Positions 1-64,000 of a stretch of DNA of 64,000 nucleotides are shown here, one piece after another (the stretch's first letter is position 1; each line of letters starts with the position of its first letter). The position numbers were made by a program, and so were the translations under genes. Below the pieces are notes generated by a model. The model saw only the letters and a list, made by a program, of their open reading frames with translations, ran no database searches and was not told where the DNA came from. The stretch lies in the IMG/VR virus record IMGVR_UViG_3300020049_004016. One strand, 5' to 3'. The stretch comes from an uncultured virus (IMG/VR IMGVR_UViG_3300020049_004016) (Duplodnaviria > Heunggongvirae > Uroviricota > Caudoviricetes).

Positions 1-1
1 G

Positions 2-466
2 CCCTATTGTTAAAGCTTTATAATCATCCGCTTGTGTCAGATCATTAGCTGACAAGTTAACTGTAAAACCGTTATCATTCGCATGCTTAACAGCCTGGAC
101 ATTGTGAGCTGATAACATAGGATAATGAGTGTATGTAAAACCATGCTTGTTAGCATTGGCCTTTACCAGATCTTTTAAAGCTTGCGCATCGATAGTGTCA
201 TTAGTGCCTACAAGGTCACCTGATACGTTATGACGCCACAAAATCCTTTTTGGCAGTGCTTTTATAGATTGTATAAAACCGTTCCAGTCCGTGCCACGTT
301 CGCCACTTGTAACTTTATTCCAGGGCATAGACGTGTAGTAGCTATCTGCATAACAGCCATTAGATTTAAGCGGGCAAGCGTCCGGACACGTTCCACGATT
401 ACTAACGCTTGTGGGTATCGGGCCGGTTTTGGAATTGCTGGAAACTGCAGTTAGTGAATAATTCAT
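2..466 (-). CDS. Cys-rich phage protein (gp88/DUF7227-like), runs off the window edge; not in the ORF track
   Basis: Manual translation from ATG at 466: MNYSLTAVSSNSKTGPIPTSVSNRGTCPDACPLKSNGCYADSYY...LWRHNVSGDL...GFTYTHY...GFTVNLSAN, open to position 2. Confidence 0.75.
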   Translation of the reverse strand, partial: MNYSLTAVSSNSKTGPIPTSVSNRGTCPDACPLKSNGCYADSYYTSMPWNKVTSGERGTDWNGFIQSIKALPKRILWRHNVSGDLVGTNDTIDAQALKDLVKANANKHGFTYTHYPMLSAHNVQAVKHANDNGFTVNLSANDLTQADDYKALTIG

Positions 467-545
467 TTTAATAAACCTTGCTAGAGTGGCTAGCGGTAAA
501 GGCTGTCAATCGGACATCGATTAACTTGATGTCTATTATACATGA

Positions 546-564
546 TGTTAAGCATAACACAACA
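546..564. promoter_or_regulatory. Copy of 19-bp operator-like motif, upstream of the leftward gene
   Basis: TGTTAAG-CATAA-CACAACA, matching four other intergenic copies. Confidence 0.55.
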
Positions 565-599
565 GTTTATTTTGATACCTGACCATTTAATTTTGCCAG

Positions 600-1137
600 T
601 GTATTAAATGATACGCGCGCGTGTTGTTGTCATCTCTTCCTCAGCTATTAATAGAACGTTATGTTATAACATCCAGGTATCATTTAGAATATCTCCTTAT
701 ATATCAATGAGTTATATAAGCTTGTGGCTGTACGATAATAAGTAAAGTAATACTAATGTATGGTTTAGTCTGTTATCGTTGAGTAGTGAGCATATATAAG
801 TCGTTGATTTGTATAATGTTTTTAGGTTTCTAGGTTTTTTGCGTTATGTATTAAGGTATATAGCGACCCCCCTACACCCCGAAATCTCAGGAACGCGGGC
901 GCTCTTATTACATACTATTTTACTCGTTAAGCGTAGGGTTTTTCAAACAGAGCGTAACAACATGTAACAATCTAATTATGAGTAACAATATGTAACAAAA
1001 TCATCCCAAACCAAAATCGCTAGGCCTATCACCAATACCCCCCGTCACTAAAATAAACGCCCCTTCAAAAAAATTTTTTGCAAAAAATTACAAAGGGTGC
1101 TATAACTGTTGCACTATCTACAGCCCTGTAGCGAGAC
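600..1137. promoter_or_regulatory. Divergent non-coding control / possible packaging region with IHF-consensus sites
   Basis: WATCAAnnnnTTR matches at 702-714 (+) and 797-809 (-); four GTAACAA at 954-998; lies directly upstream of the terminase genes. Confidence 0.45.
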
Positions 1138-1623
1138 ATGAGAAAAATAATAGATATAACCCCTAACAAAATCCTTGACTTTGAAAAAGACACTGATGAT
1201 TTTATCTTCATGTCTGAAGACGGGTCACAACTTCCTATTAGAAAACCCCCTCAGAAACGTCTCGAAGCCCTGCTAAACGAGTACGACTACGAATTGCCTA
1301 ACAGCGCAAACAAAATGCGTCAGTACGTCTTAAACAAATTGTTCGAGGCTGCTGAAGAAGGCGAACCCGGTTTATCTTTAAAAGCACTAGAGATACTAGG
1401 CCGTGTTACCGAGATCGGATTATTCACTACACGCATCGAAGTTTCTGTTGCCGACAAGCCGACGGCTGATCTAGAGAATGACCTCAGCGTCCTTTTAAAG
1501 AACTACGCTAAAAAAGATACCGACCCCGTCCAAGAGATCACTGACGAAGAGTTACGCGGTTATTCTGAAGAGATAAGCGAAGGTGTGTTCTCAGAAGAGT
1601 ATGTTGAGGAAGACGAGGAGTGA
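1138..1623 (+). CDS. Probable terminase small subunit
   Basis: Immediately upstream of and overlapping terL; LKALEILGR...GLFTTRIEV motif typical of TerS C-terminal regions. Confidence 0.65.
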   Translation: MRKIIDITPNKILDFEKDTDDFIFMSEDGSQLPIRKPPQKRLEALLNEYDYELPNSANKMRQYVLNKLFEAAEEGEPGLSLKALEILGRVTEIGLFTTRIEVSVADKPTADLENDLSVLLKNYAKKDTDPVQEITDEELRGYSEEISEGVFSEEYVEEDEE

Positions 1624-4118
1624 GTATTCCACTAGGCGATCTGACAATCGATGAGGATCTGCTCAAACAAGCACTCTCAACTGCACCGTTGAGCGAACGT
1701 GCAAGACTGATCGCACTCATCGAAGAACTCAAACGCAGACAGAACCGCGAGTTCGCGCAACAGAACTTCTTAGCGTTCGTGCAACAAGTGTGGCCTTCCT
1801 TCATCTATGGTCGGCATCACGCTCGCATGGCTCAAGAGTTCGAAAAGGTAGTGTCTGGAGAGAACAAGCGACTCATTATCAATCTTGGGCCGAGGCATAC
1901 AAAATCTGAGCTTGCGTCTTATCTCTTACCTGCATGGTATTTGGGTAAGAATCCAAGTGAAAAAATAATACAATGTTCGCACACTGCTGAACTTGCGGTT
2001 GGTTTTGGTCGTAAGGTTCGTAACTTAGTTGGGTCCGCAGCATACCAAGAAATATTCCCTGGCGTTGAGCTTCAAGCTGACTCTAAAGCCGCTGGAAGAT
2101 GGAATACAAGTGCCGGAGGAAGTTACTATGCGATAGGCGTATCAGGCGCGGTTACAGGGATCGGGGGTTCGCTAATCATTATTGATGATCCACATGCCCT
2201 CAAATTAGACACTGAGATAGCCACCACTGAAGGTTTTAAAACTATTGGTACTGTTGCCGTTGGTGACTATGTTTTTGCACCTGACGGTACTCCAACAAAG
2301 GTTGTTGCAAAATCAGAAGTGCGGCACGATAGGGAAATATACAAAGTTACCACTGACGACAATGTAGAAATATTTTGTGATGGTGGGCATCTTTGGAACT
2401 ATCGATCGGATACAAAACTAACTGCTCCGCATAGAAACGCAACTACAAGAGATTTGTCTGAATGGAATAAAAAAAGTGCACCGTGTTTGCCAAGACACAG
2501 TGCAGTTCAATATCATGAAAAAGATTATTTAATACCACCGTATGTTTTAGGTGCATGGCTCGGTGATGGGACAAGTTCACTAGGAAGAATTACTTCTCAC
2601 CCTGATGATGCGCCATATACTAGAGAACAGTTTGAACGTGAAGGATATGAAACGACCACACTTACAGATCCTTATAGTTTTGGTGTATTAAAATTACGAG
2701 CACAACTTATAGAAAAAAATCTATTAAATAACAAACATATTCCTGAAGAATATTTAATAGGATCTATTGAACAAAGAATGGATCTACTACAAGGTTTGAT
2801 GGACACAGACGGTAATGTGACCGCACAAGGTCAATGTTGTTTTCAAAACACTAATAAAAGAATAATTGATGGCGCTATTCAAATCATACACAGCCTTGGT
2901 GTAAAAGCTAAAGTTCATTCGTATTTCGACACTAGAGAAAGACACGCATCAAGAAAATTAGATTATAGAATAACTTTCAAACTACAAGACGCGGCTAGAA
3001 TGCCTAGAAAAGCGTGTAGGACTTTTACCCCAACAGACAAAAGATGCAGAAGTATCAAGGTTGAAAGAACAACTGAACGTGCTTCTGTACAATGTATAAC
3101 AGTTGATAGAGAAGATGGGTTGTTTCTTATTGGTAGAGAGTATGTTGTTACACATAACTCAGAACAAGAGGCTGCCATAGCCGCATCTAACCCAGAAGTT
3201 TACGATAAGGTCTACGAGTGGTATACATCAGGACCTCGTCAGCGTCTTCAACCCCAAGGAGCGATAATTATCGTTCAGACTCGCTGGTCGAAACGAGATT
3301 TAACTGGACAAGTGAGACAAAAAGAGTTAGATGGGGGTGGTGATAAGTGGCGGTTAGTCGAACTGCCCGCGATATTGCCTAGCGGCAAACCTCTGTGGCC
3401 TGAGTTCTGGTCTATAGAAGAATTAGAAGCCACTAGAAATGCGATCGATGTCTCTAAATGGCAAGCGCAGTACCAACAGAACCCAACATCTGAAGAAGGG
3501 GCGATCGTAAAGCGAGATTGGTGGCAACGATGGGAACAAGATACACCTCCACCTACCAGTTTTATCCTACAAGCGTGGGATACCGCGTTTGAAAAACACA
3601 ATCGAGCGGATTATAGTGCGTGTACGACGTGGGGGATCTTCAATCTTCCCGATGAGAAAGGAATTGATCGAGCAAATATAATTTTGTTGGACGCTAAACG
3701 TGATCGACTAGAGTTTCCGCAGTTAAAAGAAAAAGTATTGGGCGAGTATCGTTATTGGGAACCCGATTCGCTAATTATTGAAAAGAAAGCATCAGGCGCA
3801 CCATTGATTTACGAACTTCGTCACATGGGAATCGTCGTATCCGACTTTACACCGACCCGTGGTAACGATAAGATCTCCCGATTGAATGCGATATCTGACA
3901 TCTTTTCTTCCGGTCGAGTTTGGGCTCCAAATACACGCTGGGCAGATGAGGTTATTGACGAAGTTGCCGCCTTCCCCGCAGGTCAACACGATGATTATGT
4001 CGATTGTGTCAGCATGTCCCTCGCCTTATTTAGGAAAGGTGGTTATATTAGCACCAAATTGGACCGAGAAGATGAAGAATACGAGTACCGACGTAAAACA
4101 AGTAACTCTTATTATTAA
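1620..4118 (+). CDS. terL: Terminase large subunit containing an intein
   Basis: RLIINLGPRHTKS Walker A-like, LIIIDDP Walker B, IVQTRW motif III, RNase H-like nuclease AWDTA...HDDYVD. Confidence 0.95.
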   Translation: MSIPLGDLTIDEDLLKQALSTAPLSERARLIALIEELKRRQNREFAQQNFLAFVQQVWPSFIYGRHHARMAQEFEKVVSGENKRLIINLGPRHTKSELASYLLPAWYLGKNPSEKIIQCSHTAELAVGFGRKVRNLVGSAAYQEIFPGVELQADSKAAGRWNTSAGGSYYAIGVSGAVTGIGGSLIIIDDPHALKLDTEIATTEGFKTIGTVAVGDYVFAPDGTPTKVVAKSEVRHDREIYKVTTDDNVEIFCDGGHLWNYRSDTKLTAPHRNATTRDLSEWNKKSAPCLPRHSAVQYHEKDYLIPPYVLGAWLGDGTSSLGRITSHPDDAPYTREQFEREGYETTTLTDPYSFGVLKLRAQLIEKNLLNNKHIPEEYLIGSIEQRMDLLQGLMDTDGNVTAQGQCCFQNTNKRIIDGAIQIIHSLGVKAKVHSYFDTRERHASRKLDYRITFKLQDAARMPRKACRTFTPTDKRCRSIKVERTTERASVQCITVDREDGLFLIGREYVVTHNSEQEAAIAASNPEVYDKVYEWYTSGPRQRLQPQGAIIIVQTRWSKRDLTGQVRQKELDGGGDKWRLVELPAILPSGKPLWPEFWSIEELEATRNAIDVSKWQAQYQQNPTSEEGAIVKRDWWQRWEQDTPPPTSFILQAWDTAFEKHNRADYSACTTWGIFNLPDEKGIDRANIILLDAKRDRLEFPQLKEKVLGEYRYWEPDSLIIEKKASGAPLIYELRHMGIVVSDFTPTRGNDKISRLNAISDIFSSGRVWAPNTRWADEVIDEVAAFPAGQHDDYVDCVSMSLALFRKGGYISTKLDREDEEYEYRRKTSNSYY
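2196..3158 (+). mobile_element. Class 3-type intein (321 aa) with LAGLIDADG homing endonuclease
   Basis: DDPH/ALKLDT...YVVTHN/SEQE junctions; block B GHLW, block F VQCITV, block G THN; LGAWLGDG and LQGLMDTDG motifs. Confidence 0.92.
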
Positions 4119-4129
4119 AGGTAACGATT

Positions 4130-4474
4130 ATGGCTGAAGATCCCTTCGATTTTATTAAAATAATGACACTGTTGTTTTTAGCGTCTCTCGTAGCAATGAG
4201 TATGCCAGATGTGGAAGCGTCCACCTGTAGAAACCCCGCTGTTAAACGACAATTTGATAGAGCACAAGGATACCCACATGGTCGTAAAGGTTATATTGTT
4301 GATCATAAATGTAGCTTATTTTGTGGGGGTCGAGATTCCACTTCTAATATGCAGTATCAAACAACAGTTGAATCTAAAAAGAAAGATTTGTGGGAGAATA
4401 CTCCACTAGGATGCAAGAAAACCTGCACTCCACAAAACTCTACCCCTACCCGACAAGTATTTAACTGTAAATAA
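4130..4474 (+). CDS. Small HNH-signature protein with hydrophobic N-terminus
   Basis: GYIVDHKCSLFCGGRDSTSNMQYQT HNH-like core; LLFLASLVAMSMPDVEA signal-like segment. Confidence 0.65.
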   Translation: MAEDPFDFIKIMTLLFLASLVAMSMPDVEASTCRNPAVKRQFDRAQGYPHGRKGYIVDHKCSLFCGGRDSTSNMQYQTTVESKKKDLWENTPLGCKKTCTPQNSTPTRQVFNCK

Positions 4475-4483
4475 GGAACAAGA

Positions 4484-7021
4484 ATGATTGAAAAAAGTAT
4501 GAACCCTGCTCCACAGGGGATTAGTCAAGTTGATCCTAATGCGGAACCGTTAGAGATTGAGATTGTTGATCCTAAAGAGGTAACGCTACGACATGGTGAC
4601 GAAGAGATCACTATAAAACCTTTGTTTGATGAGGAAGAATTTACTTCAAATTTAGCAGAAGATGTGCCTGACAATGTATTAGCATCTTTAGCGTCTGAAC
4701 TTATTGCTGATTTTGAAAGTGATATTAGTTCGCGTCGTGATTGGATCAGCACGTACACAGATGGGTTAGAGCTCTTGGGCTTACGCTTAACGGAACGATC
4801 CGAACCGTGGGAGGGAGCATGCTCTATTCAACATCCGTTATTAACAGAAGCGATTGTTAAGTTTCAAGCAGAGACAATCACTGCGACGTTCCCTGCAAGC
4901 GGCCCTGTTAAAACACAGATTATCGGTAAGGAAACCGAAGATAAAAAAGAAGCCGCAATGCGTGTACAGACTGATATGAACTATCAGCTGACCGATGTGA
5001 TGACTGAGTATCGCCCAGAGCATGAGCGTATGTTATGGGGCTTAGGATTGGCAGGTAACGCCTTTAAAAAGGTTTATTATGATCCTTACTTAGGTCGTCA
5101 GGTATCGATGTACGTCCCTGCTGAAGATATGATTGTACCCTACGGTGCTTCTGATCTTGAAACAGCGGAACGTGTAACGCATGTGATGCGCAAAACTGAA
5201 AACGAAGTTAAACGATTACAGTATGAAGGGTTCTACCGAGATGTAGAACTAGGCGATCCATCTAACACAATGGATGAGGTGGAGAAGAAGATCGCTGAAC
5301 AGTTAGGGTTTAGAGCGACTACGGACGATCGTTACAAGTTACTTGAGATGCACGTTGATTTAGATCTTGAAGGTTACGAGCACGAAGATCCTGAAACGGG
5401 TGAACCAACAGGTATAGCACTTCCGTATATCGTCACCATGGAGAAAGGCACAAGCACTATCCTATCTATCCGTAGAAACTGGGATCCTAAAGATGAAGCA
5501 TCTAAAAAACGTAATCACTTCGTACATTATGGCTATGTTCCAGGTTTTGGCTTTTATTGTCTTGGGCTTGTTCATCTTATTGGTGCTTTTGCCAAGTCTT
5601 CTACTTCAATCCTTCGTCAGTTGGTTGATGCAGGTACCCTCAGCAATCTACCGGGCGGTTTCAAAACCAGAGGACTCCGTGTAAAGGGTGACGATACACC
5701 GATATCCCCAGGTGAATGGCGAGATGTAGACGTACCATCCGGTACGATGCGCGACAACTTCATGCCGCTACCTTATAAAGAGCCTAGCCAAACACTGTTG
5801 GTGTTGCTACAAGCGATTGTAGAAGAAGGTAAAGCCTTTGCCGGAGCAGCGGATCTTGCTGTGTCTGATATGTCTGCAAACTCACCTGTCGGAACCACCC
5901 TTGCGGTACTAGAACGTACACTGAAAGTAATGAGCGCGGTACAAGCGCGTATTCACTACTCGATGAAACAAGAGTTTATTTTATTACGCGATATTATTAG
6001 GGATTACTGTCCAGATGAATACGATTACGATCCAACCGAAGGTAGTAGACACGCTAAGAAAACTGATTATGATTTGGTGTACGTACTTCCTGTATCAGAT
6101 CCCAACGCGTCAACAATGGCACAGAGAGTTGTACAGTATCAAGCGGCCTTACAATTAGCGCAACAAGCGCCCCAGTTATACAACATGCCTGTATTGCACA
6201 GGCAGATGCTCGAAGTGCTAGGTATTCCTAATTACCAAAAACTGGTACCAATGGACGATGATATGAAACCGCGTGATCCGATCACCGAGAATCAGAACAT
6301 CCTAAAGAACAAACCGGTCAAAGCGTTCCTTTATCAGGATCATCAAGCGCATATCGCGGTTCACATGGCGGCTATGCAAGATCCTAAAGTACAGATGGTG
6401 TTGCAACAAGCGTTTGGACAAAACCCACAAGCATTACAGGCACTGCAAGCGTCTATGTCTGCGCACATCTCAGAACACTTAGGTTACGAGTATCGCAAGC
6501 AACTTGAACAAGCGATGGGTGCCAACTTACCGTCTTACGGTGAGGATGATACGGATAACCAAGTGACCATCCCTGAAGCGATGGAAGTGCAGATCTCTCA
6601 ACTCGCGGCTCAAGCTTCACAGCAATTATTGCAACAGAACCAACAGCAACAGCAAGATCAAGCGAACCAACAGAAGCAACAAGATCCTCTGATCCAAATG
6701 CAACAAGGTGAGCTACAGATCAAGCAAGGCGACTTGCAACGCAAGATGGCTAAAGATCAAGCGGACATTCAACTTGAGATGGCCAAACTTGAACTTGAGC
6801 GCGAGAAGTTGGGAGCTACACAAGAGCTTGCTGGCGCAAACATCGGTCTGAAGATGAAGACTGACCAAGCCCGTATTGATGCGGATAAGGAGAAACTAGC
6901 CACCAAGATGGGTGTTGATGTCGCTATGAAAACGCAAGATCGCCAGCATCAAAAGGAGCAAGCGTTTAACCAACGATCGCAACAAGCTGAAAAGAAAGAG
7001 CCTAAAGAACCTAAAGAATGA
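4484..7021 (+). CDS. Portal protein (P22-like, long Gln-rich helical C-terminus)
   Basis: 845 aa after terminase; EPWEGAC...HPLLTEA, FKKVYYD and GFGFYCLGL motifs; Q-rich barrel-like tail. Confidence 0.9.
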   Translation: MIEKSMNPAPQGISQVDPNAEPLEIEIVDPKEVTLRHGDEEITIKPLFDEEEFTSNLAEDVPDNVLASLASELIADFESDISSRRDWISTYTDGLELLGLRLTERSEPWEGACSIQHPLLTEAIVKFQAETITATFPASGPVKTQIIGKETEDKKEAAMRVQTDMNYQLTDVMTEYRPEHERMLWGLGLAGNAFKKVYYDPYLGRQVSMYVPAEDMIVPYGASDLETAERVTHVMRKTENEVKRLQYEGFYRDVELGDPSNTMDEVEKKIAEQLGFRATTDDRYKLLEMHVDLDLEGYEHEDPETGEPTGIALPYIVTMEKGTSTILSIRRNWDPKDEASKKRNHFVHYGYVPGFGFYCLGLVHLIGAFAKSSTSILRQLVDAGTLSNLPGGFKTRGLRVKGDDTPISPGEWRDVDVPSGTMRDNFMPLPYKEPSQTLLVLLQAIVEEGKAFAGAADLAVSDMSANSPVGTTLAVLERTLKVMSAVQARIHYSMKQEFILLRDIIRDYCPDEYDYDPTEGSRHAKKTDYDLVYVLPVSDPNASTMAQRVVQYQAALQLAQQAPQLYNMPVLHRQMLEVLGIPNYQKLVPMDDDMKPRDPITENQNILKNKPVKAFLYQDHQAHIAVHMAAMQDPKVQMVLQQAFGQNPQALQALQASMSAHISEHLGYEYRKQLEQAMGANLPSYGEDDTDNQVTIPEAMEVQISQLAAQASQQLLQQNQQQQQDQANQQKQQDPLIQMQQGELQIKQGDLQRKMAKDQADIQLEMAKLELEREKLGATQELAGANIGLKMKTDQARIDADKEKLATKMGVDVAMKTQDRQHQKEQAFNQRSQQAEKKEPKEPKE

Positions 7022-7149
7022 TAACGACTTTGGTTGCAGAGGTAGTATTGCTACCTCTTAAAGCGATAGGTTTAACCTTTGTGTTCCTGTACTTGTTCTA
7101 TTGTATGGGTGTCAGGATTTGTAAGGATGTGAAACGATGGACAAAATAG
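7018..7149 (+). CDS. Small membrane protein (not in track)
   Basis: ATGA overlap with portal stop; MITTLVAEVVLLPLKAIGLTFVFLYLFYCMGVRICKDVKRWTK. Confidence 0.45.
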   Translation: MITTLVAEVVLLPLKAIGLTFVFLYLFYCMGVRICKDVKRWTK

Positions 7150-7328
7150 CAGAAATATTAATAAAGCAGATCGATGAGAAGATTGTGCTTTTACAGAACT
7201 CTATATGTGATGGTCGAGCAAAAGACTACGCGGAGTACAGGTATGGTGTCGGTGAAGTAAGAGGTTTACTAACCGCACGCCAATACATAACGATTTTAAA
7301 CAACAAAATGGAATCATACGATGAGTAA
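7137..7328 (+). CDS. Hypothetical protein between portal and GroES
   Basis: AKDYAEYRYGVGEVRGL motif; coupled to the next gene. Confidence 0.7.
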   Translation: MDKIAEILIKQIDEKIVLLQNSICDGRAKDYAEYRYGVGEVRGLLTARQYITILNNKMESYDE

Positions 7329-7737
7329 AATATTGTTAGCAACTAATCCTAAAAATCCGCAAATTGTGGGTTCTGTGGATATGGAAGCTTCAAACGAAGA
7401 AAAGGCCACACAGCTTCCTATTCCTTCTGGTTATCGAATACTATGTGCTTTGCCTCAATTGGAGAAAGAGTATGAGAGCGGGTTACTCAAAGCCAACGAA
7501 ACACTACACCATGAAAATCTTCTGGCTACTGTGCTGTTTGTTGTGGCTATGGGCGCTGATTGTTATGGAGACAAGACTCGTTTCCCCAGCGGCCCTTGGT
7601 GCAAAGTTGGAGACTTTATTGTGGTTAGACCTAACGCGGGCACACGACTAAAGATTCATGGTAAGGAATTCCGGGTAATAAATGACGATTCTGTAGAAGG
7701 TATCGTTTTGGATCCTAGAGGTGTATCAAGACTATGA
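7321..7737 (+). CDS. groES: Co-chaperonin GroES-like protein
   Basis: PSGYRIL...SGLL...VVAMG...CKVGDFIV...GKEFRVINDDSVEGIV Cpn10 pattern. Confidence 0.85.
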   Translation: MSKILLATNPKNPQIVGSVDMEASNEEKATQLPIPSGYRILCALPQLEKEYESGLLKANETLHHENLLATVLFVVAMGADCYGDKTRFPSGPWCKVGDFIVVRPNAGTRLKIHGKEFRVINDDSVEGIVLDPRGVSRL

Positions 7738-8315
7738 AGACGTGCACAAGATGCAAAATATCAAAAGATAAAGTATTTTTTAGTAAACAAACAGTGGCTA
7801 AAGATGGGTTACAACCGCACTGTAAAGAGTGTAAAAAACTATATCAGCAAACATGTGTTACTAGGAATGAAACTTCTAAAAGATACAGAGATGCCAATAA
7901 AGAATTGTGCATGGCTAGAACTTTAAAATGTGTAAAAAACAATAGGGAGAAATATAACAAGCTTGCATCTGATTGGGCTTTTAAAAACAAAGAAAGAGTT
8001 CTTCAAAATAGGAGGAATTGGTATAGGTTAAATAGTTCTAAACCTATAGAGGCACAAAGAAGACGAGTTAAAAGAATGCAAGGATTAAAATTATCACCGG
8101 CATTTCAAGCAGAAGTCGACGGAATGTATTTATATTGCAATATTATGAACATGTTTGCCAAAAATTTTTCAGAAAGATTGGAAGTAGATCACATAATACC
8201 TTTGAATGGAAAGTTGGTATCAGGATTACATGTTCTTAATAATTTACAAATACTAACTGCTTCTGAAAATAGAAGCAAAGGTAACAGAATCAATTTAAAT
8301 GAGGTAACAAGCTAA
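7734..8315 (+). CDS. Free-standing HNH homing endonuclease
   Basis: CTRC...CKEC zinc knuckle; EVDHIIPLNGKLVSGLHVLNNLQILTASENRSKGN; AT-rich relative to flanks. Confidence 0.9.
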   Translation: MKTCTRCKISKDKVFFSKQTVAKDGLQPHCKECKKLYQQTCVTRNETSKRYRDANKELCMARTLKCVKNNREKYNKLASDWAFKNKERVLQNRRNWYRLNSSKPIEAQRRRVKRMQGLKLSPAFQAEVDGMYLYCNIMNMFAKNFSERLEVDHIIPLNGKLVSGLHVLNNLQILTASENRSKGNRINLNEVTS

Positions 8316-9259
8316 TGGCTTATATAGATGAAGAATACACATTCCCAGACGAAGCACCTGAAGTTGAATCAACCGATGAAGGGTATGAGATTGAGATAGA
8401 AGACGACACACCACCTGCGGACAAAGGTAAAACCCCTTTACCGAAAGCGATTGTTGAAGAGTTAGAAGAAGCGGATGACTCTGACGAGTACACCGGTAAG
8501 GTGCAAACCAAGTTCAAGCAGTATAAGAAAGCGTGGCATGACGAAAGACGTGCTAAGGAAGAAGCGTTCAGAGAACAGGAAGAAGCGCTTAATATCGCGC
8601 AACGAACCTTAGATGAAAACAAACGCTTAAAAGCTTTGTTAGAGTCTGGCGAAAAGGAACTGATCAGTACATATCAGTCTTCCGCTGAGATGGAAGTTGA
8701 ACAAGCAAAACGAAATTATAAAGAAGCTTATGATTTTGGCAATACGGACGCGATTATCGAAGCGCAAGCTGAGTTAATGAAGGCAACAAATAAACTTGAC
8801 AAAGCTAAGAATTTCAGGCCTACTGTTCAGAACGTCGACGATAACGTACAAGTTCTACCAAAAAAGCAGCCTCAAGCTGCACAGATGGACCCGAAGGTAG
8901 CGGAATGGGTAGCAGAAAATCCGTGGTATGTAGACCCAACTAAAAAATCTATGTCAAGATTCGCTGTAGGCATACACGAAGACTTACTAGAAACGTATGG
9001 GGAGAAGTTCGTTGGTACTGACGAATACTTTAAACGCATCAACCAAGAAGTTTCTCGCAGATTCCCAGAAGAATTTGAAACCTCAAACGATGAGCCAAAA
9101 ACTCAACGTACATCTAAATTAAACACGGTCGTGGCCTCTGCGAAACGTAGCACATCTGCAAAAAAGATTACGCTTACGACTACGCAAGTCGCCCTAGCAA
9201 AGAAGTTCGGTTTAACACCAGAACAATACGCCCGTGAACTAACAAAATTGGAGGCCTAA
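8315..9259 (+). CDS. Probable capsid scaffolding protein
   Basis: Acidic coiled-coil protein upstream of the capsid genes; C-terminal AKKFGLTPEQYA motif. Confidence 0.7.
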   Translation: MAYIDEEYTFPDEAPEVESTDEGYEIEIEDDTPPADKGKTPLPKAIVEELEEADDSDEYTGKVQTKFKQYKKAWHDERRAKEEAFREQEEALNIAQRTLDENKRLKALLESGEKELISTYQSSAEMEVEQAKRNYKEAYDFGNTDAIIEAQAELMKATNKLDKAKNFRPTVQNVDDNVQVLPKKQPQAAQMDPKVAEWVAENPWYVDPTKKSMSRFAVGIHEDLLETYGEKFVGTDEYFKRINQEVSRRFPEEFETSNDEPKTQRTSKLNTVVASAKRSTSAKKITLTTTQVALAKKFGLTPEQYARELTKLEA

Positions 9260-9261
9260 TC

Positions 9262-9702
9262 ATGGTACAAACACCTAGAGAATTAAGTACCCGTAGCACA
9301 ACTGAACGTCCTAAACAGTGGGCACCAGCAGAGCTTTTACCAGAACCTGATAAACAGCCTGGCTACGCATATAGATGGATTCGTACTTCTACACTAAATG
9401 AGTCTGACCCACGAAATCTTTCATCAAAACTGAGAGAAGGCTGGGAGCCAGTTGGTGTTGATGAACAACCTAAGTTTAAACTGTTAGTCGATCCTAATAG
9501 TCGCTTTAGCGATAACATTGAGATTGGCGGGTTATTACTTTGCAAAACCCCTGTGGAGTTTATTGAACAGCGTACCGCGCATTTTCAAAAACAAGCTCAA
9601 TCACAAACGGAAGCAGTAGATAATAATTTAATGCGCGAAAGTGATCCTAGAATGCCTATCTTTAATGATAGGAAAAGTTCTACTTCCTTTGGCAGAGGTT
9701 AA
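9262..9702 (+). CDS. Conserved head-module protein
   Basis: GYAYRWIR...LREGWEPV...GGLLLCK; position between scaffold and capsid genes. Confidence 0.7.
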   Translation: MVQTPRELSTRSTTERPKQWAPAELLPEPDKQPGYAYRWIRTSTLNESDPRNLSSKLREGWEPVGVDEQPKFKLLVDPNSRFSDNIEIGGLLLCKTPVEFIEQRTAHFQKQAQSQTEAVDNNLMRESDPRMPIFNDRKSSTSFGRG

Positions 9703-9726
9703 TAAATTAATTTTTTGGAGGTTTAA

Positions 9727-10542
9727 ATGGCTTACCCTACCGTAAGTGCTGCATACGGCTTAAAACCCGTAAATTTAATTGGGGGTCAGGTTTTCTCTGG
9801 CTCCACTAGAGCGTATCCTATTCAATACGCTTATGGCACAAGTATTTTTAATGGTGACCCAGTTGTTCTTGCAAGTGGAACTATTACTAAAGCGACCATT
9901 GCCGCTGCAACTACCGGTAAAGTAATTACCGGTATCTTTTTAGGTTGCTCTTTTACAGATCCTGTAACTAAGCAAAAACGCTTTTCACAATATTGGCCTG
10001 CTAGCACATTAGCCGGTGATGCAGTAGCTGTTGTTACTGATGACCCAGATACTGTGTTTAAGATCGTTATGTTATCAGCCGCTGGCGGTACTGTCACTTC
10101 TGGTTCACAAGCTTTGGTTGGTCTTAACGTAGCTGGCGCTGACGCTGCTGGTAGTGTAACTACTGGTAACTCTGCTGTTGGTGCTGTTACCCCAAGCGCT
10201 ACACCTAGCACAGGTTTGGCTTTCCGTGTTTTGGACACTGTTAAAGAAACTGCTATTAGTACACCTGTACCTAGCACTTCAACTACTACTGTTACTATTA
10301 CTGTTCCTGCCTTAACTGTACCTTTAATTATCGGTTCTGAAGTTAACTTCCTTGCTGCTAATGGTCAGTTGGTTAACACAGGTTCTTTCTTAACAGCGTC
10401 TTATGCTATTGGTGCAACTTCATTGGTTATGAATGCTGCTTCTGGTGTAACTATTCCGGCTTCTGCCACTTTAGTTATCACTCAATACCCTGAAGTTCTT
10501 GTAAAGATCAACTTCGGTATTCACTCATATTATGGCGCTTAA
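9727..10542 (+). CDS. Probable capsid decoration / minor head protein
   Basis: Strong RBS GGAGG; Ala/Thr/Gly-rich beta-type protein just upstream of the major capsid gene. Confidence 0.65.
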   Translation: MAYPTVSAAYGLKPVNLIGGQVFSGSTRAYPIQYAYGTSIFNGDPVVLASGTITKATIAAATTGKVITGIFLGCSFTDPVTKQKRFSQYWPASTLAGDAVAVVTDDPDTVFKIVMLSAAGGTVTSGSQALVGLNVAGADAAGSVTTGNSAVGAVTPSATPSTGLAFRVLDTVKETAISTPVPSTSTTTVTITVPALTVPLIIGSEVNFLAANGQLVNTGSFLTASYAIGATSLVMNAASGVTIPASATLVITQYPEVLVKINFGIHSYYGA

Positions 10543-10554
10543 GGAGCATAACAT

Positions 10555-11463
10555 ATGGCTATTTCACGTTCGCAACTATTAAAAGAATTGCTTCCGGGCT
10601 TAAACGCTCTGTTCGGTTTAGAGTACAATCGTTATGGTGAGCAACATAAAGAAATTTATGAAATCGAATCATCTGAGCGTTCTTTTGAAGAAGAAACAAA
10701 ATTGTCTGGCTTTGCTGCCGCTGCCGTTAAACCTGAAGGCTCAGCCATTCAGTATGACAATGCGCAAGAAGCTTGGACTGCTCGCTACAACCACGAGACC
10801 ATTGCATTAGGGTTCAGTTTGACACAAGAGGCTATCGAGGACAATCTTTATGACTCGCTTTCAGCCAGATATGTTAAAGCATTGGCCCGTGCTATGGCTT
10901 ACACCAAACAAGTAAAAGCTGCATCTACTCTTAACAATGGGTTTAATGCTGCATTTACTGGCGGTGATGGTCAGTCTTTGTTCTCATCTGCACATCCTTT
11001 GGTTAATGGTGGCACTAACAGCAACCAACCAACTACTGCTGCAGATTTAAACGAAACTTCTTTAGAAGCGGCTGTTATCCAAATCGCTGGTTGGACAGAC
11101 GAACGCGGTCTTTTGATTGCAGCTAAACCTAAGAAACTCGTAATCCCACCTGCACTACAGTTTGTTGCAACCCGTTTACTGGAAACAGAACAACGTGTAG
11201 GCACTGCTGACAATGATTTGAACGCCATCAAATCAAATGGTGTTATCCCTGGCGGCTACACTGTTAATAATTTTTTAACGGATAGTAACGCCTGGTTCTT
11301 AACAACAGATGTTCCTAACGGATTAAAAATGTTTGTTAGAGCACCTATATCCAATGACATGCAGGGGGATTTCGATACTGGCAACGTGCGTTATCGCAGT
11401 AGAGAAAGATACTCGGTGGGGTATTCTGATCCGTTAGGTATGTTTGGGTCTGCTGGCGCTTAG
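10555..11463 (+). CDS. Major capsid protein (Mu gpT-like, HK97 fold)
   Basis: MAISRSQLLKELLPGLNALFGLEY...PKKLVIPPAL...FLTDSNAWFL...GDFDTGNVRYRSRERYS; followed by a terminator. Confidence 0.9.
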   Translation: MAISRSQLLKELLPGLNALFGLEYNRYGEQHKEIYEIESSERSFEEETKLSGFAAAAVKPEGSAIQYDNAQEAWTARYNHETIALGFSLTQEAIEDNLYDSLSARYVKALARAMAYTKQVKAASTLNNGFNAAFTGGDGQSLFSSAHPLVNGGTNSNQPTTAADLNETSLEAAVIQIAGWTDERGLLIAAKPKKLVIPPALQFVATRLLETEQRVGTADNDLNAIKSNGVIPGGYTVNNFLTDSNAWFLTTDVPNGLKMFVRAPISNDMQGDFDTGNVRYRSRERYSVGYSDPLGMFGSAGA

Positions 11464-11491
11464 TATATAAATCAACAACTTAGCTTAAATT

Positions 11492-11518
11492 AAAGCCCTC
11501 TCCGGAGGGCTTTTTTAT
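11492..11518 (+). terminator. Rho-independent terminator after the capsid gene
   Basis: AAAGCCCTC-TCCG-GAGGGCTTTTTT. Confidence 0.9.
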
Positions 11519-11610
11519 GTCCGAAAAAAAATAAATTAAAGAAACCACTTGTTTCTTTAATATTAACATGTCATACTGTTTTCAAGGTTTAATTTTTAAT
11601 TGGAAATGAT

Positions 11611-13140
11611 GTGATGATAAATAAGATGAATAGTCCTTTATTTGAAAAAGGTCTTACAAAATGGAACACATATATAGCTAACTATGTTGGCAAATATGAT
11701 TTTTCAAATTCTGTTTACGCAGGTATGAATAATAAAATTTTTTTCATATGCCCAAAACATGGAAAAATAGATATGGATGCTAAAAATGTAATAAGTGGAA
11801 AAACCTGTAAAAAATGTTCTTTTGAAGAACGTGGAGGTAAAAAAAGAACAACACAAACAACTTATATTGCAAGAGCATCTTTGGCTCATAAGAATAAATA
11901 TACCTATGAACATGTAAAATATTCAGGTCTTAAAAATAAAATAAAAATAGTTTGCCCAGAACATGGAATATTTGAACAGACAGCTGATGATCACATAAAT
12001 GGCGCTGGGTGTAAAAAATGTTTTCACACTTATCGTAGGGGTAAATCTCAAATAGACACACTGGATAGTTTTAATGAAAAATTAAACAATGCTTTTTCTG
12101 GATGTTTAAAACTTTTGTCTAAAGAATATTTAAACAGTCAAGAAGATATATTTGTTACATGCACAAAACACGGTGGAGAATTGATATCTAAACCTTATAG
12201 GTTGTCGGCTGGTGAAAACCCATGCGCTAAGTGTAATCATATGAAATCTGCTCCTGAACAAGCAATTGCAGATTATTTGAGTATTTTCACACCTATACTA
12301 CAAAGAGATAGATCGCTAATAAGCCCAAAAGAACTGGATATTTATATTCCCACTGCAAATCTAGCTATTGAGTTTCATGGTATGTTTTGGCACTCACATT
12401 TTGAAGCTGAAACTGAAGATAAAGATAAATATAAAACATACAATAAATACAAATCTTGTGCGGAGAAAGACGTTAGGCTTATCACCATATACGAAACAGA
12501 ATGGCAAAACAGGCAACCTCAAATAAAAAGACTGCTTAGAAATGCGATAGGTAAAACAAAAGGTAAGTTGATGGCTCGTAAGTGTCAAGCATCTATGGTT
12601 CCACACACAGAAGCCAAAGCGTTCTTTGAAAAATATCATCCTCAAGGCGGTGACGGCTCAGGCACACACTATGGTATTTATTGGAAAACAAAGTTAGTAG
12701 CCTGTATGCGATTTTCTTTAGGATCAAATGATAGGGGAAATACAAAAACAAGAGACTGGACTTTGTCTCGATACGCCACGCGAGTTAATGTTCTTGGTGG
12801 GGCATCTAAACTATTTAAAGCGTTTGTAAAAGAACAAGATCCTGATCTTATAAAATCTTTTTCAGACAATAGGTATTTCTCTGGCGGCATGTACGAACAA
12901 CTTGGTTTTGAGTTGGTATCAGAATCAATGCCAGACTATCAGGTTTGGAGTCAGAAAAAAGGTTTATTTCCAAAGTCTCATTATCAAAGAAGAAACATCC
13001 AAAAGAGATTGTTAGAACATGGTAAAGATGAGAAGTATGATCACGAAACAGATGAGCGAACCGAAAGAGAAATGACCTATTTAATGGGCGCAGGTAGGAT
13101 ATATGACTGTGGTAAAAAGAAATGGGTTTGGACAAAATAA
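11611..13140 (+). CDS. Hef-like homing endonuclease (3 zinc ribbons, Vsr/PD-(D/E)xK-type nuclease, GNAT-like C-terminus)
   Basis: CPKHG..CKKC, CPEHG..CKKC, CTKHG..CAKC; ELDIYIP..NLAIEFHGMFWHS; LSRYAT..VLGGASKLF..SFSDNRY..YEQLGF; AT-rich. Confidence 0.8.
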   Translation: MMINKMNSPLFEKGLTKWNTYIANYVGKYDFSNSVYAGMNNKIFFICPKHGKIDMDAKNVISGKTCKKCSFEERGGKKRTTQTTYIARASLAHKNKYTYEHVKYSGLKNKIKIVCPEHGIFEQTADDHINGAGCKKCFHTYRRGKSQIDTLDSFNEKLNNAFSGCLKLLSKEYLNSQEDIFVTCTKHGGELISKPYRLSAGENPCAKCNHMKSAPEQAIADYLSIFTPILQRDRSLISPKELDIYIPTANLAIEFHGMFWHSHFEAETEDKDKYKTYNKYKSCAEKDVRLITIYETEWQNRQPQIKRLLRNAIGKTKGKLMARKCQASMVPHTEAKAFFEKYHPQGGDGSGTHYGIYWKTKLVACMRFSLGSNDRGNTKTRDWTLSRYATRVNVLGGASKLFKAFVKEQDPDLIKSFSDNRYFSGGMYEQLGFELVSESMPDYQVWSQKKGLFPKSHYQRRNIQKRLLEHGKDEKYDHETDERTEREMTYLMGAGRIYDCGKKKWVWTK

Positions 13141-13145
13141 ACATC

Positions 13146-13174
13146 TTGCAAACACTCTAAAAAGGTAGTATAAG
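13146..13174 (+). promoter_or_regulatory. sigma70-like promoter
   Basis: TTGCAA-N17-TATAAG just upstream of the structured leader. Confidence 0.6.
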
Positions 13175-13184
13175 TATCTTCATA

Positions 13185-13260
13185 CCGAGATAAAATTCGG
13201 CTTAATAGACTGCTCTCGGCAGACGCATAGAAGACTATTAGGCTTAACTTTCTATGAAGG
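13185..13260 (+). ncRNA. Pseudoknotted structured RNA leader, candidate Mu-gpT-DE-like motif
   Basis: Crossing helices CCGAGA/TCTCGG, GCTTAATAG/CTATTAGGC and CATAGAA/TTCTATG; downstream of a gpT-like capsid gene. Confidence 0.6.
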
Positions 13261-13267
13261 AACTATC

Positions 13268-13753
13268 ATGTCAAGAACTACCTTTTCAGGCCCAATTAAA
13301 GCTGGAACAGTCCGTAACAACAAGTACAATAATGTAGGTTTTACTGTTTTACGCCAAACAGAATTAGTCACTTTTAACACTACGTTAAAATCAGAAAACA
13401 TTATCTATTTACCCTCTGGCTCTAATATCTTAAACGTAGCAGTTGATGTTATTACTGCGTTTGATTCTGCTACTTCCGCGACACTAACCATTGGTAAGAC
13501 TTCTGCTGGCACAGATTATGTTTCTGGTGTCAACGCCAAAACTGCGGCTAGAACCATTCCTACTTTCACTGCCGCTCAGTTGCTTGCAATGCAATCAACA
13601 CCTGTTGATATATCTTCTTCAGTGACAGGCGAAGCACCTTGTTCTATTTTATATACAACCATCACTTCTGTTGGTCAACCAACTGCGGGCTCTGTCTACG
13701 TCACTATCCAATACACTCAAGCTGACGATCGCGCCACAGCCTCTACACAATAA
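13268..13753 (+). CDS. Virion structural protein
   Basis: MSRTTFSGPIKAG N-terminus; Thr/Ala-rich; late operon. Confidence 0.65.
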   Translation: MSRTTFSGPIKAGTVRNNKYNNVGFTVLRQTELVTFNTTLKSENIIYLPSGSNILNVAVDVITAFDSATSATLTIGKTSAGTDYVSGVNAKTAARTIPTFTAAQLLAMQSTPVDISSSVTGEAPCSILYTTITSVGQPTAGSVYVTIQYTQADDRATASTQ

Positions 13754-13766
13754 GTAGGAGACTGAA

Positions 13767-14084
13767 ATGAGTATGCAAACTGACGTTAAGAGCGTCCATG
13801 CTAATGGTGGTACGACAGGTGTAGCGGTATCATTATTAACAGGGCGCTTTAGGGTAAAGAGTGTTGTTATTGCTGGCGGTGCAGGATCAGGTACAGTTAA
13901 ACTTTCTGACGGAGCCACTTCTACAAATGCAGCTGTCGGTAATGTTGAATTAGAACTTGATACCGGAGCAAACTCAAACGTAGCTAATGTACTACTACCA
14001 GGTGAAGGTATTCTGTTTGAAAATGGTGTTTGGTATACCCCTACAACCGTCGTACCGATTGGTATCACCGTTATCTACGCATAG
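13767..14084 (+). CDS. Small virion protein
   Basis: MQTDVKS...LPGEGILFENGV; RBS AGGAG. Confidence 0.65.
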   Translation: MSMQTDVKSVHANGGTTGVAVSLLTGRFRVKSVVIAGGAGSGTVKLSDGATSTNAAVGNVELELDTGANSNVANVLLPGEGILFENGVWYTPTTVVPIGITVIYA

Positions 14085-14093
14085 GTTATACTG

Positions 14094-14351
14094 ATGGAAC
14101 ATCAACGAGCAACTGACCCTGAAGTTCGAACTGCAAGAGAACTAGCAGAACACGGCTCTGATATCAAACATCTACAGGCCGATATGGACAAGATGAGTGA
14201 TGATATGGAAGAGGTTAAAAAGTCTCTTCAGAATATTAACAAGACACTTGCTGAGGCTCAAGGTGGTTGGAAGGTGATGATGCTGGTTGGTGGGTTTGGT
14301 GCAGCGATCGGTAGTCTGGTCGCATGGATAATCAACTTTCTTAAAGTATAA
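14094..14351 (+). CDS. Coiled-coil protein with C-terminal TM helix (holin/XhlA-like)
   Basis: Heptad region followed by GGWKVMMLVGGFGAAIGSLVAWII. Confidence 0.55.
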   Translation: MEHQRATDPEVRTARELAEHGSDIKHLQADMDKMSDDMEEVKKSLQNINKTLAEAQGGWKVMMLVGGFGAAIGSLVAWIINFLKV

Positions 14352-14353
14352 TT

Positions 14354-14635
14354 ATGGCAACTAAAAAAGCGCCAGTCTTATCGGTTGGTCGAGGCGAAAA
14401 GTTACCTGTATCGAAAGGTGCAGGTTTGACTGCTAAAGGTCGCGCTGCTTATAATTCAGCAACCGGATCAAACTTGAAAGCACCTGCACCACACCCTAAA
14501 ACCAAAGCGGACGAAGGTCGGAAGAAATCATTTTGCTCAAGAATGACAGGGGCTCCAGGTCCGATGAAAGATGAGAAGGGTAACCCTACTCGTAAAGCAG
14601 CCTCATTAAAAAGGTGGAACTGCGGTGCCAAGTAA
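14354..14635 (+). CDS. Small basic phage protein (DUF6321-like)
   Basis: GAGLTAKGRAAYN..GSNLKAP..RKKSFCSRM..SLKRWNC. Confidence 0.65.
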   Translation: MATKKAPVLSVGRGEKLPVSKGAGLTAKGRAAYNSATGSNLKAPAPHPKTKADEGRKKSFCSRMTGAPGPMKDEKGNPTRKAASLKRWNCGAK

Positions 14636-15005
14636 ATCGGATAAGCAAGCGAAGTTTATGCGAGCAATAGCGCATAGTCCTGAGTTCGCTAAGAAAGCAG
14701 GTGTACCACAAAGTGTAGGAAAAGAATTTGTATCTGCCGATAAAGGCAAAAAATTTAAAACAGGTGGCGAGATGAAAAGTAAACCCGATCTAAAAAAGTT
14801 GTTCAAAGGTAAAGAGTCAGTTAAAGAAGAACTGAAAGAAGCCAAAGCAATAAAGTCTGGTAAGATCAGCCCGATGCAATATGCTAAAGGTGAAGAGTCT
14901 GAAAAGAAAATGAAAAAAGGCGGTTCATGTTACGCTAAAGGTGGATTGACAGGTCGTGGTGATGGTATCGCTTCTAAAGGCAAAACCAAGTGTAAGGTGA
15001 TCTAA
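14625..15005 (+). CDS. Lys-rich small protein with xKGG motifs
   Basis: FKTGG, MKKGG, YAKGG; C-terminus RGDGIASKGKTKC shared with the next gene. Confidence 0.65.
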   Translation: MPSKSDKQAKFMRAIAHSPEFAKKAGVPQSVGKEFVSADKGKKFKTGGEMKSKPDLKKLFKGKESVKEELKEAKAIKSGKISPMQYAKGEESEKKMKKGGSCYAKGGLTGRGDGIASKGKTKCKVI

Positions 15006-15006
15006 T

Positions 15007-15273
15007 ATGAGAAACGCTAACAAAGATGAAATGGCTAATGCTGACCTACAAAGAAAGATGGTCAACCAACCACGCACCGCACCTAAAGCTAAACCCGTAG
15101 CGAAGTCTACCTTCAAACCAAAAGTGTCTGATGAAGCTAACGATACCTTGCGCCCTGAAGACATGCAAAAGATGAAGAAGGGTGGTAAAACCAAGTGTAT
15201 GGCTAAAGGCGGTTTAACAAGTCGCGGTGACGGTATTGCCTCTAAGGGCAAAACCAAGTGTAAGTACGTTTAA
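15007..15273 (+). CDS. Lys-rich small protein, paralogous C-terminus to the upstream gene
   Basis: MKKGG, MAKGGLTSRGDGIASKGKTKCK. Confidence 0.65.
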   Translation: MRNANKDEMANADLQRKMVNQPRTAPKAKPVAKSTFKPKVSDEANDTLRPEDMQKMKKGGKTKCMAKGGLTSRGDGIASKGKTKCKYV

Positions 15274-15286
15274 TTAGGAACCCTAT

Positions 15287-17380
15287 ATGTCTGATGTAAA
15301 AATCTCTGGATTACCAAGCTCAACAGGTGTAACCCCTGCATCAGACTATATTCCTATTGTCCATAACGGTACGACTGAGAAGATTACCCCTGACCAGTTG
15401 ATCTCAGGGATAGGTTTAGCTACTGATTCCGAATTAGCCGCAGGTCTGGGATTAAAAACAAACATAACTGATTTAGCAGCAATCACCGGAGCAGCTTTAA
15501 TTGGCTTCCGACAATCTTCAATAGGTGCCACTGTTAGAACAGTTGACGCTAAATTAAAAGAAGAAATATCAGTATTAGATTTCGGTGCTGTAGGTGATGG
15601 CGTTACGGATGATACTGCGGCTTTTAATTTGTTTTGGCAAACAATAAAGGCAAGCAAAGTACAGATAGGGCCGGATAGTTATGTCACTATCGCTGGACTA
15701 ATCCCGAAAGGGACGTATTATATAGGATCATCTATAAACTGGACTAATCTAAACGCATATAATTTAGAAATATCCGCATATGGAGCCGTCTTACTTGGTA
15801 ATGTTGCTGGTGGTAATGTTATCGATATGATTGGTGTATTAGGAAGTCACATAAAAGGATTGACCATTGTAGGTGGTACAAGCAACACACCAAAAACAGC
15901 AGTTTTAGTCGGACCTATTGGTACGGCAACTTGTGGAATAAATAGTTTTGTAGATTGTAAATTCATAGGGTATTATACCCTCACATCTTTTTGGAATATA
16001 GGTTCTGAAACAACGGAATATACAGGCTGTAGATTTAGTAATAGTTATATTGGAGCATCTTCTTATTCATACATAGGTGATGGGGTAAATAGATTTGGAG
16101 CGGCCAGTAGTTATCAAACCATTAGAAGTCCTAATGTTTCTGTAAGTTTTACTGCTAATAGTTTTAAACAATGTTCATTTAGAAATTGGTCAACAGTTAA
16201 TACAGGTGCATCCGTTTATTTAGAATATACAAATACTTGGAGTTTTGACAAAGCATGTTATTTTCTAGCTTTTACCAACGCTAATTTAATCATACGATTA
16301 GGGACAGATAGTGTAACACTTGGGTTATCTTTAAAAGGATTGTTTGAATCAAGCTTATTAACAGGTTTAGATTATTGTGTAAAGTTTTTAGTCCCTACCG
16401 GTGAAAGCGCAACGTGTTATGATAATGATTTTGATTTTACCTATCCAACACCAAAAACGTCTGTAATAAAACTTGAAGATATTGTTGGGGGAACACCGGG
16501 TACTTTAGTTTTTACAGGTACAGTTAGGATTGTTAACTCATCGCTTGGGGCAATAACTCTGTTTGATGCAGAAACAATGACCTATTTGGGGGATTTACAT
16601 TGTAAGGCCGCGACCACAATTAATATACAAAATTTATCCGCATTTAAAGGTATTATTTACACAGACACAAAAACAAGCATCCAAGGACCTACCGCTGGAA
16701 ATAATGATAGTAACATTATTATTATAGATAAAAACTCAGGAAACTTAAGCTTTATATCAAATAATCCAGTTTTTCATTGTATGTCCAATGCAGAGACTTC
16801 AGGGAGTTTAGTGTTATCAAGAGCGTTAGGTCAAGCTGATAGATCAAGTAATATTTCAGTGTCTAACTCATCAACGACGGCTAATAATAACATTCAATTA
16901 CAGGTTCATACTGGAACTGTTGGGAATAGATATAACACCTTGACCGCTAAAGGTGATGGGCATGTTTATATTGGTGACATTGCCAATAGTAATATATTTA
17001 ATTTTCAACCTGATTTAACAGGATCAGGATCACCTGCATTAATTGTTTCTGGAACGGCAACAAATTCTGGATTATCTTTTGCCACAAAAGGCAGTGGGGA
17101 TAGTTTTTTTTCAAGTGGGCAAGGATTATATCCATCGTTTTTAATACAAGGTGTTGCTTCATCTGTTAACTATATTAAAGCAACCCCCTCTGTATCGGGA
17201 GCAGCGGCTTCTTTTGAGTGTCTGTCAAGTGTAGATGCAAATATAGATTTACAATTGATACCCAAGGGCACAGGGAATATAAAATTTGGGGCATACACTG
17301 CGACTCCAGGTGCAACAACTGGATATATTACAATTAAAGACTCTGCCGGTAATCTTAGAAAGTTAGCAGTAATCGCATAA
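15287..17380 (+). CDS. Tail spike/fibre with pectate-lyase-like beta-helix
   Basis: ISVLDFGAVGDGVTDDTAAF motif; AT-rich central domain. Confidence 0.8.
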   Translation: MSDVKISGLPSSTGVTPASDYIPIVHNGTTEKITPDQLISGIGLATDSELAAGLGLKTNITDLAAITGAALIGFRQSSIGATVRTVDAKLKEEISVLDFGAVGDGVTDDTAAFNLFWQTIKASKVQIGPDSYVTIAGLIPKGTYYIGSSINWTNLNAYNLEISAYGAVLLGNVAGGNVIDMIGVLGSHIKGLTIVGGTSNTPKTAVLVGPIGTATCGINSFVDCKFIGYYTLTSFWNIGSETTEYTGCRFSNSYIGASSYSYIGDGVNRFGAASSYQTIRSPNVSVSFTANSFKQCSFRNWSTVNTGASVYLEYTNTWSFDKACYFLAFTNANLIIRLGTDSVTLGLSLKGLFESSLLTGLDYCVKFLVPTGESATCYDNDFDFTYPTPKTSVIKLEDIVGGTPGTLVFTGTVRIVNSSLGAITLFDAETMTYLGDLHCKAATTINIQNLSAFKGIIYTDTKTSIQGPTAGNNDSNIIIIDKNSGNLSFISNNPVFHCMSNAETSGSLVLSRALGQADRSSNISVSNSSTTANNNIQLQVHTGTVGNRYNTLTAKGDGHVYIGDIANSNIFNFQPDLTGSGSPALIVSGTATNSGLSFATKGSGDSFFSSGQGLYPSFLIQGVASSVNYIKATPSVSGAAASFECLSSVDANIDLQLIPKGTGNIKFGAYTATPGATTGYITIKDSAGNLRKLAVIA

Positions 17381-17535
17381 TGAGATTCTCTAGAGGTATG
17401 GGCGACATTAACCCAAGTAAAATTCCAAAGAAGATTGTTCGTAAGGACAACCCGAATAGTGTAGACTTGTACAAAAAAGGAGGGGTTGCCAAAAGCTTTC
17501 CTCCAGCCACTAAGTTTAAACAGGCTAAGAAATGA
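17380..17535 (+). CDS. Small basic protein (not in track)
   Basis: TAATG and ATGA overlaps on both sides; MRFSRGMGDINPSK...YKKGGV. Confidence 0.6.
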   Translation: MRFSRGMGDINPSKIPKKIVRKDNPNSVDLYKKGGVAKSFPPATKFKQAKK

Positions 17536-18212
17536 CAACGACGAATACCGCTACGTTCAATATGAGTCTCGATGAGATAATCGAAGAATGCTACGAACGC
17601 GTGGGTTCGGAAGCGAGATCGGGCTACGATTTCAAGACTGCTAGACGTTCACTTAATCTATTAACAATAGAATGGGCTTCAAAAGGCATAAATTTATGGC
17701 TCATAGAACAAGGCTCTATCCCTTTACTGACTAACATTGGCACGTATGATTTACCATCCGACACTATCGATTTGCTTGATCAAGTGGTACGTACAGGTAC
17801 CGGCACTACTCAAGTGGATATCAACTTATCTCGTATTTCTAGTTCTACTTACGCTACTATACCTGCTAAGAACACGTCGGCACGTCCTGTGCAGGTTTGG
17901 ATAAACAGACAAGCGCAAATACCACAAATCAACGTATGGCCTAAACCTAATAACGATAGTTATACGTTCGTCTATTGGCGCTTAAGACGTATCCAAGATG
18001 CCGGTAATGCGAGCAATACACAAGACATACCGTTTAGATTCTTACCTGCGCTGATCGCAGGGTTAGCATATCAGTTATCAATGAAGCTACCTGGCGTTGA
18101 TCCTAATCGTAGCGTTATGCTCAAAGCAGTTTATGATGAAGCGTTTCAAATCGCTAGTGAGGAAGATCGTGAAAAGGCATCTTTGCTTGTCGTCCCTAGG
18201 ATGCTTAGGTAG
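17532..18212 (+). CDS. Head-tail adaptor / tail tubular protein A-like
   Basis: TARRSLNLLTIEW..GINLW..RPVQVW..VWPKP..DIPFRFLPALIAGLAY. Confidence 0.7.
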   Translation: MTTTNTATFNMSLDEIIEECYERVGSEARSGYDFKTARRSLNLLTIEWASKGINLWLIEQGSIPLLTNIGTYDLPSDTIDLLDQVVRTGTGTTQVDINLSRISSSTYATIPAKNTSARPVQVWINRQAQIPQINVWPKPNNDSYTFVYWRLRRIQDAGNASNTQDIPFRFLPALIAGLAYQLSMKLPGVDPNRSVMLKAVYDEAFQIASEEDREKASLLVVPRMLR

Positions 18213-18292
18213 TGGCTATAAAATGTGTGACTGGTGTGGTTGACAATTGTGTGACTGATGTGATATACTCTAATTTTTATAGGAGAAATCAC

Positions 18293-18892
18293 ATGGCTAA
18301 TAAGTACACAGAAAACTCAGTTAAACATTTGGGTATATCTACAAAGTGCGGAGTATATATTCTTACCGAAACATTATCCGGTAGGACATATATTGGGAGT
18401 TCTAAAAATATGAGAACTAGAGTTGCTCATATTTTTAGCAAGTTAAAAACAATGTATCGACCTAGCCATTTGTATGAAAGTTTTACTGAAGCTTTTAACG
18501 CACATGGTAGTAAAATATTTTTAGCAAAAGAATTGGTGATATGTTCGGAAGAAAATTTATTAATGTATGAGCGAGCATGTATAGAAGCTTTTTGTCCAAC
18601 AGAAAACACACTTATGCGTAGTGATGGACGTATATGTTTTTCTGAAAAAGAAAGAGTTTTAAAAAGTGAAAGAGTAAAAGCGTTATGGGCTACCGAAGAA
18701 TATCGAAACAATGCTATAGCTGCTAGAAAAGGTAAAGCATATAATAAAGGTTATAAATGTACTCCGGCTCAAGTTGAAAATAGAAGAAAGGCTGCTCGAA
18801 TATCTAATATAAAAAGAAAGTTTGGTTTGGATTGGAAAGAGCAATACATATTAAAATACCCAGACTTTGCGGGTGATGTAAGTGACCGTTAA
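18293..18892 (+). CDS. Free-standing GIY-YIG homing endonuclease with its own promoter
   Basis: CGVYILTETLSGRTYIGSS..R; RBS AGGAGA before ATG 18293; TTGACA-N18-TATACT at 18240-18269. Confidence 0.85.
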   Translation: MANKYTENSVKHLGISTKCGVYILTETLSGRTYIGSSKNMRTRVAHIFSKLKTMYRPSHLYESFTEAFNAHGSKIFLAKELVICSEENLLMYERACIEAFCPTENTLMRSDGRICFSEKERVLKSERVKALWATEEYRNNAIAARKGKAYNKGYKCTPAQVENRRKAARISNIKRKFGLDWKEQYILKYPDFAGDVSDR

Positions 18893-19298
18893 GTACACAT
18901 CGGGTAAGTACACGAATTCGGCTTGCGATCGTTGCGCGGAGTGGGTTCGCCTTAGCACGCTTAAAAAGATTACTCTAAAAGATAACCGAACAAACATTAA
19001 AGTTTGTTCAAGATGTTGGGAGCCTAGCCACCCACAATTACGTTTAGGTCAGTATCCGGTTGTCGATCCGCAAGCGGTCAGAGAACCAAGACCGGACAGT
19101 CCTGAGACTGGTGTACATCTTAGTCCGTCTCTATTATGGGAAAATCAAGAAGCAACCAATATGGGTCTAATTGGTGGCTTCTTGATTCAAGAGAATGGTG
19201 GATCACTATTATTAGACGGTTATGTTGGTTATGATATAATCACACAAGACGGTTATTTTGTCTTTACACAAGATAACCTACAAGTTAACGCGGAGTAA
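18882..19298 (+). CDS. Zn-finger-containing virion-associated protein
   Basis: CDRC...CSRCWEPSHPQL...DPQAVREPRPD. Confidence 0.6.
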   Translation: MTVKYTSGKYTNSACDRCAEWVRLSTLKKITLKDNRTNIKVCSRCWEPSHPQLRLGQYPVVDPQAVREPRPDSPETGVHLSPSLLWENQEATNMGLIGGFLIQENGGSLLLDGYVGYDIITQDGYFVFTQDNLQVNAE

Positions 19299-19300
19299 AT

Positions 19301-20779
19301 ATGCCCTCTATCAAAGTATCGGAACTTAGCACGGCAGTAACACCTTATGATGGGTCTGAGTATTCACTAGGTATTCAAGATGGTCGTTCTGTAAAAGTAC
19401 CTGTTCCCAATCTTGCGGGAGCTTTAGGCGCTACTTTAATTGGCATAACCCCTAGCGGTACAATATCCGCAAACACAGTGGCGGGGGCGCTTAACGAATT
19501 GGATTTAGAAAAAGCATCGGTGGATAGTGTTAGTTTAAAAGCAAACAGTGCAGATTTAGCCGCAACAACTGGCGCTGGTTTAGTTGGGTTTCAACAAACT
19601 GGCGTAGGTGCAGTAGCTAGAACAGTTGATGATAAATTAAAAGAAGAGTTATCTGTTAAAGATTACACGACATCTTTAGAATATTACAATACTGTAAATA
19701 GTATAACGCCTTCCTTTTGGACGGATGACACGCCCCCTGCTGATGTTGTTGCTATACCAAATAGATTATGGGTTGGAGATGCTGTTAAGCAAAATGGGGC
19801 ATATTCGCCCGAGGCCTATAAATCATGGGTTGGATATTCGGCTAGTGGTTATTTGACTTATTTTGACTCAAGAAGTCAAATGGGGGTTTATAGTAGTTCT
19901 GGAAAAGTTGCAATAGCAGCAGCAACACGTACAAGCGATAGAGGGGAAACAGGTGGGCCAACCATAGGTGTTTCTTCTTACGCTAATAACAATAGTACAA
20001 CAGAAACGGCAGCAAGAGCATGGGCATACTATGGGCATGCTGCAAACGCACAGCCTAACAGTTCCACTTTTGTTGCAGAATTAGCAGTTTGTTCGACTCA
20101 ACCTCACCAATTTGTTACACCTTACGTTACTGGATATGGTAATACAACTGCTTGTATTTGGGCGGCCGTTGGTGGGGAAACAGCCGAAGCTCTTATTGCA
20201 AATGGAGAAGGCGCAACACTAACAAATGTTTCTGCGGGTTTATGTATTGTTAACAGTTCTTACTCCGCAGCTGACAATAGGTTTAATAAAGGGATTGTGG
20301 TTGGCGCAACCGCTGTCCAAGGGACAGATGGTACAACCGGATTTGGTACAGCCATTTCACTAGCAAGGGGACACACTATAGATTGGATGTGCCCTGGAAA
20401 CAACGGATTGGATAGGGGCGCATATATAACATCGTCTTCGACAGTTAGCACAGGTTTTGGTATAAACTTTCAAAATTCAGGTATTTATTTTAATTCAAAT
20501 TCTCGCCTTGCTATTAGTATGGAGGCGGGCTCAGGGACACCAGCTAATTACATTCGTCTGTACCCAGCATCAGCGGGAAACTCTCCTGTATTTGGAGTAG
20601 GTGGTTCAGATACAAATGTTGATTTAACTTTAGGTACCAAAGGGACGGGGGTTATAAAATTAGGTTATGCCGCAACGACAGCAGATACGCCAGCTTCCTT
20701 TTCAGCCACAAAAAGAATTGAAATTAAAGATAGCGCTGGGACAGTTTATTATATTGCTGCTTCAACTACAACTTGGTGA
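19301..20779 (+). CDS. Second tail fibre / receptor-binding protein
   Basis: Shares GAGLVGFQQTGVGAVARTVDDKLKEELSV N-module and DLTLGTKGTG..IKDSAG C-module with 15287..17380. Confidence 0.75.
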   Translation: MPSIKVSELSTAVTPYDGSEYSLGIQDGRSVKVPVPNLAGALGATLIGITPSGTISANTVAGALNELDLEKASVDSVSLKANSADLAATTGAGLVGFQQTGVGAVARTVDDKLKEELSVKDYTTSLEYYNTVNSITPSFWTDDTPPADVVAIPNRLWVGDAVKQNGAYSPEAYKSWVGYSASGYLTYFDSRSQMGVYSSSGKVAIAAATRTSDRGETGGPTIGVSSYANNNSTTETAARAWAYYGHAANAQPNSSTFVAELAVCSTQPHQFVTPYVTGYGNTTACIWAAVGGETAEALIANGEGATLTNVSAGLCIVNSSYSAADNRFNKGIVVGATAVQGTDGTTGFGTAISLARGHTIDWMCPGNNGLDRGAYITSSSTVSTGFGINFQNSGIYFNSNSRLAISMEAGSGTPANYIRLYPASAGNSPVFGVGGSDTNVDLTLGTKGTGVIKLGYAATTADTPASFSATKRIEIKDSAGTVYYIAASTTTW

Positions 20780-20788
20780 TTATTTGAT

Positions 20789-20947
20789 ATGTACACATTA
20801 GAATTTACAGAACAACAGTTGTTAATACTTAACCAAGCATTGCAAGAGTTGCCATTCAAATTAGCAGCGCCTTTGTTTGAAAGTATTAATAAGCAAATAA
20901 AAGAATTAGAGTCTAAATCCCTTTTTGAGGAAAAAAACAATGGCTAA
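20789..20947 (+). CDS. Small protein following the fibre (possible chaperone; not in track)
   Basis: MYTLEFTEQQLLILNQALQELPFKLAAPLFESINKQ. Confidence 0.55.
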   Translation: MYTLEFTEQQLLILNQALQELPFKLAAPLFESINKQIKELESKSLFEEKNNG

Positions 20948-21107
20948 ACAAAGTAACACGAAAGAAGCAATCGACTCATCAAACCCTAAGTCTGTACCTG
21001 TACCAAACTCTTCAGGTTATCCGCAAACGGGCACTAAAACCTCCGGTGTGGTGACACGCGGCAATGGTTGTGCGACTAAAGGGAAAACGGCTCGTGGCCC
21101 GTTATAA
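20940..21107 (+). CDS. Small basic protein
   Basis: RBS GAGG before ATG 20940; VTRGNGCATKGKTARGP resembles the C-termini of 14625 and 15007. Confidence 0.55.
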   Translation: MAKQSNTKEAIDSSNPKSVPVPNSSGYPQTGTKTSGVVTRGNGCATKGKTARGPL

Positions 21108-21110
21108 CCG

Positions 21111-21779
21111 ATGACGTACAATGAACTTAAGCAAGCGATTCAAGATTTCTCAGAGTCCTATGAACCCTCGTTCATAGCGAACCTAGATCTCTTCATCGAG
21201 CAGTGCGAGAAGCGCGTCTATAACTCGGTACAGATACCTGTACTGAGAAAGAACGTGATGGGTGCTATGACAACCTCTAATAAGTATTTGTCTTGCCCTG
21301 ACGACTTTCTGTCTGTGTATTCTATCGCGGTGGTTAACAGTACCGGTGACTATAGTTATCTGTTAGACAAAGATGTCAGCTACATGCGTGAGGCGTATCC
21401 TAGACCGACTGATGTCGGTCTGCCCAAATATTATGGGATCTTCGGTCCGCAATCATCTAACTTATCCGAACTGTCTATCATCTTAGCGCCTACCCCTAAT
21501 GCGAATTATCCGGTCGAGTTGCATTACTACTACTACCCAGAGTCAATAACAACTGCGTCTTCAGGCACCACATGGTTAAGCGATAACTATGATCCCGTGC
21601 TATTATATGGGTCATTACGCGAGGCGATCATCTATATGAAAGGTGAGCAAGATATGGTGGGTTACTACGAACAAAAGTTTCAAGAAGCTCTCGCTCAACT
21701 CAAACGCCTATGCGACGGACTAGAGAGAGGCGACGCTTATCGTGAAGGTCAAACTAAAATACCACTTAAAGCATTATAA
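21111..21779 (+). CDS. Phage adaptor / head-completion protein
   Basis: MTYNELKQAIQD...GLPKYY...LAPTP...ELHYYYYP...LLYGSLREA. Confidence 0.7.
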   Translation: MTYNELKQAIQDFSESYEPSFIANLDLFIEQCEKRVYNSVQIPVLRKNVMGAMTTSNKYLSCPDDFLSVYSIAVVNSTGDYSYLLDKDVSYMREAYPRPTDVGLPKYYGIFGPQSSNLSELSIILAPTPNANYPVELHYYYYPESITTASSGTTWLSDNYDPVLLYGSLREAIIYMKGEQDMVGYYEQKFQEALAQLKRLCDGLERGDAYREGQTKIPLKAL

Positions 21780-21791
21780 CAGGACATACAC

Positions 21792-22214
21792 ATGGCAGCT
21801 TTTGCAAAATATAACTCAGGTGTTGAAGCACTGGTTGAAGGGATTAATGCAGGTTCAGACACTTGGAAAATAGCATTAACAAACAGAACACCTGTACCCT
21901 CAACAGATGCTGTACTTGCAGATATTAGCGACCTGCCCACTGCTGGCGGTTATACCGCGGGTGGTAATGCGTGTTCTGTAACAAGCTCTGCTCAAACATC
22001 AGGCACTTACAAATTAGTCTTAGCCTCACCTGCGACATGGACAGCTTCGGGTGTAGGCTTTACTTTTAGATATGCGGTTCTTTACGATGTAACAGCCAGC
22101 AATGCGCTGGTCGGTTATTGGGATTATGGTTCTTCTATTGTAATGAGCGGAACGAATGGTGATACGTTTACCGTCACATTGGATGGTTCTCAAGGGGTGT
22201 TTTCAGTTTCCTAG
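21792..22214 (+). CDS. Virion structural protein
   Basis: DTWKIAL...GGYTAGG...FRYAVLYD...LVGYWDYG. Confidence 0.65.
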   Translation: MAAFAKYNSGVEALVEGINAGSDTWKIALTNRTPVPSTDAVLADISDLPTAGGYTAGGNACSVTSSAQTSGTYKLVLASPATWTASGVGFTFRYAVLYDVTASNALVGYWDYGSSIVMSGTNGDTFTVTLDGSQGVFSVS

Positions 22215-22806
22215 GAGTTTTAAACACAGCATCTTTTGGATTCCAACCAAAATTTAATCTGTTGGTGATTGTGGTTATATTTATACCGGATAATCTTGAC
22301 CAATCTGAAACGCATTTGGTTTCATTATCAATTGTTATATAACGCGTTGTTTTACGAGATAAACATATCTCTCTCATTGTTTTAGCAACAGGTGTGTTTA
22401 TTAAATCATCGTGTGACCATCCATGATTTAATCTGTAACTAAGAGTCGATTGAGGGACATTGAGTTCATTTGCCCATTCTTGTAAACATTGGGATTTATT
22501 GTTAGCAGTTATAATTGTGTTGTTACGTTTATTTTGAGCTTGCTCTTTTAGAGAAGCCCATCTACAATTAGAAGGAGAATAGCCTGATGAATTATCGATT
22601 CTATCCAAGGTATGGTTTAAAGGGCGTTCACCCATATCAGATAAAAAGTTTTCAAAAAATAACCAAGGTTCGTAAACAGTAATTCCACGACCACCATATA
22701 AATGATAATGGCTGTTTTTTGTATTATTACATCTAGCTTTCATAGCATACCAACTTCCATAAGTTGGCGTAGGAGAATTATTTTTAGTATGACCATGTGT
22801 TTTCAT
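22174..22806 (-). CDS. HNH homing endonuclease inserted antisense in the late operon
   Basis: TYGSWYAMKARC...YGGRGITV...FENFLSDMGERP..TLDRIDN..GYSPSNCRWA..EQAQN, plus two repeated DNA-binding modules; likely start MKTHGH at 22806. Confidence 0.88.
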   Translation of the reverse strand: MKTHGHTKNNSPTPTYGSWYAMKARCNNTKNSHYHLYGGRGITVYEPWLFFENFLSDMGERPLNHTLDRIDNSSGYSPSNCRWASLKEQAQNKRNNTIITANNKSQCLQEWANELNVPQSTLSYRLNHGWSHDDLINTPVAKTMREICLSRKTTRYITIDNETKCVSDWSRLSGINITTITNRLNFGWNPKDAVFKTPRKLKTPLENHPM

Positions 22807-22878
22807 GTAAAAGCCTTTTTCAAATAAAAATAGGGTAACATGATAATGATTAAAATACAAACTTAATAGAGAATAATT

Positions 22879-24639
22879 ATGACTCTCGTCTTCGCAGATT
22901 TAGTTCAAGAAACTACCAGCACAACGGGTGCCGGTACGCTGACGCTTAGCGGTGCAGTATCTGGCTTTCAAAGTTTTGCCGCTATTGGAAACACCAATAC
23001 GACTTATTACCGTATCAAAAGCGGGTTAGACTCCGAGGTGGGTATTGGTACGTATACCTTATCAGGAACTACACTAAGTCGTGACACCGTACTCTACTCG
23101 TCTGCTGGGGGCACAACTAAAATCACAGTAGCCACCGGCGCAACCGTGTCTTGTGTTTATCCTGCCGAACGGGCTGTTTATCTTGACGCGGTTGGTAACT
23201 TAGGCGTAGGTGGAGCATCTGCTGTTAATAAACTGACTGTTGCTGACACAGTATTGGCAACAGGCTCTGGAGCAGGTTCTTTAGTTGATCTGAGCCAGAC
23301 TTGGAACAATGCGGCAGGTAATCCGACCGCGATTAAACTTAATGTGACTAATAGCCAAAGTGGTTCTACAGCTAAGTTGATGGACTTGCAAGTTGGTGGA
23401 GAAAGTAAGTTTAGCGTGAGCAAGACTGGTAATATTAATTTTGGTTCAACTTCTACTCAGTCACTTATTGATGGAGTAAGTAACGGTGTTGGTAATGAGT
23501 TAATAATAGGTAGTATCGTTAGTGGTGTAGGTATAAAAAATAATGTGTTTATGAAAACAAATTATTTACAAATGTATCTCAATTCATTTTTTGGTTGGAG
23601 TGTAGATCCAAGATTGAACACTGGTGATTTAACTCTATACAGAGACGCAGCCAGCACCCTCGCTCAACGTAACTCAACCAACTCACAAACTTTCAGGCTT
23701 TATAATACTTACACGGATGCCAGTAACTATGAAAGATCAGCATTAAGCTTTGTCACCTACAGTGGTGCTTTATACACCAAACTAGCAGCAGAATCTGCCG
23801 GTACAGGTGCAGCTAATATTGGTATTGCATTATCCCCAAAAGGTACAGGTGCTATCACTGCTCAAGTGCCGGATGGAACAGTTGCGGGTGGTAATGCAAG
23901 GGGTGCTAATAGTGTTGATTTGCAGACTTTAAGAGATGCAAATACTCAAGTAGCTGGTGGGATTTATAGTGCGGTTTTAAGTGGTAAGGCTAATAAAGCA
24001 ACAGGGACTTGGAGTGTTGTTGTAGGCGGTGCTTACTGTGAATCGATTGGTGCAAACTCTTTGACCGGTGGAGCTTATTGTACCGCAGATGGTCAATCAC
24101 AATTTTCAATAGCTTATGGTTCTGCTTGTTCACTTGTTAACGCTTCTTATGGTGGTGCATTTGGACTTAGGGGTACTGCTAATAAACGAGGTCAATTTGC
24201 TTTTGGTATAGGTGCATTTGCAATAGCGGGAGATATGCAATATTCCTATTTAGGATTTGCAGGTGCAACTACAACTGCAACTACAACTGAAATATTCTTA
24301 GTAAATAGTGCAGGCGATAGAGCAACTATCCCAAACTCAACAACTTGGGCAGCCGACATAGATATAGTTGCACGCTCATCAGGCGGTACTGAAAATGCCT
24401 ACTTCAAAAGAAGATTAGTTGTTAAAAAAGGAACAACTGCGGCAAGTACAGCCTTAGTTGGTACAGTTCAAACGGTCGGTACTGATATAGGTACTACTGA
24501 TATGCTAGCAATAGCAACTCCAATAACTCTAACAGCCAATACGACTAACGGTGCAATGAAACTGGAAGTAACAGGGTTAGCAGCTACAAACATAAGATGG
24601 GTCGCTAAAGTCTCTTTAGTTGAAGTCGGTTTCGCATAA
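22879..24639 (+). CDS. Third tail fibre protein
   Basis: MTLVFADLVQETTSTTGAGTLTL N-terminus; GGNARGANSVDLQ; Gly/Ala/Ser-rich repeats. Confidence 0.75.
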   Translation: MTLVFADLVQETTSTTGAGTLTLSGAVSGFQSFAAIGNTNTTYYRIKSGLDSEVGIGTYTLSGTTLSRDTVLYSSAGGTTKITVATGATVSCVYPAERAVYLDAVGNLGVGGASAVNKLTVADTVLATGSGAGSLVDLSQTWNNAAGNPTAIKLNVTNSQSGSTAKLMDLQVGGESKFSVSKTGNINFGSTSTQSLIDGVSNGVGNELIIGSIVSGVGIKNNVFMKTNYLQMYLNSFFGWSVDPRLNTGDLTLYRDAASTLAQRNSTNSQTFRLYNTYTDASNYERSALSFVTYSGALYTKLAAESAGTGAANIGIALSPKGTGAITAQVPDGTVAGGNARGANSVDLQTLRDANTQVAGGIYSAVLSGKANKATGTWSVVVGGAYCESIGANSLTGGAYCTADGQSQFSIAYGSACSLVNASYGGAFGLRGTANKRGQFAFGIGAFAIAGDMQYSYLGFAGATTTATTTEIFLVNSAGDRATIPNSTTWAADIDIVARSSGGTENAYFKRRLVVKKGTTAASTALVGTVQTVGTDIGTTDMLAIATPITLTANTTNGAMKLEVTGLAATNIRWVAKVSLVEVGFA

Positions 24640-24648
24640 GGATAAACA

Positions 24649-25287
24649 ATGACATTATTAGAAGAAATAAATACAGGCTCATTAGCCGAAGAACTCGCAC
24701 CTTTGGTCACGGCAAATGACTATCGGGGAATTGATAATGCACTTAACCGCAAAGACATCGTAACGGCTGGAAGTATTACGGTGAACAAGTTTGCCATTTG
24801 GTGCGCAGAGACTGGCATGCGGGCGGCTATTAATGACCAAGCTTCTACGCCTGCAAGCCCGTTGCGTTCTATTGCTCTGACGTTGCTCGACTTGCTACAA
24901 GGTAATCTAACACCCGCCTCGCTAGATTTATCTATCCAGCAAAACGTGGATATGCTCCATGCTTGGGTGTTAGCTGGTTTACTGACTACCGCACAGGAAC
25001 AAGAGTTAATTACTTTAAGCCAAACATTAATCTCAAGAGCCGAACAAATCGGCTTAACCGTTGATGCTAACCTAGTCGCTCAGGCGTTAGGTTATGTGCC
25101 TTCACCGAGTTTAATAGCCACTAACGATGATTACTTAGTCTTTGTGATTAACGGGGCGCTACAGTCTTATATGTCACAATACAACCAAGCAACACCGGAA
25201 GATGGCCTGACAGCGGCACGGGTGGCTTATAACGAGAGTATTAACCCGACTATTCCTGATCCAGTACCCGCACCTGAAGTTATCTAA
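24649..25287 (+). CDS. Hypothetical protein (fibre-associated)
   Basis: RBS AAGGA; ISRAEQIGL motif; follows a fibre gene. Confidence 0.55.
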   Translation: MTLLEEINTGSLAEELAPLVTANDYRGIDNALNRKDIVTAGSITVNKFAIWCAETGMRAAINDQASTPASPLRSIALTLLDLLQGNLTPASLDLSIQQNVDMLHAWVLAGLLTTAQEQELITLSQTLISRAEQIGLTVDANLVAQALGYVPSPSLIATNDDYLVFVINGALQSYMSQYNQATPEDGLTAARVAYNESINPTIPDPVPAPEVI

Positions 25288-25700
25288 TGTTTGCGCAATC
25301 GGGGTTTGCTGATCTACCGTTTACAGGTGCGATACCTCCGGTAATCTATTCCCTAACAGGGGACGCAGGTGCGTATAACTATACAGGTATAGCAGCGAGC
25401 TTTGCACTTAGCAAAAAGCTAATCGCTTCTGCTGGAACATACAGTTACACAGGAAACGCAGCGACCTTAACCTATGTTTCTGGTCAAGCGGGTATCGATT
25501 ATACTTTACTTGGCGGTGCAGGCGCATATCTGTATACTGGTGGTAACGCCACTTTTGAGTATGTGTTACGCGGTTGGCATCCTGTTGATACCACACAAAC
25601 CACCAATTGGGGCATAGTAGAAACTATTCAAATACCAACCTGGAATGTTTTAGAAACTACTCAAATAACAACTTGGCAGAAAATAGATACTAAACAATAA
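25287..25700 (+). CDS. Hypothetical virion protein
   Basis: Three AGAYxYTG repeats and Trp-spaced C-terminal repeats. Confidence 0.55.
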   Translation: MFAQSGFADLPFTGAIPPVIYSLTGDAGAYNYTGIAASFALSKKLIASAGTYSYTGNAATLTYVSGQAGIDYTLLGGAGAYLYTGGNATFEYVLRGWHPVDTTQTTNWGIVETIQIPTWNVLETTQITTWQKIDTKQ

Positions 25701-25710
25701 GGGTATAACT

Positions 25711-25908
25711 ATGAAAGAATTTATGTTAGCTCGATTAGAAGAAGCTTCTACATGGCGGTCTATGATATGGGTGTTAACAAGTTTTGGTTTGGTTGCATTT
25801 AAAGGTGAGCAAGCAGAAGCGATTGTTGCGTTGGGTATGTGTCTCGCTGGCGGTGTTGGTATTGCTGCCCCTGACAAGTTGTTCAAACGCACTGATACAA
25901 AACTGTAA
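25711..25908 (+). CDS. Probable holin
   Basis: 65 aa; ARLEEASTWRS followed by two hydrophobic segments; basic tail. Confidence 0.6.
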   Translation: MKEFMLARLEEASTWRSMIWVLTSFGLVAFKGEQAEAIVALGMCLAGGVGIAAPDKLFKRTDTKL

Positions 25909-25999
25909 AGTAAGACCTGCTATAATATCACCTATAGGCTGGACTAACACCACTGTTGATGGTGGACAAATGACACTCTCTTGTAAGGTATGGGAATAA
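25784..25999 (+). CDS. Lipoprotein overlapping the holin gene (Rz1/o-spanin-like); start uncertain
   Basis: Basic n-region, VSLAVLVLLP h-region and lipobox LTSC; fills the otherwise empty 25909-25990 gap. Confidence 0.5.
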   Translation: MVWLHLKVSKQKRLLRWVCVSLAVLVLLPLTSCSNALIQNCKVRPAIISPIGWTNTTVDGGQMTLSCKVWE

Positions 26000-26238
26000 T
26001 GACTATAAAACCGATTGTAATAAGTTCAGCCGCGAAGTTAATCTTAGGTACAACCCTTTGGACTAATGTTCGTCATCTTGTGTCGTCTATCGATACAAAC
26101 AAAAACTTAACAGGCGCTGAGAAACGAGCCTCTGTGCTTGCTGATTTACGGGCTATCGCTGGTGAGGTTAGCACAGTCTTATTAAACTGCGCTATCGAGA
26201 TCGCTACGCTTTGGGTTAGAAGCTTAACCGTTAAATAA
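25990..26238 (+). CDS. Hypothetical lysis-cluster protein
   Basis: LTGAEKR...LLNCAIEIA pattern. Confidence 0.5.
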   Translation: MGIMTIKPIVISSAAKLILGTTLWTNVRHLVSSIDTNKNLTGAEKRASVLADLRAIAGEVSTVLLNCAIEIATLWVRSLTVK

Positions 26239-26247
26239 GGATACAAC

Positions 26248-27312
26248 ATGCCAAGCACTTATTCCCCCTCGTTACGTTTAGAGCTTATTGGTAACGGTGA
26301 ACAAGCGGGTAGTTGGGGTACGACTACTAATAAAAATTTAGGTACGTTATTAGAACAATCAATCGCTGGCGTAAAAGCGATAACAATGTTCAACGCTACC
26401 TATACGCTATCCGCATTAAGCGGTGTTACTGACGAAGCTAGACAAGCAGTTCTTGTTGTTAGTGGAACTAATTCAGCTATTCGTGCAGTTGTAGCGCCTT
26501 TGGCCGTAAAGACTTATACGATTGTTAACAATACAAGTGGTGGGTTTGCTATAACCATCGGTGCAGTCAGTGGTGCAGTTGTTACTGTCCCTAGCGGTGC
26601 TACGATGAACGTATACTGTGACGGTACCAAGTTTGTAGAGGCCAAACCTTATAGCGCTACAGTGGCGGCTGGTTTATCTACAACACTTGCGGTAACTTCT
26701 GGCGGCACAGGTGTAACCACTAGCACAGGATCTGGAGCAACGGTCCGTTCTATTACACCCACATTGGTAACGCCTCTGTTAGGTACGCCAACTTCTGGGG
26801 TATTAACAAACTGTACAGGTCTCCCTATAGCTACAGGTATTACTGGCGCAGCTGCTGGTGCAGCTACGTTTTTAACAACGCCTACCAGTGCTAATTTAAA
26901 AGCTTTAGTTACAGACGAAGTAGGTTCAGGTGCATTGGTATTTGCCACATCACCAACCTTAGTCACTCCTGTCTTAGGAACACCAGCCTCTGGTGTGTTA
27001 ACCAACTGTACAGGTAAGAATTTATGTAAAGCGTTTGTTGCCTTTGATGGTAACACAGGAACGATAATATCCTCACTCAACGTAACCAGCGTAACAAGAT
27101 CGGGTGTGGGTATTTATGTGGTCAACATGACCACTGCATTAGCAAGCACAGCGTACACGATTGTTACCGGATATGATGATGCGTCTGGACAATCAAACAC
27201 TATAAATGCAGGAACCACAAGGACAGTATCGAGTTTTAATATGGGTTGCGCAAATTCAAATAGCGGAGCAAATAGAGATGCCGATTACATTACCGCTGCT
27301 GTTTTTGCATAG
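26248..27312 (+). CDS. Tail fibre protein
   Basis: MPSTYSPSLRLELIGNGEQAGSWGTTTN N-terminus; duplicated PTLVTPxLGTPxSGVLTNCTG; KAFVAFDG..NVTSVTRSGVGIYVVNM knob. Confidence 0.75.
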   Translation: MPSTYSPSLRLELIGNGEQAGSWGTTTNKNLGTLLEQSIAGVKAITMFNATYTLSALSGVTDEARQAVLVVSGTNSAIRAVVAPLAVKTYTIVNNTSGGFAITIGAVSGAVVTVPSGATMNVYCDGTKFVEAKPYSATVAAGLSTTLAVTSGGTGVTTSTGSGATVRSITPTLVTPLLGTPTSGVLTNCTGLPIATGITGAAAGAATFLTTPTSANLKALVTDEVGSGALVFATSPTLVTPVLGTPASGVLTNCTGKNLCKAFVAFDGNTGTIISSLNVTSVTRSGVGIYVVNMTTALASTAYTIVTGYDDASGQSNTINAGTTRTVSSFNMGCANSNSGANRDADYITAAVFA

Positions 27313-27321
27313 GTGCAGACA

Positions 27322-27762
27322 ATGAATATTATTTGGAAAAAACCGGATCTAAGTTTAGCGATAACGTCTGTCAGTAATGTGGACAACATACAAACGTATG
27401 CCGAACAGTTAAAAACATGGGGTATTATCCCTACTGATTGGATAGCGCTTGGATTTAATATACAAATACCAACCTCTGAATCTCCAGAGAATTGGCTGTT
27501 TAGCAATGGTGTTATCACTGTTAATCCTGTTAAACAAACAGTCATTCCGAGTATAACCATGCGTCAAGCACGGCTTGCTCTTTTATCGTATGGGTTGCTT
27601 GATGATGTTGAGATGCTGATCGTACAACCTAATGATAAAATTTGGTGGGAGTATTCTCCAACCGTAGAACGTAATAACAGTTTAGTCATCCAAGTGTTAA
27701 CCGCACTTGGTAAGTCTTCAGCACAAATAGATGAGATGTTCATCCAAGCGGCACTGCTCTAA
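27322..27762 (+). CDS. Tail fibre assembly chaperone-like protein
   Basis: SITMRQARLALL...WWEYS..VERNNSLV..LGKSSAQIDEMFIQAA. Confidence 0.65.
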   Translation: MNIIWKKPDLSLAITSVSNVDNIQTYAEQLKTWGIIPTDWIALGFNIQIPTSESPENWLFSNGVITVNPVKQTVIPSITMRQARLALLSYGLLDDVEMLIVQPNDKIWWEYSPTVERNNSLVIQVLTALGKSSAQIDEMFIQAALL

Positions 27763-28298
27763 TGGAAGCCAACTTTGCTCCGGCACTGCGACACGTCCTG
27801 ATTAAGGAAGCTGGGTTTCAAGATGATCCTCGTGATCGAGGAAACCGATTACCGGATGGGCGTGAAGGGTGTACCAACCTAGGTGTTACGCAAGCGGTTT
27901 GGGAATCTTTTGTTGGTCACCCTGTGTCTAGAGATGATATGAAACGCTTAAACACTGAGCGAGTCTCTCGGCTGTATAAACACAAGTATTGGAATTCGGT
28001 ACGTGGAGATGATTTACCTAGCGGCATTGATTATATGGTATTTGACTTCGGTGTAAACGCAGGACCAGGACGAGCAATAAAACTTCTTCAGTCTGTCGTT
28101 GGTACAACTGTTGATGGTGCTATCGGTCCGAAGACACTTGACGCTGTTAAAAAACTACCAATTGAAACACTCATGGTAGAATACACACAAGCGAAAGAAG
28201 ATTACTATAAGTCTTGTGTTGAGTTCCCAATATATGGTAGAGGTTGGTTGGCTCGAAACGCAGAGGCTAAGAATATAGCAAGCACCCTAATAGGATAG
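27762..28298 (+). CDS. Endolysin, glycoside hydrolase family 108 with peptidoglycan-binding domain
   Basis: KEAGFQDDPRD..G..TNLGVT; YW..GDDLPSGIDYMVFDFGVNAGPGRAIKLLQ; VDGAIGPKTL; YGRGWLAR. Confidence 0.9.
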   Translation: MEANFAPALRHVLIKEAGFQDDPRDRGNRLPDGREGCTNLGVTQAVWESFVGHPVSRDDMKRLNTERVSRLYKHKYWNSVRGDDLPSGIDYMVFDFGVNAGPGRAIKLLQSVVGTTVDGAIGPKTLDAVKKLPIETLMVEYTQAKEDYYKSCVEFPIYGRGWLARNAEAKNIASTLIG

Positions 28299-28301
28299 AT
28301 T

Positions 28302-30212
28302 ATGCCGTTACAGAAGCTAGTTTTACGCCCTGGAATAAACAAGGAAAACACGAATTACGGTGGAGAAGGCGGGTGGTACGACTGCGATAAAGTTAGATTT
28401 CGTTCTGGAAACCCTGAGAAGATTGGTGGTTGGGTACGTGTAAGTGACGCGCAATATCAAGGTTTGGCACGATCGCTTTGGAACTGGACAAACTATGCAG
28501 GTGATAATTATTTAGGTGTAGGCACTAATCTAAAGTATTATATTGAAGAAGGTAACGTCTATAACGATATTACCCCTATTCGTCGAACTTTTTCTACAAC
28601 AACGACTAACAACTGTTTTGCAACCACTATCGGTTCAAACATAGTCACCGTAACTATTACAGGTAACGGTTCTTCCACAAACGACTTTGTCACCTTCTCT
28701 GGTACCACTGCGGTAGGTGGTATTCCTGCGATCAGTCTTAATTTAGAGTTTCAGGTAACCACACTCACCCCCGATACTTTTACCATAGTAACTGACACAG
28801 CGGCAACATCAACTGTCACTGCGGGTGGCGGCACTGCAATAGTCGCGGCTTTTCAACTAACCACAGGACCTACCGTTTACTCGGTCGGTACCGGTTGGGG
28901 CGCAGGTGGTTGGGGTGTTACTGGATGGGGGTTAGCGTCTTCCACATCGGGTGTCGGCAACCAACTCTTGTTATGGACAAATGATAACTACGGACAAGAC
29001 TTAATAATAGCGCAACGTGGCGGTGGTATATACTACTGGAAAAATAGTTGGGGTCTTACGCATAGAGCCGAGTCTTTACAAACATTAGCAACCGGTGAAG
29101 GATTTGCTGGCGCGTACGTCCCACATAATGTGAGTCAAATAATGTCCAGTTCCATACAGCGGTTTGTTATCGCTTTTGGAGCAAACCCCTATCTATACGG
29201 ATCGCCAAACAATGATTTTGATCCTATGTTGGTGCGATGGTCAGATCAAGAAAACCCGTACCAATGGGTGCCAGATATTACCAATCAGTCAGGTGAGTTT
29301 AGACTGACTCACGGCTCTTATATCGTCACCTCACTCACATCACGACAAGAAAACTTGGTATGGACTGACTCAGCGTTATACTCAATGCAGTTTTTGGGCG
29401 CACCTTATGTGTGGTCATTTAACCTGTTGATGGATAACATCTCAATCGTATCGCCAAACTCTGTTGTTATGGCTAATGATATCGTCTATTGGATGGGTGT
29501 GGATAAGTTCTATATGTACTCCGGTAAAGTCGGTACACTACCATGCACGTTAAAACAGTTTGTGTTTGAGGACTTTAACTACAGCCAAACCTTTCAAGTG
29601 TTTTCTGGTGGTAACTCTGGCTATAACGAAGTGTGGTGGTTTTACTGTTCCGAGTATTCGACCATTATTGACAAGTATGTTATCTATAATTATTTAGATG
29701 ATGTGTGGTACCACGGTTCCTTATCTCGATCAGCGTGGTTAGACTCTGCTACAAGAACTTTCCCCATCTCTGCTGACTATAATAACAGACTGCTTTATCA
29801 CGAAGCTTCTGTTGACGATGTCTCTGGAGAACTCGCTGAACCTATTTATTCGTATGTGACTTCTTCTGATTATGATATTGAAGACGGTCAGCACTTTGGT
29901 TTCATATGGCGCATGTTACCGGACGTTAACTTTAACGGATCGACTGTCAATAACCCGTATGTGGATATGACGATTGTACCTAGAAGAAACTCTGGAGATC
30001 CGTACGGCACGGCTGTCAGTCCTGTGGTGACCAGTGCAAACAACTACGCTGCGCCAAATCCTAGTGTGTACGTCATACAAGAGTTCACAGGTCAGGTCTA
30101 CACTCGACTAAGAGGACGGCAAATGAGTTTTAAAATAGAGTCAACCTCATTAGGTGTCGCTTGGCAGTTAGGCGCTATGCGTGTCGATACACGTCTCGAT
30201 GGTCGTAGATAG
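28302..30212 (+). CDS. Tail nozzle / DNA-stabilisation protein (P22 gp10 / tubular B-like)
   Basis: MPLQKLVLRPGIN...DKVRFRSGNPEKIGGW; VRWSDQE; EVWWFY; RLRGRQM. Confidence 0.75.
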   Translation: MPLQKLVLRPGINKENTNYGGEGGWYDCDKVRFRSGNPEKIGGWVRVSDAQYQGLARSLWNWTNYAGDNYLGVGTNLKYYIEEGNVYNDITPIRRTFSTTTTNNCFATTIGSNIVTVTITGNGSSTNDFVTFSGTTAVGGIPAISLNLEFQVTTLTPDTFTIVTDTAATSTVTAGGGTAIVAAFQLTTGPTVYSVGTGWGAGGWGVTGWGLASSTSGVGNQLLLWTNDNYGQDLIIAQRGGGIYYWKNSWGLTHRAESLQTLATGEGFAGAYVPHNVSQIMSSSIQRFVIAFGANPYLYGSPNNDFDPMLVRWSDQENPYQWVPDITNQSGEFRLTHGSYIVTSLTSRQENLVWTDSALYSMQFLGAPYVWSFNLLMDNISIVSPNSVVMANDIVYWMGVDKFYMYSGKVGTLPCTLKQFVFEDFNYSQTFQVFSGGNSGYNEVWWFYCSEYSTIIDKYVIYNYLDDVWYHGSLSRSAWLDSATRTFPISADYNNRLLYHEASVDDVSGELAEPIYSYVTSSDYDIEDGQHFGFIWRMLPDVNFNGSTVNNPYVDMTIVPRRNSGDPYGTAVSPVVTSANNYAAPNPSVYVIQEFTGQVYTRLRGRQMSFKIESTSLGVAWQLGAMRVDTRLDGRR

Positions 30213-30215
30213 ACT

Positions 30216-30878
30216 ATGATAGTTAAAACAGTACGGCTAATCCCCTCAAAAGCACCTGCGCTACCCATTGCGCCTAATCAATACGATATCTCGCATTTTA
30301 ATATCTATAGTCGAATCTTAAGACTGTATTTTAATCAGATCGATAACTTGTTTGAAAGTATATTAGGCGTTAGTGGAACTAAAACACTGCGTTCAGTTTA
30401 TGGTAGTTTTTACGATACGACCAATCAAACAGCAGCCGCTGCAACAGTAACACCGATAACGATAAACACCACAGCCGTTGCTAATGAAGTGTATATCGGT
30501 ACACCCACCTCACGGGTCTATGTTACTAACGCAGGTGTGTACAACATTCAGTTTAGTTTACAGTTGGCTAATACGGGTACAGGTACGCCTAACATAGATA
30601 ACGTCACCGTATGGTTTAGGCTCAATGGTGTAGATATGCCCAACTCTGCCAGTATTATGGAAGTGCAACCAAGACGGGGTTCAGTTGACGGGCATACCAT
30701 ATTAGCGTTGAACTTTATGTTGGAGATGAATGCGACCGATTATGTTGAACTCTATTGGACGACTGATACAGGTACTACGCAGATTATAACGTACACATCA
30801 TCTGCTATACCGCCCGTGCATCCGGCCTCACCTGCTGTTATACTAACGGTAAGTTTTGTATCAGCCTTGGCGAATTAA
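30216..30878 (+). CDS. Virion protein with C1q/TNF-like beta domain
   Basis: YGSFYDTTNQ..AGVYNIQFSLQL..VWFRLNG..DYVELYW. Confidence 0.6.
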   Translation: MIVKTVRLIPSKAPALPIAPNQYDISHFNIYSRILRLYFNQIDNLFESILGVSGTKTLRSVYGSFYDTTNQTAAAATVTPITINTTAVANEVYIGTPTSRVYVTNAGVYNIQFSLQLANTGTGTPNIDNVTVWFRLNGVDMPNSASIMEVQPRRGSVDGHTILALNFMLEMNATDYVELYWTTDTGTTQIITYTSSAIPPVHPASPAVILTVSFVSALAN

Positions 30879-30880
30879 CG

Positions 30881-31303
30881 ATGAGCAATCTAGCACTATT
30901 AGGCACAATGCCTGAGATACTACAAATAGAACAAGAGATCTTAAAACTCCCTCAAGTAGAGTGTCCTGTTACGCATTATCAGATCGAAGGGGTGTATGTT
31001 AGAAGTATGTTCATCCCTGCGGGTACAATGCTAACAGGTAAGATCCACAATTTTGAAAATATAGCCATCCTTGCTCAAGGCACTATTCGGATCACTAACG
31101 GTTCTGAATCTTACGTTTTAACTGCTCCACATATCTTGGTGGATAAACCTGGCGTCAAACGCTTAGGTTACGCAGAAACAGATGTGACTTTTATAACTGT
31201 ACACAGAACAGACAACGTGGAGATAGACGACCTTGAAAAAGAACTTGTCTCTAAAACTTTTGAAGAATATGAACAGCAACGGCTGTTGGGAGAAATAGTA
31301 TGA
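30881..31303 (+). CDS. Cupin-like phage protein
   Basis: THY..GVYVRSMFIPAGTMLTGKIH...PGVKRLGYA..FITVH. Confidence 0.65.
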   Translation: MSNLALLGTMPEILQIEQEILKLPQVECPVTHYQIEGVYVRSMFIPAGTMLTGKIHNFENIAILAQGTIRITNGSESYVLTAPHILVDKPGVKRLGYAETDVTFITVHRTDNVEIDDLEKELVSKTFEEYEQQRLLGEIV

Positions 31304-32709
31304 GTTTTTTTGCAACAGCAGCAGCGTTAGGAACAGCCGCAGCAACGTCCTTAGCAGGTGCAGCAGCAACAGCGATCGGTGTTGGTGGGTTATCCGCAGG
31401 TGCCGCAGGTGTCGCTGGAACAATAGGTTCTCTTGCTGGAACAGCTATCGGAGGCGGGTTAGCAGGTGCTGCACTTGGGGCAGGAACTTCTGCGTTAACG
31501 GGTGGTGATGTCGGTAAAGGCGCGTTGATGGGTGGTGTTACAGGATTGGCTGGCGGTGCTGTTGGTGGAGTTGCTAGTGCTGCTGGTGCTGGAGCAACCG
31601 CTGCCGGTGCTGCTGGTGGTGCTGCTGGTGGTGCTGCTGGAGCAGCAGCCGGTGGAGAAGATCCTTTAAAAGGCGCTTTGATTGGTGGAGCTCTTGGTGG
31701 GGTGGGTGGTGCAATGGCACCTGAAGCTGGTGCAGTTTCTGGTATCAAACAGGTCGGGGAGTTGTCCGCTAACCCTACAACAAGTGCTTTGCAATCACAA
31801 GCTTCCGGAGCATCAAGTCCGTTAATACAAGGTGCCAACACACCAACATCAACTGCATCAATGGTTAGAGGTATTGCAAATCCTTCTACAGCAACACAAT
31901 ACGCTAATCTTCCAGCGTCAGATATGTCTGGGATAACTCAACCATCGTCTGGTGGCTATTTACAAAAAGGTATCGATATGATTGCCGAACATCCTGGTGC
32001 GGCTATGCAAGTGGCTGGACTAGGTATTGGTATGCTCGGTTCACCACAACAGCAAGCACAAGAGCAAAAATTGCAATCTACAAACGTGCCTGACTATACA
32101 TCTGATAACTTCCAACGCTATCAAGCGACCCCTTATTACGCAGAAGGTGGTGAAGTACAAGCACCCCAAGGTGCGCCTCAAGGTCCGATGAATCCGATTG
32201 TTGCTAGAGCATTAGCTACTCAACAAGCACAAATGCAACAGCAAGCACCTCAACCTGCGCCTATGCAACCCGCGCCTGTACAACCTATGCAACCTATGCA
32301 ACCTACGCCAGTACAACCCATGCAACCTGCCCCTCAAGTTGCCCCTCAACAAGGGATTGCCCAACCACAACAACCTGTTGGTATGGCGAGTGGTGGAATT
32401 ACGGACGGTTATAACTTGGGCGACTATGCACATGGCGGTAATCCTAGACTGTTAAAAGGCCCTGGTTCGGGGATTAGTGACCAAATACCGGCCACCATAG
32501 GGGAAGACGGTAAGCAACCTGCAAGACTCGCAACAGGGGAATTTGTAGTGCCCGCCCGTATTGTGTCTGAGTTGGGTAGTGGCGATACAGATGCTGGTGG
32601 TAAGGTTTTACAACAGATGGTCGATCGTATTCAAGCACGTAGATCTAAAACGGTAGGTAAAGGTAAAGTGGCTGCTGACTCAAAAGCGCATAAGGTTTTA
32701 CCCGCATGA
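31300..32709 (+). CDS. DNA ejection / internal virion protein
   Basis: Gly/Ala-rich N-terminus; GPGSGISDQIPA...ARLATGEFVVPA C-domain. Confidence 0.7.
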   Translation: MSFFATAAALGTAAATSLAGAAATAIGVGGLSAGAAGVAGTIGSLAGTAIGGGLAGAALGAGTSALTGGDVGKGALMGGVTGLAGGAVGGVASAAGAGATAAGAAGGAAGGAAGAAAGGEDPLKGALIGGALGGVGGAMAPEAGAVSGIKQVGELSANPTTSALQSQASGASSPLIQGANTPTSTASMVRGIANPSTATQYANLPASDMSGITQPSSGGYLQKGIDMIAEHPGAAMQVAGLGIGMLGSPQQQAQEQKLQSTNVPDYTSDNFQRYQATPYYAEGGEVQAPQGAPQGPMNPIVARALATQQAQMQQQAPQPAPMQPAPVQPMQPMQPTPVQPMQPAPQVAPQQGIAQPQQPVGMASGGITDGYNLGDYAHGGNPRLLKGPGSGISDQIPATIGEDGKQPARLATGEFVVPARIVSELGSGDTDAGGKVLQQMVDRIQARRSKTVGKGKVAADSKAHKVLPA

Positions 32710-33128
32710 TAACGGTGCAGTACGTTGATCCTATTTATATTCAGCAGGTTTGGCCTACTGTAAAGCCTTGGTTTATACCTGTGTTTGAAAAAGGCCTACT
32801 GTCTCTTTACTACTCGATAGATAATTTGAAAGACTATGTTATCAGAGGTGAGCAAACGCTTCTGATCGGGACCGATGACAGTCAACAAATACAAGCGGCT
32901 GTCACTGTCCAATGGTCTAATTACCCTAACACCAGAGTAGCGTATATAACCGCATTTGGTGGTAATATAGGTAAAGAAATTGAAGTATATGACACTTTCA
33001 TGGATTGGTTAAAATCTATGGGTGCAACACGTGTAGAGTGTTCAGCAAGACCCTCAGTCGCCCGACTGCTAAGAAACAAAATGGGTTTTACTGCAAGTAA
33101 ACAAATCAATGTGGAACTACTATTATGA
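32706..33128 (+). CDS. GNAT-like protein among the ejection genes
   Basis: VAYITAFGG...GATRVECSARPSVARLL..MGF. Confidence 0.55.
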   Translation: MITVQYVDPIYIQQVWPTVKPWFIPVFEKGLLSLYYSIDNLKDYVIRGEQTLLIGTDDSQQIQAAVTVQWSNYPNTRVAYITAFGGNIGKEIEVYDTFMDWLKSMGATRVECSARPSVARLLRNKMGFTASKQINVELLL

Positions 33129-35632
33129 TATTCAAATTAAAAAACCTACACAAATTCTTTTTCACGTATATCTGCCCTACTTTCTATAGTGGTTCGCCTC
33201 CGCCTGCCCCGACTAATACCACACAGACTCAAAATATAAACAGTATTCCTGAGCAGTTAATGCCCTTTGCGTTAGGCAATCTGCAAGCCGCGAAGAAACA
33301 ACTGTTTACCACAGATAGTAAAGGTAAGATCACAGGTTATCAGCCGTACACACCTTATAGCACCGACGCGAATAAATACGTAGCGGGTTTTAGCGGAATG
33401 CAAACGCAAGCGCAACAAGGTGCGGCTAACTTACAAATGCCCGGTCAGATGGGTGCCGCGACAGGTCTTGCCGGTGCAAGTTCGTTAGGCGCATTGGGTG
33501 CAGGTAATCAGTACGCTCAACAAGCAACAGATCCAAACTCGATTGCTGCGTATATGTCACCGTACATGCAGAACGTCACCGACTATCAGACTCAACAAGC
33601 GAACAGACAGTTTGATATTACAGGTGCTCAACAAATGAGTGCGGGTACACGTGCTGGTGCATTTGGTGGTAGCCGTGAGGCGCTGATGGCGGCTGAGAAC
33701 GAGCGTAACCGTAACCAAGCGATTACAGGGATTCAAGCAACCAACTCTCAGAACGCTTTTCAAAACGCTCAATCCGCACAACAGTTTGGTGCTAATCTTG
33801 GACTGCAAGGTTATCAGACTGGGCTCCAAGGTGCGCAACTATTGGGTAACCTTGGCGAGCAACAACTCGGTATGGAAACTGGCATCCTTAATACGCAAAA
33901 TCAATACGGTGCTGAACAACAAGCCAGAGAACAAGCGCTCATTAATCAGAACATAAAGAATTACGAGAACGAACAGAATCAACCTTACCGTGCGATGACA
34001 ATGTTTTCTGATCTTGTTCGAGGTACGCCAACCAATCAATCCTCATCAACTGCGTACACTTCTGTTGCTAACCCTAGTTACGCGCAACAAATTGGTGGTT
34101 TGCTTGGTACGGCTGGAAGCTTGTACGGTGCGTATAAAGGTAAAGCGAATGGTGGTATTGTCCAAGCGTACGCTGGTGGCGGTGTTACCGAAACGGTTGA
34201 AAGTAGCATGGAAGCTAAGCTACGCGACATGTCGCCCGAACAACTACGCGCCTACCTTCCGTCTATAACCAGTCAAGAAGAACTGAATATCGCTAAGATG
34301 ATATTGGCTGAAGAAGTACCACAAATGGCAACTGGTGGTATTGTTGGGTATAGCGGTAGAGATGGTAGTTTGGTTGAGGAAAATCCAAAAACTGAGGAAG
34401 AAATTTTAATGTGGGAGAAAACCCACGGCCTACCTTTTGAGCGTAAAAAACAAACAGAGGTTGGAGCAAAAACACCTATCCTTGTTTCAGACAGTGCGCT
34501 ACCTATTGCAAACAAAGGTATAACAAGCGTTCCTGAAATAAAAGAACCTGTAAGTCAGATAGGTCAAGTTGCGCCTATGTCTGAAGATTACGATAACCCT
34601 ATATACACAAATAGAAAATCATCAGGGATTAAAGATGAAGCCGTGACAAACATCCCAGATTATGCTTTGTCGGAAGTCGGTAAAGCTACTAAGGCTGCGG
34701 GCATGGAAGAACCGATAACACCTGTTATTAATCTTGAAGAACCTGCGGTGCAACAAGCGCCTGAAGATGATGGTTTGTCTGAACAGCGAGCGACTGCGGC
34801 TAAGACACCTTTGCAGATCATGGAAGAGCAAAATGCGGAAAGAGAAAAGGCAGGTATCAAATCACCTGATCAAATCTCTGCCGAGCAACGCAAAGAAATC
34901 ATGGCAGAGAAGTCAAACATCGGTGAGGAAAGCAAACGTCAGATGTACTTACGCATGGCTGAGTTCTTCTCGAACTGGGGATCTACACCTGGCTTACCAT
35001 TGGTTGCAGGTCTGAAGGCGATGAAGGACACCATACCAGGTGTTATGTCTGACAGCAAAGAAGACCATGCGGCTTATAAGGCTGTTAACAAATCGTTACG
35101 CGATCTCGAACATGCAACCGAGCTTGAGAAAGCAGGCCACTTCGACAAAGCCTATGCGATCAAAGAACAAGCCTCTGCGACCGTACTCAAACACAAAGAG
35201 AAAGTCGCTGATTGGGCGCATGATGAACACTTGCGTCAAATAGATATTGCTTCTCGTGAGAAGGTTGCTGGTATGAATGTTGGTGCGCAAATGGCTGGCC
35301 ATGCGATGACTCTTAAAAACAGAGCTGAAGGTAGCAGTAAATTTAATGCATCGTCATATAGTCCTGTTTATACAGCAAAAACAAAAAGGATTGCCGAAAT
35401 AAGACCGCTTATCTCGGATTTAAAAGGCTCTACATCGCCAGAAGATAAAGCCGAATTAAAAGCCTTACAGGATGAATATGCTACTCTATCGGAAGAAGCA
35501 AAACAAATTGAAGAAGTTATGTTAAGAGAAGGGCGAGGAGGTTATGTTGCTCCACCGCTTTCTAAAAAAATAGAATCAGACGCGGATAGAGCGGCACGCA
35601 TTGCAGCATCTTTGGCTAAAACAGGAGGTTAA
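33125..35632 (+). CDS. DNA ejection / internal virion protein
   Basis: AYMSPYMQNV, AGAFGGSR and Gln-rich helical region typical of ejection proteins. Confidence 0.7.
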   Translation: MIFKLKNLHKFFFTYICPTFYSGSPPPAPTNTTQTQNINSIPEQLMPFALGNLQAAKKQLFTTDSKGKITGYQPYTPYSTDANKYVAGFSGMQTQAQQGAANLQMPGQMGAATGLAGASSLGALGAGNQYAQQATDPNSIAAYMSPYMQNVTDYQTQQANRQFDITGAQQMSAGTRAGAFGGSREALMAAENERNRNQAITGIQATNSQNAFQNAQSAQQFGANLGLQGYQTGLQGAQLLGNLGEQQLGMETGILNTQNQYGAEQQAREQALINQNIKNYENEQNQPYRAMTMFSDLVRGTPTNQSSSTAYTSVANPSYAQQIGGLLGTAGSLYGAYKGKANGGIVQAYAGGGVTETVESSMEAKLRDMSPEQLRAYLPSITSQEELNIAKMILAEEVPQMATGGIVGYSGRDGSLVEENPKTEEEILMWEKTHGLPFERKKQTEVGAKTPILVSDSALPIANKGITSVPEIKEPVSQIGQVAPMSEDYDNPIYTNRKSSGIKDEAVTNIPDYALSEVGKATKAAGMEEPITPVINLEEPAVQQAPEDDGLSEQRATAAKTPLQIMEEQNAEREKAGIKSPDQISAEQRKEIMAEKSNIGEESKRQMYLRMAEFFSNWGSTPGLPLVAGLKAMKDTIPGVMSDSKEDHAAYKAVNKSLRDLEHATELEKAGHFDKAYAIKEQASATVLKHKEKVADWAHDEHLRQIDIASREKVAGMNVGAQMAGHAMTLKNRAEGSSKFNASSYSPVYTAKTKRIAEIRPLISDLKGSTSPEDKAELKALQDEYATLSEEAKQIEEVMLREGRGGYVAPPLSKKIESDADRAARIAASLAKTGG

Positions 35633-35635
35633 ATA

Positions 35636-38600
35636 GTGGCTACTAATGAGGATTTTTTAAACACAATCATGCAACTTGAATCTGGTGGAAGACAAGGTTT
35701 AACGTCTTCTGCTGGTGCAACAGGTAGAATGCAAACAATGGGTGCGACAAGAAGAGATCCTGGGTTTGGGGTTATTCCTGCACAAGATGATTCTTTAGAG
35801 GAAGGTGATCGTGTTGGTAGAGATTACGCATTAGCCTTATTAAACCACTATGATAATGATCCTGCACTAGCTTTGGCTGCATACAATTCAGGGCCAGGTA
35901 CTGTCAACAAGTATGGCGGTGTTCCTCCATATAAAGAAACTCAAAACTATGTCACTAGAGGTTTGAGCATGTTGAATAGTTCAGGACAAACAAACGAAGA
36001 AGTTTCTCCTGAAGATTTAGCGTGGTATGAAGAGTATAGAAAGAAACAAGCCGCACCTGCTACCGAAGAGGTGACACCAGAAGACTTGGCTTGGTATGAG
36101 GAGTATAAAAAGAAACAAGCAGAACCCATCCAAGAAGACCGTACTGCAAAAGAAGTCGGTAGCGACATTGGCACTGCGGTTGGTAAAGGTATTATCGGTG
36201 TGCCGCAAGCGTTGGTTGGTTTAGCTGATATACCTACCGGTGGTAAAGTTGGAAAGTATCTTGAGGAGAAAGGATACAATTTTGAAAAGATGCAAAAGCA
36301 ACTTAGCGAACAGTATTCCCCTCAACAAAAAGAAGATATCAAAGCGTTAGAAGAAGCTAAAGGTATATCAGAAAATCTTAAAGCCGCTATGGAACATCCT
36401 GAAGCGGTCTTATCTATGGTGGGTGAATCGGCAATCCCTGCGGTAGCTGGTGGCATGATGGGACGAGTTGCTAAAGCGGCAGGTCTTGTTAAATCAACAG
36501 CCGTTGCTGCGGGTGTTGGGGAAGGTCTTCTTGCGGCAGGGCAAAGTGCCCAAGACATTCGTGTTCAATCACCAGAAAGAGAGCTCTCAACTAAAGGTGC
36601 ATTGTCGGCACTAGGTGCTGGTGCTGGAACAGCGGCACTAGGAACTTTAGGTAGTAAAGCAACCACTGCTCTTGGTGGTATCGATCTTGACACACTGATT
36701 GTGGGCGGTGCTAGAAAAGCGATAACCAAAGAGGTTGGCGAAGAGGTTGCTAAAACGCCAGGTATGTTTAGGCGTGTGATAACTTCTGCGTTTGGCGAAG
36801 GTGTGTTGGAAGAAGCGCCACAGTCTGCGCAAGAGCAGATGTTCCAAAACTATGCGACCGATAAACCACTGTTAGAAGGTGTTGAGAACGCGGCTATAAA
36901 AGGCACCATGTTAGGCTCTGTTATGGGTGGAGGTATCGGTCTTGTGCCGACAGGTAAAGCTGAAGAACCTACACCTACACCTACGCCTACACCTACAACC
37001 ACCACTCCTGAAGAGAAACCGTTAACCGAAAGAGAGATCGAATACAACAAAGATCAGGCTCTTAAACAGCGTTCTAATGAAATAGAAGCTATTGGTATTC
37101 CTCCTGAAACAAAACTTCATGACGATCTTCTAGCTCACGATTTGAGTACACCTGAAGGCGTTGCCGAAGCTAGAAAAACAATCGACACGGCTATCCAAAC
37201 AGAAACCGATTTGCCTGAAGACTTTGATATTGGTTATGCGGAAGACTTCCTAAAACGAGCAGAAGAAAATTTAACCAAACCTAAAGAAGTTGTTACACCC
37301 GAAGCCGAAGTTACCACGCCAACTGCTGAAGTTACCACGCCAGTTACTACGCCAATTGCTGATACTGTTACTCCTGAAGACCAAGGTGTTGCTCAAAAAC
37401 AACAAACCGTAGAAGCTGACGAGCGTTTAGCGCATGCGGAAGATACGATTAACAAGGTTGTGACGAACGAGATTCCTTACGAGTCTCCAGAAGTAATAAC
37501 AGCTGCTAAAAACCTAGATGTGTTTGATACTGCGTACACACCAATACAACAAGCGCAAGCAGTGCAAGACAAAATAAGAGAAATAAAAGCCACACCTGCT
37601 GTTGAGCCAACTACACAAACCACAAAAGAACAAGTTGTACAACCAGAAACAGATCAAACCTTTTCCGTAGCGCCTACCGAAAAGAGCACACCCTATACAG
37701 CTGAACTTCTTAAGCGATCATTAACGCCTGAGATGAGGCGACTTGTGGACAGCGGTAAAGCGGTTCTCCATGATACGCAAGACACCTTACCTAGTACGAA
37801 TCATCCTGCTAACGTGCAAGGTATGACTACACCTGAAGGCATTACACATTACGTTGCTAACAAACTAAATCCAACCACTATTCAGAACGTAGCGTTACAC
37901 GAAGTCGGTGTGCATACTGGTATGAAAAACATGGTTGGCGATAAAGTTTGGGAAGATGTTAAGAACCAAGCGATGACGAATCAAGGTCCTGAGTTCGATG
38001 CGGCACGAGCAAGTATCCCTAAAGATACGCCTGCCCATCTACACGCTGAGGAAGCGTTAGCGTATCTAGTTGAGAACAGTTCGCATTTACCTTTTATACG
38101 CAGACTGATCGCTGCTGTTCGTAACTGGGCACGTACCACATTCGGTACGAATCTTAGACTGTCTCAAGATGATGCAAGACACTTAGCCACGCGAGCTTTG
38201 CGTAAAGAGTCACAATCTAAAAAGACAACGGCTCGTAAAGAAGGTACTGCGTACTCTATATCGCCAGAAGATCGAACTGCTGCCGAGTCTGCGGAGCGTA
38301 GACGTGCTGAGAATACACCTCCACCTGTGAGTAAACCTAAGCGGACTTTTGGTGAGGTTGCTACCGATACTTTAGACATGATCGAAACGATGGCGACATC
38401 TTTTGATGCGCGTTATATCAATCAGTTAAGACGGTCTTTAAACAAGTCTTTAAAGAAAGGCGATATGTCTGTGGCCGATATAACCAAAGTGATGTTAAGA
38501 GCATCGCAAGCGCAAAGCGTTCACGCGGGTTCTGTTGGTGCGCAAGGCGCTATTCGTGGCAGTTTGAAAAAGAATGACGTAACCCAAACTTGGGACGCTG

Positions 38601-40984
38601 TTGATGCAGAAAACAACATGCCTAAATTACGCTTGTTAATCGAAGATATTGCCAAATCAAAAGGTCAGACCTTTGAAGAAGTGTCCAAACAGTTTGGCGA
38701 GATCATGGTGGCTAGTCGTATCGCTGAGTTACGACAAAGACCGATTGAAATCAAAGCTAAAATAGATTCAGCTACTGATGAGAAAGTTAAAAAGCTTTGG
38801 CAGAAGAAGTACGATAAGGCGGTAGCACTCGCTAATAATCAACATCTAACCGAAGCGGAAGTTGCCGAACAACTTGGTGTGTTAGCACGGAATCCTGAGT
38901 ATAAAAAACCGATGGATGAGTGGAAGGCCGTACGTAAAAACATGGTTAATTTCTTAAAAGATACTGGACGCTATTCTCAGGCTCAAGCTGAAGCCTATTT
39001 AGATGCAATCGCTTACGTACCTTTTACACGTGTGATGGATCGTAAAGATGTTGAGTCTGTGTACGACACCATGGCGCAAGGTCACGGTAAAGCGACCATG
39101 GGCCTTACTCGTGGACAAGCGGAACACACCATTAAAGGTTCTAAATCTCGTGAAGTAGACGATATTATCACCAACATGGAGCGTTGGGTCCTTAACAGTT
39201 TTGTTAAAGGTATGAACGCTGATAAAGGCCGAGAGCTTGTAAAGATCTCAATGATCAATATGCCTGCTGGAACGGTTGTTAATATTGGTAGGAACGCAAA
39301 GAACAAAGAAGGTGCGGTTGTCGTTTATGAAGACGGTATCAAAGAATACTATCGTTATGCCGATCCGTTAATGCCTTTTGCATTTAACGGTATTAATCCT
39401 GTTGCGCTTCCTGCGCTTAAACTAGGCGCAAAGTTTGCCAACAGGTTAAGACAATCGATTGTTTTAAATCCTTTATTCACCATCTCACAGTTACCTCAAG
39501 ATACGTTTTCTGCAATGTTCTCATCTGGTTTGAAAAACCCAATGATGCTACCAGCAGAAACGGTTAAAGAGTTTGTCAAAACTTTAATGGGTACTTCCAA
39601 GACGCATGAGGTTTTAAAAACAAGAGGCGCAACCGGACAAAAAGATCCTATGGATATGTATGCGCAAAGCATCCACGATATCGCATACAATCAACCGTCC
39701 ACTACTAAAGGTGTTATAGGCGCAAGCATACTCGATAAACTTAATCGTTTCTCTATGGCGGGTGATAACGCCCTACGTCAAGCGATCTATAACAGAACGC
39801 TAAAAGAAATGAAAGGTCGTCCTGACGCTGAAGCAATAGCAACACAACGTGCCTTTGAGATCATCAATTTCCGTAGACGCGGTGCAAGTGCTTCTGTTGA
39901 TATCATTCGTCAGATCACACCATTCTTAGGTGCGTATCTACAAGCGCAACGTGTTGCTATAAACACCCTATCTGGGCGAGGTATTGCACCGTCAGATCGT
40001 AAAGAAGCGTTAGCCACACTAGCGGCAACCACTGCACAAGTCGTTGCGCTAACCTTCCTTTATAACAATCTGTTGGACGATGATGAAGAGTTCAAAAAGA
40101 AAAGTGCAAGAGATAAAGATACTCGTATTTTTGTTATGGGATCTAAATCAAATCTAACACTACCTTTACGTCCTGATATTTTCTCATTACCTTTCGTCAT
40201 GGGCAATCATGCGTATCGAGCAATCTTAGATAAAGGTACTGAAAATCCAGAGGTCGCTAGGCGTGCGATGAGTGATGCGGTTATCGCATCTTTAGTGGGA
40301 ATGCCGATGGGTCCGACCATTATCAAACCTGTTGTAGAAGTTGTTATTGATCATGACTTCTTTACCGGTAGACCTTTGATTTCTCAAAAGCTTGCAGGAT
40401 TTGAAGAAGAACTGCAATACACTGCCGGAAGTTCTGAGATCGCTAAGATGTTGGGTCATACCGGAATGATATCACCTATCGCAGTTGATCATTTGGTGCG
40501 AGGTTTCTTTGGCTACACTGGAGGTGCTGCACTATTAGCATCTGACATTGCATTACGCGCATCACTAGATCTACCCTATGCGAGCAAAGGTGTGTTTGGA
40601 AAAGGCATTAGAGATATCCCTGGCGTACCAAGCTTGTATGGGGACGAAAAGAAAACGCAAGTGATTGATAGTTTCTTTAAAATGAATGCGGATATTGATA
40701 CCGCCTACCGAACCGAGAAACGATACAAAGATCTTGGTAGAAAGGAAGAAGCGAGAGAATATAAAACATCCCACAAAGAGTTGCTCAATCAAGGTGTGCG
40801 ATCCACATTGCACGATATGTCTGTCGATATCAGCGAACTTAGAAAGAAGAAGGATAAGATATTGGAGACTCCAAACGAGAAGATATCACCTGAAGCTAAG
40901 AGAGAACGTGTTGATAAGATTGATGAGCGAATAGCGAGGATAATGAAGCGTGTGCCAAAGCTAGAAAACAAAGTTTACAAGTAA
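35636..40984 (+). CDS. Large ejection protein: SLT lytic transglycosylase, HExxxH domain and LPD38-like C-terminus
   Basis: LESGG..SSAGATGRMQ..ALAAYNSGPG..PPYKETQNY; ALHEVGVH..EEALAY; HDFFTGRPLI..ISPIAVDHLVRGFFG. Confidence 0.8.
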   Translation: MATNEDFLNTIMQLESGGRQGLTSSAGATGRMQTMGATRRDPGFGVIPAQDDSLEEGDRVGRDYALALLNHYDNDPALALAAYNSGPGTVNKYGGVPPYKETQNYVTRGLSMLNSSGQTNEEVSPEDLAWYEEYRKKQAAPATEEVTPEDLAWYEEYKKKQAEPIQEDRTAKEVGSDIGTAVGKGIIGVPQALVGLADIPTGGKVGKYLEEKGYNFEKMQKQLSEQYSPQQKEDIKALEEAKGISENLKAAMEHPEAVLSMVGESAIPAVAGGMMGRVAKAAGLVKSTAVAAGVGEGLLAAGQSAQDIRVQSPERELSTKGALSALGAGAGTAALGTLGSKATTALGGIDLDTLIVGGARKAITKEVGEEVAKTPGMFRRVITSAFGEGVLEEAPQSAQEQMFQNYATDKPLLEGVENAAIKGTMLGSVMGGGIGLVPTGKAEEPTPTPTPTPTTTTPEEKPLTEREIEYNKDQALKQRSNEIEAIGIPPETKLHDDLLAHDLSTPEGVAEARKTIDTAIQTETDLPEDFDIGYAEDFLKRAEENLTKPKEVVTPEAEVTTPTAEVTTPVTTPIADTVTPEDQGVAQKQQTVEADERLAHAEDTINKVVTNEIPYESPEVITAAKNLDVFDTAYTPIQQAQAVQDKIREIKATPAVEPTTQTTKEQVVQPETDQTFSVAPTEKSTPYTAELLKRSLTPEMRRLVDSGKAVLHDTQDTLPSTNHPANVQGMTTPEGITHYVANKLNPTTIQNVALHEVGVHTGMKNMVGDKVWEDVKNQAMTNQGPEFDAARASIPKDTPAHLHAEEALAYLVENSSHLPFIRRLIAAVRNWARTTFGTNLRLSQDDARHLATRALRKESQSKKTTARKEGTAYSISPEDRTAAESAERRRAENTPPPVSKPKRTFGEVATDTLDMIETMATSFDARYINQLRRSLNKSLKKGDMSVADITKVMLRASQAQSVHAGSVGAQGAIRGSLKKNDVTQTWDAVDAENNMPKLRLLIEDIAKSKGQTFEEVSKQFGEIMVASRIAELRQRPIEIKAKIDSATDEKVKKLWQKKYDKAVALANNQHLTEAEVAEQLGVLARNPEYKKPMDEWKAVRKNMVNFLKDTGRYSQAQAEAYLDAIAYVPFTRVMDRKDVESVYDTMAQGHGKATMGLTRGQAEHTIKGSKSREVDDIITNMERWVLNSFVKGMNADKGRELVKISMINMPAGTVVNIGRNAKNKEGAVVVYEDGIKEYYRYADPLMPFAFNGINPVALPALKLGAKFANRLRQSIVLNPLFTISQLPQDTFSAMFSSGLKNPMMLPAETVKEFVKTLMGTSKTHEVLKTRGATGQKDPMDMYAQSIHDIAYNQPSTTKGVIGASILDKLNRFSMAGDNALRQAIYNRTLKEMKGRPDAEAIATQRAFEIINFRRRGASASVDIIRQITPFLGAYLQAQRVAINTLSGRGIAPSDRKEALATLAATTAQVVALTFLYNNLLDDDEEFKKKSARDKDTRIFVMGSKSNLTLPLRPDIFSLPFVMGNHAYRAILDKGTENPEVARRAMSDAVIASLVGMPMGPTIIKPVVEVVIDHDFFTGRPLISQKLAGFEEELQYTAGSSEIAKMLGHTGMISPIAVDHLVRGFFGYTGGAALLASDIALRASLDLPYASKGVFGKGIRDIPGVPSLYGDEKKTQVIDSFFKMNADIDTAYRTEKRYKDLGRKEEAREYKTSHKELLNQGVRSTLHDMSVDISELRKKKDKILETPNEKISPEAKRERVDKIDERIARIMKRVPKLENKVYK

Positions 40985-40989
40985 AACCT

Positions 40990-41020
40990 AGGGGTCTTTT
41001 AAACGGAAGACCCCTTTTCT
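40990..41020. terminator. Terminator between the convergent late and early operons
   Basis: AGGGGTCTTT...GAAGACCCCT followed by TTTCTTT. Confidence 0.8.
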
Positions 41021-41024
41021 TTAT

Positions 41025-41195
41025 TCAAAGTTCCTCGTAAGAACCTTCGTGTTCATCTTCAGCGTACGCTCGATAGCGAGAGACGAACACGAACAGCCAT
41101 GTGAAACCCCAACCTTCTTCATCACTGGTTATCCAGGGGAAGATGCCCCAGTTACTGATGTGTCGTACACCCCACTCCCAAACGATAAAGGTCAT
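41025..41195 (-). CDS. Small Trp-rich protein (not in track)
   Basis: ATGA overlap with thyX stop; MTFIVWEWGVRHISNWGIFPWITSDEEGWGFTWLFVFV. Confidence 0.5.
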   Translation of the reverse strand: MTFIVWEWGVRHISNWGIFPWITSDEEGWGFTWLFVFVSRYRAYAEDEHEGSYEEL

Positions 41196-41758
41196 TCTAC
41201 TTCTCCAAAGATGACGGGTGCGATCTCTTGCAGTAGTCTTTCGACTTCCAGTGCAACCTGTCGCACCTCGGCTTGAGCGGAAGGGGTTGATCTAAGTTTA
41301 ATAAAATCTTTTAGTGCTTGATAGTTACCCGTCATGTAGAGCTCCGTTTCCTGTGCCTGCGGCAAAAAGTAGCGGGTATCCTGCTTTGACATACCGTCAG
41401 CACGTAGTTCGTTGTACAAATCTCTCGCTTGGAAGTTATGACTGTGTATCTTTATCTTGCTCGTCATGCTCAGTTTGTCAAAACCTTCAGGTAAGATATA
41501 CTCCGCGTTTCCTTCATCACAATAACGCGAACTGCGTACGAGGTAATCAAGATGTTTGGATCGAGTTAACTGTGCTAGGCACACCCTAGAGATACCACTG
41601 ATCCTAAATACAGCATTGCCAAAACGTAAAACAGAAAGGTGACCCACCGAAATAATATGCTTAAGTCTTTTTTCATCATTGCCCTCTCTACCATAGCATA
41701 CACCTGCAAACTTCCCAAGTAATAGCGGATCGCTATAAGTTTCTAATACAATTTTCAT
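41192..41758 (-). CDS. thyX: Flavin-dependent thymidylate synthase (divergent motif)
   Basis: GHLSVLRF..FRISGISRVCLAQLTR..SSRY; QDTRYFLP; FIKLR...AQAEVR. Confidence 0.85.
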   Translation of the reverse strand: MKIVLETYSDPLLLGKFAGVCYGREGNDEKRLKHIISVGHLSVLRFGNAVFRISGISRVCLAQLTRSKHLDYLVRSSRYCDEGNAEYILPEGFDKLSMTSKIKIHSHNFQARDLYNELRADGMSKQDTRYFLPQAQETELYMTGNYQALKDFIKLRSTPSAQAEVRQVALEVERLLQEIAPVIFGEVE

Positions 41759-41904
41759 TTTACACACCCTCTTTCTGGTTTTTTATCTTCTAGTATTTTG
41801 TATGTCTTCTTGCATTCGTCACATATTTTCAAATTAAAACTGTAATACATTTGAAATACGGTGCACCTGTGCGGATAGAGCCACGCTATTATTTTTTTAA
41901 ACAT
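41755..41904 (-). CDS. Small Cys-containing hypothetical protein
   Basis: MFKKIIAWLYPHRC...KICDECKK; overlaps neighbouring start/stop codons. Confidence 0.45.
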   Translation of the reverse strand: MFKKIIAWLYPHRCTVFQMYYSFNLKICDECKKTYKILEDKKPERGCVK

Positions 41905-42253
41905 CAGGCATAGACTCCAACTTTTTAATCTCACGAGACAAATACACACGCGCCTTTTTAAGATCCACAAGTTTGTTTGCTTTGTAGTCTGCTCGGCTAA
42001 CATATTTAACAACATTAGCCAGATTCCAATTTTTATCAAGGCCTTTGGCTTCTATGTAATCATTAACCTCAATCCCACCTTGCGTGTAGTGCGATGGGTG
42101 GTTGACCTCGTTGTCGTCATCAGCCTTTACTTCTTTTATAACCCATTGGGGTTTACAGGTGGTTTCTTCATTCATTTTATAATCTCTGTGTTGTTTTGGG
42201 CAGTGCCATAAATTAATTGGTGGTAGATAGAAATCAGGCCAGTTCAGAGTCAT
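41897..42253 (-). CDS. DUF3310 (T7 gp1.7-like nucleotide kinase family) protein
   Basis: VNHPSHYTQGGIEVNDYI...NVVKYVSRA..K...DLKKARVYL. Confidence 0.85.
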   Translation of the reverse strand: MTLNWPDFYLPPINLWHCPKQHRDYKMNEETTCKPQWVIKEVKADDDNEVNHPSHYTQGGIEVNDYIEAKGLDKNWNLANVVKYVSRADYKANKLVDLKKARVYLSREIKKLESMPDV

Positions 42254-42450
42254 AACTCACTCGCATCTCGACATTCAACTGAACACCAGCGTCTACCATC
42301 TGGTACAGGAGCGTCACAACCCCAGCAAATGCCCGACTCGTTTTGATACGGGTTGACCACATTCATTCTTACCAGTTCTATTTGCTTATCTAAAATAAGT
42401 TGTGCTTGATTATTAGCATCATCAATTACGTCAGCCATAACTCTTCTCAC
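42250..42450 (-). CDS. TraR/DksA-like C4 zinc-finger protein
   Basis: MADVIDDA N-motif and CWGC...WCSVEC. Confidence 0.65.
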   Translation of the reverse strand: MRRVMADVIDDANNQAQLILDKQIELVRMNVVNPYQNESGICWGCDAPVPDGRRWCSVECRDASEL

Positions 42451-42517
42451 AGGCTTTGAAAGGATTGACCGGAGGGATAAGCTCCGATCGTTGTTTGTTC
42501 GTTTTCTTATTCGCCAT

Positions 42518-43051
42518 TCATCTTAATCCTTTTGATTCAGTCACACCGCGTTGATTGTTATACTGCCCCAACACTGCGTAACTCTTTTCAGCACTAACAG
42601 GTGTATGTCTGAAGAAAACCATTTGACCAATCCCCATACCTGGCGTTAACCACAATATGTGGTTCTTGGTCATGTTCTTTAACTCTAAAGTTAGTTTAGA
42701 ATCGGACCACGTTGCGTCACACCAACCCGCATTTAAATGTTCCAACCCGTTACGCGCCATGCTTGATTTTAATTTGTACTCGCAACTGATATCCGCAGGT
42801 AAATTGAAATACTCCCTGCTAGACGCAAGAATAAACTCACCTGGCGCAAGCGCATAACCTTCATCGATATTCAAAGAGATCATATTGATATTATCTTTGG
42901 CAATCAAATCGACTATTTTACCATGGGTTGACTCTATTTTGATATCGTTATCTAAAGTGATATCAATAGAAGCTCCATTCACTCTGCTCAAATCTGCTGT
43001 GATAACACCTGTCTTAACAAGTATGACCAATTCATCGTGCGACAATAACAT
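42518..43051 (-). CDS. dcd: dCTP deaminase
   Basis: GASIDITL; LAPGEFILASSRE; KSSMARNGL; AGWCDATW; LTLELKN; IGQMVF. Confidence 0.9.
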   Translation of the reverse strand: MLLSHDELVILVKTGVITADLSRVNGASIDITLDNDIKIESTHGKIVDLIAKDNINMISLNIDEGYALAPGEFILASSREYFNLPADISCEYKLKSSMARNGLEHLNAGWCDATWSDSKLTLELKNMTKNHILWLTPGMGIGQMVFFRHTPVSAEKSYAVLGQYNNQRGVTESKGLR

Positions 43052-43350
43052 TATTCTATCTCCTCAAAGTTTGCTTTAAGTGCGCGTATATCGTTAGTTA
43101 GACGTTTGTGGAAGGTTTCTTCACTGTCATCTCCTGACAATAACCAATCGATTCTACTTGCGTAGGTATGCGCTAAAGTTAGAAACCTAACCGCTTGTTT
43201 AAATACGTTTAGGGTTTCTTCAGTGTACCGATCATAACCAAAATACTCTGGGTTGGTATCATTAAGTATCACTTGCTCGATATCAAAGATGATGTCGGTA
43301 ATGTAATGTTGTTTGTAATCAAAATATCCACCGCTCATTGTTTTCTCCAA
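43051..43350 (-). CDS. Hypothetical phage protein
   Basis: MSGGYFDY...RIDWLLSGDDSEETF. Confidence 0.65.
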   Translation of the reverse strand: MEKTMSGGYFDYKQHYITDIIFDIEQVILNDTNPEYFGYDRYTEETLNVFKQAVRFLTLAHTYASRIDWLLSGDDSEETFHKRLTNDIRALKANFEEIE

Positions 43351-43517
43351 TTAATTCTAACTTCAAATTCACCCATAACAATATCTGCCATCTTTATACC
43401 CATTTGGTTTGATTCACAGTATGTTACAAGCTCATCATAAATAGCTTCTTGTAAATATTCTAAATCTGCGTACTCACATTTCTTATAAAATATCGGTAAG
43501 ACCATCATTTCGCTCAT
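43335..43517 (-). CDS. Hypothetical protein
   Basis: Translationally coupled small ORF. Confidence 0.5.
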   Translation of the reverse strand: MSEMMVLPIFYKKCEYADLEYLQEAIYDELVTYCESNQMGIKMADIVMGEFEVRINWRKQ

Positions 43518-43705
43518 TATTCTATCTCCTCAAAATCTTCGTCTAAAGTTCTCTGATTGAGCAGATCGATCTGCCCATCATCGTAACCTGTCTTGTAAAT
43601 CAACTTAATGGAATCGAGCAACGAATGTCCACCCGCTTTCCAAAGCTCGTAACACTCCTCATCTGTCAGCATTAGCGATTCCTGTTCTTTTGATACTCGT
43701 ACCAC
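43517..43705 (-). CDS. Hypothetical protein
   Basis: LTDEECYELW...YKTGYDDG, similar to the upstream neighbour. Confidence 0.5.
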   Translation of the reverse strand: MVRVSKEQESLMLTDEECYELWKAGGHSLLDSIKLIYKTGYDDGQIDLLNQRTLDEDFEEIE

Positions 43706-43959
43706 ATCGCGTCTCTTTCCTCATTGCTATCAAGCGCATCCATATCCTTAACCAAACGTCTCAAACCGTTATCGTTATTGATAACTGCATCCTGATAACC
43801 ACGTTCGTATGCGGCTTGAACCAACTCTCTAAAGGACAGCTCGCTAGTCCAAATGATATTGATTTCCTCATCAGTTAGTTTCTTCATTTTCCACCTCAAT
43901 TTTATGCGTACATGCTTCCGGATTGAAAAAAGAATACGCGTATCGACCTTCGTCTTCAT
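43672..43959 (-). CDS. Hypothetical protein (start probably at the internal MKKLTDEE)
   Basis: LTDEEINIIW...AAYERGYQDA. Confidence 0.5.
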   Translation of the reverse strand: MKTKVDTRILFSIRKHVRIKLRWKMKKLTDEEINIIWTSELSFRELVQAAYERGYQDAVINNDNGLRRLVKDMDALDSNEERDAMWYEYQKNRNR

Positions 43960-44046
43960 CTAAATCAATTGTCAGAAAACGACGACATGTATCTCGTTGT
44001 TTACAGTCTTCCCCAGAACATCTGGAGACATCCCTTGGTAAGGGTT

Positions 44047-44358
44047 TCATTTGTCTAAGAGTGTATTACACTCTTCCTTATTTCGTTCGGCAAGCATTAT
44101 GTCAGCCCATTCATAAGCCTCTTTAACGATTGTCAATTTACCAATAGGCGCATCATAACTATCTATTATTTTCTGCATAGCCATGCCTGCAAAATGATCC
44201 CGCAAGCTGATACCGCTGTGTTTTTTTAAATCACTAATTTGTGCTTCCAACGCCATTATTTTGTCTTTGTAAAATTCTTTCATATTCTGTTTTTCTTCCT
44301 GTGAAATGTGCACTCCTAATCCCATTTTAATGGCTTCATCTGACGCTTTAAAACTCAT
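44047..44358 (-). CDS. Hypothetical phage protein
   Basis: GISLRDHFAGMAMQ...AYEWADIMLAER, a common small-phage-protein motif. Confidence 0.7.
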   Translation of the reverse strand: MSFKASDEAIKMGLGVHISQEEKQNMKEFYKDKIMALEAQISDLKKHSGISLRDHFAGMAMQKIIDSYDAPIGKLTIVKEAYEWADIMLAERNKEECNTLLDK

Positions 44359-44456
44359 TTCTTCTTCCCCGCTTCTATAATTTCTTCAATGGTGCGCTTA
44401 CAACCCATGCAGACACCGTTCTCTAACCAACATTTGTTAATACATTTACTCATCAT
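44355..44456 (-). CDS. DUF1289-like Cys-rich mini-protein (not in track)
   Basis: MMSKCINKCWLENGVCMGCKRTIEEI. Confidence 0.6.
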   Translation of the reverse strand: MMSKCINKCWLENGVCMGCKRTIEEIIEAGKKK

Positions 44457-44679
44457 TTCTTTTCTCCAAATCTTTAACAACTGATTCCCTATAATTTTTA
44501 AGAAATTCTATATACTCATTAAAAGCTTCATAATTATCATCTAGTTGTATATGCGTATTCTAATCAGTGGCAATTATTATCTGTGCTATCGCCCGCCAAA
44601 TATGAGATACATTTACACCATCACACATATCGGCAATTTTTACAAACAACTCATTAACTTCATCACTATTATTTCTCAT
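44446..44679 (-). pseudogene. 78-codon frame interrupted by one in-frame TAG
   Basis: MRNNSDEV...IIATD*NTHIQLDD...KRNDE; TAG at 44560-44562; both ends overlap neighbouring genes. Confidence 0.5.
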
Positions 44680-45094
44680 CATCTACTCCTATTCCGTGTA
44701 ATTCTTCAGTTTTTCGCATCAAATAATATATTTGCCAAGGTCTCACATTAGAAAAATCAGCATCTTTTTTGATAATATCTACTTCTTTAGATAAAATAGA
44801 ATCACTCAAAGGTTTACGGGTTGGAGGTGATGTGTAGAGTGGGGTTATAATGTCTGGTCTTTTTAAGTTCTGGCTATCTTTAGCGTATTCTTCAGCATCA
44901 CATAAAAGTTGAAACAGCTTAGCTGTATAGCCACCACCCTCATACTTTCTAGTCCACATCCAAGCTACAGGCTCATTAGATTGCTCAGGTTGGGCGAGAA
45001 GGGTTTGAGTATCTCTTAGTAACTTAATATCAGCATGTATCTTTCCAAATTCGTCAAACCATCTTTCTAGCAATTTTCTTTCTTTACTCATCAT
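44669..45094 (-). CDS. MSKER/LAQPE family protein A
   Basis: MSKERKLL..LAQPEQ..EPVAW..PLYTSPP..KPLSD..HGIGVDDE. Confidence 0.7.
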   Translation of the reverse strand: MMSKERKLLERWFDEFGKIHADIKLLRDTQTLLAQPEQSNEPVAWMWTRKYEGGGYTAKLFQLLCDAEEYAKDSQNLKRPDIITPLYTSPPTRKPLSDSILSKEVDIIKKDADFSNVRPWQIYYLMRKTEELHGIGVDDEK

Positions 45095-45380
45095 CTTCTC
45101 CTATGCCGTGTGCTTTAGCTATTGCTTTCTTTGCATCATCTCTGCATTTCATCCATTCACTTGGATCATCCAACGCATTAATCCAATTCTCTAATGCTTC
45201 CAGCAATTCAGGTGCGGCAGATATTAAATGTTCATCACTCAAAGGTTTTTGTTCAGGTTGAGCAAGATGTTTTTTTAAATATACCTCTATTGGAATTAAA
45301 GATTCATACTCATAACACACCCCTCCTAAATCATTAAGTGCTTCTAATAAAACTTCTCTTTCTTTATTTGTCATTGACAT
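45084..45380 (-). CDS. MSKER/LAQPE family protein B
   Basis: MTNKEREVL..LAQPEQKPLSD..ISAAPELLEAL..AHGIGEDDE. Confidence 0.7.
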   Translation of the reverse strand: MSMTNKEREVLLEALNDLGGVCYEYESLIPIEVYLKKHLAQPEQKPLSDEHLISAAPELLEALENWINALDDPSEWMKCRDDAKKAIAKAHGIGEDDE

Positions 45381-45544
45381 ATCTCCTTAATTTCGACAAC
45401 CGTTCTATTGGCTCGCATCCCTTCAATTTGACAATTGTGTTTCTCACGAGCACTACTCTCATAAGATAAGGTGCATATGATTGCACCGATTAACACGAAT
45501 GTTGTTACTATAAAACTTAACACTGCTTTAGCTTCTTCATCCAT
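45371..45544 (-). CDS. Small membrane protein (not in track)
   Basis: MDEEAKAVLSFIVTTFVLIGAIICTLSY...EIKEICQ. Confidence 0.5.
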   Translation of the reverse strand: MDEEAKAVLSFIVTTFVLIGAIICTLSYESSAREKHNCQIEGMRANRTVVEIKEICQ

Positions 45545-46124
45545 AAATTTCTCCTAATCGTCTTAGTTCCAAGTTTCTCAAATGAAGTTCTTTATTATTT
45601 TTCATGAACATAATCAGACTGTGCGCCATCGTGTGCGGTCTGAACACGAACTGGTCTTTCTTCCTACCGTTTATCTTATGAAAAGCCAGTGCTTCTTTAG
45701 CGAACGGATACCAGTCGTTGATCTGCTGGCGACAGTACAAAAAGATCAACCCGTTAGTGTGCACATGCTTAGGCATGCGATACCGTTCGTTTTTAGCGAT
45801 ACCTTCTATGTAAGTCAGCTTTACGCCCAGATCGTCAGCGATCTCTTTACGCGTCATGTACACCTTATCAATTGATTTGGTTCGCACAGGTGCATACTTT
45901 TCAGCAAGTTCTTTGAGAGAACTCTCTTTCTCAGCCTTCTTTTTAATAGATACCTTCTTGTTATCAATCGCCCAGCGTTCTTTCAACTTTTCTTTATTCG
46001 CCTCACGATACGCTTTATTCTTTTCGATCACGCTAGCCGCATTGCGTTTATACCACTCCCGTCTTGTTTGTTTGTACTTCTCTGCTGTTTCTTCAGGTGT
46101 TAATTTTGGTTTTTTAAACATCAC
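45537..46124 (-). CDS. Basic protein with an HTH-like segment
   Basis: YMTRKEIADDLGVKLTYI. Confidence 0.6.
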   Translation of the reverse strand: MMFKKPKLTPEETAEKYKQTRREWYKRNAASVIEKNKAYREANKEKLKERWAIDNKKVSIKKKAEKESSLKELAEKYAPVRTKSIDKVYMTRKEIADDLGVKLTYIEGIAKNERYRMPKHVHTNGLIFLYCRQQINDWYPFAKEALAFHKINGRKKDQFVFRPHTMAHSLIMFMKNNKELHLRNLELRRLGEIYG

Positions 46125-46231
46125 ATCATCCTAACTTTGTAATATTGCTAATATCAATAGCGTTAGCATGCCAAGCGCACAGACTGCTGCGATAAATTGT
46201 TTTTCATTTTCTCTGTTCATAATTTTTACTC

Positions 46232-46256
46232 AAAAAAAATACCCCATTGCTGGGGC
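46232..46256 (-). terminator. Rho-independent terminator
   Basis: On the - strand GCCCCA-GCAA-TGGGGT then ATTTTTTTT. Confidence 0.75.
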
Positions 46257-46275
46257 GAGTTGAGGGATAGTTCGT

Positions 46276-46515
46276 TTAGTCGTACAGATTCATAATCTGC
46301 TCTTCAATACTACTTAGCGTCTCTTCGTCGAGTACATCTACTAGGTTAACAACCCAATCATCTTTACCGTAATACACGTTGATGATATCGATGTCTGAGA
46401 ACTCTGTTAAAACTTGGTCATCATAATCTTCTTCAGCATTTTCCACATCCTGTGTAAATTCAAACTCAACATCCATGTCAACACCTGCCACTATTACGTT
46501 AGTTGAATACGTCAT
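46276..46515 (-). CDS. Acidic hypothetical protein
   Basis: 79 aa, strongly Asp/Glu-rich. Confidence 0.55.
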   Translation of the reverse strand: MTYSTNVIVAGVDMDVEFEFTQDVENAEEDYDDQVLTEFSDIDIINVYYGKDDWVVNLVDVLDEETLSSIEEQIMNLYD

Positions 46516-46649
46516 ACTTTACCCTTGGACTACTCTAAATTCTTGTTTCTTGGCGTATCGAGCGTACTTACGCTCTGGTTCATAATCGATCAACCACCAA
46601 CCGTTTTTCTCAAGCGCATGACACTGCGCTACAAATTCTTTCTTAGTCA

Positions 46650-47152
46650 TTATAACCCTCCATTCTGTTTTTCAACAGCTTTTTTATACAACTCGTCTTG
46701 ACGTTGTTTACTTTGATTAGTGATTGTTTGCTTCGACACGACAACCGGAGCAACGTCTTCTATGCACGGTCTGCCTACACGTTTGAACGCAGCGCGTACA
46801 TCCGCATTACCACACATGATTTCTTTAGCCACTTGAGCGTCACCCATATTGCGGATCTCTCTAGCGTTCAATCGTCTCACACAATCAGAGTCTTCCCATG
46901 TTGTGCCGAGAGCGATACTACCACCAGAGAACCCAGCGCCCATCGAGGTACTACCCATGCACACGTCACTAAACGATGAGGATAAACCTGGTGCTACACC
47001 AACCCCAACCGCTCTGCTCGGATCAGAACCTGTCGATGAAGACAGGTTTCTTGCATCAACGACGGTGTTAGCCGTCACTGGTATGTTAGTCGACTGTGTT
47101 GCATCGGCAAACGCTAAACAAGGTAGCAGTAAAAACGGTAGTATCTTAATCA
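46650..47152 (-). CDS. Exported Cys-containing protein
   Basis: Signal peptide MIKILPFLLLPCLAFA; DVCMGS...DSDCVRR...IMC...PC. Confidence 0.65.
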
Positions 47153-47553
47153 TGATCGTGACCTGGTGTGATGGTTGACGTAGCGATCGGATAATCAACC
47201 ACGGTTGTTACGACAGTACCCGTAGAAATCGCAGATACGCCTTGTGTTGCGCCATGCGAATCGACAATGTTCCATGTCGGTGACACATAACCATTACCGG
47301 TTGCTGTAGAAGCAGCCGTACCGCTGATCGAGTTAGCGATGGTTGGTGTTGCGCCCGATAAAGAAAGTGTTGACGAACCGGTTAAACTTGCAGTTGAAAT
47401 TTGTGACTGCGCTTGACCTACGCCAGCCGATACGTTCGTACCCACCATTACGGTGCCGTTCATTACAGAAGCGATGTTGGCAACAGGTGCCGGTTGTGTT
47501 GCAAAAGCAGTTGAAGTTAGTAATAAAGATGCAGCTAAAGTTAAATGTTTCAT
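47146..47553 (-). CDS. Exported Ser/Thr/Ala-rich protein
   Basis: Signal peptide MKHLTLAASLLLTSTAFA; ends in HDHD. Confidence 0.7.
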   Translation of the reverse strand: MKHLTLAASLLLTSTAFATQPAPVANIASVMNGTVMVGTNVSAGVGQAQSQISTASLTGSSTLSLSGATPTIANSISGTAASTATGNGYVSPTWNIVDSHGATQGVSAISTGTVVTTVVDYPIATSTITPGHDHD

Positions 47554-47735
47554 TTGTTTATTCCTATTAAATTAAAATTAAAAAGTGGTTAAGGGTTTGT
47601 CTTGCGAAGGGCTATCGGTACTTGGTTCCGGCCTTGCCAACCTTCGACGTGGTTGTTACGTTTTTGTGTTCCCTTGAGGAAGAATTATACGGAAAGTTTA
47701 GTATTAGTAAACTTTTTATTTGCGCGTAAGGTGTA

Positions 47736-49088
47736 TTATTTTTCAAAGTGTTTATTTTTCAATGCGTTAAGTAGATTAGCTTGCGTCACATCTTTGGCAG
47801 CGAGTGCGGTTATCAATCTTTCGTCGATGGTATCTCTTGCCACTATATGTATGATACGCACAGGTCGGGTCTGTCCTTGTCTATACACACGCCCATTGAA
47901 CTGTTGATAAAGTTCGAGTGACCAGTTGAGACCGAACCATACGATGATCCCACCGCCTTGTTGTAAATTTAGACCAAAACCGGCTGACTGTGGGTGTGCA
48001 AGAAGTAGTGGTATCTCTCCACCGTTCCACCGTGTGATTGTATCTGGACTCTTATCAAGCTGTTGCGCTTGTGGGAAGCGTTTTTGTAGACGCTCAAGAT
48101 CTGTTTTAAAATTATATGCAACTAAAATGTTCTCCCCTTCGTTCTGCTCAATGATGTCTGCGAGCGCATCGAGTTTAACTGAGTGTATCTCTGCCCAGTT
48201 TTTATGCTCATCGGTATAGATTGCTCCAACCGAATATTGAAGCAACTTGTTTGCAAGCACTGCTGCTGATATTGCTTCTACCACATCACCGGAATCGAGT
48301 TCTAAAAGAAGATGTTTTTCAAACTCGTCATATTGTTTTTGGATCTTTGCAGGTAGCTCTACATACTCGGTCAAATCGATACGCTCAGGTAACTCTAGAT
48401 AATCCTCCGCACTCATAGACAGAACCATATGTTGGATCGCATTATGTATCTGTATATCAGCGCCTACTCGTGGTGTGTATTTATAACCCATGTAATCAGG
48501 TTCAAAGAAGCGTTGCTTGTACGCGGTCATAGTGCGACCTAATGCGATACCACTATCTAATAGATAAATCTGCGCCCATAGATCGAGCAGACCGTTCGAC
48601 GCTGGTGTGGCAGTCAGACCGATAAAATAGTTAGTGAACGGTAAGATTTTCTTTAAATACTTATGACGTTGTGACGCAGAGCTCTTTAGACTTGATAATT
48701 CATCGACTACCACCATATCGAAAGGCCACTTCTTACCGTACAATTTGACCAACCACGGGATGTTTTCTCGATTGATGGTGTACACGTCTGCTGTACGATG
48801 TAACGCGGTCAGACGATCTTTTTCTGTGCCCGTGCACACTTGTACTTTTAAGTGTGTTAAGTGCCGCCAATTGGCTGCTTCAGCGTGCCAGACTGAGTTA
48901 GCGACTCGGAGCGGTGCTATAACGAGTACCTTATGCACGTTCATCTGATCCTGAAGATCGGAAATAGCCGTAAGTGTTATCGTGGTCTTGCCTAATCCTA
49001 AATCTAACAGTAAAGCACAACGTCTCTTCTCTTTGATAAACTCGACCGCTTTGGTTTGATACGCGTGCATATCACTTTTTAAATGCAC
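47736..49088 (-). CDS. SNF2-family helicase
   Basis: LLLDLGLGKT, VIAPLRV, VVVDELS, GLTATP, GFGLNLQ, QFNGRVYRQGQ; GGAGG RBS before GTG 49088. Confidence 0.92.
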   Translation of the reverse strand: MHLKSDMHAYQTKAVEFIKEKRRCALLLDLGLGKTTITLTAISDLQDQMNVHKVLVIAPLRVANSVWHAEAANWRHLTHLKVQVCTGTEKDRLTALHRTADVYTINRENIPWLVKLYGKKWPFDMVVVDELSSLKSSASQRHKYLKKILPFTNYFIGLTATPASNGLLDLWAQIYLLDSGIALGRTMTAYKQRFFEPDYMGYKYTPRVGADIQIHNAIQHMVLSMSAEDYLELPERIDLTEYVELPAKIQKQYDEFEKHLLLELDSGDVVEAISAAVLANKLLQYSVGAIYTDEHKNWAEIHSVKLDALADIIEQNEGENILVAYNFKTDLERLQKRFPQAQQLDKSPDTITRWNGGEIPLLLAHPQSAGFGLNLQQGGGIIVWFGLNWSLELYQQFNGRVYRQGQTRPVRIIHIVARDTIDERLITALAAKDVTQANLLNALKNKHFEK

Positions 49089-49344
49089 GAGCGTCCTCCA
49101 TTGAGTTGATAACGCGCACATCACAACCGAGTGCACGTCTACGTTCATGATCGAGTTCTTGTAACGGTGTCGCGTGTTTACCTTCGTTCTTCAGTTCAAC
49201 GAATATGATCACTCCTCCAGGTAGTGTTACGATACGATCAGGTACTGACCTTCGTCCGCTTATGAACTTTTCAGCCATACCACCCAATTCTTTAACTCGC
49301 TTGACGAGTGCTTGCTCAATGTGTCGTTCAAGCATTATATCCAA
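49072..49344 (-). CDS. VRR-NUC domain nuclease
   Basis: LERHIE...VPDRIV...IFVELK...TPLQ. Confidence 0.9.
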   Translation of the reverse strand: MDIMLERHIEQALVKRVKELGGMAEKFISGRRSVPDRIVTLPGGVIIFVELKNEGKHATPLQELDHERRRALGCDVRVINSMEDARAFKK

Positions 49345-50131
49345 CCTCTTTTAATAATTCGTTAGCCATACTGATGTACACTGGGTAGTCCACATCTTGC
49401 GGGAAGATGTCTGGTAGATCCATTAACGGTCTTGCGCCACCTGACATCGGCACTCGGTTTGAATTCTTCGCGTAGTGTATGCAGATCTCTTTATCAACGT
49501 CACGCGAGTAGTAAAAGCGTACGGCTTTACCGAGGTAACCACCTTGCCATGTTGCACCGCCAGTCACCTTACGCACTGTGACGAACTGAGTTATGTCGTT
49601 ACATTCCATGATGGTTTGCTCGATAGGGGTGTTGCGCGCCACGCAATACGCAACCGCTTTCTGTACGATCGAACAGTTCGGGTTCTTAGCAAGACCTGTG
49701 GATGCGAAGATACCTTTGCCTTTGATCTTACCGTCGGTTTTAACAGCGATGTAGTTATTAACATCTCTCGATACGAGTTTTGAATACTCGGTAGTTTCTA
49801 ACTGATAACCTGTATCTAGCTCCCAATCAAAAGCGACTTCCTCACAAGCATCTAAAAGGGATAAGGGAGCATAGCAAACAATACCATCAGTGTTTGCAGA
49901 TACTATTTGTATACCTTTATCCTCCATGCGTTCTATTAAAGACAATAGCGCAAGCTGTCCGGTCAAGGTTGTTTGTAATAATAATTCTGGCGCATAGAGA
50001 ACACTGTATTTTGATCCTAGCTTGCCGAACGAGCCATTGGTCGAGAGTTTTTTTGAATCTGATTCTGTTTTGTATTTTAGTAGTTCAGCTTTGGCTTCGG
50101 ACAATCTATTTTTAATTTCTATTTTAGTCAT
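49328..50131 (-). CDS. Family B DNA polymerase, C-terminal part (motifs B and C, thumb)
   Basis: KKLSTNGSFGKLG (motif B), VSANTDGI (motif C), RDVNNY, KGKG. Confidence 0.9.
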   Translation of the reverse strand: MTKIEIKNRLSEAKAELLKYKTESDSKKLSTNGSFGKLGSKYSVLYAPELLLQTTLTGQLALLSLIERMEDKGIQIVSANTDGIVCYAPLSLLDACEEVAFDWELDTGYQLETTEYSKLVSRDVNNYIAVKTDGKIKGKGIFASTGLAKNPNCSIVQKAVAYCVARNTPIEQTIMECNDITQFVTVRKVTGGATWQGGYLGKAVRFYYSRDVDKEICIHYAKNSNRVPMSGGARPLMDLPDIFPQDVDYPVYISMANELLKEVGYNA

Positions 50132-50132
50132 T

Positions 50133-50864
50133 TTATTTATCTCTCTTTTTCCAAATATAATTCATATATGTTGGTTTATATCCATTACAAACCGAATATA
50201 TATTTTGCCATTTATACGTAGGATTTTCTAAAATTATATCGTCGACAGAATCCCATGTTCTTATAAAAACATTTTCTCTAGTGAATTGATCAAATATATA
50301 TTTCCTTTTAGCTATTTTAACTTTGGCTACCATATCTTTTCTTTTGTCAAAGTCAGACCATGTTTGTATTGAACTGATTGACATTTTGTTTCTCCATTCT
50401 TCACCATAAATAAGGCCTCCAGAATGTCTATCTTTTGCAATATCAGACATTTTTTGTTTTTGTTCGTCTGACCATCGATTACCATAGTTAGGGTTTTTCT
50501 CTCCCAAATTTGTCCCTTTCAATTCGTCACAATAATCTTTAGCCCATTTTCCCCCCGATAAAGCATCTTGACGAATGTTATATCCAAATCCCCTATCTTT
50601 TGTATTATAGTGATCCATCCAATATGCTTCTCTATCTAATAAAATAGATTTATCATAAGTTTCAAATGTTTCTATAATTTCAAATTTAAAAACATCTGCT
50701 CCGTAAATTCTTCCGTCAGCGTGGAGATGTTTGTTAAAATCTTTATGTCTATTTTCTTTTTTTAAATTACATTTATGGCTATACCATCGAGATGTGGTAT
50801 CTTTACACGCCCCGATGTATTTCTTATTATTAACAGTGTTTGTGATTGAATAAATAGCGATCAT
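50133..50864 (-). CDS. GIY-YIG homing endonuclease inserted in the polymerase gene
   Basis: IAIYSITNTVNNKKYIG..RW..H..REAYW..GYN; GEKNPNYG and SDEQKQKMS NUMOD3-like repeats; own RBS AGGAGA. Confidence 0.9.
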   Translation of the reverse strand: MIAIYSITNTVNNKKYIGACKDTTSRWYSHKCNLKKENRHKDFNKHLHADGRIYGADVFKFEIIETFETYDKSILLDREAYWMDHYNTKDRGFGYNIRQDALSGGKWAKDYCDELKGTNLGEKNPNYGNRWSDEQKQKMSDIAKDRHSGGLIYGEEWRNKMSISSIQTWSDFDKRKDMVAKVKIAKRKYIFDQFTRENVFIRTWDSVDDIILENPTYKWQNIYSVCNGYKPTYMNYIWKKRDK

Positions 50865-50893
50865 GATGTTCTCCTAGTTGGGATAATACCATG

Positions 50894-51982
50894 CTACATG
50901 TTTTTTAATTCGTTTTCAAGATTATTTATTTCTTTAGTTAACTCAGCGATCTTTTTCTTTGCAAAGTTTCTTTTTTGAACAATATCTTTATATATTTTTA
51001 AGAAAGGTTTACCCATAGATTTTGGTGCTAATTTCTGCTGTAAGATGATGCTTGGATAGTAGCCCAAACAATCTTTCTCTTTTAGGAACCATCCTTCTTT
51101 AACATTTATATACTGCGACTTCTCACATGAGTGTAGACCACCAATACCCATCTGATACTTACGACCGCCAATTCTAATGTCTTCTTTCTTTAACCAATCT
51201 GGTAGCACTAGCGCACCGTTGATACCTAACTTAAACGGTTCTTTGATAACACGTGCCAAGATGTTGTTCAATTGCTCGCTCTTGAACGATACGATCTCAG
51301 GGTCTTGATAATAGAACTTCGCGTCATCAGCAACGGTAGGTCGTGAGGGTTTCTTACCGGTAATCTTTTGCAGTTCGCTGGAGATGACCGTCTCAGCAAT
51401 CTGCGCATCAGACTTAGAGCGCAAATCCATACCGTACTGCTCAGTCATCGACTCGCGTAGCGTGATCTGAGGGATGAGTGCTTGATAGAGTTCTTGTGTG
51501 GTCTGTAAGTCGTTCTCACAATAGTTTCTTAGCTCAACCCGTTGCTCAGGTGAGATGAGTGCAGACGGTTCGATAGGTAGGTCTTGCAGTTTCTTTGAGT
51601 GCAGCCTTCCACCGTAGATCTTCAAGGAAGACATACCAGGTGCTACTTCGATAAGATCAATATGATCCCATTTTGGGCAGGGTAGATTGTTATCTTGGTA
51701 AGTCCGATACGAGGATCGGTTTGATCCGATGATCGAGTCGCATAGACTTTTTATGTGTTTGTTGTTCCATCCACAGAGTGCTGCCACGATAATGGGTAAG
51801 TCGAAGTTATTCCCGTTGAAGCTGATCGTGGTGTTCTTACGCATGATATTGGACAGAACTGCTAGATCTAGCGGATGGTCTTCGTACAACTCAAGGTGGA
51901 TAACTTTACCAGTCTCTACGCATTTGGCCGCGAAGAGAAAGTAGTTAGTGTAGATCTCTGTATCGATGATTATCTTTTTCAT
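50894..51982 (-). CDS. Family B DNA polymerase, N-terminal part (3'-5' exonuclease and motif A)
   Basis: IIDTEIY (ExoI), FNGNNFDL (ExoII), YCENDL (ExoIII), GIGGLHS, DCLGYYPSII (motif A). Confidence 0.9.
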   Translation of the reverse strand: MKKIIIDTEIYTNYFLFAAKCVETGKVIHLELYEDHPLDLAVLSNIMRKNTTISFNGNNFDLPIIVAALCGWNNKHIKSLCDSIIGSNRSSYRTYQDNNLPCPKWDHIDLIEVAPGMSSLKIYGGRLHSKKLQDLPIEPSALISPEQRVELRNYCENDLQTTQELYQALIPQITLRESMTEQYGMDLRSKSDAQIAETVISSELQKITGKKPSRPTVADDAKFYYQDPEIVSFKSEQLNNILARVIKEPFKLGINGALVLPDWLKKEDIRIGGRKYQMGIGGLHSCEKSQYINVKEGWFLKEKDCLGYYPSIILQQKLAPKSMGKPFLKIYKDIVQKRNFAKKKIAELTKEINNLENELKNM

Positions 51983-52008
51983 TTTATGTTTCCTTGATAG
52001 GGTAGCTA

Positions 52009-52506
52009 TCAATTAATTGGTGCTGACGGGTGGTATATCTTTTTAGCATCTAAATATGCTTGATATGCTTCTTCTTTGGTATCAAAATATCCTAAATGTA
52101 TGTTTTTATAATTTGCTTTTATTCTAGCTCTCCATTTTTTATTTTTCTTATTTACTCCTGGATATCCTGATGTGTTTATACTTTTTAATGTTTGATTATG
52201 ACAATTCTCCATGTGTGTGACAAGTCGTAAATTGCATAATCTATTGTCAGACCTATTTCTATTTATATGATCTATCCTTAAGTGTTCTGGTATATCTCCA
52301 TTTGAAATTATCCAAGCCAACCTATGAGACTTATATGGTTTTCTATCAACCACTATGTATGGATACCCATAATGATCTAAAGGACCAAAAATAACTGTAT
52401 CTTTTGTAGCGTTAGACCCAACCGTAATTAATCTTTTAAAACTACCAACTTCAGGATCATATTCAAACAACTCTAACAATCTTTCTTGCGAAGGATGTGG
52501 GTTCAT
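52009..52506 (-). CDS. HNH endonuclease with AP2 DNA-binding domain
   Basis: HRLAW..IDHINRNRSDNRLCNLRLVT..EN; SGYPGV..KWRARI..IHLGYFDTKEEA. Confidence 0.92.
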   Translation of the reverse strand: MNPHPSQERLLELFEYDPEVGSFKRLITVGSNATKDTVIFGPLDHYGYPYIVVDRKPYKSHRLAWIISNGDIPEHLRIDHINRNRSDNRLCNLRLVTHMENCHNQTLKSINTSGYPGVNKKNKKWRARIKANYKNIHLGYFDTKEEAYQAYLDAKKIYHPSAPIN

Positions 52507-52517
52507 TTCTTTATCTC

Positions 52518-52626
52518 ATAAAAAAAGCTACACTCTCAATTCGCGGTAGGAATGGCTTGAAATTATGCCACGCGGTTTGAAAATATAGCTTTGTTTAAAT
52601 TTCAATTTAAGGTTCCTACACCTGAA
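52518..52626 (-). ncRNA. c4/CI-like structured leader 1 (upstream of the HNH-AP2 gene)
   Basis: Nested stems ending in a U-run; bulge and loop complementary to upstream leader segments; homologous to 53983-54089. Confidence 0.7.
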
Positions 52627-52649
52627 ACTAATTATAACACGGTAATGAG

Positions 52650-52672
52650 AAAGCCCCAACTTAATGGGGCTT
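52650..52672 (-). terminator. Terminator hairpin after the SSB gene
   Basis: AAGCCCCA-N7-TGGGGCTT. Confidence 0.7.
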
Positions 52673-52679
52673 AATTTAT

Positions 52680-53204
52680 TTAGAATACGTCGTCTTCGTC
52701 TGAATCGAATGCGTCGAAATCGTTTAGACTGCCTGAAGAACCATCTCCAAAAGGTTGACCATCCTTGAAGAACTGAATGCCTAATAGAGTAGCATTTATA
52801 CGCTTACCCCACGCGTTATCTTGACTCCAGATCTCGATACTCGCATTGACATAACAACCTGAGTAAGGCTTACCATCATCTTCGGCCAGTGGAGACTTGT
52901 CTCTGTCGATAACCAGTGGACGTTTTTTAGAGCTGGCTTTTAAACTGAAGTGATTAGCGTAACCATCATAGTCAACCAAATCACCGTCACGTAAGCACAA
53001 CTTTTCAGGGCCAACTTTAGCACCCTTAAGATTGGTCTTGATCAGTTCTTTGATCTGAGCTTGGATTGATTCGATCTGATCCGCTTGCGTTTCTTTGTCA
53101 AGCAGGAAAGTACCTTCGAACCCAGTTTCTTCACCGCTGAATACAGCTTTCTTGAATAATGAAGGGAAAGACAGACGTACGTTTTTTAAGATTATTTTAG
53201 CCAT
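52680..53204 (-). CDS. Single-stranded DNA-binding protein (DUF2815-like)
   Basis: VRLSFPSLF; CLRDGD; YSGCYVNASI; GIQFFKDG; acidic tail ending in Phe. Confidence 0.88.
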   Translation of the reverse strand: MAKIILKNVRLSFPSLFKKAVFSGEETGFEGTFLLDKETQADQIESIQAQIKELIKTNLKGAKVGPEKLCLRDGDLVDYDGYANHFSLKASSKKRPLVIDRDKSPLAEDDGKPYSGCYVNASIEIWSQDNAWGKRINATLLGIQFFKDGQPFGDGSSGSLNDFDAFDSDEDDVF

Positions 53205-53252
53205 TGTTATTTTTCCTTTTAGGATTGAGTTTTAAGTTTTATTTTTACAGCG

Positions 53253-53287
53253 TGTTAAGTATAACTTAACTTTTATTCGGATGTCAA
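53253..53287 (-). promoter_or_regulatory. sigma70 promoter with overlapping 19-bp operator
   Basis: TTGACA-N18-TATACT on the - strand; TGTTAAG-TATAA-CTTAACT at 53253-53271. Confidence 0.75.
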
Positions 53288-53970
53288 ATTTTATTTTCTA
53301 ATCTTGCCCAACTAACCGACTGAGCATATTCTGTTACTTTTTGTTTTGCGAACACATATATCTCTTTATAGTGCATGTTTTCATTCATACCTTTTCGTAT
53401 CGCTGTGGAAGCTATGTTCTCAGCGACTTGTAAAAATCCTATCTGCATAAGATCTAGTGTATCTCTAAAATTACCAGAAGAACTTTTACTTTGTTCCAAC
53501 ATATCTAAAGCTTTATATTCCATCTTTGTTAAATTAGCATAATACATTTTTGCATTCACACTAGATTGATCGGTTGCATACTCTACAAAATCTTGGATAG
53601 TATCTGTCGTTTCTTTTCTAACAGCTTTGCCTTGAAGTCTTGCCGCTTTCCAATCTAGATTTGAACGTGTTTTTAATAACTCAGACTCCATCATATTGAA
53701 AGCTTCAAGAAACTTCTCTTTCCAAACCATTGCTTTCTTACCAGTAAAACCCATAACTAACATTGAGAAACCATTTCTAGTTATTACGTATTCTTGATAA
53801 GTCCTACCTTTATCATCTTGATAATCAATTTGCTCAAAATTGAGCCGATTAAATTCACTACTAGATTCTAAATTTTCTATTGCTCTGATAACATTCTTGT
53901 GAGCTTTGCCAAAATACTCAGCGATTATCCTAGAAGTGGTTGTCATTTCTTTAGTAACTAACTCATTCAT
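53284..53970 (-). CDS. Rha family phage regulatory protein
   Basis: TTSRIIAEYFGKAHKNVIRAI; NF...Y.DDKGR; ITRNGFSMLVMGFTGKKA..WKEKFLEAFNMME. Confidence 0.92.
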   Translation of the reverse strand: MNELVTKEMTTTSRIIAEYFGKAHKNVIRAIENLESSSEFNRLNFEQIDYQDDKGRTYQEYVITRNGFSMLVMGFTGKKAMVWKEKFLEAFNMMESELLKTRSNLDWKAARLQGKAVRKETTDTIQDFVEYATDQSSVNAKMYYANLTKMEYKALDMLEQSKSSSGNFRDTLDLMQIGFLQVAENIASTAIRKGMNENMHYKEIYVFAKQKVTEYAQSVSWARLENKI

Positions 53971-53982
53971 TTTATTACTCGC

Positions 53983-54089
53983 ATAAAAAAAGCTGATCTC
54001 AATTGCCGGGTAGTAATGGCTCAGAAGTTTGCCACCGACATTTAGAGATACAGCTTTGTTTAACTACTGATTTAACGGTTACTACACCG
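53983..54089 (-). ncRNA. c4/CI-like structured leader 2 (upstream of the Rha gene)
   Basis: Same architecture as leader 1 with compensatory changes; TTGACA-N18-TATTAT promoter at 54097-54126. Confidence 0.7.
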
Positions 54090-54122
54090 AGGCTTAATAA
54101 TAACCTCGGTTTGAAACATTTG

Positions 54123-54377
54123 TCAAATTTTATTTTTCTCCTCGCATTCTTGTAAAAACTTTTGAAATGCTTCGATAGCATCCCAATAACCATCTTGAGT
54201 CAAACTGCCTTGTTGTCTCAATTTTGCGTGCAATTCCATTTTCTCTGTATTACTCAAAAACCCACGTTCAGGCTGTGCAAGAAACTCTTGAATATCAATT
54301 TTTAGTTCTGGACACACTAGATTATGATATTGCATCTCATCTAAGCAGCTTTCTAACAAATCCCGTTCTTTAGACAT
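54123..54377 (-). CDS. MSKER/LAQPE family protein C
   Basis: MSKERDLL..FLAQPER. Confidence 0.7.
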   Translation of the reverse strand: MSKERDLLESCLDEMQYHNLVCPELKIDIQEFLAQPERGFLSNTEKMELHAKLRQQGSLTQDGYWDAIEAFQKFLQECEEKNKI

Positions 54378-54444
54378 TATAATTCCTTAACAAAACCAAA
54401 GCACAATAGCTACAAACACTAAAGACGTATATAGTATATTTTCA

Positions 54445-54693
54445 CTACTCATCATCTACCCCTATATCGTGTGCCATTTCAATAGCTCTCCCTAGAATTG
54501 TTGGGTAACCACTATAATAATTTGTTAAATCCTCAAGGCGTTCATTGCTCAAAGGCTGAAGTTTCTTTTCAGGTTGGGCGAGTAGCTCTATGGCTCTACC
54601 AATTAGAACATCAGCGTTACGCTGTAGACCGCCCATGCTCGTGCATTCTAATAAGATTTTCATATCCTTTATTAACTCTCTTTCTTTAGACAT
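54445..54693 (-). CDS. MSKER/LAQPE family protein D
   Basis: MSKERELI..LAQPEK..PLSN..AHDIGVDDE. Confidence 0.7.
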   Translation of the reverse strand: MSKERELIKDMKILLECTSMGGLQRNADVLIGRAIELLAQPEKKLQPLSNERLEDLTNYYSGYPTILGRAIEMAHDIGVDDE

Positions 54694-54928
54694 TTTTATT
54701 CCTCATAAAATTTACAAATTTCTCTGCGCAATTCATACACAACCATTCGTTTTTTCTATCATAATTATTACCTGCACCATTACCTTGGTAATCCCTACTC
54801 CCTAGGTGACCTTTATAAGTTACTATCATTTCCCCCCATTTTTGTTTGTCTTTACCATTGCTTGTATCACCAATATGTCCGCAACGATCACATATACAAT
54901 TTACTACCATGTGTTCTGTTTTAGACAT
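54686..54928 (-). CDS. Zn-ribbon hypothetical protein
   Basis: CDRCG...LCMNC. Confidence 0.6.
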   Translation of the reverse strand: MSKTEHMVVNCICDRCGHIGDTSNGKDKQKWGEMIVTYKGHLGSRDYQGNGAGNNYDRKNEWLCMNCAEKFVNFMRNKNV

Positions 54929-55055
54929 TTTTCTCCTCGATCTGCTCTAATATTATTGCGATGATCTTCTCCGCGTAATGCTGGCGATCCTTGGAGCTGT
55001 TGGTCGGTTTTTGATACAGGTCGAGCAAGTTTTGTATATCTTTAGTTAGTCTCAT

Positions 55056-55325
55056 CTAATCCCCCAGTGTCATTTCGTATTGACGTTGTGCGTCTAAGAA
55101 TCGTTCAGCGTCAATCTGATCGTTCTTCATTTGTTGTCTTGCTTGTTGCAGTTCGTTCAAGACCTGGATGCGTTGCATATTAGCGATCGCATGTTCAACC
55201 TCTTGCTGTTGTTCAAGCGAGCTATAACCATGGTAGCGATACCCGTAACCATAATCAGAGTCATCAACAGCATGGGCGTTTGTATGTACACACATTGTGA
55301 GTATAAGTGCGATTAGTTTTTTCAT
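55056..55325 (-). CDS. Exported hypothetical protein
   Basis: MKKLIALILTMCVHTNAHA signal peptide. Confidence 0.55.
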   Translation of the reverse strand: MKKLIALILTMCVHTNAHAVDDSDYGYGYRYHGYSSLEQQQEVEHAIANMQRIQVLNELQQARQQMKNDQIDAERFLDAQRQYEMTLGD

Positions 55326-55663
55326 TAGTAATCTCCTACGTCTTCTTGTGACACTTCGAGATAATCCCAAACAAGGTCTTCCAGTCTGTCATTGTTGATC
55401 AGATCCTCGATCAGAGCAGACTGCTCAGGTGTGATCTTGATCGCGTTACCATGCTCGTTATAGATCTTAGTGATAACGAGGTTCTCTACTTCAACGCTTG
55501 GTAGTTCTTCGGGTTGCCACATTGTGCCTGCGTAACCTCTGCTCGCCCAGACTTCCACTTCAAGTAAGAGTGAGGAGATCTCATCGGCAAGGTTGAGACG
55601 TTTACCGACGGTGTTGTCGATCTCTTGCTCGGTGGTCAACATGTAATCTATTTCTATTATCAT
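55325..55663 (-). CDS. Acidic hypothetical protein
   Basis: First gene after the promoter at 55701-55729; RBS AAGGA. Confidence 0.6.
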   Translation of the reverse strand: MIIEIDYMLTTEQEIDNTVGKRLNLADEISSLLLEVEVWASRGYAGTMWQPEELPSVEVENLVITKIYNEHGNAIKITPEQSALIEDLINNDRLEDLVWDYLEVSQEDVGDY

Positions 55664-55695
55664 TTTAGTTTTCCTTTTTAGGTTTTTTTAAGTCG

Positions 55696-55729
55696 TGTTA
55701 AGTATAAGTCAACACCTATGGTGTGTCAA
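55696..55729 (-). promoter_or_regulatory. sigma70 promoter with overlapping 19-bp operator
   Basis: TTGACA-N17-TATACT on the - strand; TGTTAAG-TATAA-GTCAACA at 55696-55714. Confidence 0.8.
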
Positions 55730-55986
55730 ATTTTTATTCCGTTTTTTTTTAACACGTTCGCCATAGAAAAATTAGAAGTTCTATAAAATTCAATTTCACC
55801 CAACCTTTTATCTATTTCTTTTTTATAAAAATCTATAAGGTTTTTATAATATTTTATTTCTCCTTCACTCAATGGTTCTTGAAATCTAGCGTCGCTTTTG
55901 GTTGTATCGAAAGGTTTAAAATATCTTTCATCCATCTGTTTATCCTCAATCAAAGTCAGAGATGTCCCCAGAGACGATCTCTGCAC
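55726..55986 (-). CDS. Hypothetical protein (start probably at the internal MDERYF)
   Basis: RBS GAGG before the internal ATG; AT-rich coiled coil. Confidence 0.5.
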   Translation of the reverse strand: MQRSSLGTSLTLIEDKQMDERYFKPFDTTKSDARFQEPLSEGEIKYYKNLIDFYKKEIDKRLGEIEFYRTSNFSMANVLKKNGIKI

Positions 55987-57073
55987 GGGGGTCGTTTTGG
56001 TGTGCCAGGGTTGGTTTGCCTTGTGTTTTGGAGATCAGGCCGTTCAGCAGTGCGGCTTTCTTCTTGCCTAAAGCCTTTTCCGCGGCTGGGGCGGTGATTA
56101 GTTTCTTCGGTGCGAACGCTTTGTCACCCAACTCTTCAGTGAGTATACGTTCAGCTGTTTGCTCATCTGACCATGATCGAGTCGATCTACCTACCACCAA
56201 CTTGTAACCTGGGAAATCTAAACCTTCTTGAAGACGTTCGAAAGCGAGATCCTCGATCGCTTCAAGCCAGCTGATGATGAGTTTCTTATTCTCTAAAGCG
56301 AATCTTAGATCTCTGGTGGACAGTTTGTCCGGTGACTTAGGCGCTACTGTTGCATCAGAGAAGTCGGCCAGCAGTGCGCTCTCAGTTAGATCCATGAGTT
56401 CTCGACAGGTCGCTTTGGCTTTGCAAAAACAACATTGCTTCTCTCCAGCGATGCGTGGCGCGTCAGGTAGTTCACACAGGCTTGCTCGATCTCTTACCCA
56501 TTCAGCCCAACGGAGCAGAGTTGTGACATCTGTTGACCATACTGAGATGTGATCAAGGCGTGGTTGCACGATGTGGATCTCGATGGTTTCTATGTTGTAT
56601 AAGAAACCAAAATCTGAGATCGCACCGAGTGCGTAGAGCTTCCCTTGAGGATTGTCGTCAGCGTCCACTCTGATACCTTTGCCGTACTTGAGGTCGATTA
56701 CCTTCATGAGAGAGCCATCAATAATGATCGCATCGCTGGTACCAAATGCGGCTGGGACCCACTCAGAGAAGTCCACTCTTTGCTCGATCATCCGTGTGCC
56801 AGGGTGAGAGTTAACGTAGTCTACGTATTCTTGCACGTAGATGCACATCTCTTCATCGACTACCCAGCCCGACTCTGGTAGCGTGGTGTGTAGATAAGAG
56901 ATCGCCTCACGATTGTTCTTAAGACAAAGCTCTGATAACTCGTGTGCAGCAGTGCCTTCGTGGGAAAATTTAGAAGACTTCTCAACTATTCCCTCTTCTG
57001 CTCTTACTGATCCAGGGCATGCAAGCCACCTGGATGCGCCCGATGCTGATAATTTTGCGTGTGCAATGCTCAT
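55946..57073 (-). CDS. DUF2800 / Cas4-like PD-(D/E)xK exonuclease
   Basis: HAKLSAS..RWLACPGS; EGTAAH; FGTSD; VIDLKYGKG; QGKLYALG; IVQPR; CCFCKAKATC. Confidence 0.9.
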   Translation of the reverse strand: MSIAHAKLSASGASRWLACPGSVRAEEGIVEKSSKFSHEGTAAHELSELCLKNNREAISYLHTTLPESGWVVDEEMCIYVQEYVDYVNSHPGTRMIEQRVDFSEWVPAAFGTSDAIIIDGSLMKVIDLKYGKGIRVDADDNPQGKLYALGAISDFGFLYNIETIEIHIVQPRLDHISVWSTDVTTLLRWAEWVRDRASLCELPDAPRIAGEKQCCFCKAKATCRELMDLTESALLADFSDATVAPKSPDKLSTRDLRFALENKKLIISWLEAIEDLAFERLQEGLDFPGYKLVVGRSTRSWSDEQTAERILTEELGDKAFAPKKLITAPAAEKALGKKKAALLNGLISKTQGKPTLAHQNDPRAEIVSGDISDFD

Positions 57074-57432
57074 GTTTTAGTTTCCTTTTCGAGTTCGCGT
57101 AGTCTACGCTTCTCTGCTCGGTCGTCGGCTTTCCACTGCCGGTACCGTGCGTTACGATCGTAGGCCGCTTGCTGGAACTCGTTATACTCGATCTTCAGGT
57201 TATCCCACACGTAAAACGTATCGCTGAGTAAATTGAGTTGATGTTTAACGACCGCGCAGTCATCTTCACCGAAGATTTTTGGTTTGTACTCTGTTAAGTT
57301 CTTACAGTTACGACCCTTGGCAATAACCGTTGCGACCATCGCGACAGCAATAGCGTCATCTTGAACGCTGTAGTTACGGATAATGATCCGTCTAGGCTCA
57401 AAGTCTGATTTTTTCTTTTCATTTTGGAACAT
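57070..57432 (-). CDS. Hypothetical protein
   Basis: Coupled ORF, 120 aa. Confidence 0.55.
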   Translation of the reverse strand: MFQNEKKKSDFEPRRIIIRNYSVQDDAIAVAMVATVIAKGRNCKNLTEYKPKIFGEDDCAVVKHQLNLLSDTFYVWDNLKIEYNEFQQAAYDRNARYRQWKADDRAEKRRLRELEKETKT

Positions 57433-57433
57433 A

Positions 57434-57757
57434 TTATTCTCCTATACCGTAATACTTATCTGCAAACCGAACACCATCTCTAAAAGCAAGATCATGATAA
57501 TTTTTATCTGAACTTTGATATCCTAAATCGATTTCATCATCACTCAAAGGCTCACGTTTTAATTTAAGTTTTGCTTCTGCATAACCTCTTTGATATGCTT
57601 CTTGATTCCAATATGAGTCAAGCGCATGCCGTGTTGGCTCTTGCTCAGGCTGGGCGAGTAGCCTTCTTATTTTTCCATGATTAATACTTCCAATATCAAA
57701 CCGATCATCTTCATGTTGGTCTAGTATGTTTTGCAACAACTCTCTTTCTTTACTCAT
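57434..57757 (-). CDS. MSKER/LAQPE family protein E
   Basis: MSKERELL..LAQPEQEP..EPLSDDEI..YGIGE; start at internal ATG 57757. Confidence 0.7.
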   Translation of the reverse strand: MSKERELLQNILDQHEDDRFDIGSINHGKIRRLLAQPEQEPTRHALDSYWNQEAYQRGYAEAKLKLKREPLSDDEIDLGYQSSDKNYHDLAFRDGVRFADKYYGIGE

Positions 57758-58083
57758 CACCACCTCCAAGTTATACCGTGAGCTTTTTCTACTCTTCTTA
57801 TCCATCTGATGACGTATCTGACTTGATGATCGTCCATATTTTCAACAATCCCTTCTTTATCAAGAGCATATATAGCATCTTCTGATAAGGGTTTGGGTAG
57901 TGCAAACTCATTGACCCCTTGTCTAAACCCTTTCCCATACCATTCAATCTTTGTTTCTGCTAAAAGAGGCTCAGGTTCAGGTTGGGCGAGGAGTTCTTTA
58001 GTTTCTTCAAGTAGGCTCATATTAGAACCACGCCACATACACTCAACTAACCACTTCTTAAGTAACTCTCTTTCTTTACTCAT
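57757..58083 (-). CDS. MSKER/LAQPE family protein F
   Basis: MSKERELL..LAQPEPEP..KPLSED..EKAHGI. Confidence 0.7.
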   Translation of the reverse strand: MSKERELLKKWLVECMWRGSNMSLLEETKELLAQPEPEPLLAETKIEWYGKGFRQGVNEFALPKPLSEDAIYALDKEGIVENMDDHQVRYVIRWIRRVEKAHGITWRW

Positions 58084-58239
58084 AACTACCCCTATTTTCC
58101 TTTCTCCAACGCCTTAAATCTCTCTTTTCGATAAAGTCATCGTAGACAAACCCAGAAAACCAAATTACACAACAGACTACCAGCACAGCAAAAGCTGTAA
58201 TCAAAACACAGCCCATAATTTGTACATAAAAACCACTTG

Positions 58240-58428
58240 TCATCGTCGTTCTCCTGCGAACTTGCGTTGTAAGATTTTGGAGCATCTGACATGCGCACCA
58301 CGTACACCTCTGGCCGTTTGGCAGATGGGGCACATAGACGTGTTACTCATACCCGTATTGTTCTTGTTTCTTTCCTGCGCTAGCAGGTTGCCTTCCATTC
58401 TGTAGATCGTCTCACCGAATCTGTTCAT
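58240..58428 (-). CDS. Small Zn-finger hypothetical protein
   Basis: CPICQ...HVRCSK. Confidence 0.55.
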   Translation of the reverse strand: MNRFGETIYRMEGNLLAQERNKNNTGMSNTSMCPICQTARGVRGAHVRCSKILQRKFAGERR

Positions 58429-58446
58429 AGTGTTCCCCTATGATCG

Positions 58447-58857
58447 TTATAGTGCGCTTAAGCGCTCTTTAAGTTCCTCAAGATGTACATCCGCGACTTT
58501 GGCGAGGTGTGTAGCACCGTTGTACTCACTGATGATTTTTACAATGTGAGGCTTTAATGTACGGTCTTTTACGATCTTGGACGAGCAGATCTCTTGCAAC
58601 TCAACACGAAGCTGCGCAGGGTCGTTGACTTCCTTCTTCAAGTCTGCCACTGTTAAAGGCTCGCATGTTGGAGCGGGTTGCTCGACTTCGATCTTTGCCT
58701 TCGCTTTCTTAGGCTCAGGTTGAGCGGTTTGTTTCAACGATTCTTCAACTTGCGACAGATCGGGTCTCACCCCGTTGCTGTAGTTGAGCAGAGTGATCGC
58801 CAAGGTGAGTTGACCGATGCTTTCGTTTAGGGTTTTAATGCTTTCTTCTAGTGACAT
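58447..58857 (-). CDS. Hypothetical replication-module protein
   Basis: MSLEESIKTLN coiled coil, linker and C-terminal helical domain; first gene after a promoter. Confidence 0.65.
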   Translation of the reverse strand: MSLEESIKTLNESIGQLTLAITLLNYSNGVRPDLSQVEESLKQTAQPEPKKAKAKIEVEQPAPTCEPLTVADLKKEVNDPAQLRVELQEICSSKIVKDRTLKPHIVKIISEYNGATHLAKVADVHLEELKERLSAL

Positions 58858-58912
58858 TTGATTGTTTCCTTTTAGTTGACAGTGTTCCGTGGAACATATT
58901 TTGTTTTGACGG

Positions 58913-58946
58913 TGTTAAGCATATGTCAACACCGTTGGCGTGTCAA
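58913..58946 (-). promoter_or_regulatory. sigma70 promoter with overlapping 19-bp operator
   Basis: TTGACA-N17-TATGCT on the - strand; TGTTAAG-CATAT-GTCAACA at 58913-58931. Confidence 0.8.
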
Positions 58947-58963
58947 ACTTTATTTTGTGTTTT

Positions 58964-59239
58964 TCATCCTGCGTTATAAGACGCGAGGATTATTTTTTGA
59001 GTTGGGTTGTTTGAAGTGCCGAGCAGTGTGACTTGCACTTGGTCTGGCGAGTTCGCCCACACAGCTGCGCCTGGGTAACGGTGATCCTCTTCCCAGTGGT
59101 CTGTCGCATTTATTGTAAGTGTTGACCCTAAATAAGGGTGTATTTGTTTGGCACTTTCTTCGTCAGGTGCACAGACGACCATGGAGTCGTAGGTGTCGTA
59201 GTCGTCATTTACGTTTTGTTCTAGTAGATAAATGTTCAT
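58964..59239 (-). CDS. Hypothetical phage protein
   Basis: YDTYDSMVVCAPDEESAKQIHP...IILASYNAG. Confidence 0.7.
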   Translation of the reverse strand: MNIYLLEQNVNDDYDTYDSMVVCAPDEESAKQIHPYLGSTLTINATDHWEEDHRYPGAAVWANSPDQVQVTLLGTSNNPTQKIILASYNAG

Positions 59240-59281
59240 AGTTTTTAATTTGGAATTAGTTGTTGTGATTAGAGGTTGTTA

Positions 59282-59300
59282 TGTTAAGCTATGCTCAACA
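59282..59300. promoter_or_regulatory. Most symmetric operator copy, in the divergent region upstream of the Cro-like gene
   Basis: TGTTAAG-CTATG-CTCAACA. Confidence 0.7.
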
Positions 59301-59326
59301 TTAACACAAGCGGAGATTTAAAGAAG

Positions 59327-59548
59327 ATGATTATTGATGAGATTATAGTGTATTTCGGTTCACGGGCGAAGCTCGCCAGGCTGCTGCAGGTGGATCGTTC
59401 GGCAGTGACGATGTGGGTTAACAAAGACCGCGCTATACCACCTAAGCGTGCGATCGAGATCGAGGTGCTCAGTGAGGGTAAGTTTTTAGCGAAAGATATC
59501 GTATTAGAGTGGTGGAGAGCGGGTGATCGTGATGACTCGGCTGTATAA
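59327..59548 (+). CDS. Cro/YdaS-like HTH regulator
   Basis: YFGSRAKLARLLQVDRSAVTMW..IPPKRAIEIE; GGAG before ATG 59327. Confidence 0.85.
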   Translation: MIIDEIIVYFGSRAKLARLLQVDRSAVTMWVNKDRAIPPKRAIEIEVLSEGKFLAKDIVLEWWRAGDRDDSAV

Positions 59549-62000
59549 GATCGCGGTAGGTCGCGCGGACAAGGGGGTTATTGAGAACATCGAGAAGAGT
59601 TGGGCGGGGTTGGTTAAGGGGTTTACTCGGCACAAAGTGAGCGCGAAGAAAGGTGGTGCGTTTTTCGTCGGAGGTTCTTTTAAGGGGGCTCGAAGAGTGG
59701 AAGACGAGCTAGTGTCGCGGTCGTTATTGACCTTGGATATTGACGATTCTGGCATGACGTTGGGCGAGTTGCAGTTAGGCTTGCAATTAGGGTTAGATTG
59801 TGCCTTCGTGGCTTACTCGACTTACTCACACTCGGTGGACGTACCGAAGATACGTGTTATCGTTCCGTTGTCAAGTGATATTAAAGCGTGCGATTACAGA
59901 GACTTATCGATGAAAGTCTGTTCTGGTATCGGTATCAAGGTGGACGCGTGTTCGTTCAAGGCCAACCAGCTCATGTACATGCCGACCGCAGCGGATTTGG
60001 ACGGGGTGTGGACTTTCGTGCAAGATGGTGATCCGTATTTGGTTGACGAATTAGTGGGTGTTGATGGGGTGGTTGGAGTTGGTGTTGGTGTTGATGTTGC
60101 GGCTGTGGAGTCTAACGACGAGGCTCAGGGGCTGATAGACGCGCTGAAGGAAGAGCCCTTGGATATCTCTGACGCTGAGGTGGACGCGTATTTAGTCGCT
60201 TATCCAGCACTGGGGTTGTCGTACGATGACTGGTTCAAAGTGGGGTGCTCGTTGCATCACCAGTTTAGAGGGTCGGAGGCGGGTTTTGTTAGGTGGTACG
60301 AGTGGTCTTTGTTAGGTAAGTTTGATGAAGACGAAGACAAGATGCGGAGGAAGTGGCCTGGGTTGGGTAAGCGCGAGAATATTCGCACTTTCGCATCGGT
60401 TAAGTGGTCTGTGAAGGATCGTTTTGGGATTGTTTTGGATCGTGAAGTGGCGATTCGGGCAGATTTGTTTGATGATCTGTTAGTAGAGGCTTCAAATATC
60501 GACGATATGGGGTCATACAGCGCGTTTAAGACGAAAATACTCAAAATCAATGCTACGGTACTGGGTAGCGATTTACGGGGCATGTTGGCCTCTGAGTTGG
60601 CTAATTCGTTTGGTAAGAGTGTTGGGATAACCAAGGCAGAGATTAAGAAGGCGTTAACACCTGTTAAGGGAGGTGGTGATTTTAGCAGGGGTGGTGATGA
60701 AGGTGATCTTCCTGGGTGGTTGGTAGGGTGGATCTACGTTGAGTCGCAGCTCTTGTTTTACCACGTTGAGTTAAATTACGGGATAAGACGGGAGGCGTTT
60801 AACGCCAAGTATGACAGGGAAGATGAATGCACGGGTGCGGGGATGCAGGCTTCTCATGTCGCGCTTGTTGTTTTTAAGATAGAGACAGTGGTCGATACGA
60901 TTTATTGGGCTGGTGGCGCGGAAATACTTAGGTATGAGGGTAAGTCTATGCTTAACACTTATCGTCGCGTAGGGGTGGCTCCTTGTTCGAATTTGGGGTG
61001 GTTTAGCGAGGGTTCGGAGATCGTTGGGTTATTTCGTCGACATTTAGAGTTGTTGATTGAAGATCCGAAAGAGCAGGATCTTTTGTTGCATTCGTTGGTG
61101 TTTATTTACCAGAACCCTGGTAGGAAGATGAACTGGTCGATTGTGTTGCAGGGTGTACCAGGGTCGGGTAAGACTTATTTTGCAGATGTGATGAAGTTGT
61201 TGCTTGGGGATGGTGTGCGGTCTTTGGGTGCGAGTTCGATTGGTGGACGGTTTAACGGTTGGGCGACAGGGTGTTTACTTAACGTCGTTGAAGAGATACG
61301 GGTTGCAGGGTCAAATCGATATGAAATACTCGACATGATTAAACCGTTGATCTCGAACGATATGATACAGATTGAAGAGAAGGGGAAGGATCATAGGACA
61401 GTGCCTAACTTTACGTCGTATTTGATGCTGACTAACCACAAAGACGCGTTGCCGTTGGGTGATAACGATAGGCGTTACTGCGTTATCTTTTCAAAGATAC
61501 AGACCGAAGAGCAGTTATATGAGGTTTTTGGAGGTGAGGAAGGCACAGAGCGTTATTTTGATACGTTGTTCGGGAAGAGTCGAAAACATTCGGACGAGTT
61601 AGCACGTTTCTTTACCGATTACGTTTTACCTGAGTCTTTTAAGCCGTTCGGACGTGCACCGGTGACTGTCGCTAAGGAAGAGATGAAAGAATTAGCGATC
61701 AGTGGTCCTCGGCAGGTTCTTGAAGATTTGTTAGATAAACATCGCTGCGGTTGCATTACGAAAGATTTTATTGATGTGTCGTATTTGAATGATTTGTGTG
61801 AAGGTTTGGGTGATGAAGTTCCGAAAAGAAAAGGGTTGTCATCAATTTTATTAGAAATGGGTTATCGGCAGATGAAGGGGCGATATTTCAGAACTTACAA
61901 ACCGGAAAGAAAACATTACATGTGGGTGAAGGAGGGTAAGAAAGATGAGTGGGTGATTGAGCAAGTTAAAAAGTTTTTGAAAGATGATGGTGAGATTTGA
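59523..62000 (+). CDS. Primase-helicase (prim-pol N-domain, PriCT-2, SF3/DUF5906 ATPase)
   Basis: LTLDID..YSTYSH..KIRVIVPL; SYDDWFKVGCSLH; LQGVPGSGKT; VVEEI; LTNHKDAL..DRRY. Confidence 0.88.
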   Translation: MIVMTRLYKIAVGRADKGVIENIEKSWAGLVKGFTRHKVSAKKGGAFFVGGSFKGARRVEDELVSRSLLTLDIDDSGMTLGELQLGLQLGLDCAFVAYSTYSHSVDVPKIRVIVPLSSDIKACDYRDLSMKVCSGIGIKVDACSFKANQLMYMPTAADLDGVWTFVQDGDPYLVDELVGVDGVVGVGVGVDVAAVESNDEAQGLIDALKEEPLDISDAEVDAYLVAYPALGLSYDDWFKVGCSLHHQFRGSEAGFVRWYEWSLLGKFDEDEDKMRRKWPGLGKRENIRTFASVKWSVKDRFGIVLDREVAIRADLFDDLLVEASNIDDMGSYSAFKTKILKINATVLGSDLRGMLASELANSFGKSVGITKAEIKKALTPVKGGGDFSRGGDEGDLPGWLVGWIYVESQLLFYHVELNYGIRREAFNAKYDREDECTGAGMQASHVALVVFKIETVVDTIYWAGGAEILRYEGKSMLNTYRRVGVAPCSNLGWFSEGSEIVGLFRRHLELLIEDPKEQDLLLHSLVFIYQNPGRKMNWSIVLQGVPGSGKTYFADVMKLLLGDGVRSLGASSIGGRFNGWATGCLLNVVEEIRVAGSNRYEILDMIKPLISNDMIQIEEKGKDHRTVPNFTSYLMLTNHKDALPLGDNDRRYCVIFSKIQTEEQLYEVFGGEEGTERYFDTLFGKSRKHSDELARFFTDYVLPESFKPFGRAPVTVAKEEMKELAISGPRQVLEDLLDKHRCGCITKDFIDVSYLNDLCEGLGDEVPKRKGLSSILLEMGYRQMKGRYFRTYKPERKHYMWVKEGKKDEWVIEQVKKFLKDDGEI

Positions 62001-62394
62001 TTTTGTAGCACGGGTGGTTGGAAATATCCACCGCCCCAACCGCCTTTAATCAACGCCCATAAAAAAATGGTTATGGGCGTTGGTAACTTATTGATTTTTA
62101 TTTATTTTATATACTATACCGCCCCAAAGCCTCAATAATATTATAAAAAGTATATTAGGAATTTAAAATATATTTTTTTAGTTTTATAATTTTACACATA
62201 GATATTTTTTTTTTTTCATAGTAAGAGTATGAAAAGTTATGGGCGGTGCTTTTATGGGCGTTGAAGAGTGCTGAAGTCAAGAGTACCAAGGTGTGGAGAG
62301 CCGCCCACAATAGTTTTTTTAATGGGCGGTTAACGCCTTTTATAGGTTATTTTAAAGTTACCGCCCCAATCATTTTAATTTTTAGGAGAAAAAC
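62001..62394. repeat. Putative replication origin with iteron-like repeats
   Basis: Nine CGCCC-core 9-mers in both orientations around a very AT-rich tract; IHF consensus at 62084-62096. Confidence 0.55.
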
Positions 62395-62862
62395 ATGCGA
62401 CACGGTGGAGGAAATACTCACTGCGAAAAGAAGCCAGAACCGGAAAATAATTTTGATCCGGAGACTGGTTTATATCATTATCGACAAATTGGCGGTTTTA
62501 ATTGGGTACCGAGATGCCTCGGCTATAAGCCAAAATCGACAATTCAATGCGGTTTTGTCGCTCTAAAAAGTTCGAGAACTCAAAAATGTGTACGACATGG
62601 AGGCAATTCTGGGCATAAAAAGAACCCGACTTTGGCTAAAATTAAGACAAAAACAGGTGAATTTACGCGTGAGAAGAACGCTGCGAAGGTTCAAAAGAAC
62701 CTCGATTTACGATTGATGGCCGAGGTTTTAGCGTTGACTGGAGGGATAGAAATTGCCAAACCAAAGGGGAGAACGTCTAAAAATTACGTGCCTATCACGA
62801 ATATTGAGGACGCAGAAAAGTTCCTTTTAGACAAAATGGAGCGAGATTCTAAGAAGAAATGA
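62395..62862 (+). CDS. HGGxSTG-like zinc-binding protein
   Basis: RBS AGGAG; RC...QC...KCVRHGGNSG. Confidence 0.6.
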   Translation: MRHGGGNTHCEKKPEPENNFDPETGLYHYRQIGGFNWVPRCLGYKPKSTIQCGFVALKSSRTQKCVRHGGNSGHKKNPTLAKIKTKTGEFTREKNAAKVQKNLDLRLMAEVLALTGGIEIAKPKGRTSKNYVPITNIEDAEKFLLDKMERDSKKK

Positions 62863-63036
62863 GTTATTAAAACCTTATGATTTTGCTTTTGTCGGTACGA
62901 TCATAAGGTGTGTTCCTATCACCCTATGAATAGATAAATATCGCTCAAAGGGTTATAGATCGCCCGTTCCTAACACAATATGAATAGATACTAGCTAGGC
63001 CTATCACGAATATTGTCGCCAGGATCCTGAGATTTT

Positions 63037-63423
63037 TTATAGTTTACCCATGATATAAAAAACATGGCGCCCGATAGTTTTGACTTTTTTGCCTCGATCA
63101 TGAGGTATTTTTTGGACGTTCCAACTATCGGCTGTGCCTATCGTACTACTAGAGTGCAATGAGAGCTTGGCAAGTTGATAAAAGAAAGGTTTTAATGCCT
63201 TGTTTGGTGGTTTACGCGTTACGCCTTTTATATAGCATACGGGCAAGCCAGACCGTTTGGAGCGGTTTAACGATGCGTGTGCAACTGCTATCATCCCAAG
63301 TTTACTTTCGCCCCGTGACTCGCTGTAAATGATATCTGCAAGGCATTTTACCTGGCTGCTTTGCGCGTGGGTAATAGTTGGTACGCATAATAGAACGCTG
63401 GATAATATTATTTTCTTAAGCAT
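63037..63423 (-). CDS. SleB-like cell wall hydrolase with signal peptide
   Basis: CLADIIYSESRGES..GMIAVAH..LNR; TIGRHVFY. Confidence 0.85.
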   Translation of the reverse strand: MLKKIILSSVLLCVPTITHAQSSQVKCLADIIYSESRGESKLGMIAVAHASLNRSKRSGLPVCYIKGVTRKPPNKALKPFFYQLAKLSLHSSSTIGTADSWNVQKIPHDRGKKVKTIGRHVFYIMGKL

Positions 63424-63450
63424 ATTTTAAAACCTTTAAATTCTAGACAC

Positions 63451-63485
63451 AAAAAAGGGTAGCTTTTAATAATTAAGCTACCCTT
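63451..63485 (-). terminator. Rho-independent terminator
   Basis: AAGGGTAGCTT inverted repeat with a U-run on the - strand. Confidence 0.75.
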
Positions 63486-63496
63486 AAGGGGATAAT

Positions 63497-63721
63497 TTAA
63501 GGTTTTAAATGTTTAAACTTGCCAAATCTAACATCGTAATCAAAATCAATCCACTCTTTACATTTATCAATGGTTTTATAAACCGAATTGTTATGAATGC
63601 CTGATATTGTAAAACCTTTTAAAAGAATGTTTTTAGTTATCCCGTCTTTTGTTTCTGTTTTACAATGATTGCTAATTACACAATGTTTATACCTTATTAT
63701 TGTTGTTGTTAGTTCTATCAT
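63497..63721 (-). CDS. Hypothetical protein
   Basis: Coupled small ORF. Confidence 0.5.
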   Translation of the reverse strand: MIELTTTIIRYKHCVISNHCKTETKDGITKNILLKGFTISGIHNNSVYKTIDKCKEWIDFDYDVRFGKFKHLKP

Positions 63722-63722
63722 T

Positions 63723-63932
63723 TTATTTAATCCTTTTCATTTCTTGAAAACTGTCAGTCTCTGTTACCAGTTTTGAAACTGTATACAGGTTGCCATCCAT
63801 TATCAAAAACAAACCCTGTTTAGTCCTTTGTATTACCACAAGATCTTTATCAATCGGGTAGTAAGACCCAGCCATAAAATCAAGGATTAAAACAAGGATT
63901 ATTGATAATAGTATTAATATTTTATTTTTCAT
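63723..63932 (-). CDS. Small membrane protein
   Basis: N-terminal hydrophobic helix ILILLSIILVLILDFM. Confidence 0.55.
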   Translation of the reverse strand: MKNKILILLSIILVLILDFMAGSYYPIDKDLVVIQRTKQGLFLIMDGNLYTVSKLVTETDSFQEMKRIK

Positions 63933-64000
63933 GGTCTTTTATCCTTTTATATTTTATAAAATCGATTGTTTTTATAGTGGTAACTTATAACCAATTCGTC

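What the first reader, a model, noticed from the sequence alone, without database searches (positions are those of the whole stretch)
49328..51982. DNA polymerase B split at the fingers tip by an intronless GIY-YIG, with coiled-coil-like ends on both halves
Seen: the N-half ends YKDIVQKRNFAKKK-IAELTKEINNLENELKNM*, and the C-half starts MTKIEIKNRLSEAKAELLKYK-TESDSKKLSTNGSFGK. Only 29 nt and 1 nt separate the halves from the endonuclease ORF, leaving no room for an intron core, and no intein motifs are present. Known: in family B polymerases these two helices form the fingers hairpin between motifs A and B, and Aeh1 nrdA is functionally split by mobE without splicing. Inference: the element carries amphipathic heptad extensions that zip the two chains into a heterodimeric polymerase with a composite active site, a splicing-free way to live inside an essential gene. 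The AT-rich tract appears to reach motif A (DCLGYYP), suggesting co-converted, cleavage-resistant sequence.
Basis: partly seen in the sequence, partly recalled or inferred. Interest (0 to 1): 0.88.

Follow-up and report, generated by a model that had tools for sequence, protein, structure and literature searches.

The report
Endonuclease cassette splits phage DNA polymerase
An uncultured phage encodes its only DNA polymerase as two proteins because a selfish endonuclease gene sits at the tip of the enzyme's "fingers", and the inserted cassette brings two matching helices that probably help hold the halves together; this is a variant of a trick already known from T4-like phages.

Summary
On the minus strand lie a polymerase N-half (50894-51982), a GIY-YIG endonuclease gene (50133-50864) and a polymerase C-half (49328-50131), 29 nt and 1 nt apart. 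The protein is a distant family B polymerase. The break falls exactly at the tip of its two-helix fingers hairpin. The arrangement is widespread: 22 of 120 listed N-side relatives and about 58 of 120 C-side relatives are split forms with heptad-patterned ends. In 13 of 13 split loci an endonuclease gene (GIY-YIG or an HNH type) lies between the halves. The helical ends travel with the endonuclease as a mobile cassette. Split alleles are scattered over the polymerase tree, and a near-identical phage carries an intact short-finger allele that differs only in a ~1.37-kb tract starting at motif A. A complex model pairs the two end helices and completes the palm sheet. Rare intact alleles have almost equally long fingers, so the arms are not exclusive to split genes, and nobody has shown they are needed. 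Finger-tip-split PolB (T4-like gp43A/B), a fully active engineered split Pfu polymerase, and cassette-derived assembly tails (Aeh1 NrdA) are all published. This is a new variant of a known kind, of moderate interest.

The parts
50894..51982 (-). Polymerase N-half cistron (362 aa plus TAG): exonuclease domain, N-terminal part of the palm with motif A, and the first fingers helix
   Evidence: ORF. phrog_1252 positions 53-397/663, E 4.9e-95. Aligns to residues 6-358 of the intact Loktanella phage polymerase.
51044..51073 (-). Motif A (DCLGYYPSII, N-half residues 304-313)
   Evidence: Sequence. D304, Y309 and P310 are invariant in 22 split N-halves. The motif definition is recalled knowledge of family B polymerases.
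50897..50950 (-). N-arm: the part of the first fingers helix that is extra relative to short-finger alleles (IAELTKEINNLENELKNM, residues 345-362)
   Evidence: I/L/M/V/F occupy columns 348, 352, 355 and 359 in 95-100% of 22 rows, and 345 and 362 in 59-70%. These residues touch the C-half in the complex model.
50862..50893 (-). Inter-cistronic junction. It holds the conserved motif ATGGTATTATCC and a small hairpin that pairs with the Shine-Dalgarno sequence and start codon of the endonuclease gene.
   Evidence: The motif is conserved in 5 of 5 GIY-YIG-type split loci. Hairpin -8.1 kcal/mol, z -0.63 here. In relatives z is -1.59, -3.33, -2.27 and -3.98.
50133..50864 (-). Free-standing GIY-YIG homing endonuclease gene (243 aa plus TAA)
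   Evidence: PF01541 E 5.3e-11. phrog_314 'homing endonuclease' E 1.9e-25. Orthologues sit at the same site in L009, L024, L013 and L137 (47-66% identity by segment). pN 0.16-0.31 against pS 0.59-0.78.
50066..50131 (-). C-arm: start codon and the extra part of the second fingers helix (MTKIEIKNRLSEAKAELLKYKT, residues 1-22)
   Evidence: I/L/M/V/F occupy columns 6 and 10 in 100% and columns 13 and 17 in 78% of 32 rows. The start lies 1 nt after the endonuclease stop, with a purine-rich GAGAG 9 nt upstream.
49328..50131 (-). Polymerase C-half cistron (267 aa plus TGA): second fingers helix with motif B, rest of the palm with motif C, and the thumb
   Evidence: ORF. phrog_1252 positions 388-654/663, E 4.2e-88. 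Aligns to residues 363-636 of the Loktanella polymerase.
50021..50050 (-). Motif B (KLSTNGSFGK, C-half residues 28-37)
   Evidence: K28, N32, G36 and K37 are invariant in 32 C-halves.
49883..49900 (-). Motif C (SANTDG, C-half residues 78-83)
   Evidence: S78, N80, T81, D82 and G83 are invariant in 32 C-halves. These strands pair with the motif A strand of the N-half in the complex model.
49740..51106 (-). Swapped (co-converted) tract relative to the near-identical phage contig L007, which has an intact short-finger polymerase
   Evidence: Nucleotide identity is 0.87-1.0 per 60-nt bin outside the tract and 0.19-0.87 inside. Amino-acid identity is 97% / 68% / 69% / 98% for N1-290 / N291-340 / C28-130 / C131-267. 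GC3 is 0.19-0.35 inside against 0.53 outside.

Best explanation
The window is almost a whole genome of an uncultured phage. Its only DNA polymerase, a small and divergent family B enzyme, is encoded as two cistrons. A mobile homing-endonuclease cassette sits at the tip of the fingers hairpin, between motifs A and B.

The cassette consists of five parts in order: (1) an extension of the first fingers helix ending in a stop codon, (2) a short junction whose hairpin probably throttles translation of the endonuclease, (3) the GIY-YIG gene, (4) a start codon placed one base after its stop, and (5) an extension of the second fingers helix.

Nothing is spliced. The two polypeptides are translated separately from one transcript and assemble non-covalently. 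The motif A strand of the N-half joins the motif C strands of the C-half in one palm sheet, giving a composite active site. The two extended amphipathic helices pack antiparallel as a lengthened fingers hairpin.

The cassette spreads between related phages by recombination, most likely endonuclease-triggered gene conversion. It replaces the short finger tip of naive alleles and drags along variable lengths of flanking polymerase sequence. Rare intact long-finger alleles are most simply read as cassettes that lost the endonuclease gene.

Shown: the anatomy, the position of the break, the conservation, the mobility of the cassette together with its arms, and the allele polymorphism. Inferred: separate translation, assembly, activity, the role of the arms, endonuclease activity and its target.
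For: Anatomy:
-.

Family B membership:
- phmmer of the intact relative P0008 against PDB sequences gives archaeal PolB 1s5j at E 7.5e-6 and pol alpha.
- Foldseek of its AlphaFold model (pLDDT 88, pTM 0.81) gives archaeal PolB chains at E 6.8e-16, probability 1.00, TM 0.42-0.52.

Break at the hairpin tip:
- The model has helices 327-359 and 364-389 with loop 360-363.
- The N-half aligns up to residue 358 and the C-half from residue 363 of the intact Loktanella polymerase, so no residue is missing.

Functional conservation:
- 22 of the 120 listed relatives of the N-half are 359-376 aa split forms at 52-100% identity.
- About 58 of the 120 listed relatives of the C-half are 264-298 aa forms that start 31-44 residues before motif B.
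- pN is well below pS in both halves, in the endonuclease and in the arms.
- The heptad hydrophobic columns are conserved.
- Pfam finds no other polymerase among 79 ORFs of the window.

Assembly:
- The complex model scores ipSAE 0.86 (runs 0.85, 0.86, 0.86) against a best control of 0.01.
- The mark was reached by 116 of 157 solved complexes and by 2 of 215 mismatched pairs.
- The runs agree in at least 98% of contacts, and the partner's pLDDT is at least 91.
- Contacts include N 298-303 with C 84-89 and 113-116, and heptad-spaced N 331-362 with C 1-39.

Mobility of the cassette with its arms:
- On a tree of the region upstream of the cassette, the 21 split rows need 19 changes. Well-supported branches force at least 16. 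The shuffled mean is 19.7, and 192 of 500 shuffles are as low.
- Tails are more alike than backbones across lineages: P0003/P0016 86% against 64%, P0006/P0015 80% against 62%, P0040/P0049 84% against 65%. They are less alike within a lineage: P0001/P0003 65% against 94%.
- In 11 of 13 sister pairs (12 split versus short-finger, 1 split versus long intact) the divergent tract begins between -21 and +45 residues from motif A. In the other 2 pairs (P0026/P0034 and P0006/P0009) a low-identity window already appears about 100 residues upstream.
- The window and L007 differ only in 49740-51106.
- A relative's contig in a lake-water run joins 50029 to 50997 with 94 letters in place of 967, while other contigs in runs X1 and X4 cover the endonuclease gene.

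Endonuclease always present:
- 13 of 13 split loci among 183 distinct loci have an ORF of at least 173 aa between the halves.
- 5 are GIY-YIG and 8 are phrog_374 'HNH endonuclease'.

Published precedent:
- Finger-tip-split gp43 of T4-like phages, and a fully active engineered split Pfu (PMC3061061, passages).
- The split gene 43 products of phage 25 co-purify and polymerise (PMC2988022, passage).
- The Aeh1 NrdA tails that arrived with mobE are essential (PMC3045599, abstract and Discussion).
Against: - There are no transcript, protein or activity data for this or any related split allele.
- Intact alleles with 71-75 residues between the anchors exist, so long helices are not exclusive to split genes. 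The direction of change is not resolved: endonuclease loss from a cassette, or insertion into a pre-existing long finger.
- The predicted interface is dominated by the palm. In the Aeh1 precedent the tails were not required for the heterodimer. The arms may therefore be dispensable for binding.
- Halves of a split gene tend to pass the complex test through likeness to solved single-chain PolB structures.
- Among split loci the endonucleases are no more alike than the backbones (47-66% against 52-64%). This fits old co-divergence as well as homing, so recent endonuclease-driven transfer is not shown directly.
- The window's own junction hairpin is not better than shuffles (z -0.63).
- The Rfam negative is weak evidence. 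Rfam also found nothing in Flavobacterium phage Fpv1, where part of motif A lies outside the annotated CDSs and an intron is likely.
- The tree is the quick one, because the careful search did not finish. Two rows were dropped, five rows had no label, and three rows labelled 'long' were mislabelled short alleles.
Confidence: 0.72

Rival explanations
1. The long helices are simply a native long-finger variant of this polymerase family. Endonuclease genes landed in its tolerant tip loop because any break there is harmless. The halves are held by the palm and thumb interface alone, and the arms are not an adaptation to the split.
For: Intact long-finger alleles occur in several lineages, including a cultured phage (Loktanella pCB2051-A; L055, L006 and L193; P0005/7/8 and P0074/75). 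Two unrelated endonuclease classes use the same site. Pfu polymerase split near its short finger tip is fully active without added arms (PMC3061061, abstract). Most of the 396 predicted contacts lie outside the arms.
Against: Split forms outnumber intact long forms (22 against 5 true long among 120 proteins; 13 against 3 with cassette-like arms among 183 loci). Each intact long allele sits next to a split one on the tree. The arms of split alleles are 5-9 residues longer in total than intact long fingers, and their heptad columns are 95-100% hydrophobic right up to the termini.
Confidence: 0.2
2. A cryptic self-splicing intron, with the endonuclease ORF filling almost all of it, is removed from the mRNA, so a single polymerase is made.
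For: The closest endonuclease relatives in cultured phages (Fpv1 group, 34% identity) sit in the homologous polymerase gene at motif A with a 224-nt non-coding leader. There, GYYPS is encoded upstream of the annotated start without a start codon, which points to an intron that Rfam missed. A blank Rfam result is therefore not decisive.
Against: Only 29 nt and 1 nt are non-coding here. No polymerase residue is missing from the two ORFs. Both ends are homologous to translated fingers helices of intact alleles. Synonymous sites in the arms and the endonuclease are near saturation (pS 0.46-0.86) while the protein heptad pattern is kept, which does not fit a conserved ribozyme core. There is no Rfam match at E up to 10.
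Confidence: 0.04
3. The polymerase gene is broken and non-functional, and the phage replicates with host enzymes.
For: No direct evidence. Function has not been measured.
Against: The same split with intact reading frames, start and stop signals recurs at 52-91% identity in dozens of protein clusters. pN is well below pS. The catalytic motifs are invariant.
Confidence: 0.03
4. The ends are a split intein and the halves are joined by protein trans-splicing, as in the 'fractured genes' with a free-standing endonuclease between split-intein halves.
For: The gene order (half, endonuclease, half) is the same as in fractured genes (PMC2677866, search listing with the start of the abstract) and in phage MIJ3 PolB (PMC6892783, passages).
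Against: The extra ends are only 18 and 22 residues long. Pfam finds no intein family. The ends align with the fingers helices of intact alleles and are predicted helices.
Confidence: 0.01

Closest known systems
Finger-tip-split gp43A/gp43B PolB of T4-like phages 25, 44RR, 31, 65 and 133, with the seg43(25) endonuclease gene in phage 25 (Petrov et al. 2006, 2010). I did not see these papers. I know them through passages of PMC3061061 and PMC2988022.
   Same: A family B polymerase is cut within the finger tip into two cistrons. A free-standing GIY-YIG-type endonuclease gene lies between them in at least one phage. The two products co-purify and polymerise. The fingers are described as a hotspot for insertion elements.
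   Different: This is a different and very distant PolB clade: a ~600 aa enzyme of phrog_1252, 13-16% identical to solved PolBs in the fold alignment. Here every split locus examined has an endonuclease gene (13 of 13), with none separated by a bare spacer as reported for 44RR. The break lies between two regular heptad helices that move with the cassette. Homology of the cassettes to the T4-like ones was not tested.
Aeromonas phage Aeh1 nrdA-a / mobE / nrdA-b (PMC3045599, abstract and Discussion read)
   Same: A free-standing endonuclease splits an essential gene. There is no RNA or protein splicing. Extra C- and N-terminal tails arrived with the insertion. The endonuclease is held down by an RNA structure. 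The active site is composite.
   Different: There the tails are short, oppositely charged peptides that are essential for dimerisation of heterodimers but not for binding of the halves to each other. Here the ends are amphipathic helices that continue an existing hairpin. Their necessity is untested, and the host enzyme is a polymerase.
Engineered split Pfu polymerase (PMC3061061, abstract and passages)
   Same: Family B polymerase. The break is near the finger tip. Translation is coupled by termination and reinitiation. Activity is fully retained.
   Different: It is a laboratory artefact without added arms or an endonuclease. The split lies inside the first helix of a very short finger.
'Fractured genes': split inteins flanking a free-standing endonuclease gene (PMC2677866, search listing with the start of the abstract)
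   Same: A selfish endonuclease gene lies between two halves of an essential gene, and the cassette supplies the means to mend the protein.
   Different: Mending there is covalent, by trans-splicing. Here there are no intein blocks, and the proposed mending is non-covalent.
T4 topoisomerase gp39/gp60 split by mobA (named in PMC2988022, and PMC3045599)
   Same: An endonuclease-associated split of an essential replication enzyme, with tail-like extensions.
   Different: Different enzyme. The role of the tails there is also only proposed.

Membership tests
Family B DNA polymerase | Polymerase motifs A, B and C in that order | tested here: met
   DCLGYYPSII, KLSTNGSFGK and SANTDG. The key residues are invariant in 22 and 32 relatives. 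The motif definitions are recalled.
Family B DNA polymerase | PolB fold over the whole length (exonuclease, palm, fingers, thumb) | tested here: met
   The model of the intact relative P0008 (76% identical to the N-half) has pLDDT 88. Foldseek best hit is 5mdn_A at E 6.8e-16, probability 1.00. 372 chains score E <= 0.001, and the listed ones are PolB or pol alpha.
Family B DNA polymerase | Significant sequence match to known members | tested here: met
   phmmer against PDB: 1s5j E 7.5e-6, pol alpha E 3.2e-4. Pfam matches only sub-threshold exonuclease models (PF10108, 19.6 bits against 24).
Free-standing GIY-YIG homing endonuclease (Seg / I-TevI type) | GIY-YIG catalytic domain | tested here: met
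   PF01541 E 5.3e-11, 43.1 bits against a cut-off of 22.6.
Free-standing GIY-YIG homing endonuclease (Seg / I-TevI type) | C-terminal DNA-binding module | tested here: inconclusive
   NUMOD3 scores 19.7 bits against a cut-off of 20.4. The C-terminus WQNIYSVCNGYKPTYMN is conserved in 4 of 4 orthologues.
Free-standing GIY-YIG homing endonuclease (Seg / I-TevI type) | Presence/absence polymorphism between close genomes, with co-converted flanks | tested here: met
   The window against L007. The start of the divergent tract varies among 13 sister pairs. A contig joins across the cassette.
Free-standing GIY-YIG homing endonuclease (Seg / I-TevI type) | Site-specific cleavage of the endonuclease-less allele, and homing | not testable with these tools
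   Needs enzyme assays and mixed infections.
Group I intron with endonuclease ORF | Ribozyme core flanking or overlapping the ORF | tested here: not met
   No Rfam match at E <= 10 in 49000-52600, and only 29 nt and 1 nt are non-coding. The Rfam blank alone is weak evidence.
Group I intron with endonuclease ORF | Host-protein sequence interrupted so that ORFs lack residues or start signals | tested here: not met
   No polymerase residue is missing. Both halves have their own stop or start codon.
Split intein ('fractured gene') | Intein N- and C-blocks at the broken ends | tested here: not met
   Pfam finds no intein family. The extra ends are 18 and 22 residues long and helical.
Cassette-derived assembly tails (Aeh1 NrdA type) | Terminal sequences at the break that uninterrupted homologues lack | tested here: inconclusive
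   They are extra relative to 144 of 183 distinct loci (44 residues against 80). Eight intact loci have 55-75 residues, and three of these have similar helices.
Cassette-derived assembly tails (Aeh1 NrdA type) | Tails inherited together with the endonuclease gene | tested here: met
   Tail type goes with endonuclease class...KTM/KNM with GIY-YIG, and ...AKLTV or ...AITKKNIQ with phrog_374. Tails and backbones are discordant.
Cassette-derived assembly tails (Aeh1 NrdA type) | Tails required for activity | not testable with these tools
   Needs deletion mutants and assays.
Finger-tip-split PolB (gp43A/gp43B type) | Break between the two fingers helices, giving two cistrons | tested here: met
Finger-tip-split PolB (gp43A/gp43B type) | Common descent with the T4-like split genes | not tested
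   No gp43 sequence was compared. The polymerase belongs to another PolB clade (phrog_1252).

The most novel reading that the evidence does not exclude
The cassette is a self-contained 'cut-and-zip' module. It carries a homing endonuclease gene together with two complementary heptad helices that are essential to hold the broken polymerase together. In a single gene-conversion event it can turn any short-finger polymerase of this family into a working two-subunit enzyme, as a non-covalent counterpart of split inteins. Two unrelated endonuclease classes have adopted the same design, and the open finger tip may even change which nucleotides the enzyme accepts, as it does in split Pfu.
Probability: 0.3. 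Interest if true: 0.65.

Novelty: new variant of a known kind. Interest (0 to 1): 0.5.

Why it matters
[quoted passage not shown] Only one case, Aeh1 NrdA, has been dissected.

This polymerase family offers a natural and unusually clean test set. In backbones that are 91-98% identical there is a short intact allele (L007), a long intact allele (L006) and a split allele (the window). Dozens of further cassette variants exist, with two endonuclease classes.

Expressing these few genes would show three things:
- whether helical arms carried by a selfish element are what makes the break harmless;
- how far co-conversion reshuffles the catalytic core of an essential enzyme;
- whether a split finger tip alters polymerase properties.

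It also warns annotators that 360-aa and 267-aa 'hypothetical proteins' in many phage contigs are the two subunits of one polymerase.

Tried and rejected
- Rfam at E <= 10 on 49000-52600: no match. I treat this as weak evidence, because Rfam at E <= 1 also found no intron in Fpv1 and L005.
- Megablast of 49000-52600 against phage records: no match.
- Own assembly: not held. The nearest record, G001, is a 41-kb fragment without the polymerase.
- Earlier notes by place and by sequence: nothing.
- Sequencing runs: no RNA holder listed, so splicing could not be looked at in reads.
- MFE fold of the Fpv1 leader: z 0.26, uninformative.
- Promoter-like and terminator-like scan of 49000-53400: counts not above shuffles (12 against 13.6; 3 against 2.8), and no minus-strand terminator-like site.
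- tRNA scan: no tRNA genes, so no suppressor tRNA to read the TAG.
- Read-through of the TAG would add only 10 codons before a TGA (read).
- The first regex classifiers mis-anchored motif A or B in some rows. Five of 81 were unscored, and P0021, P0023 and P0093 were wrongly called 'long'. A stricter anchor was used, where 18 of 183 loci still gave no anchor pair.
- The careful tree search did not finish within the time limit. The quick tree was used instead.
- A split allele without any gene between the halves was looked for and not found: 0 of 13 split loci.
- Literature searches found no paper on a split in this polymerase family. They cover only Creative Commons PubMed Central papers and bioRxiv. 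The Petrov 2006 and 2010 papers could not be read.

Full report
**1. The observation**

One search lists three consecutive minus-strand ORFs.
- 50894..52012 is the N-half: 362 aa from the ATG at 51982, the start that relatives share.
- 50133..50864 is the middle ORF of 243 aa.
- 49328..50131 is the C-half of 267 aa.

One search shows 29 nt between the TAG of the first ORF and the ATG of the second, with an AGGAG in front of that ATG. One base separates the TAA of the second ORF from the ATG of the third.

Pfam calls the middle ORF GIY-YIG (E 5.3e-11) with a sub-threshold NUMOD3, and finds no intein family in either half. GC falls to 0.235-0.375 between 50000 and 51199, against 0.41-0.515 on both sides.

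**2. What the host gene is**

Both halves match one phage polymerase family contiguously: phrog_1252 positions 53-397 and 388-654 of 663.

tblastn finds the N-half in 595 phage records, all below 60% identity. The best is 49.6%, in Pseudoalteromonas phages PHS21 and AL. The gene order polymerase, VRR-NUC nuclease, helicase is the same as in the window.

An intact relative, P0008, matches archaeal PolB and pol alpha by sequence (E 7.5e-6). Its AlphaFold model (pLDDT 88) matches PolB chains over the whole length (Foldseek E 6.8e-16, TM 0.42-0.52, 13-16% identity). It is therefore a small and very divergent family B polymerase.

Pfam scans of 79 ORFs of the window found no other polymerase. The window is nearly the whole phage: the longest contig carrying this protein is 64,545 bases.

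**3. Where the break is**

In the model of the intact long-finger relative, helix 327-359 and helix 364-389 form a hairpin joined by the loop 360-363. The window's stop and start codons fall in that loop.

Against the intact Loktanella phage polymerase, the N-half aligns up to residue 358 and the C-half from residue 363. Nothing is missing and nothing needs to be spliced in.

**4. Are the ends extra?**

I measured the number of residues between a motif A anchor and a motif B anchor in 250 fetched loci, which reduce to 183 distinct loci.
- 144 loci have exactly 44 residues.
- 8 intact loci have 55 to 75 residues.
- 13 loci are split in the fingers.
- 18 loci gave no anchor pair.

The window has 80 residues by the same measure. 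The ends are therefore extra by 36 residues relative to the great majority.

Three intact loci (L055 with 71, L006 with 73, L193 with 75), the proteins P0005/7/8 and P0074/75 and the Loktanella phage carry similar helices uninterrupted. Split alleles are only 5-9 residues longer than the longest intact ones.

**5. The heptad pattern is real and conserved**

Among 22 split N-halves, I/L/M/V/F occupy columns 348, 352, 355 and 359 in 95-100% of rows, and columns 345 and 362 in 59-70%. Among 32 C-halves, they occupy columns 6 and 10 in 100% of rows and columns 13 and 17 in 78%. The spacing is 3-4-3-4.

**6. How common the split is**

Of the 120 best relatives of the N-half, 22 (the window's own included) are 359-376 aa proteins that end in such a tail, at 52-100% identity. 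Of the 120 best relatives of the C-half, about 58 are 264-298 aa proteins that start 31-44 residues before motif B. I read 32 of these; 31 had such a head, and one, P0205, was a fragment of a short-finger gene and was dropped.

Among the 60 best-listed cultured-phage records for the C-half, none aligns from residue 1-6. Most align from residue 21, and Loktanella from residue 7. The other 870 records were not inspected.

**7. What lies between the halves elsewhere**

All 13 split loci have an ORF of at least 173 aa in the gap.
- Five have GIY-YIG genes of the window's family: L009, L013, L024, L137 and L138.
- Eight have genes of phrog_374 'HNH endonuclease' (E 1e-37 to 1e-53) with no or only sub-threshold Pfam matches: L133, L135, L177, L182, L219, L226, L246 and L254.
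- L226 also carries a Mom-like gene in the gap.

Tail type goes with endonuclease class. No split without a resident gene was seen.

**8. Selection**

Between the window and L009, L024 and L013, the three genes are collinear at about 68% nucleotide identity. pN is 0.12-0.33 and pS is 0.58-0.89 for the halves and the endonuclease. The arms give pN 0.16-0.38 and pS 0.46-0.85. All three genes, and the arms, are kept as proteins.

**9. The cassette is mobile and includes the arms**

(a) A tree of the region upstream of the cassette was built from 118 rows. P0025 and P0110 were dropped for lacking the anchor, and it is the quick tree. It needs 19 changes to explain the 21 split rows, which is no better than shuffled labels (mean 19.7). 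Well-supported branches force at least 16 changes. Many split rows have a short-finger sister at branch lengths of 0.004-0.05.

(b) Tails are more alike than backbones across lineages (86 vs 64%, 80 vs 62%, 84 vs 65%) and less alike within a lineage (65 vs 94%).

(c) In 11 of 13 sister pairs (12 split versus short-finger, 1 split versus long intact) the divergent tract starts anywhere from 21 residues before to 45 residues after the motif A aspartate. In 2 pairs a low-identity window already appears about 100 residues upstream. This variability is what co-conversion tracts of different length would give.

(d) The contig L007 is 92-96% identical to the window in the flanks (3,121 nt at 95.7%) and has an intact short-finger gene. 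The two differ only in 49740-51106. Amino-acid identity by segment is 97 / 68 / 69 / 98%. GC3 drops from 0.53 to 0.19-0.35 in exactly that tract.

(e) In lake-water runs a relative's contig joins 50029 to 50997 with 94 letters in place of 967. Another contig bridges 49747 to 51108 with 488 letters. Other contigs of runs X1 and X4 cover the endonuclease gene with 1-19 differences (laid at 85% likeness, so these are relatives and not necessarily the same phage).

**10. Assembly**

The complex model of the two halves (alignments of 22 and 32 rows) scored ipSAE 0.86 in the median of three runs, against 0.01 for the best of three controls. This mark was reached by 116 of 157 solved complexes and by 2 of 215 mismatched pairs. 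The runs agree in at least 98% of contacts, and the partner's pLDDT is at least 91.

The tightest contacts join N 298-303 (the motif A strand) to C 84-89 and 113-116 (the motif C strands). Heptad-spaced residues N 331-362 and C 1-39 are also in the interface.

Halves of a split gene can pass through likeness to solved single-chain PolB structures. The result therefore supports binding but does not show it, and it cannot say whether the arms are needed.

**11. Expression signals (inferred)**

The junction motif ATGGTATTATCC follows the stop codon in 5 of 5 GIY-YIG-type loci, and an exact search found 4 IMG/VR contigs with it. It pairs with the Shine-Dalgarno sequence and start codon of the endonuclease gene. 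The hairpin is weak in the window (z -0.63) and stronger in relatives (z -1.59, -3.33, -2.27, -3.98).

This parallels the RNA structure that holds down mobE (PMC3045599, Figure 5 legend). The start of the C-half one base after the endonuclease stop, with a purine-rich stretch 9 nt upstream, suggests independent or coupled initiation.

**12. Rivals**

- Cryptic intron: unlikely for the reasons in sections 3 and 8, although the Rfam blank is weak evidence. In Fpv1 the closest cultured-phage relative of the endonuclease (34% identity) sits at motif A of the homologous polymerase behind a 224-nt leader. GYYPS is encoded there without a start codon, so an intron is likely, yet Rfam found none.
- Split intein: excluded by size, by the absence of intein blocks and by homology of the ends to fingers helices.
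- Pseudogene: excluded by conservation.
- The serious rival: the arms are a native long-finger variant and are dispensable, and the tip is merely a tolerant landing site. I give this 0.2.

**13. What is known**

- PMC3061061 (abstract and passages) states that natural splits occur in the finger tip of gp43 in T4-like phages 133, 44R, 31, 25 and 65, with cistrons 2 bp to 3 kb apart. It also reports that Pfu polymerase split near the finger tip is fully active.
- PMC2988022 (passage) reports that the split gene 43 products of phage 25 co-purify and polymerise.
- PMC3045599 (abstract and Discussion) shows that tails which arose with the mobE insertion are essential for the split Aeh1 reductase, although not for heterodimer formation. 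It predicts similar tails elsewhere.

Earlier notes of this scan pointed me to these papers, and I checked them.

What is new here:
- a different PolB clade;
- regular helical arms that extend the hairpin and demonstrably move with the cassette;
- two endonuclease classes with the same design;
- a natural allelic series in near-identical backbones.

**Verdict**

The finding is real and well explained. It is a new variant of a known kind, with interest about 0.5.

Noticed in passing
window 1620-4115 (+): The large terminase is 832 aa long. It carries a Hom_end homing-endonuclease domain (PF05204, E 1.7e-8, residues 374-468) ahead of the Terminase_6C nuclease domain. This looks like an intein with a LAGLIDADG-type endonuclease inside TerL, which would be a third selfish element in this genome.
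   Followed up: no
window 52009-52506 (-): A free-standing HNH_3 + AP2 endonuclease gene (E 2.3e-15) ends at the polymerase start. It is AT-rich (GC3 0.20). It is absent at this place in the close relatives L006 and L007. L006 has a Mom-family gene there instead.
   Followed up: partly
L006 3974-6533; also L061 and L036: A 91%-identical relative has intact long fingers, but its polymerase is split at a second site after motif C (...NNYIAVYK* / MIKYKGKG...) by a different GIY-YIG gene of 216 aa. This site coincides with the right-hand end of the window's swapped tract (about 49740).
   Followed up: partly
L226 1136-2565: Between the two polymerase halves lie two genes: a Mom-like DNA-modification gene (PF25680, E 6.9e-40) and the HNH-type endonuclease gene. 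The gap has therefore acquired cargo.
   Followed up: no
L004 (Flavobacterium phage Fpv1, NC_031914) 2700-3700; L005: The RefSeq annotation shows 'DNA polymerase', 'homing endonuclease' and 'DNA polymerase' in a row. The break is at motif A, a 224-nt non-coding leader follows, and GYYPS is encoded just upstream of the annotated second start, after a stop and without a start codon. This suggests an unannotated intron, yet Rfam finds none at E <= 1. To my recollection the leader looks like a group I intron core.
   Followed up: partly
window 50862-50893 and the same place in L009, L024, L013, L137: The motif GGTATTATCC lies right after the polymerase stop codon and pairs with the ribosome-binding site of the endonuclease gene. 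Three of five hairpins have z below -2.
   Followed up: partly
window 17532-18209 and 21111-21776 (+): Two separate genes both match the SU10 adaptor protein family (E 1.4e-11 and 1.2e-21).
   Followed up: no
window 54126-54377 and 54448-54693 (-): Two neighbouring small ORFs (84 and 82 aa) begin alike (MSKERDLL... and MSKERELI...) and look like a tandem duplicate.
   Followed up: no

What the first reader, a model, noticed from the sequence alone, without database searches (positions are those of the whole stretch)
52518..54126. Two covarying c4/CI-like antisense-attenuator leaders attached to unrelated accessory genes
Seen on the - strand after promoters. Leader 1 (HNH): GGT-GTAGGA-ACC..TTGAAATT..AAAGCTA..CGCG-TGGC-ATAATTTCAA-GCCA-TTCCTAC-CGCG..TAGCTTTTTTT. 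Leader 2 (Rha): GGT-GTAGTA-ACC..TCAGTAGTT..AAAGCTG..GTCGG-TGGC-AAACTTCTGA-GCCA-TTACTAC-CCGGC..CAGCTTTTTTT. In each, the bulge (TTCCTAC or TTACTAC) complements the 5' hairpin loop and the apical loop complements the second 5' box (one mismatch in leader 2). Both pairings change compensatorily between copies. Known: P1 c4 and P4 CI RNAs use loop-plus-bulge pairing to leader boxes to cause premature termination. Inference: portable, sequence-coded RNA switches with distinct specificities that silence a toxic homing endonuclease and Rha, possibly also in trans against co-infecting relatives.
Basis: partly seen in the sequence, partly recalled or inferred. Interest (0 to 1): 0.82.

Follow-up and report, generated by a model that had tools for sequence, protein, structure and literature searches.

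The report
Coded self-pairing phage leader RNA switches
Two genes inserted into this uncultured phage each carry a roughly 105-base leader RNA whose stop-signal hairpin holds two short "keys" that match two "locks" at the RNA's own start; dozens of related phage leaders use different but always matching keys, which points to a portable, uncatalogued on-then-off switch related to the P1 c4 and P4 CI immunity RNAs.

Summary
Both leaders are real. Each follows a -10 box and has a 5' hairpin (box a), a box b, and a long hairpin with a 7-nt bulge (a') and apical loop (b'), then seven U and the gene (HNH-AP2; Rha). I found 37 distinct copies with 16 a-box codes. In a search that fixed no key letters, 35 of 45 hits were members, and bulge and box a matched in all 27 distinct codes (6-8 nt). 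Close relatives lack these cassettes, carry one where the window has none, or carry a fully recoded leader behind the same promoter. The key layout equals P1 a1-b1/c4, but there is no Rfam match (P1 and P4 controls hit), no P2 arm, no downstream a2/b2, and the keys cap an intrinsic-terminator-like stem. Folding of partial transcripts favours self-pairing a:a'/b:b' over the hairpin; full-length RNA folds as the terminator. Best model (0.55): self-pairing lets early transcripts read through; accumulated short RNA binds new leaders in trans and forces termination, giving a code-specific pulse. Termination, trans action and toxicity are untested; no RNA data were available. Only 19 of 37 copies precede a nuclease or Rha/Ant gene.

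The parts
54121..54136 (-). 16-bp direct repeat, upstream copy, ending in the -35 box of the rha promoter
   Evidence: the repeat pair bounds the segment missing in relative L352 and a contig joint 53302-54143 in DNA run X1
54097..54126 (-). sigma70-type promoter of leader 2 (TTGACA-18-TATTAT)
   Evidence: 11 of 12 matches; kept in L362
54086..54110 (.). 7-bp inverted repeat flanking the -10 box (possible operator; role unknown)
   Evidence: kept in L362
54076..54089 (-). leader 2, 5' hairpin carrying box a (GTAGTAA, 54085-54079)
54062..54070 (-). leader 2, box b
   Evidence: 8 of 9 pairs with the apical loop
53989..54057 (-). leader 2, long hairpin: lower stem, upper stem, inner 4-bp stem, loop b' 54030-54021, bulge a' 54016-54010
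53985..53991 (-). leader 2, U7 tract at the stem base (putative intrinsic terminator)
   Evidence: sequence; tract of 6-9 T in 36 of 36 copies
53284..53970 (-). Rha-family regulator, 228 aa
   Evidence: PF09669 E 2.8e-29; PHROGs Rha-like/anti-repressor
53282..53297 (-). 16-bp direct repeat, downstream copy, ending in the -35 box of the ssb promoter
52680..53204 (-). ssDNA-binding protein (core gene between the two cassettes)
   Evidence: PF10991
52651..52672 (.). terminator-like hairpin after ssb
52631..52639 (-). extended -10 (TG-n-TATAAT) of leader 1
   Evidence: sequence; not listed by the promoter scan
52610..52623 (-). leader 1, 5' hairpin carrying box a (GTAGGAA, 52619-52613)
52598..52605 (-). 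leader 1, box b
   Evidence: 8 of 8 Watson-Crick pairs with the loop
52524..52592 (-). leader 1, long hairpin with loop b' 52566-52557 and bulge a' 52552-52546
52520..52526 (-). leader 1, U7 tract
   Evidence: sequence
52009..52506 (-). HNH-AP2 endonuclease, 165 aa
   Evidence: PF13392 E 2.3e-15; phrog_99 E 3e-60; absent at this site in L352 and L362

Best explanation
A self-contained, code-specific transcription attenuator that senses its own short RNA. Shown by sequence comparison: the transcript starts with box a (hairpin loop) and box b, and ends in a long U-tract hairpin whose bulge and tip match a and b. Computed: while the 3' half of the lower stem is still being made, the nascent RNA prefers a:a' plus b:b' self-pairing, which takes the top of the hairpin out of play; the complete RNA folds into the hairpin with bulge and loop free, and in that state b cannot reach its own loop. 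Inferred: in a cell without this RNA many transcripts read through, so the gene is expressed; terminated RNAs accumulate, dock on a and b of new transcripts of the same code, let the hairpin zip down and stop transcription. The result is an early pulse and then shut-off, silence in a cell that already holds the same code, and no cross-talk between cassettes with different codes. Promoter, leader and gene move between phage sites as a unit.
For: Covariation: 13 sequences, a:a' 91 of 91 cells paired, b:b' 88.9% with 5 of 9 columns changed on both sides, 0 of 500 shuffles; stems in 33 sequences 93.3% paired, 25 of 31 pairs changed on both sides. Blind set: pattern without key letters, 35 of 45 loci members; fixed-window match to own keys 6.93 versus 3.66 nt (a) and 6.59 versus 3.91 (b), 0 of 5000 permutations, 27 codes. 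-10 box perfect in 25 of 36 and at least 5 of 6 in 33 of 36; T tract 6-9 in 36 of 36. Partial transcripts ending after the upper stem: at least 3 a:a' pairs in 22 of 27 and b:b' in 14 of 27, both window leaders included; full length 0 of 27. With a-b held unpaired the inner stem forms in 23 of 27 versus 9 of 27. Geometry: 19-28 bp from base to tip against 4-6 nt from b to the stem base in 31 of 36. Same promoter and site with all keys recoded in L362; co-resident copies differ in code in the window, L383 and G006. Precedent: P4 CI causes premature termination by pairing with seqA and seqC (PMC4825925, section 21 read).
Against: No expression, termination or trans data. The lower stem (mean -16.2 kcal/mol) outweighs b:b' (-5.8), so read-through must be a kinetic trap, and equilibrium folding of truncated RNA without pseudoknots or polymerase is only a proxy. 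b:b' reached 3 pairs in only 14 of 27 codes, and with a-b blocked the upper stem formed in only 14 of 27 (not in the window's Rha leader or L362). Trans docking must occur within about 60 nt of transcription. In IsrK the short RNA activates rather than represses. 18 of 37 copies precede RecT, a methylase, small unknown ORFs or no ORF, so 'guard for toxic genes' is too narrow. Four other nuclease-like ORFs of the window have no such leader. Members are related phages, so shuffle counts are not probabilities.
Confidence: 0.55

Rival explanations
1. Cis-only attenuator: self-pairing competes with the terminator during transcription and sets a fixed or elongation-rate-dependent leak; the short RNA does nothing in trans and the codes drift with compensation.
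For: The two-state folding needs no second molecule; no second target with both boxes was found in the window (best other site, 37350, has box a and only a 4-nt run for b); no downstream a2/b2 signal.
Against: Keys are recoded wholesale while promoter, linker and ribosome-binding region stay the same (L362 versus window), 16 a-codes exist, and co-resident copies differ; that is expected if cross-talk between molecules is selected against, less so for a private fold. The finished hairpin displays both keys exactly as C4 does.
Confidence: 0.25
2. IsrK-like positive control: the short RNA binds nascent or read-through RNA in trans and raises expression, making a copy-number or co-infection sensor.
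For: IsrK, a structural homolog of P4 seqA, acts in trans on its own read-through transcript to switch on translation. The a-b boxes of a short RNA could bind another transcript's keys.
Against: The ribosome-binding region lies 3' of the U tract and is not paired in the folds; binding to an already formed loop and bulge would not stop the lower stem; no isrK match.
Confidence: 0.08
3. The short RNA is the product: a stable small RNA that dimerises or rings up through a/b to a'/b' contacts, or silences other phages' leaders, while downstream genes merely live on terminator leak.
For: Intermolecular pairing is the only way to use b in the finished fold; two copies (L370, second copy in L383) have no ORF close behind; C4-like RNAs are abundant stand-alone RNAs in Acinetobacter (PMC5320573 passages).
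Against: 35 of 37 copies have an ORF starting close behind the U tract, mostly 18-23 nt from its first T; leader and gene are gained and lost together.
Confidence: 0.08
4. A DNA-level element (recombination or single-strand hairpin site of a mobile cassette), not an RNA switch.
For: It travels with mobile nucleases and sits next to direct and inverted repeats.
Against: Many G-U pairs, fixed distance from a -10 box, one-sided T tract, and crossing pairings that covary.
Confidence: 0.04

Closest known systems
Phage P1/P7 C4 antisense RNA with a1/b1 and a2/b2 (Rfam RF01695 C4, RF03163 c4-a1b1)
   Same: In NC_005856 a1 is a 7-nt box in a small hairpin, b1 follows 7 nt later, and C4 shows a 9-nt apical loop (b') and a 7-nt 3' bulge (a') in nested order. 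The c4-a1b1 alignment contains hairpin loops GUGGUAA and GUAGGAA, identical to boxes of this family (PMC2864571 supplement 5 part 65). Rha/Ant genes follow 5 of 37 copies.
   Different: No Rfam match. No P2 tetraloop arm, no first c4-a1b1 hairpin, no a2/b2 before the gene, no icd; b lies 4-6 nt from the stem base against about 65 nt in P1; the keys cap a stem that ends in U6-9. C4 is cut out by RNase P (passages); not testable here.
Satellite phage P4 CI RNA with seqA/seqC
   Same: An RNA from the leader pairs with the leader and causes premature termination (PMC4825925 section 21).
   Different: P4 hits C4, isrK and (below threshold) c4-a1b1 models; this family hits none. CI is processed and uses a downstream seqC; here key, lock and terminator are one 105-nt unit with upstream locks only.
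Gifsy-1 IsrK
   Same: A leader with an intrinsic terminator gives a short RNA that acts in trans on its own read-through RNA.
   Different: IsrK activates translation of a coupled ORF; no sequence-structure match; no two-key loop-plus-bulge head on its terminator is described in the section read.
pT181/Inc18 plasmid antisense attenuators (recalled, no call)
   Same: Antisense binding to a nascent leader blocks an antiterminator so that an intrinsic terminator forms; sequence sets the specificity group.
   Different: There the antisense RNA comes from the opposite strand and is fully complementary; here it would be the terminated leader itself, pairing through two boxes of 6-9 nt.

Membership tests
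C4 antisense RNA (RF01695) | Match to the covariance model | tested here: not met
   None in the window at gathering or at E up to 10 in 51900-54400; none in 11 leader-bearing loci at E up to 0.5, while P1 (68.8 bits) and P4 (74.9) hit
C4 antisense RNA (RF01695) | Three stems P1, P2, P3 with a three-way junction | tested here: not met
   P1 C4 folds with a tetraloop side arm (alignment rows); the 31 leaders parsed were selected as single unbranched hairpins, and both window copies fold so unprompted
C4 antisense RNA (RF01695) | Two keys: apical loop of about 9-10 nt and 7-nt 3' bulge | tested here: met
C4 antisense RNA (RF01695) | Upstream a1 in a hairpin loop and b1 about 7-8 nt later, nested with b' and a' | tested here: met
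   P1 annotation
C4 antisense RNA (RF01695) | Downstream a2/b2 at the ribosome-binding site of the next gene | tested here: not met
   Own versus foreign keys within 40 nt downstream: a 3.67 versus 3.68, b 4.70 versus 4.32 (103 of 5000); six windows tested, best counts 103 and 170 of 5000, no 7-mer at a fixed place. The 6-nt match before rha is kept in L362 although its key differs. L181 has a 6-nt match at its start region.
C4 antisense RNA (RF01695) | Release by RNase P as a 77-nt RNA | not testable with these tools
   No RNA holder listed
c4-a1b1 (RF03163) | Model match and two tandem hairpins | tested here: not met
   No match; only the second hairpin is present
P4 CI / seqA-seqC immunity | Upstream and downstream targets, isrK-like seqA | tested here: not met
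   No isrK match, no downstream target
P4 CI / seqA-seqC immunity | Small RNA causes premature termination in trans | not testable with these tools
   Needs transcription assays
c4-2 motif (Weinberg 2017) | Consensus structure and gene context | tested here: inconclusive
   Main text calls it a likely distant homolog of a described RNA; the supplement could not be read. No family of that name appeared; that Rfam holds it is recalled, not checked.
Intrinsic terminator | Hairpin directly followed by a U tract | tested here: met
   T6-9 at the stem base in 36 of 36; function not tested, and the simple scan did not list it

The most novel reading that the evidence does not exclude
A minimal self-immunity module in which antisense key, target and terminator are fused in one 105-nt leader. 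It gives homing endonucleases, antirepressors and other mobile phage genes a burst of expression only in cells that lack the same code, and the codes diversify to escape silencing by resident relatives, so that phage cassettes form many RNA-defined incompatibility groups and supply a natural library of orthogonal transcription switches.
Probability: 0.35. Interest if true: 0.8.

Novelty: new variant of a known kind. Interest (0 to 1): 0.62.

Why it matters
It extends c4/CI-type RNA control from lysogeny immunity regions to free-moving cassettes in a phage with no recognisable integrase or CI repressor among the ORFs scanned, and offers an answer to how free-standing homing endonucleases limit their own dose. 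Being one short unit with 16 natural lock codes, it makes the mechanism of CI-type termination (cis antiterminator against trans binding) easy to test in vitro, and could serve as a set of orthogonal RNA switches. The family is in no Rfam model that I could find, and my nine literature searches returned no description of it; the scan's own notes report look-alike architectures in several other phages, so the design seems common rather than unique.

Tried and rejected
Rfam at three settings: no relevant match. No genome G000 is held; the nearest record G001 does not cover this region and has no copy. My first pair count had box a off by one column (corrected). blastn of two leaders against cultured phages gave only short chance matches or none, so no cultured host system is known. 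No RNA holder listed; contigs laid cannot show RNA ends. Downstream a2/b2 and second targets in the window: not found. A conserved leader peptide from the ATG after the U tract: rejected by reading the alignments, since it is followed by a stop at once in several copies and is ATT or ATA in others. Search for this family in PMC10690425 supplements: no hit in the files searched, but files 1 and 2 could not be searched. Look-ups of earlier findings by sequence, by relatives and by a second word set gave nothing. L172/L173, L175 and L186 score weakly (20-30 bits) and were left out of all counts.

Full report
Setting. The window looks like most of the genome of an uncultured tailed phage: terminase, portal and head genes on the + strand, and a leftward replication block with exonuclease, ssb, a split polymerase and helicase. 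A relative with the same block is a 64,984-nt record rated complete. No integrase or CI-type repressor appeared among the 46 ORFs scanned with Pfam, which are not all ORFs of the window; a Cro-like gene is present. The host is unknown; the best cultured matches of the ssb are under 60% identical.

Observation. Both leaders are as described. They fold into a small 5' hairpin and a long hairpin with a 4-bp inner stem, a 10-nt loop and a 7-nt 3' bulge, followed by seven U (z -5.31 and -2.90). The bulge matches the 5' hairpin loop (box a) 7 of 7 in both; the apical loop matches box b 8 of 8 and 8 of 9. Models built from the family find only these two copies in the window. Rfam finds nothing.

Family. 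Pattern scans gave members in 8 of 14 loci, 9 of 40, 9 of 18, 5 of 120 and 1 of 33. In the first 13 distinct sequences a:a' was paired in all 91 cells with 2 columns changed on both sides, and b:b' in 88.9% with 5 of 9 columns changed on both sides; no shuffle of 500 reached the score and slid partners fell to 29-48%. These patterns fixed part of the keys, so I ran one that fixed only the linker and the stem base: 35 of 45 loci were members and 10 were not. The set parsed has 36 distinct copies, 27 distinct bulge-plus-loop codes and 16 a-boxes (17 strings, two of which I merged); a 37th copy came. In windows fixed by position, each bulge matched its own box a over 6-8 nt (mean 6.93 against 3.66 for foreign keys) and each loop its own box b (6.59 against 3.91; weakest 3 nt, in the degenerate L350); 0 of 5000 permutations. 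The stems covary too: 25 of 31 pairs changed on both sides in 33 sequences, on an alignment fitted to the model. The phages are related, so these counts are not probabilities. A perfect TATAAT precedes box a in 25 of 36, at least 5 of 6 in 33 of 36, mostly 9-13 nt away, so box a is at the very start of the RNA; a T tract of 6-9 closes all 36.

Portability. L352, 92-96% identical in flanking genes, lacks both cassettes; the rha cassette is bounded by a 16-bp repeat that contains the -35 box. The same phage carries promoter, leader and an HNH gene at the exonuclease start, where the window has none. L362 keeps the rha promoter, palindrome, linker and start region but has a different box a, bulge, inner stem, loop and box b, all matched, before a barely related Rha protein (31% over 48 residues). 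L176 and L182 have nearly the same leader at the same site before Bro-N/ANT and Rha respectively. Contigs from DNA runs show joints that skip or replace the rha gene (laid at 80% likeness, sides of about 30 letters in some, so weak). Genes behind the 37 copies: HNH or GIY-YIG nuclease 14, Rha or Bro-N/ANT 5, RecT 1, ParB-methylase 1, zinc-finger of endonuclease VII type 1, small unassigned ORFs 13, none nearby 2.

Mechanism. Two facts constrain it. First, in the finished hairpin the tip is 19-28 bp from the base while box b ends 4-6 nt from the base in 31 of 36; with A-form dimensions (established knowledge) b cannot reach its own loop, so b:b' is either an alternative fold or intermolecular. 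Second, folding partial transcripts shows that alternative: ending after the upper stem, 22 of 27 codes hold at least 3 a:a' pairs and 14 of 27 at least 3 b:b' pairs, both window leaders among them, whereas full-length RNA holds none in 27 of 27. Holding a to b unpaired, as a bound RNA would, raises inner-stem formation from 9 to 23 of 27 and upper-stem formation from 1 to 14 of 27. The simplest reading is a classical attenuator in which self-pairing is the antiterminator and the terminated RNA, with loop and bulge exposed, is the repressor of later transcripts. That step is inferred. The lower stem is stronger than b:b' (means -16.2 and -5.8 kcal/mol), so read-through depends on kinetics that I could not model. 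Each window leader pairs well with its own head and poorly with the other, and co-resident copies in L383 and G006 also differ, as expected if cross-talk is avoided. One consequence worth testing: leader 1 lies before the polymerase genes as well; a promoter-like site inside the HNH gene (52223-52195) might bypass it.

Comparison. The GenBank annotation of P1 places a1 (7 nt, in a hairpin) and b1 7 nt later, then C4, then a2 and b2 before icd: the same two-key, nested layout. The published c4-a1b1 alignment has hairpin loops identical to two of the boxes here (PMC2864571, supplement 5 part 65), which suggests descent or a shared constraint on the kissing loop. But P1 and P4 hit C4 and c4-a1b1 models while 11 leader-bearing loci hit none, my models do not find P1 or P4, the P2 arm is missing, there is no downstream target and the keys sit on a U-tract stem. 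It works like c4/CI; it is not a member of RF01695. What I saw of the papers: PMC2864571, passages and supplement 5 parts 41 and 65 (its text supplement S1 was unreadable); PMC4825925, passages and section 21; PMC3632133, PMC5320573, PMC8546580, passages; PMC5737381, passages, supplement unreadable, so the c4-2 motif remains uncompared; PMC10690425, passages and part of the supplements, files 1 and 2 unsearchable, so the family could be among its 10,006 candidates. The pT181 comparison is recalled.

Earlier notes of this scan describe similar terminator leaders with loop-plus-bulge keys in other phages, two of them before nucleases. They are unchecked and I could not compare their sequences; they lower the uniqueness, not the reality, of this finding.

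Verdict. A real, strongly covarying, portable leader RNA family with many specificity codes; a new variant of the c4/CI kind with key, lock and terminator fused. Direction and trans action remain to be shown. Interest 0.62.

Noticed in passing
window 49328-52012 (-): The DNA polymerase is split into two ORFs by a free-standing GIY-YIG gene (50133-50864); both ends at the break carry charged, coiled-coil-like extensions. L352 has it intact (593 aa) and L362 is broken at a different site by another nuclease-like ORF.
   Followed up: partly
window 54086-54110: A 7-bp inverted repeat flanks the -10 box of the rha promoter and is kept in L362; possible operator for Rha or Cro.
   Followed up: no
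window 1620-4118 (+): Large terminase with an inserted homing-endonuclease (LAGLIDADG-like) region, probably an intein.
   Followed up: partly
window 7734-8315, 18212-18892, 22174-22860, 50133-50864: Further nuclease-like ORFs without this leader; the 22174-22860 ORF had no Pfam match and is nuclease-like by eye only.
   Followed up: partly
L172:3000-3103 (-), L173:2997-3100 (+): A second leader type after a terminase gene: two variants differ at two a-box letters and the bulge changes to match, but no box b was seen.
   Followed up: partly
L175:2997-3137, L186:3001-3135: Branched long hairpins with the same a-box and its complement in a loop, ending in T runs; may bridge this family and true three-way C4 RNAs.
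   Followed up: no
L370 and second copy in L383 (L416:1328-1616): These two leaders are followed not by an ORF but by a shared non-coding stretch; in L416 a tRNA match (32.4 bits) lies about 100 nt downstream.
   Followed up: no
L183, L187, L189: Here an HNH gene lies upstream, its end overlapping the leader's promoter, and the leader precedes a 40-aa ORF.
   Followed up: partly
window 54123-54928 (-): A run of small ORFs with repeated start-region sequences, absent in L352, with no Pfam or PHROG match for the three scanned.
   Followed up: no
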